Shown piece after piece: positions 1 through 24,000 of a stretch of 24,000 bases of DNA; positions within the stretch are counted from its first letter, which is position 1, and every line of letters begins with the position of its first letter. Source of the stretch: Promethearchaeota archaeon (GTDB taxonomy: Archaea > Asgardarchaeota > Lokiarchaeia > Sigyniarchaeales > Promethearchaeaceae). Made by a program: the position numbers and the translations under genes. A model generated the notes under the pieces. It was given only the letters and a program-made list of their open reading frames with translations, was not told where the DNA came from and ran no database searches. The stretch lies in NCBI GenBank assembly GCA_004524545.1, contig SDNX01000012.1, forward strand, positions 11,281-35,280, written 5' to 3'.

Positions 1-1130
1 GTACTAGACAAACTACCTGCTGCTGCTGCAGAGGAGAGAAACATCTCTGTCATGAGAGAAGTAGTGGATCCATGATCATCGCAGATTAGCATGGAAAAAT
101 CGAATGTGCGATTAGCATCAAACATTTCTATAAAGAAGGGGACTTCCGCAAGCGGATTATAGGTTTGTTTCGGGTCAAATACTACAAGACAGACACTTCG
201 ATTCATTCGTATCAACGAACTTAAAGAGGATTGAACCGCATAAGTTTCATATCCCATGGATTCTACATATTCTCTAAACTCGGAATTACCCGTGGGTCGT
301 GTATTGTATACCGAATGATCTCGATAATTCATACCTCCATCAATAATATGGCCCAAAAGAGGAATCCATGCAAAAATAAATAACACGACTAGCAAAGCCT
401 GTTGAATTCCCCACGAAGACTTTTTTGAACGTCGAAATTCCCGTATAACCCTTAAACCATTCATCACCAGCCTGATAACATATATTGCAGGGAAAATGTA
501 CATTACAAAACTAATCATAGTTTCATAACCAGACGCTCCGAGAAAATCAATGCCAGGTTGTAAGAATGCAGAGATGCTGGCGAGTATACCGAAAATGTGA
601 ACTAATATAATTAACACCCAAATTACTACTATCATAGAATCTGATTCGGGATCTAAATCACTAAAGGATTTTTGCATCCGATTGATGGTATTGAAACTCA
701 TGATATACCAAAACAGGCCAACAACTCCTTCTACAATCATTACAGGAGTAATATAAGACGTATCAATTATGATATATCCCAATAATTCAACTATGTATCG
801 GGACATGTACGCCATATACAATCCTAACCAGATGAACATGATAGTGTTACACAGGATAGGAACAACCCGTGGCCATTTTTTCTTAATAATCAAACAAATT
901 ATAAACACACCAATAGCAATATAGACGGGGAGCATTGCCGAAAAACTGAAATTTTCATCTGCGAGGAAGATTTCTAATACCATGGCTAGGGCGGATTTAT
1001 TTTGACCTGGGAATTGAACAAAAATCGAAAGAAACAACAATCTAAGTGCAGTACCCATAGGAGACTGAAACCTATAGTACCCTTTCTGTCGTTTTCGTCT
1101 CTGTTTCTTTTCCTTTTTGTCTTTTGCCAT
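1..1130 (-). CDS. Polytopic membrane protein with C-terminal DUF4350-like soluble domain (partial; 3' end runs off the left edge)
   Basis: Absent from the ORF track because it has no stop inside the window. Hand translation of the minus strand from the ATG at 1130-1128 (MAKDKKEKKQRRKRQKGYYRF...) stays open to position 3 (376 codons). It has a Lys/Arg-rich N-terminus and about 6-7 hydrophobic helices. A soluble segment follows (...NYRDHSVYNTRPTGNSEFREYVESMGYETYAVQSSLSSL...VCLVVFDPKQ...MLICDDHG...) that resembles DUF4350 (PF14258) from memory, so the family call is tentative. The start is 27 nt downstream of the preceding gene. Confidence 0.6.
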   Translation of the reverse strand, partial: MAKDKKEKKQRRKRQKGYYRFQSPMGTALRLLFLSIFVQFPGQNKSALAMVLEIFLADENFSFSAMLPVYIAIGVFIICLIIKKKWPRVVPILCNTIMFIWLGLYMAYMSRYIVELLGYIIIDTSYITPVMIVEGVVGLFWYIMSFNTINRMQKSFSDLDPESDSMIVVIWVLIILVHIFGILASISAFLQPGIDFLGASGYETMISFVMYIFPAIYVIRLVMNGLRVIREFRRSKKSSWGIQQALLVVLFIFAWIPLLGHIIDGGMNYRDHSVYNTRPTGNSEFREYVESMGYETYAVQSSLSSLIRMNRSVCLVVFDPKQTYNPLAEVPFFIEMFDANRTFDFSMLICDDHGSTTSLMTEMFLSSAAAAGSLSS

Positions 1131-1157
1131 ATAGATCCCTATCTGATTGACTGATTA

Positions 1158-1529
1158 TTACAAATTTAAGGAGGGAAGTCGATGTCCACTCATTTCCCGA
1201 TAGATATTCCCAAAAGATTCAACAATTTGCATGAAAAATTCCGGTGTAGAAGGATATCCTCCATAAATTGCTTTTTCGATCTGTTGGATGAACGGATAGA
1301 TATTTGCAGGATCCTGTCCATGTTGTTTTACCATGATGATTGCAAAATCTCTCACAGTTTGGGAAAAGGTTTTGCGAACTCCATATTTTTGCAATGCTAG
1401 ATCTGTGTAGATTGTATACATATAGGCAATGGCTTCTTTCAATCTGCCGGTATTGTATAGAAGCTTCACATTTTTAAGTTTTGAAGAAACGTTTAATTCT
1501 TCTTGTTCATCTTTCTTTTTTCGTGCCAT
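1158..1529 (-). CDS. Small soluble DUF4129-like protein, a free-standing paralogue of the cytosolic tail of the upstream 538-aa protein
   Basis: 123-aa ORF with a GAGGG Shine-Dalgarno-like motif 6 nt upstream of the ATG. It is about 55% identical by hand alignment over ~100 aa to residues 434-538 of the 1617..3233 product. The shared core is FAIIMVKQxGQxPxNIYPFIQxIExxIYGGYP. The helical pattern ending in an 'xxIYGGYP' motif matches my recollection of DUF4129 (PF13559). It has no hydrophobic segment. Confidence 0.75.
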   Translation of the reverse strand: MARKKKDEQEELNVSSKLKNVKLLYNTGRLKEAIAYMYTIYTDLALQKYGVRKTFSQTVRDFAIIMVKQHGQDPANIYPFIQQIEKAIYGGYPSTPEFFMQIVESFGNIYREMSGHRLPSLNL

Positions 1530-1616
1530 GTAAAACCCTCTAAGGTTTTTGTTTTTTTTTTTCTTGGAATAATGTTGTAGAGTTTTTATGTGCTAAATAA
1601 TTGTCGTGAACTTCAA

Positions 1617-3233
1617 TTAATTAAGTTGGAATGAGGGAAGTGGTTTATCCATCAATTCCAGATAAATTCGACCAAATACCTCAACCGTATGTAAGAAGAC
1701 TTGATCGTTAAAGGGATATCCTCCATATATGACTTGTTCAATTTCTTGGATAAAGGGATATATATTTCGAGGATTTTGTCCAAACTGCTTTACCATAATA
1801 ATTGCAAATTCTGTCGTAGTTTGGGAGGCTTCTTTCTCAATCCCGAATTTTAATTGTGCAATTTCAGTATAGGTGACATACAAATATGCAAGTGCTTCTT
1901 TCACTCTCCCCATTTTGTAGAGCATTCGAACGTTATTGAGACGGTCTTCTATTTCCTTTAGTAGAAGCCCTATATCTTTTTGCGCGCGTTTTTTCATCAA
2001 CCAACGCTGAAAGAAGAATATACCAACAATTACTCCAACAGCACCCACACCTATGACGATAAATTCCCATGGAAGATTTGTAAACGCGGTCGGAGCCCGA
2101 ATTCTGACAGTTTGTTGATAGATCAATATTCCACCAGGAACGACTTCAACATTGCCATTCGAGTAATAAGAAAGTACCGTGACTGTAATAGTGTAAGTGC
2201 CGGTTATGTTTGGTATTAGATAGTAGGGTCCAAGAAATCTTCCTCCTACACTCAAAGTCCCGTTATATAACATGACATTCACACTATCACCAGTTAATGT
2301 AATTGTTATATAGGAACCATTTAGAGCATATCCGCCCCCCGCTTGCACCACATTCCCATTGATAGAATAATTTGTGTTTTGGTAAATAGTTCGACCAATA
2401 TTATCAAAATCGACTTCTATACCGGTAATAATGTTAAATTCTTGTGGTTCTGAGGTATCAGCTGATAAGGCTGGAGTTCCTGGCCAGTTTAGAGTATAAT
2501 ACTCATATGCAGCATTGTGCGGTATTTCTTCATAAAAATACCCCGTGTCACTCACGGTGATATTGGGACCTTGGGTTCCCGTTCCTATATCACCATACCA
2601 TAGTTCTAAATCAAAACCAAATAAACTCGTATAAGGGGAACCCGTTAGAGTGTCTTCAACTACCCCTGATACTGGATAGAAAGTTGATCCTGAAAGCGTA
2701 GGTTGTGGATTAGCAGTAATTTGTATATCGGCACCTGAAATAAGGTATAGATCCAATTGATTGGAACAGTTTGTATCGTAGCCTCCTTGGGTAGTGTTTG
2801 CTTGGATATAATTTAATCCACTGAGAAAGGTATCTGCATCTGCTGTGAAAGGTAGAGCAAAATTCCCCAATCCATCAGTATTTGTCACTTCAGAGGAAAC
2901 TATATCCCCATTTACAACTAATACAATTTCCCCCACATATGCATCCCATGCAGCCCCATTCCATTTAAGTGCATATCCATTCAGTGTTACACCTTCTCCA
3001 TCAGATACATAGGTTTCACTTATACTTGTAAGGGTAATATTCCCTGTAATCGTACGAATTGACGCAGATGGAGATTTTTGATTCAACTGATTTGGTGTAT
3101 CATTAGGAGGGTTAAACATTATAAATGAAGCAAAAAATACGAGGGCAATTCCAAAAACGCATAATAAAACTTTTTGAATCTGTAGGGAATGTCCTATAAG
3201 ATGCTTTCGTAATGAGGGGTTGGATTTGGACAT
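1617..3233 (-). CDS. Bitopic surface protein: N-terminal TM, ~350-aa beta-rich ectodomain, second TM, cytosolic DUF4129-like tail
   Basis: 538-aa ORF with an AAGGAG Shine-Dalgarno motif (3241-3246, minus sense) 7 nt upstream of the ATG. TM1 is around aa 21-40 and TM2 around aa 389-413 (WEFIVIGVGAVGVIVGIFFFQRWLM), followed by KKRAQK, consistent with positive-inside topology. The ectodomain is Thr/Asn/Gly/Tyr-rich and carries a TNTDGLGNFALPF motif typical of prealbumin/CarboxypepD_reg-like beta-sandwiches. The tail (aa 414-538) is paralogous to the 123-aa ORF. Confidence 0.8.
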   Translation of the reverse strand: MSKSNPSLRKHLIGHSLQIQKVLLCVFGIALVFFASFIMFNPPNDTPNQLNQKSPSASIRTITGNITLTSISETYVSDGEGVTLNGYALKWNGAAWDAYVGEIVLVVNGDIVSSEVTNTDGLGNFALPFTADADTFLSGLNYIQANTTQGGYDTNCSNQLDLYLISGADIQITANPQPTLSGSTFYPVSGVVEDTLTGSPYTSLFGFDLELWYGDIGTGTQGPNITVSDTGYFYEEIPHNAAYEYYTLNWPGTPALSADTSEPQEFNIITGIEVDFDNIGRTIYQNTNYSINGNVVQAGGGYALNGSYITITLTGDSVNVMLYNGTLSVGGRFLGPYYLIPNITGTYTITVTVLSYYSNGNVEVVPGGILIYQQTVRIRAPTAFTNLPWEFIVIGVGAVGVIVGIFFFQRWLMKKRAQKDIGLLLKEIEDRLNNVRMLYKMGRVKEALAYLYVTYTEIAQLKFGIEKEASQTTTEFAIIMVKQFGQNPRNIYPFIQEIEQVIYGGYPFNDQVFLHTVEVFGRIYLELMDKPLPSFQLN

Positions 3234-3240
3234 TCTGATA

Positions 3241-3300
3241 CTCCTTTTCTTTACGGGTAATTATAAGTATGTGTTAGTTATTTTTTGCTAAATATATAAT
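3241..3300 (-). promoter_or_regulatory. Possible internal promoter (TATA-like ATTATATATT) and AAGGAG ribosome-binding site for the 538-aa gene
   Basis: The minus-strand sequence ...ggattatatatttagc... (3291-3300) lies ~60 nt upstream of the ATG at 3233. AAGGAG lies at 3241-3246. Confidence 0.3.
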
Positions 3301-3340
3301 CCGTGTATGGTCTATGTTATTTCACTAGTTATTGAGGAAG

Positions 3341-3347
3341 AAAAAAA
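3341..3347 (-). terminator. Oligo-T tract (T7 on minus strand) 4 nt after the stop of the transglutaminase-like gene
   Basis: The minus strand reads TGA-agaa-TTTTTTT-cttcc. Archaeal RNA polymerase terminates at oligo-T runs. Read-through into the next gene cannot be excluded. Confidence 0.35.
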
Positions 3348-3351
3348 TTCT

Positions 3352-6300
3352 TCATGAGTAAGTTGCCTGTACTTCATCACCATTAATATAGTTAATATCA
3401 TCTTGCACATATTCTACGTAGATCGAATCCACTGACCATAGTACCGTAGTAGAATAACTGAAATTACCTAAACCATCTGTTGTAGCTGTATCTGAATAGA
3501 GTAATGTACTCGAACTGTCATAAAATTTAATGATCACAGTAACACCTGCCAATGCGGTGCTGTTATCATATGTCAATGTTCCATCCACATATACAGGTTG
3601 TCCTGCATAGAGAATTTGTGGACTATAGGTAGCAGTTAAGCTAACATCGGCATATACCGTTTGAAGGCTTTCGGAAGAAAGATCTGCTAATCCTACATCA
3701 AAATTACTTCCGGGGCATTGAATCGAGTAATCTTGCTGATCTCCCGTAAAGTACACGGTGATCCGATACACACCATGGAATGAAATTGGCATTCTCCAGA
3801 CAAAAGCAAACAATCCTGTCGTTTGGTCAGAAATGATATAGCTACCAGGGGTTCCAGGTAACCACGTGATAATGTCACCGGTTCTATCCGTTCCTCCAAA
3901 ATCCCTCACATACAATTGAATACCTGCACCTGTTACAATTTTATCGTTCAGAGTATCACGAACATAACCAGATATAGATACTTGACCACTATTTCTAACG
4001 GATGTTGCACTGGGGGTTGAAACCAGATCAACATACATAGCATCATCCAAAAATACTTGGGTATAATTCTTAATCGTATTATGGGATACACTTAATAGGT
4101 TCAGACCCGCAACATGAGTGGAATCTAATGTGACAAAGAAGGAGGCTCCTCCTGTTGAATTCGTTATTGTGCTATCCAGATCGATACCTAAAGTCTCATC
4201 TCGGAGAGTCACTAGAGCTGATGTTTTTATTCCCAGTCCTTCCCACACTCGAACATCAATTCGTACAACATCGTTTCGATTATAGTATGGAGCAGTACCA
4301 AAATAACTTCCTTGAGTTGGAGAGTAATCTATCCACATTTCGATTATTATATTAGTGGGATCATTAATTGTTAAAGATACAGGACCATCTGCATCCGTGA
4401 AAGCGGGATCGGAAATTAATTGGTTCCTCGAGTTAATTAGCTGCCAATCGCCGCCAAATCCTACATAGATATCATAAATTCCTATGGGAGTTGCGGGATT
4501 TACTCCGTAGGTAGCTGAAAATTGACCATTCCCCCCTACGTTCATATATGTCGGATCTCCAGTGAGAGAGCTTGTATAATCGGTCGGACCTTGTCTCATT
4601 TGAACCCCTACATACCCATAGCGGACATAATCGGCTACTCCAGAATCCCACAGATACCCATCCACATCAAACGTCATCTGCCCACCACCCGTCCGGTTAA
4701 TAAGACCAGGAGTGACCGAAGTAAGAATGATTTCCATAGTTTCATCCACAATTAAATAGAACGATTGGTTTAACCTACCTGCTCCTACCCAATATCCGTA
4801 TAATTCATGTACTCCTGCCTTCCAGTGATGATAATCAGAGGAAAGGGAATACATCATACTACTCAACCCAAAGGAATTGGTGGTTAAAGTTCCCACAATG
4901 TAATCATCATAGGTTTTATCTCGTATCTGTACTTGACCATTTATTACCGGAATACCGGCTTGTTCTAAATAGACATTAAACGTCATGGAATCGGTATCTC
5001 GATCTTTATGGAAGGTATCTTCTTGGAAATATGTTGAGTCTACATCCAAATTAAACACTTTTTGGTTATCATCAATAATTTCAAATGAATACGTATTGCT
5101 GGACGCATCGTTTACTAATGGAATTGTAATACTTTGTGGAGTTCCATATAAGGGATTGATTATTTCATAGGTTCCATTGAAATCCACTCGGAAGTCATAG
5201 ATTCCTTGGGCAACATATTCAGAGATGGTTACAGTTTCAGATATCGCACCATTCATATCTACTTTAATATCAGCAGGAATAACGCTAGTAGGAATTGCTG
5301 CTTTGTGGTATGCAAGAACAGGGTGAAGCATCGCATTTTTCACGCGATTATTGTTCACGGGATCATAAATATAAGCAGATATGTGAGTATCGTTCGTAAT
5401 ACTTCTATTGATAGAATTTGGGATGGGAGCACCTGTCATTTGAATATTCACACTGTCGGCAAGAACGACTGCACACGCATTTTGTTGAAACATTGAATGT
5501 TGAACTCCAATAAAATGAGCTCCCACAGTAAATGAATTGTCCATTACTACATCATAGTTTGCGTATCCATTTCCATCGGTCCATACCGATCCGAGGGAAA
5601 CTTCCTCAGTATAATCGTAGAGTTCTAATTCTTGGGTATCGTTCGTGCCACTTTGTACTTCTCCAAGTTCAAAATCTAAATGAGCAGTATATCCTCTAAA
5701 TCCTTGCGTATAGGTAGAGTAAGTTCCATTAATCCGAATGTTTAGTGGGGCGTCAGAGGGATCATCAGGTCCTGAAGGTAAAGTTAATGAAGGGGATAAA
5801 ATGAACGGAGCAAATTCCCCATTTCCAAAACCATCGGTCACAAAATATATTTCATTCCAAGCATCCATATTGGACAATTGAATTTCACGCATATCCCAAC
5901 CGTTGTAATAAGGATCGGTTGTATCACTGGAATACCGAGAATTATAACCTGCGGTATATCGACAAGGGATATCGAACCATCGGCAGAACATGACAAAAGC
6001 GGCTGCAAAATCCATGGGTAATCCTTCTCCCCGTTCAAGGAACCATTCTACAATATCTTCTCCACTCCCAGGACGCTCAAGCGGGAAAGTGAGATCTAAA
6101 CCGAAATTTTCCACAATATACGTACGAATAATATCGGCAACGGAATAGGTATCCGAAGTACTTCCGATTAATGTGGAAAGATTGGTTACATGAGAACTGA
6201 AATACGGATGGTCATTGTAATAGCCTACTTTATCATCATCCGGGAATTGAGTATATAAATTCATGATTTGAGCTGGTGCAAGGGATGAGCCATACCCATT

Positions 6301-7098
6301 GTTATATATCATTTCATCGGGTTTCGGCGTATAATATAGACCGTATGTTAAATTTCCTGCCGTATTTGTATTCAAAGTATAGGTGGCAGTTGTTCCTTTT
6401 TGGGAGTCGACAGCTAAGTCAAAAGAATTCATAACATCAGTATTACTTGGATCTTCTCCTCTCACATACGTAATTTCAGGTTCCGAAAAACCAGAAGGTA
6501 AAGCCATAGTACCTCCATTTGTTTCTCCAAATGGGATTCTAATCACATAATCTTCTGTAAATGTTGTTGGAACCGTGGAGGTTGGATTATTAAGTGTATT
6601 AGATCTAGCCCATCCATCCCCTGTATACTCATCATATGCAGAATACCGCCATAAATCGTCATCAGAGATAGTTGCTGCTCGTGGATATACACGAAACATC
6701 ACAGTGTTGAGTTGATCCAGATTAGTAATATTACCGAACAAACCGGCTAGGAAAGGTAATCCAGAAAGCAGGTCCAGCAAGTTGGAATCAAAGAGACTCC
6801 AATCATCTGGCGGGGTGAAATTTGGAGGGGCTATGGCATCCAAATCTACATCTACCCAAGGATGACCATCCAAAATATCAACGGACCTGTATTTATCTTG
6901 TTGGAAAATCCAATTTGTTACTGCTGCTGAGAGATACCATCCCCCGATTACAAGAACGACAATAATACCTAAAGAAATCAGTTGCTTCTTTAAACTACCT
7001 TCAGGTTTAGATTGATCCGGTGACATATTTCCATACCTTATGATTGTTTTTTTACTGTAAGAAAAGAGCCTATATCTGTTTATGAACGAATACTCCAT
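3352..7098 (-). CDS. Giant N-terminally anchored surface protein with a transglutaminase-like core (catalytic triad substituted) and ~800 aa of beta-sandwich repeats
   Basis: 1248-aa ORF. The likely true start is Met25 (ATG at 7026-7024), which is preceded by AAGGT, whereas the ATG at 7098 has no SD. A single TM lies around aa 40-62. The transglutaminase-core signature is recognisable at aa ~355-436 (GLPMDFAAAFVMFCRWFDIPCRYTAGY ... MDAWNEIYF ... GEFAPFILSP). The C-terminal two thirds contain recurring T-[DN]-x-x-G-x-x-x-[FY] motifs: TDGNGYANY, TNSFGLSSMMY, TNSTGGASFF, TTGLFAFV and TTDGLGNFSY. A T7 tract follows the stop. Confidence 0.85.
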   Translation of the reverse strand: MEYSFINRYRLFSYSKKTIIRYGNMSPDQSKPEGSLKKQLISLGIIVVLVIGGWYLSAAVTNWIFQQDKYRSVDILDGHPWVDVDLDAIAPPNFTPPDDWSLFDSNLLDLLSGLPFLAGLFGNITNLDQLNTVMFRVYPRAATISDDDLWRYSAYDEYTGDGWARSNTLNNPTSTVPTTFTEDYVIRIPFGETNGGTMALPSGFSEPEITYVRGEDPSNTDVMNSFDLAVDSQKGTTATYTLNTNTAGNLTYGLYYTPKPDEMIYNNGYGSSLAPAQIMNLYTQFPDDDKVGYYNDHPYFSSHVTNLSTLIGSTSDTYSVADIIRTYIVENFGLDLTFPLERPGSGEDIVEWFLERGEGLPMDFAAAFVMFCRWFDIPCRYTAGYNSRYSSDTTDPYYNGWDMREIQLSNMDAWNEIYFVTDGFGNGEFAPFILSPSLTLPSGPDDPSDAPLNIRINGTYSTYTQGFRGYTAHLDFELGEVQSGTNDTQELELYDYTEEVSLGSVWTDGNGYANYDVVMDNSFTVGAHFIGVQHSMFQQNACAVVLADSVNIQMTGAPIPNSINRSITNDTHISAYIYDPVNNNRVKNAMLHPVLAYHKAAIPTSVIPADIKVDMNGAISETVTISEYVAQGIYDFRVDFNGTYEIINPLYGTPQSITIPLVNDASSNTYSFEIIDDNQKVFNLDVDSTYFQEDTFHKDRDTDSMTFNVYLEQAGIPVINGQVQIRDKTYDDYIVGTLTTNSFGLSSMMYSLSSDYHHWKAGVHELYGYWVGAGRLNQSFYLIVDETMEIILTSVTPGLINRTGGGQMTFDVDGYLWDSGVADYVRYGYVGVQMRQGPTDYTSSLTGDPTYMNVGGNGQFSATYGVNPATPIGIYDIYVGFGGDWQLINSRNQLISDPAFTDADGPVSLTINDPTNIIIEMWIDYSPTQGSYFGTAPYYNRNDVVRIDVRVWEGLGIKTSALVTLRDETLGIDLDSTITNSTGGASFFVTLDSTHVAGLNLLSVSHNTIKNYTQVFLDDAMYVDLVSTPSATSVRNSGQVSISGYVRDTLNDKIVTGAGIQLYVRDFGGTDRTGDIITWLPGTPGSYIISDQTTGLFAFVWRMPISFHGVYRITVYFTGDQQDYSIQCPGSNFDVGLADLSSESLQTVYADVSLTATYSPQILYAGQPVYVDGTLTYDNSTALAGVTVIIKFYDSSSTLLYSDTATTDGLGNFSYSTTVLWSVDSIYVEYVQDDINYINGDEVQATYS

Positions 7099-7278
7099 AA
7101 ATAATTAACGAGTTCGGCTCCAATAGAAGGTGTAATCCTCCTAAGATACTTACACTAGATATGATTCTCTCCACCTAAGTGAATTTTCCTTAGTTTATTC
7201 TCGTGTAGGGCATGTATTTTCGGGATACATTAATGAATTGGTTATAATCTTTTTAAAGAACAAATCTCACCATCACTT

Positions 7279-7917
7279 ATGGATAATGGATTTTTCATTG
7301 TGATTGATGGAATTGATAGCTCAGGTTCTACTACTCAAACCGCGAAACTTGGAGGAAAACTAATTGAAAAAGGGATAAAAGTTCATTTGACCATGGAACC
7401 CTCTCAACATCCCGCAGGGAAACTCTTAAGAGAGTATCTCCGAAATGATTCAGCACCGATAGCTACAGATGCTTTATTATTTGCAGCAGATAGAGTAGAG
7501 CATTATCACAAAGAAATATTACCCAAACTCCAGGAAGGATTTGTTGTAATAAGTGATCGGTACGTGGAATCCTCAATTGCCTATCAATCCGCTCAAGCGC
7601 AACAACATCAAGAGAAAGAAAATTCTCCGTTCAAGACTATGGATATGGAATGGGTTAAAACAATCAATAAATTCGTACCGCAACCTGATCTGACTTTTAT
7701 AATCGACATTGACCCACGAGTATCACTTGCCCGAAAAAATCCCACAATTGCATTGGAAAAATTCGAAACGGTGACGTTTTTGGATTCAGTAAGGAAAATT
7801 TACCTTGAACGAGCTCGTTCCTTAAACCATATTATTGTAAATGGAGCAAAACCTGTGGATGAGATTGCAAACATAATAATGAATACTTTTTCGAACATGA
7901 TTTCTTTGGAGGAATGA
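7279..7917 (+). CDS. tmk: Thymidylate kinase family protein (dTMP kinase) with a non-canonical P-loop
   Basis: 212 aa. Recognised family motifs are FIVIDGIDSSGSTTQ (P-loop position), EPSQHPAGKLLREYL, ALLFAADRVEH and VISDRYVESSIAYQ (DRY motif). The Walker-A Lys is replaced by Ser (see findings). Confidence 0.85.
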   Translation: MDNGFFIVIDGIDSSGSTTQTAKLGGKLIEKGIKVHLTMEPSQHPAGKLLREYLRNDSAPIATDALLFAADRVEHYHKEILPKLQEGFVVISDRYVESSIAYQSAQAQQHQEKENSPFKTMDMEWVKTINKFVPQPDLTFIIDIDPRVSLARKNPTIALEKFETVTFLDSVRKIYLERARSLNHIIVNGAKPVDEIANIIMNTFSNMISLEE

Positions 7918-7923
7918 AAGAAG

Positions 7924-8115
7924 GTGAAATGTAGTATCTGCAAGGCGACAAGTAGTAGAGAATGGCACACATGTGTCGTGTGTGAAGCTGATTTATGTGA
8001 AGAATGTGCAGTGAAGTGCGATAAATGTGGAAAATATTATTGTATAGGTGGCGAGTGCGGGGATGACTACCAAGACGAGGCTGTAGATTATAACTTCTGT
8101 TACAAATGCAAATAG
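7924..8115 (+). CDS. Cys-rich zinc-finger micro-protein (12 Cys, six C-x2/4-C pairs; N-terminal half ZZ-type-like)
   Basis: 63-aa ORF with a GTG start. The in-frame upstream codon run is closed by the tmk stop at 7915-7917, and the ORF has no internal Met. GGAGG at 7907-7911 lies 12 nt upstream, suggesting coupling to tmk. Cys residues are at 3, 6, 17, 20, 25, 28, 32, 35, 40, 45, 59 and 62. Confidence 0.6.
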   Translation: MKCSICKATSSREWHTCVVCEADLCEECAVKCDKCGKYYCIGGECGDDYQDEAVDYNFCYKCK

Positions 8116-8121
8116 TAAAAT

Positions 8122-8499
8122 CTATATAATCATAAAATGCCGTGCCATAAGCATGGTGTAGTATACAAAGAACCAAGCCCATAACCCGGTGCATCCAACC
8201 AAGATCCCAATTAACCATTTTGCTCCATTTGCGGATCTTGCTCCCATATAGAGTTTCACCATTCCTACAATCTGTAACACGGTACATATTAAAGCACTCG
8301 AACATGCAGCAATATAAAATTCTAAAGAGTAATATAGAAACCAGAAAATATAGAATCCAAAAATCCCCATTCCGATTAAAATCAGAGCATGCAATTGGTT
8401 TGACGGTCTTCTAATACGGATTCGATCATCAGATTTCTGGGAAGCATCTCGATCGGTTGGAATCACGGGTTGAATACCAATTTCAGAATTTTTTTTCAT
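8122..8499 (-). CDS. Small integral membrane protein (about 3 TM helices), function unknown
   Basis: 125-aa ORF with a polar N-terminus followed by hydrophobic stretches (ALILIGMGIFGFYIFWFLYY, FYIAACSSALICTVLQIVGMV, WLIGILVGCTGLWAWFFVYY). An AT-rich TATA-like element (aaatataaatatatt) lies ~25-40 nt upstream of the ATG. It is convergent with the zinc-finger ORF. Confidence 0.55.
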   Translation of the reverse strand: MKKNSEIGIQPVIPTDRDASQKSDDRIRIRRPSNQLHALILIGMGIFGFYIFWFLYYSLEFYIAACSSALICTVLQIVGMVKLYMGARSANGAKWLIGILVGCTGLWAWFFVYYTMLMARHFMII

Positions 8500-8614
8500 T
8501 TCTGATCATAGGTTCTCCAAAGTAATATATTTATATTTCGTATCTGCTAGAAGACCCGAGGTTCCTTAGATTAAAATGAGGATTTGAAATAAAAGGAATC
8601 AACTCGGATAATAG

Positions 8615-9142
8615 ATGATTTTTAGAAAAAATATTCGAACACATGCACTAGGTATATCCAACTTTTTAATAACGGTGTTCTTAGTATTCTTACTTATGTC
8701 ACATCCACAAGTAAAAATGGAAACAAACAAAGGAACAATCATTATTGAATTTTATCCGGAACATGCCCCGGGTACGGTGAAAAATTTCTTAGATTTAACT
8801 CGAAAGGGATTCTACAACGGATTGACTTTCCATCGTGTTATACCGGAATTTGTCGTTCAAGGAGGATGTCCTCGTGGTACAGGTACTGGAGGTCCGGGAT
8901 ATACAATCAAATGTGAAACCGTTGGAAATCCATTAATTCATAAACCTGGAGCGTTAAGTATGGCACATGCAGGAAAAGATACAGGAGGATCCCAATTCTT
9001 CATTGTTTTGACTCGTGCGCACACTAAACACTTAGATGGGGCACATACGGTGTTTGGTCAGGTCATCGAAGGATTTGATTCAGTAGTTACAAAACTTACG
9101 AATGGAGATAAAATGGTAAAGGTCTCCATTTTAAGTGAATAA
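8615..9142 (+). CDS. Cyclophilin-type peptidyl-prolyl cis-trans isomerase, possibly membrane-anchored or secreted
   Basis: Motifs seen are [20 protein letters not shown] and [17 protein letters not shown]. The catalytic domain starts near Met35 ([24 protein letters not shown]). The first 34 codons encode a hydrophobic stretch ([17 protein letters not shown]). The start is therefore either 8615 (anchored form) or 8699/8717 (soluble form). Confidence 0.9.
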
Positions 9143-9169
9143 TTCATTTTTTTTCTTTTAGGTGTCACT

Positions 9170-10072
9170 ATGAAAGCTGCAACAAAACTAATGGAAATGG
9201 AAACAGAAGACATTAGAATTTTAGCAGCTGTAGAACTGGGAATGAAAAAACACGAAATGGTTCCCATTAAGCATATTTCTTATTTCGCACGATATGAATT
9301 GGAAGAAACTGAATATCGTTTGGATCGTGTGCATAAAATGGGGTTATTACAAAGGAATAAAGTAGGTTCTGTCGCATATTGTCTCATTAGCGAGGGATAC
9401 GATATCCTTGCACTTCATACCCTATTCAGTCAAGGATACATTGAATCCGTAGGACCTCCCTTGGGAAAGGGAAAAGAATCTGATGTGTATCGTTGCTTAA
9501 CTAAAGATAATGAGCAAGTAGCACTAAAGGTGCATCGACTTGGTCAAACAAGTTTCCGAAGCATACGGAAATTTCGTTCGTATATTGACGAACGAACGCA
9601 TACCTCATGGCTATATATCAGTCGTCTATCTGCGAAGCGTGAATTTGAAGGATTGAAGCGCGTTGCCAAATTAAATTTAAGAACTCCAAAACCCATTGCA
9701 CAAAACCGTCATGCAGTTGTAATGAGTATTATTCAAGGGGAAGAAATTAGTAAATTTGATGAATTAAATGATCCCGATGTGCATTTCAACAAGATAGTAG
9801 GAGAGTACAAACTTTTCTTTTCGAAAGCTCATGTAATTCATGGAGATTTGTGCGAGTTCAATATCTTACTGGATCCAGATGATAATGTGCTGATAATAGA
9901 TTGGCCCCAATGGGAAGATTGGAATCATCCAAATGCATTAGAGTTGGTAACCAGAGATATAACTAATTTATGCACCTTCTTCCAGAAGAAGGGAGTAGAA
10001 TCCAATTCTGATGAAATTATTCGAGATATTATGCAGTTAAATCCTAAATTCCGAGAACAAACCAAAAAATGA
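9170..10072 (+). CDS. rio2: RIO-type serine/threonine protein kinase Rio2 (N-terminal winged-helix plus RIO domain)
   Basis: 300 aa. The N-terminal ~90 aa are wHTH-like (EDIRILAAVELGMKKHEMVPIKHI...). RIO motifs are GKGKESDVY, LKVHRLGQTSFR, HGDLCEFNILL and IIDWPQW. Confidence 0.9.
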   Translation: MKAATKLMEMETEDIRILAAVELGMKKHEMVPIKHISYFARYELEETEYRLDRVHKMGLLQRNKVGSVAYCLISEGYDILALHTLFSQGYIESVGPPLGKGKESDVYRCLTKDNEQVALKVHRLGQTSFRSIRKFRSYIDERTHTSWLYISRLSAKREFEGLKRVAKLNLRTPKPIAQNRHAVVMSIIQGEEISKFDELNDPDVHFNKIVGEYKLFFSKAHVIHGDLCEFNILLDPDDNVLIIDWPQWEDWNHPNALELVTRDITNLCTFFQKKGVESNSDEIIRDIMQLNPKFREQTKK

Positions 10073-11286
10073 GAGGAAATATGACACAAAAAGTACGACG
10101 AACCTTATTTACTCTGTCTGTTTTAGGGGATTTAGGAAATTCGCTATTATTGGTTACTTCAATTGCATACGGTGTCACTCTCACAACTGATCCTCTTATT
10201 GTTGGATTTATTGGAGCCGCATATGGATTTACCTATTTAATAACTCCTGGTATTTTGGGTTGGCTAGGAGATAAGTTTCCTCGAAAAACCAGTCTATTGA
10301 TCGCATCCTCAGGGCAAACCATTATTGCGATGATATTGTTCCTATTCGCAAATTCTCCATTAATCTTGATTTTAGGACAAATCGGATTGGGTATTGTCTA
10401 TGGATTTTTTTGGCCCTCAATTGAAGCTTATACATCCGAAATCTCTATACCTAATACCACTCAGAGTTGGGAACACTCCCATAAAAAAAGTATTTTAATG
10501 TTTTGCATTGCATGGTCTATAGGATATATGATCGGGCCACTTCTTGCCGGGGTTTTTAGTGATTATTTTCTTTCAGGTGCTTTCATTACAGTTATTATTG
10601 TTTATCTTACCGAAATCATTCTTGTGGTAATAAATCTACCAAAACTTAACACTCATTCCCCTATGACGAGTCAAGAAATAAATGAGAAGAATGATCTAGA
10701 AGAAAATGACTCTACTAGGCTTAAACAAAACACGATTTCATTATTCGAATTGATAGTGACTATTTTTTTATATTCATTTCTTTCCAAAACAATATTCACG
10801 TATTTTGCGGATTATTCTTTGGATCCCCATGGATTACAATGGACAGAATCCCTTATGGGTATTGTAATTTTCATGTTTGGTCTGGGTAGAACATTATATT
10901 TCATCGTAAACTATGTTTGGGTCCATGTACGAAGTACGATGAAGCTAATCTTATACACATTTTTGGGTATGGGACTGTGTTTGATGAGTATTTCATTTAC
11001 AAAAAATCCCTTCATCATGTCGATTATTCTACTGTTTCTAGGAATTGGAGCGGGAATCGTATATTCTTCAGCTTTAGATCTCATGTTACAGCAAACCCAG
11101 AAAAGAAAAGGTGCTAAAGCGGGAATTTTTGAAAGCATGGTCGGTCTCGGGAGTATTTTGGCTCCTTTGGTTGCAGGATGGATTGCTAGAAAGACTATCC
11201 TGACAATTCCTTTTTATGCGTTTGCGGGGTTTACTTTTGTAATTTTCTTGATATTTTTCTTATTGGAATATCTAAGGAAAAAATAA
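10069..11286 (+). CDS. MFS-type transporter (about 12 TM)
   Basis: 405 aa and highly hydrophobic. An MFS motif-A-like sequence, GWLGDKFPRKTSLL, follows TM2. The ATG at 10069 overlaps the rio2 stop (ATGA). The alternative ATG at 10081 is preceded by GAGAGG. Confidence 0.8.
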   Translation: MRGNMTQKVRRTLFTLSVLGDLGNSLLLVTSIAYGVTLTTDPLIVGFIGAAYGFTYLITPGILGWLGDKFPRKTSLLIASSGQTIIAMILFLFANSPLILILGQIGLGIVYGFFWPSIEAYTSEISIPNTTQSWEHSHKKSILMFCIAWSIGYMIGPLLAGVFSDYFLSGAFITVIIVYLTEIILVVINLPKLNTHSPMTSQEINEKNDLEENDSTRLKQNTISLFELIVTIFLYSFLSKTIFTYFADYSLDPHGLQWTESLMGIVIFMFGLGRTLYFIVNYVWVHVRSTMKLILYTFLGMGLCLMSISFTKNPFIMSIILLFLGIGAGIVYSSALDLMLQQTQKRKGAKAGIFESMVGLGSILAPLVAGWIARKTILTIPFYAFAGFTFVIFLIFFLLEYLRKK

Positions 11287-11733
11287 TTATACTTCTGGTG
11301 GAGATTTTTGCTCCAATTCAGGAAATTGCTCCAATATATCACGATGACGTTTCATTATCCGTTTTCTCCAAGGGTCATCGTCCGAAATATAATCTACTAA
11401 CTGATAGTTAGAGATAGTTTCCTTAGTTGGGTAGTATACCATTACTTCGTCCTTGCTTCCATCAGAATAGAGTACAGAAACGGGAATTCGTGAATAAAGC
11501 AACCCCTCATAATAATCGAGTTGGGCTAATCCCTTTTGATCCACATCGAATACCAAGCCCCAAAAGCCTTTTTTTGTATTGGAAGAATCTAATTTGAGGA
11601 TAAAAGGAAATGGATCTAATGGGCGCTGAATTCTGATAAACCCAGAAAGAAATGCAGCACGGACATTTTGAAAATTCCGGTAAATCTCACTTGTAATGAA
11701 CGTGCCATATCCAAAAATCTTCATGATTCCCAT
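11287..11733 (-). CDS. Gamma-glutamylcyclotransferase-like (AIG2/GGACT-fold) protein
   Basis: The core reads MKIFGYGTF...GF.R...PFPFILK...GFWGLVFDVD...LDYYEGLLYSRIPV...VMVYY, matching the GGCT-like pattern (YGTL...G...D.yEg..Y.R). The track ORF extends to 11844, but its first ~37 codons overlap the Sm gene. I therefore place the start at Met38 (11733) or Met41 (11724). Confidence 0.65.
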   Translation of the reverse strand: MGIMKIFGYGTFITSEIYRNFQNVRAAFLSGFIRIQRPLDPFPFILKLDSSNTKKGFWGLVFDVDQKGLAQLDYYEGLLYSRIPVSVLYSDGSKDEVMVYYPTKETISNYQLVDYISDDDPWRKRIMKRHRDILEQFPELEQKSPPEV

Positions 11734-11764
11734 ACCATAACTGTTAAGGGTGGTTTGAAGTCTT

Positions 11765-12001
11765 TTAATCGGCCTGTGGCTTGATAAACAAGATGTTATT
11801 GCCGCGAATGAAGATTTCTCCGAATTTTGCAGTGACTGAGCCATCCATCATTTCTTTAGCATTTTCGATTATCATGTTCAGATAGTTATCGCAAATCTTC
11901 AAACGTCCAAGATATTCGATGCCATCTTTTAATCGAATTAGGATAGTAGAGTTGACTGCGTTATGTAATACTTTCAATGGATTTTTTGGATCTATAGACA
12001 T
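11765..12001 (-). CDS. Sm-like (LSm/SmAP) RNA-binding protein
   Basis: 78 aa. Sm1 is ILIRLKDGIEYLGRLKICDNYLNMIIENA and Sm2 is GEIFIRGNNILFI. Size and motif spacing are typical of archaeal SmAP. Confidence 0.9.
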   Translation of the reverse strand: MSIDPKNPLKVLHNAVNSTILIRLKDGIEYLGRLKICDNYLNMIIENAKEMMDGSVTAKFGEIFIRGNNILFIKPQAD

Positions 12002-12075
12002 CTTGTGATGTTTTTATAATTGAAGGAATTAAAATTTTACCTAATGCACCTTGATTTAATCGAGTTAAATTCCCA

Positions 12076-12843
12076 ATGAAACCCTCCCCTTTGGATTCTA
12101 AAAAAGCAGAACAAATGCGTAATGCCTATGATGGAACTTCGGAGTATTATGATTCTAGATACCGTCATATCCAATATCTGAAATACAGTATATTACTGCA
12201 TCAAATTATCAAGATTCAAAAATTACCCCAGATCCAGTTAAGGGGACTCGTTTTGGATAATGGAGGGGGAACTGGTTTATTTCTGGAATTTCTTCAGAAG
12301 TTATCAAAATTTTCAATAAGAAACTCAGAAGAAGACGAAAAAATTAACCAAATCCTTGAATTCACTTGTTATCTTATCAGTAAAAAATATAGAACTACGC
12401 CTATTTCCTTAATTTTTCCCCCAACAGTAATTTGTGATGTATCTTTTGAAATGCTGCAAATTGCGCGGAAATTTCAAGATAGTATTATGTTGTATGGGTT
12501 AGTTTCATGTGACAGTGCTCATCTTCCATTCAGGCCTTCTCAATTTTCCACGATCACGGCATTTACTGTATTCCAGAACATTGAAAACATTAATAAAGCA
12601 ATAGAAGAATCGCATCGTGTACTTGTCGATCAAGGATGTTTAGGAATTTCGATTTTAAAAAAATCTTACAATAAATTTCGGTTTGCAGAAATGTTGGGAA
12701 AATGCTTTGATGATATCTATCCAGTTAATTTTGAAAAAGAAAGGGGAGATTTTCAAAAAATGATAGTGCAAAATGGTAAATATTCCCAATTCTATGATCT
12801 CGAAAAGGTCGAAGATTTCTTCTTAACTGCAAAAAAACTCTAA
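12076..12843 (+). CDS. Class I SAM-dependent methyltransferase with an insertion after motif I
   Basis: Motif I is VLDNGGGTGLF. The post-I/II region is ICDVSFEMLQIAR ... DSAHLPF, followed by FSTITAFTVFQNI and HRVLVDQGCLGISI. About 40 extra residues lie between motif I and the post-I acidic residue. The substrate is unknown. Confidence 0.8.
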   Translation: MKPSPLDSKKAEQMRNAYDGTSEYYDSRYRHIQYLKYSILLHQIIKIQKLPQIQLRGLVLDNGGGTGLFLEFLQKLSKFSIRNSEEDEKINQILEFTCYLISKKYRTTPISLIFPPTVICDVSFEMLQIARKFQDSIMLYGLVSCDSAHLPFRPSQFSTITAFTVFQNIENINKAIEESHRVLVDQGCLGISILKKSYNKFRFAEMLGKCFDDIYPVNFEKERGDFQKMIVQNGKYSQFYDLEKVEDFFLTAKKL

Positions 12844-12853
12844 GGTTACAAAA

Positions 12854-13744
12854 ATGAAACTGTATGTATTTGAAACGGATAAATGGATGGAAAGTGATGT
12901 AATTTACCCTCATGATATTGCATTATGTTTAGTTCCAGAAAAGAAAAAAATCTACGTATGGGATGGGCCAAGAGCCACTTCAGAAAAAAAAACTCAAGCA
13001 CATGAAATTTTAGATGATGTTGCAGGGAAATACCCCTTATATTCAATCATTCCCGTAGATGGGGATACCCCCCCATCCATTACAGACTGCATTAATACAT
13101 ATGTGAACACAAGTTTTGAAGAAGTCGAGAAAATTGATCGTGATCCTCAGTATGTGGTCTTTTTTTATATGATGTTAGGATTAATTGTGGGACTGATTGT
13201 CGGATACATCATGATTTTACGGATTATTGGATGGAATAAGGTTCCTGGGCAACCTCTTCTAATAATAAGTACAACTGGTTTCGCTAATTGGGTAACCCAA
13301 AACATTATTGTTCTAATTATCTTAGCTAGTTTATTTTTTGTGAGCTTAATATTCGCCAGTTTGACACAAAAAATCTTTTTAATCATAACTGCAAGTGTAG
13401 GAGTTATCGTCTTAACAGGTACGATATTTTACTTCTATTTGGGGATCTATTTATTTGATTTCAAGCCAGGATCCCCAATTGGATATTATTACCTCTCAAT
13501 CGGTGCAGTTGTAGGATTCTTCTTCTTAAATTTGCTCGCATTGCTCGTAATTTTTACCCCAATGGTTATATCCTTATGGGCTATTTATACAACCACCACC
13601 CCCATCTCATGGGCAGACTGGAAAGAAAAACGGAAGAAAAAAGCTGTGGTAATGAAAAAGTTCTCCGTTTTGGACAGGGAATCGAAATTCACGGAGTTAG
13701 AACAAGATCTCGAAAACGAGACATCAGAGGAACAAGAATCTTAG
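12854..13744 (+). CDS. Membrane protein with N-terminal gelsolin-like domain, ~5 TM helices and a charged C-terminal tail
   Basis: 296 aa with AAGGT 8 nt upstream of the ATG, starting 10 nt after the methyltransferase stop. Residues 1-95 carry a gelsolin-repeat-like signature (DIALCLVPEKKKIYVWDGPRATSEKKTQAHEILDDV ... IIPVDGDTPPSITDCI). Hydrophobic helices span aa ~100-250. The tail is KEKRKKK followed by an acidic run. Confidence 0.7.
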   Translation: MKLYVFETDKWMESDVIYPHDIALCLVPEKKKIYVWDGPRATSEKKTQAHEILDDVAGKYPLYSIIPVDGDTPPSITDCINTYVNTSFEEVEKIDRDPQYVVFFYMMLGLIVGLIVGYIMILRIIGWNKVPGQPLLIISTTGFANWVTQNIIVLIILASLFFVSLIFASLTQKIFLIITASVGVIVLTGTIFYFYLGIYLFDFKPGSPIGYYYLSIGAVVGFFFLNLLALLVIFTPMVISLWAIYTTTTPISWADWKEKRKKKAVVMKKFSVLDRESKFTELEQDLENETSEEQES

Positions 13745-13750
13745 AGTTTG

Positions 13751-13789
13751 TTTTCTTTTTAATCGCTTCTCTATCATTTTCTTTTTATT
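13751..13789 (+). terminator. Two oligo-T blocks (TTTTCTTTTTA twice) after the gelsolin-like gene
   Basis: TTTTCTTTTTAAT at 13751-13763 and TTTTCTTTTTATT at 13777-13789, beginning 7 nt after the stop codon. This matches the archaeal oligo-T terminator pattern. Confidence 0.4.
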
Positions 13790-13947
13790 GACATTCTATG
13801 AATTATTGCGAAAACCTTTGGTAAACACTGTTCTTTAATAAAAATTCCCCCACTAAGATTTGTTAGAAACAAAAACACTTTTTAAGCTAAACAACAACAT
13901 AATCAACGGTATAAAGATTTTACACTTATATCGAGGTAAAAATTATA

Positions 13948-15489
13948 ATGGCTAAAAAAGGAATTGGCGGCGTGATTTCGGGATCTATTATCCTATTTCT
14001 CGGCGCTATTATTATAACTGCGGGAGTAGGCGGTCGTGCTATGGCTAATAGCTTCCTCATCGAACCCATGGTGGGATCCACGCTAGGAGACATAGAAGCC
14101 CAAGCTATCCCGGCTCTAGAACCTGCAATTCAGGATATGGCATATCCCCTCTTCTTAGATGGGGTATATACTCAAATGCAATATGCCTTTGGTGGAGATC
14201 CCGCTAATCTGGCGGCATTCATTAACGGAAGCACTGCGGCGGGAGCGATATACGCAACTGCAAATGCTTTACATCCAGCACCTTATGCAGATCTTAATGC
14301 AGCATTGGTAGGTCTCTTCAACGATAATATTTTAACTAACTATGGAACTCCAATCCCAGGTATCTCGGAATCTATGAATGCAGGAACTCCAATCGGATAC
14401 ACTCTTCCAATGGTTGGTGCACTCTGTATGGGTTCTGGCTCCCCACCATTCGTAGGTATTTTAGAAGAAGATCCTTTAACGGATGGAACTCCTGGAATAT
14501 TAGTGTTCCTTGCAACCTATCAAGCAGCTATGGCAGATCCACCCACAATGACAGCAATGCTCGCGGCATACGGTCTTCCAGCTCAAGCAATGTTAGATGC
14601 TGTTGCAGGATATATCACAATGGTCTTATTCCCAGCAGTTGGAGCTTTAATTACTGGAGCTTTAGGATGGAATGAAATGATGCCTGCTGCGACCTCAGCT
14701 ACTGTTGGAGATTATATTTTAGCACAATGGGCTCAAATGGCTTTGCTCCCCGGCGGATTAGGATCATTAGACGCAGCAGCAACCAATTTCGAAGTAGATA
14801 GTACATTCGAGAATTTGACTCAAGTGAAATCCGTGTGGAATTCTTTAATAGGCGGTGAATTCTTACGATGGTATGCAGGTGATACAACTTTAATTGGTGA
14901 TTTGAGTATCACACAGACTATCTATGATGATGTCGTTGATTGGCTCCCTGAAGTTCTACCTGTTGTTCTCATGGGTGTTGCTGGAGAATTTGGCTTGACA
15001 TACACCACCCCCGATGCATTGTATAAGGATTTATTCATAGGGCAATGGGGACATATCGGATATTTGTTAGATGATCCTCTCTTCTCAATGCTCGGATCTG
15101 ATTTGGTTTTCGAAATCGATTTTGCATATGTAGATCAATTATCACAAGCAGATGGTTTAGCTCTGTGGACCGATCTAACAAGTGAAGAAGGTATTAAAGA
15201 ATGGTTTGCTGCTGTCAATGATCGAGACGGTCCTGAGTATGAAGCAAAACAAGCAGAATTTGATTTAAATTTCGAACAAATGAAAAAGGTCGTGAATTAC
15301 TTAGCAGAATGGCGAGATAGTACTCTCTTTGCACTAAATATTCAAGAAGAAGAGATAGTTTTGCCTATCTGGGGTGCTGATCTTGGAGCAGCGTTGGATG
15401 ATCTTGAACTCTATCTTCCAATCGGTGGTGGAGTGTTCGCCTGCGCTGGTGTTCTATTAATTGCTTTGTTTGCTCGAAAACGAGCATAA
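13948..15489 (+). CDS. Orphan Ala/Gly/Leu-rich acidic surface protein with N-terminal and C-terminal hydrophobic anchors
   Basis: 513 aa with GAGGT 13 nt upstream of the ATG and a 200-bp AT-rich upstream region containing TATA-like elements. The N-terminus MAKKGIGGVISGSIILFLGAIIITAGVGG is a signal or anchor. The C-terminus is LPIGGGVFACAGVLLIALFARKRA. I recognise no family motif. Confidence 0.75.
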   Translation: MAKKGIGGVISGSIILFLGAIIITAGVGGRAMANSFLIEPMVGSTLGDIEAQAIPALEPAIQDMAYPLFLDGVYTQMQYAFGGDPANLAAFINGSTAAGAIYATANALHPAPYADLNAALVGLFNDNILTNYGTPIPGISESMNAGTPIGYTLPMVGALCMGSGSPPFVGILEEDPLTDGTPGILVFLATYQAAMADPPTMTAMLAAYGLPAQAMLDAVAGYITMVLFPAVGALITGALGWNEMMPAATSATVGDYILAQWAQMALLPGGLGSLDAAATNFEVDSTFENLTQVKSVWNSLIGGEFLRWYAGDTTLIGDLSITQTIYDDVVDWLPEVLPVVLMGVAGEFGLTYTTPDALYKDLFIGQWGHIGYLLDDPLFSMLGSDLVFEIDFAYVDQLSQADGLALWTDLTSEEGIKEWFAAVNDRDGPEYEAKQAEFDLNFEQMKKVVNYLAEWRDSTLFALNIQEEEIVLPIWGADLGAALDDLELYLPIGGGVFACAGVLLIALFARKRA

Positions 15490-15493
15490 ACCT

Positions 15494-15522
15494 AAAAAAA
15501 TCAATTATTTATTTCTTTTTTT
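15494..15522. terminator. Bidirectional oligo-T terminators between convergent genes
   Basis: T7 at 15516-15522 serves the plus-strand 513-aa gene. A7 at 15494-15500 (T7 on the minus strand) lies downstream of the minus-strand CMD-family gene. Confidence 0.4.
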
Positions 15523-15539
15523 CTTCCACCCTTTCAAAC

Positions 15540-16100
15540 CTAGTCGTATTTATATCCCCCAGTATCAGATTCTACTTCTACTCCTAATCCTAACACGATT
15601 CGATTCACAAAATTAAAGTAACTGATTACTAGTGTCGCATCTAATATTTCCCTATCTGTAGTTCCCAACTCTTTTAACTGATCCATGAGAGCATTCACTT
15701 CCATGCTAGCGGGAAATAAAGTCATTGTGTAAGCCAAGTCACAAAGCAACTTGTCCTTTGGTGGGAGCTCTACCTTGGTGTAATCCTCTCGTAATAATTG
15801 GACCTTCTCTTCATCTCGCCACAAGTGTTTCAGAGCTTCTCCATGGTGCACCTGGCAATATTTACATTTATTTGCTTCCGAGACCACCACCGCGATCATT
15901 TCCCGTTGAGCTCGATGGAGCGGAGATTTATTAAACATAATTGTCAGATATAGCTGAACATGATCCAGCATGGATTGGGGATTAAGACTGTGGATTTTGT
16001 GTATTTCCGCAAGTTTTCCACGTTTCTGAATTACTTCATCGTATACCTGCTTTAATTCACCCTCTGCTTCGTCATAGTCGATTATTTTGATCCTTGGCAT
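15540..16100 (-). CDS. Carboxymuconolactone decarboxylase (AhpD-like) family, 'peroxidase-related enzyme' subgroup
   Basis: From Met38 the product reads MPRIKIIDYDEAEGELKQVYDEV...HSLNP...REMIAVVVSEANKCKYCQVHHGEAL...ISYFNFVNRIVLGLGVE...GYKY. This matches my recollection of the TIGR01926-type CMD family with the C-x-x-C-x-x-H motif. The track ORF start at 16211 overlaps porB and translates an AT-rich intergenic stretch, so I place the start at 16100. Confidence 0.8.
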   Translation of the reverse strand: MPRIKIIDYDEAEGELKQVYDEVIQKRGKLAEIHKIHSLNPQSMLDHVQLYLTIMFNKSPLHRAQREMIAVVVSEANKCKYCQVHHGEALKHLWRDEEKVQLLREDYTKVELPPKDKLLCDLAYTMTLFPASMEVNALMDQLKELGTTDREILDATLVISYFNFVNRIVLGLGVEVESDTGGYKYD

Positions 16101-16164
16101 ACCAAAAACTAGAAGTGGAAAAATAAAAATATAGAGAATAAAAAATAGAAAGAAAGTAGGAATT

Positions 16165-17079
16165 TTAACAGGAAACGCGTTTATTGATGGTTTCCCAGGT
16201 ATCATTGACATATTTTTTAATTTCTTGTAGCTGGGAGGGATTTAACTTGCGGAATCGACGCTGGGGAGTGAGATACTCTTCTAAAGGTTTTCGTTTTGTT
16301 GGATCCACCAATCGTTTGCTTTCCTTGGATAATTCCATTTTTCCGTGGATAATCTCATACATAGGCCAGAAACCGGTTTTCACTGCCAATCGTCCAATTT
16401 CGATAGTTAATTTATTATCAAATCCCCATCCAGGAGGACATGGAGCGAGAACATGAATATAACGCAATCCTTGACCTTTCATTTCTTTCGCTTTCACAAA
16501 TTTAGCATATAAATCTTGAGGATACGATGCACATGCGGTTGCAATATAACTGAGACCATGGGCTTCCATAATCATCCCCATATTCTTCTTGTGTTCCAAT
16601 TTACCGTTTATCGGGGTTGTTGTTGTGATTGCGCCAAAAGGTGTGGAACCACTGCGCTGTATTCCAGTATTCATGTAGGCTTCATTATCATAGCAGCAGT
16701 AAATCATATCGGTGTTTCTTTCGGCAGCTCCACTTAAACCTTGAATTCCGATATCAACCGTACCTCCGTCTCCCGCGATGGCTAATACAGTAACTTCTTT
16801 GTCTTTTCCTAAGTTTTTCAGTGAGGCTACAATTCCTGAAGCAGACGCTGCAACAGTCTCGAAAGTGGTATTTAGAACGGGAACTTTAACCGGAGTCGCT
16901 CCTTGCATTCCGTGAACGACCGTCATACAAGATGCAGGAACAGTAACGATTGTTTTAGGACCAAGAGCCTTTAAAATGAATCTATAAGCTAATTGAGGTG
17001 CACAACTTGGGCATAATCTTGTTCCTGGGAGTATCATTTCTTCTTCAGGTAAATCCATGATTTTAACAGGTTTGAACAT
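16165..17079 (-). CDS. porB: 2-oxoacid (probably pyruvate):ferredoxin oxidoreductase, beta subunit (TPP-binding)
   Basis: 304 aa. The TPP motif is AIAGDGGTVDIGIQGLSGAAERNTDMIYCCYDNEAYMNTGIQRS. It also has an N-terminal Cys pair (CPSC) and sits in operon context with the alpha, delta and gamma subunits. Confidence 0.9.
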   Translation of the reverse strand: MFKPVKIMDLPEEEMILPGTRLCPSCAPQLAYRFILKALGPKTIVTVPASCMTVVHGMQGATPVKVPVLNTTFETVAASASGIVASLKNLGKDKEVTVLAIAGDGGTVDIGIQGLSGAAERNTDMIYCCYDNEAYMNTGIQRSGSTPFGAITTTTPINGKLEHKKNMGMIMEAHGLSYIATACASYPQDLYAKFVKAKEMKGQGLRYIHVLAPCPPGWGFDNKLTIEIGRLAVKTGFWPMYEIIHGKMELSKESKRLVDPTKRKPLEEYLTPQRRFRKLNPSQLQEIKKYVNDTWETINKRVSC

Positions 17080-17080
17080 C

Positions 17081-18337
17081 CTAATATCCTCCCTCCCGTT
17101 TGAGAAATTCGAGTTTGTCCAACTCTAATCCAATATAATCGGTCTCAATAAGATTCTCGTTTACACTTTCCATCGCTAATGCATCTTTAACCCCTTTCGC
17201 GATCTGTTGGTAGGTGATGTCGCGTCCGCCCAGTCCAACAATATATCCTTTGATGTCAGGTTGAGTGGAACTCTTATAAAGCGCGGCTTTCAACTCATAG
17301 GATAACACTCCTTCATATCCATAGCCAATTTCACGATCGAATACGACCACATTAGATACATTTTTGAATGCTTTGCGCAAATCTTCAATCGGGAAAGGGC
17401 GGAATACTTTCAAACTAACTAGACCTGCCTTAACTCCTTGCTCACGCAGATAATCTACCGCTAATCTTGATTCAGATGCGACCGACATCACTGCAAATAT
17501 TGCCACTTCTGCATCTTCCATTCGATAGGTTTTGTAGATCCCGTTCCCATATGATCTTCCAAAGATCTCACAAAATTCTTTATGAACTTTCTTAATTTCG
17601 GGCAAAGAACGTTCAAGAGATCGTTGTATGGCAAATTTGTATTCAAAATATCCCGGAGCATGACCAAATTCATGCCGATCTGGAGGATGAGGTAAAGTTA
17701 CTGGACCAACGCCCTTCACATTATCAAAATCGGTAAGATTGATATGGTGTTTCAGAGGGGGGAGAAATTGATCTACCACTTCAATATCTTCCACTTGCAC
17801 AGGCATTTGCGTGTGACTTAATATATATCCATCATATGCACTGAATGCGGGTAAATACACGCTAGGGTCTTCCGCAACTCGATATGCCATAAGCACGGTA
17901 TCGTAAATCTCTTGATTATTCTCACTGAAAAACGTGATCCACCCGCAATCACGTGTCATGAACGCATCCGTATGATCCGTCCAGACGGACCAGGGGGCGG
18001 CAACAGCACGGGTTGCGATGCACAATACTATGGGGAGTCGAGTTCCTGCAGCCCATGGGAGTAATTCGAACATATACATTAAACCGTTAGCACTTGAGGC
18101 TGTGAAAACTCGTGAACCCGTCGCACTCGCTGCGATGACTGCGGTGATTGCAGATTGTTCACTTTCTACTTTTACAAATTGTGTCCCAGGTAGTTCCCCT
18201 GATTCTACGAATTCTGATATTTTTTCTACAACGGGGGATTGAGGGGTGATAGGATATGCAGCTACAACACCTACGCGTGCACTCTTACACGCATATGCCG
18301 CAGCATGATTCCCTTTTAACAACATTACGCGGGGCAT
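17081..18337 (-). CDS. porA: 2-oxoacid (probably pyruvate):ferredoxin oxidoreductase, alpha subunit
   Basis: 418 aa. The N-terminus GNHAAAYACKSARVGVVAAYPITPQS is typical of POR/VOR alpha subunits. It starts 13 nt inside the delta gene and ends 1 nt before porB. Confidence 0.9.
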   Translation of the reverse strand: MPRVMLLKGNHAAAYACKSARVGVVAAYPITPQSPVVEKISEFVESGELPGTQFVKVESEQSAITAVIAASATGSRVFTASSANGLMYMFELLPWAAGTRLPIVLCIATRAVAAPWSVWTDHTDAFMTRDCGWITFFSENNQEIYDTVLMAYRVAEDPSVYLPAFSAYDGYILSHTQMPVQVEDIEVVDQFLPPLKHHINLTDFDNVKGVGPVTLPHPPDRHEFGHAPGYFEYKFAIQRSLERSLPEIKKVHKEFCEIFGRSYGNGIYKTYRMEDAEVAIFAVMSVASESRLAVDYLREQGVKAGLVSLKVFRPFPIEDLRKAFKNVSNVVVFDREIGYGYEGVLSYELKAALYKSSTQPDIKGYIVGLGGRDITYQQIAKGVKDALAMESVNENLIETDYIGLELDKLEFLKREGGY

Positions 18338-18645
18338 GCTTTTGCTCCTCCTTCCTCCATTCGCTCAATGGCGTCATGCGGACATTCATTGGCACAAATC
18401 CCGCATCCTTTACAGTAATCATAGTCGATAGTGGGGGGTATCGTTCGAGATACGACTCCTTCAGGACAGTACAGCCAACATAAGTGGCAGTTGTGCGTCC
18501 CTGTCTTCACAACGATGCATTTATCCTCGTGAATTAACGGTCGCATGGTTCTCCATGTTCCAGTTTTTCCAGCTTCTCCAATTTGAGGGTACTGGATAGA
18601 TGCTAATATTTTTTTATGAGCATTAGGATAATCTTTATCTTCCAT
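18325..18645 (-). CDS. porD: 2-oxoacid:ferredoxin oxidoreductase, delta subunit (2x[4Fe-4S] ferredoxin-like)
   Basis: 106 aa with two cluster motifs, C-x2-C-x2-C-x3-CP (CKGCGICANECP) and CHLCWLYCP. It is immediately adjacent to the gamma subunit gene. Confidence 0.9.
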   Translation of the reverse strand: MEDKDYPNAHKKILASIQYPQIGEAGKTGTWRTMRPLIHEDKCIVVKTGTHNCHLCWLYCPEGVVSRTIPPTIDYDYCKGCGICANECPHDAIERMEEGGAKACPA

Positions 18646-19248
18646 TTATACAGTCCCTCCGATTTTCTTTCCTTCTCGTATATCGATATTTTCTATTGCA
18701 ATTTCTGCAACTTTAATATTCAAAGCGCTTTTTGACTCCCCTAAACTTTCTACAATTGCTTCTTTTATATGTGTTAACTCTACTCCCTTAAGAACCTTAG
18801 TCAATAAGGCAATTGAAGGAGTATTCACCATGGGAACCCCCCCCACAACCAATTTGTGTTTGAAGCATTCATGGGTAATATTGGAAACAACTACGGTTTT
18901 ATCGTCGGGAATATTGTATAAATCCACAATTTCTTGAGCGCATTTATCAGTATTCAAAACAAAAGTTCCGTTAGGTTTAATGCTTTTAATTAGGTCTTCA
19001 GTTAGAATGGTTTCATCTATGACAACTAAGATGTCCGGATTGTAGATCTGCTGCCTTGTGTAGATTGGAGAATTTGTACTTACACGAGTAAACGCATGTA
19101 CAGGAGCCCCTCGACGTTCAGTACCGAATGTAGGAAAGCTAGTGACATCTTTGAAGTTGTTACTGAGAAACGCTGCCTTAGCAAGGATTTCTGCACCTGT
19201 AACTGCTCCCAATCCGCCTCGACCGCTGACCTTAATTTCTGTGATCAT
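18646..19248 (-). CDS. porG: 2-oxoacid:ferredoxin oxidoreductase, gamma subunit
   Basis: 200 aa. The N-terminus is GRGGLGAVTGAEILAKAAF, followed by FPTFGTERRGAPV, which is typical of the gamma subunit. It is the first gene of the gamma-delta-alpha-beta operon. Confidence 0.9.
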   Translation of the reverse strand: MITEIKVSGRGGLGAVTGAEILAKAAFLSNNFKDVTSFPTFGTERRGAPVHAFTRVSTNSPIYTRQQIYNPDILVVIDETILTEDLIKSIKPNGTFVLNTDKCAQEIVDLYNIPDDKTVVVSNITHECFKHKLVVGGVPMVNTPSIALLTKVLKGVELTHIKEAIVESLGESKSALNIKVAEIAIENIDIREGKKIGGTV

Positions 19249-19284
19249 TTTAGTTTTTCATCTCATCCAATTAAAAAACAAATG

Positions 19285-19341
19285 ACTAGGATACTAGGTA
19301 GGTTGTGAGGGTTTATAAAAATTAGTTGGGAACGTGTTCCC
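19285..19341 (-). promoter_or_regulatory. por operon promoter region: TATA-like box flanked by a 14-bp perfect palindrome and a tandem ACTAGG repeat
   Basis: The minus-strand TTTTATAAAC (19311-19320) lies ~63 nt upstream of the porG ATG. The palindrome GGGAACGTGTTCCC sits at 19328-19341, immediately upstream. ACTAGG occurs at 19285-19290 and 19293-19298, near the expected transcription start. Confidence 0.4.
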
Positions 19342-19391
19342 ATCCGCATTATTAATTAAGTGTGAAATTTTGCATAGAAATAGAAATAGGA

Positions 19392-20975
19392 TCAGAATCC
19401 GTGAGATGTTTCCCCGTGTTCTGTCTTTACGGTTTTATGTTTCTTTCCTTTGAGGATCTTTAATGCAACTTTTCTTCCTCCCATAGCAGTTCCAAACACA
19501 CCCGCTCCTGATTCACTAAATTGTCCGATGAAAAACAGATTTTTAACGGGAGTTTCATAGGGTAGATTTTTTTGCCCCATAATAGGAGGAATACCCCCAA
19601 AACTATGTCGAGTTACGTTTAACCGTTTTTTAAAGTCATCAGGGGTTATGATCCACTTTGTTTCAATACTTTCATATAATCCCGGGAGTACTTTTTCCGC
19701 TTCCAGGAGAAGTTGATCTGCTAGATCTTCCCGTTGCACGGTCCAATCACCATCCCTAAGCTTGTGAGGGACAACGGTATAAATCGTAACTGCATGTTTA
19801 CCAGGAGGTGCCATCTCAGGACTATGCATGGATAAATTGTAAATTAGAAAACCATCTTTCCCTCCGTGATTTATCCCATTACGCATTTTATCAATCGCCC
19901 CTTCAATATCTGCAGTGCGATAATAATAGACTAAAGCCTTTTTTTGATATTTCTGAAAGTCTATGCTTGTTCCGACATGTACCATTAGAACTGATTCTTC
20001 GTAGAGAATATTGCCAATATGATGGATGAGATCTTCCGTTAGATGTTCTTTTCCTATTAAATTAAAAAACGTTTGTTGTGGCTCACCACTAGTTAATACA
20101 ATATCAGCATCAATTGATTCTCCATTTTCTAATTGGACACCATTACATTCTCCATTTCCCATCAGAATTTTGGTGATTTTGGAGTTTATGTGAATTTTTC
20201 CACCATGGGATTTAATGAAATCTGCAAAGAGCTTTACCAGTTCTCCACATCCATTTTTTATGTAATTGTAAGTGGGATACTTGAATCCTTTTCTCTTGTT
20301 TTCAATGGGAATTCTTTTGTCATAAACCCCCTCGGGATTAAAAATTGGGACTCCCAGTGCAGAAAATTCGCTAGGTTTCACAACCATATCTGCTAGAATG
20401 CCGAGAAATACCGTTTTGAGTTCTTCATCTTTGAAGAGGTAATCCATAAGCTGCTGTGCGGACCAATCTTTGTATTTTTTTACTTTAAGGAAGGTAAATA
20501 ACATCTGGAGTTTGGTTTTTAGGAGTGCGGTACCCTTTTGAAAGGGAATCTGATTACCATGATGCATCAACTTCATTATACTATCATGAAGGTCATAGTA
20601 TTCATCCAATCCTTTACTTTCTGATGGATATATTTTCTTTAAACGTTCTCTTCGCCAATAAGGACCTTCATATTCCTCAGGAGAATTTAAGTTATAACTT
20701 AAAAAGGATTGCCCGCGTTCCTCTCTGGTCAATGTTAGTGAATTCTCAATATCTATCCCCAATTCCTGGCAAATTTGACCTAATTTCTCATGAGGAGCTA
20801 ATCCTTCAACCAACATTGGTCCCAAATCCCAAGAATACCCATCTTGAGTTATAGTCGCCGTTACTCCCCCGATGTGGGAAAATTGTTCAAAAAGTAAAAC
20901 TTCATGTCCGTATAAAGAAAGATAGGCTCCGGCGGTTAATCCAGACATACCGGAGCCAATTATTACGATTTTCAC
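19392..20975 (-). CDS. FAD-dependent oxidoreductase of the phytoene desaturase (CrtI)/amine-oxidase superfamily
   Basis: 527 aa with a GTG start 9 nt after the upstream MFS stop. The N-terminal dinucleotide-binding motif is KIVIIGSGMSGLTAGAYLSLYGHEVLLFEQFSHIGG, and a C-terminal FAD-contact motif reads NLFFIGQFSESGAGV. The substrate cannot be inferred. Confidence 0.8.
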   Translation of the reverse strand: MKIVIIGSGMSGLTAGAYLSLYGHEVLLFEQFSHIGGVTATITQDGYSWDLGPMLVEGLAPHEKLGQICQELGIDIENSLTLTREERGQSFLSYNLNSPEEYEGPYWRRERLKKIYPSESKGLDEYYDLHDSIMKLMHHGNQIPFQKGTALLKTKLQMLFTFLKVKKYKDWSAQQLMDYLFKDEELKTVFLGILADMVVKPSEFSALGVPIFNPEGVYDKRIPIENKRKGFKYPTYNYIKNGCGELVKLFADFIKSHGGKIHINSKITKILMGNGECNGVQLENGESIDADIVLTSGEPQQTFFNLIGKEHLTEDLIHHIGNILYEESVLMVHVGTSIDFQKYQKKALVYYYRTADIEGAIDKMRNGINHGGKDGFLIYNLSMHSPEMAPPGKHAVTIYTVVPHKLRDGDWTVQREDLADQLLLEAEKVLPGLYESIETKWIITPDDFKKRLNVTRHSFGGIPPIMGQKNLPYETPVKNLFFIGQFSESGAGVFGTAMGGRKVALKILKGKKHKTVKTEHGETSHGF

Positions 20976-20984
20976 GTGACTTCA

Positions 20985-22295
20985 CTATTGCACTAATGGT
21001 TCTTCGAGCTTGGGTTTTTCCTTGGCAAACAATAAAGGAACTATCGCAAATATCACCACTGCCGCACCAACCAAATAAATCAAATAAGTTGGTGCATACC
21101 CCGGAATTCCATCTACTACAACTGGTGTTCCATATCTTCGGGAGAGAAGTCCTCCTATCGGGGAACCAATAACCATTGCAATTAAAACGTTCACAATCAG
21201 GAAATATCCGTTGAATTGTCCCGCTTTACTCTTTGGGTACAAATCACCAGCCCATGCTTGTGAAGAAATGTGCCAGGTCATCATAAAGAATACCCAAAGA
21301 ACTCCAGTGGTGATAAGAGCCCATAATTCCCCTGAATACGCAAACGCGACAAGAGAAATTGCCTCAAGTACGATAGAGGTGATAGCAACTTTTTTCCTCC
21401 CGATTTTGTCTACAAACATACCTACAGGAATGCTTAATCCCACAGAAACTAAAAGGCCAATGAACATCACTAAGGATGGCCATAAACCTGTTAGGCCGAC
21501 AGTATGCTCGAGATAAATGACTATGAACGGAAAAAATATACTAAAACTAGTTGCTTGAATTGCAATACCCGCGAGAACCAAGAAGCAATCTTTATTTTCT
21601 TTGATATGTCGTCGATCAAAGGTAGTTTTAATGTGTTCCCAAAATCCAACTTTTAAGGGCTGCAAGGTAGGGGAATCTTGCATTGAAAGACCCCCAATCA
21701 ACCCGATAATCCCTGTAGCGGCAGCCATTATGATAAAATAGTAAAAATAGGAAAGACCCGCCGCTAAAAGGAATCCTGTTGCTCCATAGATTACTAAAGT
21801 ACCAAATAAAGTCATAATTTCATTAATTGAAACGGCTTTTGCCCTGTTTTCAACAGTTGTGATATCTATAATAAACGCATTATAAGCAGCATCGTACGCA
21901 GTTGCTCCAAAGTAGCTCATCACGCAATCTACCAGAATTGCAACACCAACCGCTAGGTACACATTAAAGGGTTTGACAAATTCTGATAGAGGAAATGCCG
22001 CACTGGCAAATGCCCAACATATGAATGCCCAAATGATGAAAGATCTTCGCTTACCACGGATATCCATTATTGACCCCATAACTATGGTGGTGACCGTACT
22101 CACCACTGCGGTGATTGCAACCATCAAACTTACGTATAACGGGTCAGGAAGGATTTTATTGTAAAGATACACATTATAATATTGATTTTCAATAGCCCAT
22201 GCGATGTTTCCACCAAACGAGATGAGAAACAACGCCACATAGTTTCTCTTGGAGATTTTCTTAGGCTTACTAATTTCAGGATTTATATCACTCAT
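20985..22295 (-). CDS. MFS-type transporter (12 TM)
   Basis: 436 aa. Motif-A-like loops occur in both halves (GSIMDIRGKRRSFI and GMFVDKIGRKKVAI). GGAGGATGG lies 5 nt upstream of the ATG. Confidence 0.8.
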   Translation of the reverse strand: MSDINPEISKPKKISKRNYVALFLISFGGNIAWAIENQYYNVYLYNKILPDPLYVSLMVAITAVVSTVTTIVMGSIMDIRGKRRSFIIWAFICWAFASAAFPLSEFVKPFNVYLAVGVAILVDCVMSYFGATAYDAAYNAFIIDITTVENRAKAVSINEIMTLFGTLVIYGATGFLLAAGLSYFYYFIIMAAATGIIGLIGGLSMQDSPTLQPLKVGFWEHIKTTFDRRHIKENKDCFLVLAGIAIQATSFSIFFPFIVIYLEHTVGLTGLWPSLVMFIGLLVSVGLSIPVGMFVDKIGRKKVAITSIVLEAISLVAFAYSGELWALITTGVLWVFFMMTWHISSQAWAGDLYPKSKAGQFNGYFLIVNVLIAMVIGSPIGGLLSRRYGTPVVVDGIPGYAPTYLIYLVGAAVVIFAIVPLLFAKEKPKLEEPLVQ

Positions 22296-22389
22296 TTTCC
22301 ATCCTCCAGTTTTTTAGTTAAACTACAATCGCTGCAAATCTATAAAAAGGATTAGGAAGATGTGACTTGGGAAAAACGTCACTAAGGAT

Positions 22390-22770
22390 TTATTCTCCCT
22401 TTCTTACAATTCCCGAAAAGGAACGGAATTGATCAAAAATTCTTGCATCCCCTTCGATATGTGCAAATACATTAATTGGTGATGCTGCTTTCGGTTTTTC
22501 GTTCGTACTAACGGGAGTTCGACCCCAGAATATACAAAAACCAGATCCCGATAACCAATACCCGATATCTCCTATCTCACATTCTTCTTGCGAATTCTCG
22601 GCGCTTATGGATATAGGAATATCTACGTAGAGCTCTTCACCCCATCGGGATAAATGAAGTTCCAATGGCAATGCATCCCAAATTGCTTTACATGTTTTCG
22701 GGTTCTTATCCAGTAAGAGCTTTGCTTTAACCTGTCCGATTTTCTCATTTTCTATGATGATATATTCCAT
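22390..22770 (-). CDS. Cyclophilin-like fold protein of unknown function (PF04126-like)
   Basis: 126 aa. The pattern ...AKLLLDKNPKTCKAIWDALP...WGEELYVDIP...EIGDIGYWLSGSGFCIFWGRTP...INVFAHIEGD matches my recollection of the TM1367-type cyclophilin-like family. The start codon is 1 nt after the mutS stop. Confidence 0.6.
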   Translation of the reverse strand: MEYIIIENEKIGQVKAKLLLDKNPKTCKAIWDALPLELHLSRWGEELYVDIPISISAENSQEECEIGDIGYWLSGSGFCIFWGRTPVSTNEKPKAASPINVFAHIEGDARIFDQFRSFSGIVRKGE

Positions 22771-22771
22771 T

Positions 22772-24000
22772 TTATTTCTTCTCTTCTTGGACTTTTTTCA
22801 ATTTTTTCTTTAACTCAGATAATTTCTCTAGTGCGGAAAGCGGGGTAGTATTTTCAATGTCCAGTTTGTCTAAGTCTTCTATCACTTCAGCGTAATCTCC
22901 CTCAGTTAGAATGGTTTGTTCAATTGGAAATAACACGGTCTGCACGGGTTTTCTCTTAGACTTCCTATTCTCTTCAGGTTTTTCGGTACCTTTCTCCCTT
23001 TGTTGTTTTATAGAATCTTGTGAATGTGTTTCAGGTTCAGGTTTCTTCTCTTTTGCAGCATAATCCGTTTCTACCAAATCAAAAGATCGCTTAATAACCG
23101 GCTTAGGAATACCCGCCATGGACGCTACATGGATACCGTAGGATTTATCGGTCCCCCCCGGAGTGAGTTGCCGTAAAAATACCAGATTTTTTCCTTCTTC
23201 TCGTATAAGGAAGTGGTAATTCCTCATTCGTTCCAATTCAAGTTCAGTTAATTCATGGAAATGTGTGGAGAATAAGGATTTAACACGCATCCCATGTAGG
23301 CGTTCTAAAACTGCACGTGCAATTGCCCTTCCATCACTGGTAGAGGTTCCCCTTCCTAATTCATCAATAATGATTAAACTCTTTTGTGTCGCATAATGAA
23401 GAATTTGGGCGGTTTCATTCATTTCCATGAGAAATGTGCTCTGTCCATGGACTAAATCATCTGATGCACCCACTCGTGTAAATACTCGATCAACGATCCC
23501 GATCTCAGCGGAAACTGCCGGGACGTAACTTCCTATTTGTGCCAAAATCGTGATCAATGCTACTTGACGTAAATAAGTAGATTTTCCTGACCAGTTCGGC
23601 CCGGTTATGAGAAGAATTTGCTCCTTATTACAATCAATATAGCAATTGTTGGGAATAAACGATTCATTAAAATTGATATGTTCGATAACAGGATGTCTCC
23701 CTTGCTCGATAATTATTTTATCATCTTCTAGTATTGTGGGACGATTGTAATTATTTTCCGCTGCCACTTCTCCCAATCCGCAGAGAATATCCAACATTGC
23801 TATTTTAGAGGCATCTTTTTGAATTTCTTCAGTCTTCGAAGCGACATTTTCCCGTACCTTGGAAAAAATCTCGTATTCTACATCTTTTATGGTTTCCTCG
23901 GCGTTTAGTATCTTGATTTCAATTTCTTTAAGTTTTTCTGTCTGATATCTAGTTGCACCTTTCAAAGTCGCACGTTTCAGGAAATTTGGAGGAATTTTTA
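22772..24000 (-). CDS. mutS: DNA mismatch repair protein MutS (MutS1-type), C-terminal clamp/ATPase/dimerisation part; the N-terminus lies beyond the right edge
   Basis: Walker A is ITGPNWSGKSTYLRQV, Walker B is LIIIDELGRGTSTSDG, and STHFHELT is also present. A C-terminal ...TPLSALEKLSELKKKL helix is present. The reading frame stays open upstream of the track's TTG 'start' to position 24000 (..KIPPNFLKRATLKGATRYQTEKL), so the gene is truncated by the window. Confidence 0.9.
   Translation of the reverse strand, partial: KIPPNFLKRATLKGATRYQTEKLKEIEIKILNAEETIKDVEYEIFSKVRENVASKTEEIQKDASKIAMLDILCGLGEVAAENNYNRPTILEDDKIIIEQGRHPVIEHINFNESFIPNNCYIDCNKEQILLITGPNWSGKSTYLRQVALITILAQIGSYVPAVSAEIGIVDRVFTRVGASDDLVHGQSTFLMEMNETAQILHYATQKSLIIIDELGRGTSTSDGRAIARAVLERLHGMRVKSLFSTHFHELTELELERMRNYHFLIREEGKNLVFLRQLTPGGTDKSYGIHVASMAGIPKPVIKRSFDLVETDYAAKEKKPEPETHSQDSIKQQREKGTEKPEENRKSKRKPVQTVLFPIEQTILTEGDYAEVIEDLDKLDIENTTPLSALEKLSELKKKLKKVQEEKK

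Follow-up and report, generated by a model that had tools for sequence, protein, structure and literature searches.

A predicted pseudo-transglutaminase, DUF4129 and DUF4350 proteins in a four-gene surface cluster of a Lokiarchaeial genome

What might an archaeon do with four adjacent genes encoding a transglutaminase-fold giant, two DUF4129 proteins and a DUF4350-like membrane protein? The question is posed by one end of a 24,000-nt stretch of Lokiarchaeial (Asgard) DNA—here called the window—in which four consecutive minus-strand genes (gene 1, g2, g3 and g4) had been picked out as a co-directional cluster; the coordinates of the open reading frames agree exactly with that description, with intergenic gaps of 118, 87 and 27 nt (Table 1). 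The last reading frame, g4, starts at 1130 and runs off the left-hand edge of the window, 376 of its codons being present. The most likely answer, in our view, is that their products assemble at the surface, without enzymatic activity, and carry DUF4129 handles on the cytoplasmic side.

Table 1. Features of the four-gene cluster, in window coordinates
Feature	Position	Strand	Basis
Gene 1, membrane-anchored pseudo-transglutaminase giant	3352..7098	-	Longest ORF, 1248 aa; Transglut_core; 12 orthologues
Gene 1 N-terminal signal-anchor helix, residues ~40-62	6913..6981	-	Kyte-Doolittle scan, charge count
Gene 1 transglutaminase-core fold, predicted catalytically dead, residues 312-423	5830..6165	-	Pfam; TgpA 6g49
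Gene 1 'GLPMDFA' motif	6004..6024	-	Alignment to 6g49 and 3isr; orthologues
Gene 1 array, ~795 aa, roughly 8 beta-sandwich (macroglobulin/Ig-like) domains	3355..5742	-	AF2 model, Foldseek
Gene 1/g2 spacer, 118 nt	3234..3351	-	Sequence; motifs conserved in L001, L002, L012
g2, bitopic protein, 538 aa	1617..3233	-	ORF, hydropathy, family profile
g2 TM helix, residues ~388-410	2004..2072	-	Hydropathy; followed by 'QRWLMKKRAQK'
g2 cytoplasmic DUF4129 module, residues ~413-538	1620..1997	-	52% identity to g3; aligns to established PF13559 proteins
g3, free soluble DUF4129 protein, 123 aa, without TM	1158..1529	-	PF13559, orthologues
g4 N-terminal polytopic domain, residues 1-262, 7 predicted TM helices	345..1130	-	Hydropathy, AF2 helices, positive loops
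g4 DUF4350/GIFT ectodomain, first ~114 residues, rest cut by window edge	1..344	-	Profile, Foldseek

Gene 1 and g2 as a split TgpA-like protein

By profile, gene 1 is a member of the transglutaminase-like superfamily (PF01841, Transglut_core; E 2.1e-12, 47.7 bits; cut-off 23), thus confirming the domain originally predicted for it, and has PDB relatives 6g49 and 3isr; the former, TgpA from P. aeruginosa, is the best solved relative of its core (E 4.7e-4). When the family profile is aligned to these two structures, we see an invariant proline in the column of the catalytic cysteine, whilst the column of the catalytic histidine holds aspartate in gene 1 and tyrosine or phenylalanine in its relatives; the position of the catalytic aspartate falls outside the aligned range, so that the proposed loss of the triad stands for two of its three residues. 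The motif 'GLPMDFA' of gene 1 replaces 'GFCAHYA' (6g49) and 'GVCRDFA' (3isr), the canonical form being G-x-C-x-x-F-A, and is unchanged in all gene-1 orthologues as well as in two fused relatives (P0018 and P0019; see below). With a site that is dead in every family member and surroundings that are invariant, gene 1 is, as judged from these alignments, a pseudo-enzyme member of the transglutaminase fold.

Just before the core, gene 1 shows a partial, sub-threshold similarity to TgpA_N (23.5 bits; cut-off 30) over profile positions 209–279, which correspond to the non-membrane part of that domain. The polytopic DUF3488/TgpA_N domain itself is absent from gene 1, hydropathy showing a single hydrophobic helix, in contrast to the five helices that DUF3488 contributes to the six TM helices of TgpA (PMC3507681). 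The first 40 residues hold eight Lys/Arg ahead of this sole hydrophobic segment, which would place the N-terminus inside the cell and the remainder outside; the transglutaminase domain of TgpA likewise lies outside the membrane, and is experimentally periplasmic (PMC3507681). Twelve Lokiarchaeial orthologues (34–96% identity; consensus start 'MSxDQxKPEGS') begin at the equivalent of Met25, making 7026 the probable start (1224 aa) rather than 7098.

The core had been predicted to be followed by ~800 aa of beta-sandwich repeats. In agreement with this, the AlphaFold model of a 96%-identical orthologue (P0006) is all-beta from residues ~320 to 1115, mostly with pLDDT 80–92, and Foldseek matches the tail to the MG arrays of alpha-2-macroglobulin/complement/TEP proteins (E ~1e-19); at the level of sequence there is a weak Pfam MG2 match, with orthologues matching Big_3_5 and CarboxypepD_reg. 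The composition of the tail (Lys 1.2%, a low value; rich in Thr/Asn/Tyr) is unlike that of the window's cytoplasmic proteins.

Neither a C-terminal TM helix nor a DUF4129 domain was found on gene 1 by Pfam or hydropathy; both are supplied in trans by g2. From its N-terminus, g2 consists of a hydrophobic segment (either a signal peptide or an anchor), a fast-evolving, Thr/Asn/Gly-rich ectodomain of ~340 aa, a TM helix trailed by a positive-inside pattern, and a cytoplasmic DUF4129 module. The Ig-like nature claimed for the ectodomain is weakly hinted at by CarboxypepD_reg matches in orthologues (E 1.1e-5 and 0.053), and by the similarity it shows to that part of the fused proteins which consists of beta repeats.

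Those fused proteins bring the two genes together. In some archaea, gene 1 and g2 form one protein of 2,036–2,076 aa (P0018 and P0019), carrying the TM helix and DUF4129 in cis with the transglutaminase fold: the gene-1 profile matches residues ~80–520 of both (E 1e-32 to 1e-36) and the g2 profile the C-terminal ~430 aa of P0018 (residues 1598–2029; E 9e-14), whilst the fused gene is followed by that of a 129-aa DUF4129 protein (E 9.8e-11) and then that of the DUF4350 protein of locus L007 (E 3.4e-11). We therefore describe gene 1 and g2 as a split TgpA-like protein, which in other archaea is a single collinear polypeptide; read together, they give an N-terminal anchor, transglutaminase fold, beta-sandwich array, TM helix and cytoplasmic DUF4129. 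Array apart, this order, also seen in the fused relatives, is that of TgpA (PA2873)/YebA-type proteins (PF11992 + PF01841 + PF13559), from which the present pair differs in its dead site (TgpA being active in vitro), its lone N-terminal helix, an insert of about 800 aa of beta-sandwich and its division over two genes.

DUF4129 modules and the DUF4350/GIFT protein

The assignment of DUF4129 depends on the level at which it is made. Taken alone, g3 scores below threshold against PF13559 (E 0.005, 17.2 bits; cut-off 24.8) and g2 has no match at E ≤ 1; within the family formed by g3 and the g2 C-terminus, 8 of 14 members match PF13559 (best E 2e-11), the g3 orthologue of locus L010 reaches the gathering score (24.9 bits), and the family profile picks up the DUF4129 end of the L015 protein (E 3.8e-26). 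Homology of this family to DUF4129 is, on these profile comparisons, convincing, single-protein scores being marginal, and bears out the two predicted locations of DUF4129, one on a bitopic protein of its own and the other on a free copy; the latter, g3, is soluble and paralogous to the cytoplasmic module of g2. A Pfam scan of the window's own products had been proposed as a check, and is borne out in part: PF01841 is significant, with g3 sub-threshold for PF13559 and neither g2 nor the g4 fragment having a match of its own. The first helices of DUF4129 carry a weak TPR-like signal.

For g4, the fragment has no Pfam match because only ~114 residues of its ectodomain lie in the window. Searched against 1.84 billion representatives, a profile of the ectodomain gathers 268 proteins at E ≤ 1e-3; PF14258 is present in every one of the 70 distant matches sampled (best E 8e-34), and the same 70 include matches to ABC_transp_aux (50), IFT52_GIFT (11) and OST48_N (2). 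Foldseek, run with a model of moderate quality (pLDDT 67.5), places the GIFT domains of IFT52 and yeast Wbp1/OST48 as the best PDB matches (5fms, 5fmr, 6ezn_G and 6c26_B; probability 0.99–1.0 with a weak E of 0.017). Profile and model together identify the ectodomain as homologous to the DUF4350/arCOG01314/GIFT superfamily (PF14258). The fold is shared with GldG (ABC_transp_aux) and with the N-terminal domains of IFT52 and OST48/Wbp1, a likeness at superfamily level only, and the cluster has no ABC transporter partner; nothing shows the Lokiarchaeial protein to be closer to eukaryotic GIFT members than bacterial DUF4350 proteins are.

The six to seven membrane helices that were expected to bear this DUF4350-like domain are seen as seven, supported by hydropathy, by helices in the AF2 model and by the pattern of positive loops (residues 84–88, 149–160 and 227–239) following a Lys/Arg-rich, cytoplasmic N-terminus. 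The fragment is 96% identical over 376 aa to P0021 of locus L001; in a close relative the protein has 734 aa and continues into a further TM helix, a Lys/Glu-rich linker and a conserved cytoplasmic helical domain of ~115 aa, for which hhalign gives no firm likeness to DUF4129 (probability 9%). Canonical DUF4350 proteins (for example those of L007 and L015) lack the N-terminal polytopic domain, the last helix of which, along with the C-terminal TM helix, is the counterpart of the canonical pair. Protein g4 thus combines a DUF4350/GIFT ectodomain with additional membrane helices and a cytoplasmic tail that is conserved.

Judged by crude hydropathy and charge rules, the topology of the cluster is as predicted, with large ectodomains outside and DUF4129 inside; hydropathy, the positive-inside pattern and the composition of the ectodomains (Lys-poor, Thr/Asn-rich and so extracellular in character) all agree. 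Rates of evolution differ along the cluster: compared with locus L002, identity is 88% for g3 (the cluster's most conserved protein), 90% for the start of the g4 GIFT domain and 75% for the g2 cytoplasmic module, falling to about 48% for gene 1 and 36% for the g2 ectodomain.

Gene order and the MoxR/DUF58 genes in related loci

The genes g2, g3 and g4 form the invariant core of related loci, save that L015 is without the free g3 copy. In nine of nine Asgard-related loci examined, g3 immediately precedes the DUF4350 gene; where the flanks differ (L007, L009, L010 and L015), the TM-DUF4129 and DUF4350 genes nevertheless stay adjacent, with the free DUF4129 gene between them in all but L015. Conservation of gene order, on which the original prediction had asked to be judged, is therefore found in loci with different flanks.

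Kinship with MoxR/DUF58 neighbourhoods was also well founded: three more distant Lokiarchaeial species (L003, L005 and L011) have the seven-gene order TGase-g2-g3-g4-MoxR-DUF58-g7, where g7 is a polytopic membrane protein and the DUF58/vWA protein of L005 matches DUF58 (E 1.2e-28) and VWA_2 (E 3.9e-8), and in L015 the canonical DUF4350 gene sits between that of a beta-sandwich-TM-DUF4129 protein and MoxR-DUF58. That said, the further suggestion that MoxR and DUF58 may be the next genes fails in the clade to which the window belongs, represented by a contig with 91% DNA identity and by two genomes whose proteins are about 48% identical. On the collinear contig g4 is followed, after 400 nt, by an aldo-keto reductase gene, as it is in the genome at 48% gene-1 identity, and in the third genome by an unrelated 467-aa membrane protein and then the aldo-keto reductase; MoxR (COG0714) and vWA/DUF58 genes are found neither in the window nor within 5–10 kb after g4 in L001, L002 and L012. 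We do not, therefore, expect them just left of position 1. In a scan with PADLOC defence models, neither the four cluster proteins nor MoxR or DUF58 gave a match, the lone match being that of g7 to LmuB at chance level (E 0.008).

Gene 1 stands somewhat apart. L009 and L010 have no recognisable transglutaminase gene, so that gene 1 may not be a core subunit but an accessory component or a cargo. The spacer between gene 1 and g2 contains a run of seven T just past the gene 1 stop (3341–3347), a TATA-like 'TTATATATTTAGC' at about 3287–3299, and GGAG 8 nt ahead of the g2 ATG; the motifs 'TATTTAGC', 'CTAACAC' and 'GGAGTA' are kept in L001, L002 and L012, although the flanking proteins are only ~48% identical. 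The spacer may, on this sequence pattern, hold a candidate internal promoter for g2-g3-g4, and gene 1 may be transcribed separately.

Known systems, rival readings and a working model

The neighbourhoods to which this cluster belongs had been taken to be of still unknown function, but they are not wholly unexplored. Makarova, Galperin and Koonin (2015; PMC5898192) described arCOG01314 (DUF4350) as part of an archaeal 'putative novel secretion / membrane remodelling system', a proposal resting on the link of GldG to gliding/type IX secretion and on neighbouring Ig-like proteins; the arCOG01314 architecture given there is a signal peptide or N-terminal TM, an ectodomain and a single C-terminal TM. 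Our cluster shares with this account a membrane-anchored extracellular flavodoxin-like/GldG-like DUF4350 protein, Ig-like membrane/surface proteins (clearly so for the gene 1 array, less clearly for the g2 ectodomain) and, in more distant Lokiarchaeia, the adjacent MoxR and Ig-plus-vWA (DUF58) genes. It departs from it in the six extra N-terminal TM helices and conserved cytoplasmic C-terminal domain of the Lokiarchaeial DUF4350 protein and in an ATPase module that is detached in the window's clade; section 3.2 of that paper includes no transglutaminase-like component or DUF4129, and no PF07760/arCOG02884-type protein was seen among the scanned cluster proteins.

Could the locus then encode such a secretion or membrane-remodelling machine, with DUF4350, DUF4129 and (elsewhere) MoxR/vWA as the translocation apparatus and gene 1 as cargo or a secreted adhesin? 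We consider this rather unlikely, though it is the best placed of the alternatives: besides the reasoning in section 3.2 of PMC5898192, it would suit a gene 1 that evolves fast, is dispensable in L009 and L010 and may have its own transcription unit. The fusion in P0018/P0019, in contrast, makes gene 1 part of a core component's molecule and not free cargo; a channel-forming or Sec-like component was not identified, and in the window's clade the ATPase gene does not adjoin the cluster.

Less probable still is a transmembrane sensor, in which variable ectodomains would bind an external ligand and signal through single TM helices to DUF4129 modules that swap partners (g3, the g4 tail). The bitopic architecture, conserved cytoplasmic helical module, free paralogue and TPR-like signal are all compatible with it, and the PFNA cluster of bifidobacteria (pkb2, fn3, aaa-atp/MoxR, duf58, tgm; PMC8430577) associates this set of genes with a Ser/Thr kinase. 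Compared by gene content, that cluster resembles ours in its large Ig-like (FN3) surface protein, MoxR, DUF58 and membrane transglutaminase-like protein, all co-directional; it is, however, bacterial and kinase-bearing, with no DUF4350/DUF4129 gene described for it (PMC8430577). Output domains (kinase, phosphatase, cyclase, DNA-binding or other) are absent from the cluster and from the genes beside it in the loci examined, and DUF4129 has no known signalling activity.

An enzymatic system appears highly improbable, and is already close to refuted. It would entail either surface cross-linking, for which the in vitro transglutaminase activity of TgpA is a precedent (PMC3507681), or ATP-dependent, membrane-proximal degradation (vWA recruiting, MoxR unfolding, a peptidase cleaving) as modelled by Zhang and Aravind (2012; PMC3495828) for MoxR-vWA-YebA(TGL) operons with an active, cytoplasm-facing TGL. 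The seven-gene relatives do share the trio of MoxR, vWA and membrane-linked transglutaminase-like protein; against this, the Cys and His substitutions extend to every family member, the TGL domain of gene 1 is predicted to be extracytoplasmic whereas MoxR is cytoplasmic, and MoxR is not adjacent in the window's clade. The same authors proposed that inactive TGL domains bind peptides, and it is this part of their model that may, by analogy, transfer. Least likely of all is that four unrelated genes are held together by regional synteny alone: the possible promoter before g2 and the high synteny of the region (the upstream neighbours thymidylate kinase, cyclophilin and RIO2 are kept in most Lokiarchaeial loci) are outweighed by a g2-g3-g4 order retained amid entirely different flanks (L007, L009 and L010), by the gene 1-g2 fusion and by a downstream breakpoint exactly after g4, not within the cluster.

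On balance, then, we think it probable that the four genes are the membrane/surface half of a Lokiarchaeial MoxR/DUF58(vWA)/TgpA-like/DUF4350 system, their products forming one non-enzymatic surface complex; physical association is inferred here from gene fusion and adjacency. In such a membrane-anchored complex, the fast-evolving ectodomains of gene 1 and g2 would be the exposed parts, facing a ligand or neighbour, with the dead transglutaminase cleft acting as a peptide-binding site and the well-conserved GIFT domain of g4 as a membrane-proximal scaffold. A cytoplasmic handle would be made up of the g4 tail and both kinds of DUF4129 module, tethered and free, and would allow a MoxR AAA+ chaperone, together with a vWA protein as its adaptor, to assemble or remodel the complex; in the window's lineage the genes for this pair would lie elsewhere, or the complex may now be independent of the pair. 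The envelope system as such is widespread and was predicted from genomes in 2012–2015 (MoxR-vWA-TgpA-DUF4350, arCOG01314); what is new here is a split, apparently catalytically dead variant of it, detached from its usual MoxR ATPase partner.

Layout of the cluster and its surroundings

The leftmost 7.1 kb of the window is taken up by four co-directional minus-strand open reading frames (ORFs), encoding a giant pseudo-transglutaminase protein (gene 1), a bitopic protein with a DUF4129 module (g2), a free DUF4129 protein (g3) and a DUF4350/GIFT membrane protein (g4); their coordinates reproduce exactly the spacers of 118, 87 and 27 nt given in the original prediction. The true start of gene 1 is probably the ATG at 7026, as judged from its orthologues: their consensus begins at the position of Met25, and the 24 extra N-terminal codons (7026–7098) occur only in the longest ORF. 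The spacer between gene 1 and g2 holds a T7 run just past the gene-1 stop and, ~55 nt ahead of the g2 start, a TATA-like element, 'TTATATATTTAGC'; since this element, like a GGAG before the g2 start, is retained across genomes with only ~48% protein identity, a separate g2–g3–g4 promoter may exist, with the spacer perhaps combining a terminator and an internal archaeal promoter. A scan of the cluster region for RNA genes, tRNAs and tandem repeats found none.

The remainder of the window encodes archaeal housekeeping functions (thymidylate kinase, cyclophilin, RIO2 kinase, a four-subunit pyruvate:ferredoxin oxidoreductase, MFS transporters), and the nearest protein relatives carry the database names Lokiarchaeota or Promethearchaeota. 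Two plus-strand genes without a Pfam match have counterparts, in the same position, in two of the compared contigs (314/514 aa in L001; 298/503 aa in L002). The right-end ORF matches MutS domain V (E 2.8e-76) plus a mere fragment of domain III; it may encode a short MutS-like ATPase, or its start may be mis-set.

Positions of the features discussed, in the window and in related loci (L numbers), with protein identity to L002
Feature	Sequence	Position	Strand	Description	Identity to L002
Gene 1	window	3352–7098	-	longest ORF, 1248 aa	about 48%
Gene 1–g2 spacer	window	3234–3351		118 nt	
g2	window	1617–3233	-	ORF, 538 aa	
g2 ectodomain	window				36%
g2 cytoplasmic module	window	1620–1997		DUF4129	75%
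g3	window	1158–1529	-	ORF, 123 aa; DUF4129	88%
g4	window	start at 1130, off left edge	-	ORF, 376 codons in window	
Start of g4 GIFT domain	window				90%
Genes without Pfam match	window	12854–13744; 13948–15489	+	296 aa; 513 aa	
Right-end ORF	window	22772–23965		397 aa, TTG start	
Gene 1, split	L001	9674–13348		two ORFs, 98 aa + 1115 aa	
g2, split	L001	13468–15082		two ORFs, 257 aa + 243 aa	
g7	L003	21462–23054		always behind DUF58 in seven-gene form	
g7	L005	20672–22216		as in L003	
g7	L011	6480–7925		as in L003	
DUF58 protein	L005	19351–20679		equivalents in L003, L011	
Small GTPase gene	L005	4718–5683		321 aa	
g2-like/g3/g4-like trio	L009	12041–14485		Promethearchaeota PPR_0005 scaffold	

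Domain content of the four proteins

Working along gene 1 from its N-terminus, a Lys/Arg-rich segment precedes the only hydrophobic helix of the protein (residues ~40–62), and Pfam places a transglutaminase core at residues 312–423 (E 2.1e-12), together with a TgpA_N match that stays below threshold and covers its non-membrane part. A phmmer search of the PDB with the N-terminal half gave zero matches; a profile search succeeded instead, the best relative of the core being 6g49, the periplasmic domain of TgpA from P. aeruginosa, with 3isr next. The catalytic Cys of both structures (G-F-C-A-H-Y-A in 6g49, G-V-C-R-D-F-A in 3isr) aligns with the Pro of 'GLPMDFA' in gene 1, a residue invariant among its orthologues, and the TgpA His column is occupied by Asp in gene 1 and by Tyr or Phe in its relatives; the loss of the catalytic triad, first read from the sequence alone, is thereby confirmed for two of its three residues. 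With the Cys replaced by an invariant Pro, and the His also replaced, the fold is kept and locally very conserved, yet lacks thiol chemistry.

The beta-sandwich tail predicted to follow the core is borne out by the AlphaFold model of P0006, a homologue 96% identical to gene 1 (pLDDT 77.9): the model is all-beta from the position matching residue ~453 onwards as far as the C-terminus, mostly at pLDDT 80–92, and this part resembles the arrays of alpha-2-macroglobulin, complement and TEP proteins (Foldseek, E ~1e-19). This part of gene 1 is poor in Lys (1.2%) and high in Thr, Asn, Tyr and Asp, in sharp contrast to the cytoplasmic proteins of the window. N-glycosylation sequons reach 3–5x the cytoplasmic background, but are explained by composition, being not above shuffled controls.

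In g2, an N-terminal hydrophobic segment is followed by a ~340-aa Thr/Asn/Gly-rich region, a transmembrane (TM) helix (388–410), the motif 'QRWLMKKRAQK' and a 125-aa helical module, which is 52% identical to the entire g3. In single-sequence Pfam searches g3 falls under the DUF4129 cut-off and g2 has no match, and nothing useful emerged when g2 and the g4 fragment were scanned directly against Pfam and NCBIfam; the assignments of g2 and g4 rest on family-level and transitive evidence. At family level the DUF4129 domains proposed for g2 and g3 are supported, PF13559 being matched by 8 of 14 modules in an alignment from related loci (best E 2e-11); one g3 orthologue attains the DUF4129 gathering score, and the DUF4129 family profile picks up the DUF4129 end of an otherwise unrelated protein (E 3.8e-26). 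The description of the g2 ectodomain as ‘Ig-like’ is weakly supported, by faint CarboxypepD_reg matches in orthologues and by similarity to the region of beta repeats in fused relatives; hhalign comparison with the gene-1 beta array, or for internal repeats, gave probabilities below 5%. The helices at the start of the DUF4129 modules ('GRxKEAIAYLY' in our alignment of these modules, A6) weakly match designed TPR proteins in the PDB (E 2e-4, no stretch being individually significant), which hints at a TPR-like helical hairpin; PDB profile searches with DUF4129 and the g4 tail returned just weak TPR-like or chance matches.

In full-length relatives of g4 (709–749 aa), a Lys/Arg-rich N-terminus leads into seven helices, with loops between them that fit the positive-inside rule. 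Then come an alpha/beta ectodomain of ~320 aa, one more TM helix, a linker rich in Lys and Glu and, at the C-terminus, a helical domain of ~115 aa that is strongly conserved. Of these parts, the window retains the membrane domain together with ~114 residues from the start of the ectodomain. Direct Pfam matches of the family are marginal. An ectodomain profile run against 1.84 billion representatives recovered 268 proteins at E<=1e-3, and all 70 of the distant matches sampled hit DUF4350 (GldG-like ABC_transp_aux 50, IFT52_GIFT 11 and OST48_N 2 of the 70), so that a DUF4350-like domain on a polytopic protein, as envisaged, is indeed present behind the seven helices. The AlphaFold model of g4 (pLDDT 67.5) has the GIFT domains of IFT52 and yeast Wbp1/OST48 as top PDB matches. 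Considered as a possible third DUF4129, the cytoplasmic tail aligned to that family with a probability of just 9% (hhalign, E 0.0036). Across the cluster, slowly evolving cytoplasmic and membrane-proximal parts are combined with fast distal ectodomains (Table), a pattern that would fit an exposed surface structure.

Fused relatives and the detached ATPase module

We read the sequence beyond the left edge of the window from L001, a collinear contig (91% DNA identity), as a stand-in. There, a g4 of 734 aa is followed by a 400-nt gap and an aldo-keto reductase; the order is the same in L002, whose gene 1 is 48% identical, and in L012 (47%) an unrelated 467-aa membrane protein lies between g4 and the reductase. 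In the more distant Lokiarchaeia L003/L004 (40%), L005/L006 (34%) and L011, g4 is directly followed by a MoxR ATPase (AAA_3, bpMoxR), a DUF58/vWA protein and a polytopic protein, g7, with a class-II aminoacyl-tRNA synthetase coming after g7 in L003, L005 and L011. The original prediction that MoxR and DUF58 would be the next genes thus holds for L003, L005 and L011 and fails for the window clade (L001, L002, L012), in which the ATPase module has detached; the breakpoint between this clade and the distant Lokiarchaeia is immediately after g4. No remnants of MoxR, DUF58 or g7 were found in L001, L002 or the window, and the 467-aa protein of L012, considered as a g7 remnant, has no similarity to g7. 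In the window clade the module may have been moved or lost: of the scans for a displaced MoxR–DUF58–g7 block, that of genomes with the g4 profile returned only three loci, and that of metagenomes with the g7 profile one, at a contig end.

A conserved membrane protein of 481–530 aa that belongs to no Pfam family, g7 has a long, charged segment at its centre; its position suggests that it is a part of the MoxR–DUF58 module not described before. The DUF58 proteins of L003, L005 and L011 have an N-terminal TM hairpin and, before DUF58/vWA, a beta-sandwich with weak TRAP_beta/BatD matches; this agrees with the ‘Ig-like + vWA’ protein described by Makarova et al. (PMC5898192).

Two proteins, P0018 and P0019 (2,036 and 2,076 aa), contain the gene-1 and g2 parts collinearly in one polypeptide, demonstrating the split-versus-fused relation of these genes, and both carry the dead 'GLPMDFA' site. 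The fused gene for P0019 lies in L007, with a DUF4129 gene (129 aa) and then a DUF4350 gene behind it; L014, the contig with P0018, stops at the fused gene. In L015, a canonical relative, the DUF4350 protein is flanked by a beta-sandwich–TM–DUF4129 protein and MoxR–DUF58, and L009 and L010 keep g2-like, g3 and g4-like genes amid other flanks, with no recognisable transglutaminase or MoxR nearby. When gene adjacency was checked in related genomes, the core, TM–DUF4129 beside DUF4350, proved to be retained in all loci examined, different flanks included, with a free DUF4129 gene between the two except in L015. Gene 1 is, on this comparison, best described as a frequent N-terminal extension of TM–DUF4129, and MoxR–DUF58–g7 as a separable module.

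Some of these loci have peculiarities of their own. In L001, gene 1 and g2 are each called as two ORFs, at 90–96% identity to their intact counterparts in the window; the probable cause is frameshift errors in an assembly of long reads (record 'contig_15111'), pseudogenes being less likely. The g2-like/g3/g4-like trio of L009 adjoins Cdc6/Orc1 and FtsZ genes, and its g4-like ORF (507 aa) stops short of both the C-terminal TM helix and the domain on the cytoplasmic side. L005 has, a few kb upstream of its cluster, a gene for a small GTPase resembling Arf/Gtr1-RagA; such ‘eukaryotic signature’ genes are typical of Asgard archaea, and this one is probably unrelated to the cluster.

Known systems and possible role

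The cluster is real and conserved, and the kind of system, as a domain set, is already known from the literature. Zhang and Aravind 2012 (PMC3495828) described a MoxR–vWA–TGL (transglutaminase-like) operon, proposing membrane-proximal proteolysis with inactive TGL domains as peptide binders; for archaeal DUF4350 (arCOG01314), Makarova et al. 2015 (PMC5898192) described a neighbourhood that includes MoxR, an Ig-vWA protein and surface proteins of Ig-like type, and proposed that it encodes a new complex for secretion or membrane remodelling. TgpA, whose transglutaminase domain is periplasmic and active in vitro, is important for P. aeruginosa viability (PMC3507681), and a PFNA cluster is known from bifidobacteria (PMC8430577). 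Our full-text literature search did not find DUF4129 and DUF4350 mentioned together. To our knowledge, the MoxR–DUF58–TgpA–DUF4350 set is among the most widespread prokaryotic envelope neighbourhoods without a demonstrated function. Compared with it, the cluster in the window is split, enzyme-dead and not adjacent to MoxR, and its DUF4350 protein is enlarged; this form is new. An anti-phage defence reading was discarded, as no PADLOC model matches any component.

Taken together, the dead site, the clean split, the invariant core and the uncoupled ATPase favour a scaffold or binding role over an enzymatic one. We propose that the four products would form a single membrane-anchored, non-enzymatic surface complex, in which the dead transglutaminase cleft of gene 1 could serve as a binding site, the g4 GIFT domain as a scaffold, and the cytoplasmic DUF4129 modules and g4 tail as a handle for a MoxR/vWA chaperone. 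The main rival is a secretion machine with gene 1 as its cargo; a signalling device would need an output domain, and the cluster lacks any. We consider very improbable an ATPase-independent, purely structural Asgard surface organelle, in which the giant pseudo-transglutaminase/macroglobulin-like protein would be mounted on a GIFT scaffold at the membrane and mediate cell-cell or partner contact. In that reading, the union in one system of MoxR-type AAA+ (in relatives), inactive TGL and GIFT modules, which in eukaryotes occur in dynein/midasin, ciliary TGL proteins and IFT52/OST48, might also make it specific kin of these eukaryotic proteins. The data lend this no specific support, since bacteria and other archaea widely share the domain set and the profile that the g4 family matches is DUF4350, not IFT52 or OST48. 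An enzymatic system is contradicted by the dead active site.

For the system, this variant indicates that transglutaminase chemistry is dispensable, the site being dead and remaining so family-wide; that the division of a TgpA-like protein can fall exactly at the border of its beta-sandwich array and the last ectodomain/TM/DUF4129 part; that two DUF4129 modules and DUF4350 make up the invariant core; and that the ATPase module can be genomically uncoupled. The DUF4129 modules on the cytoplasmic side would be the likely interface. For Asgard biology, the cluster is a concrete candidate for large exposed Asgard surface proteins, and may, speculatively, bear on the envelope and cell-cell contacts central to models of eukaryogenesis.
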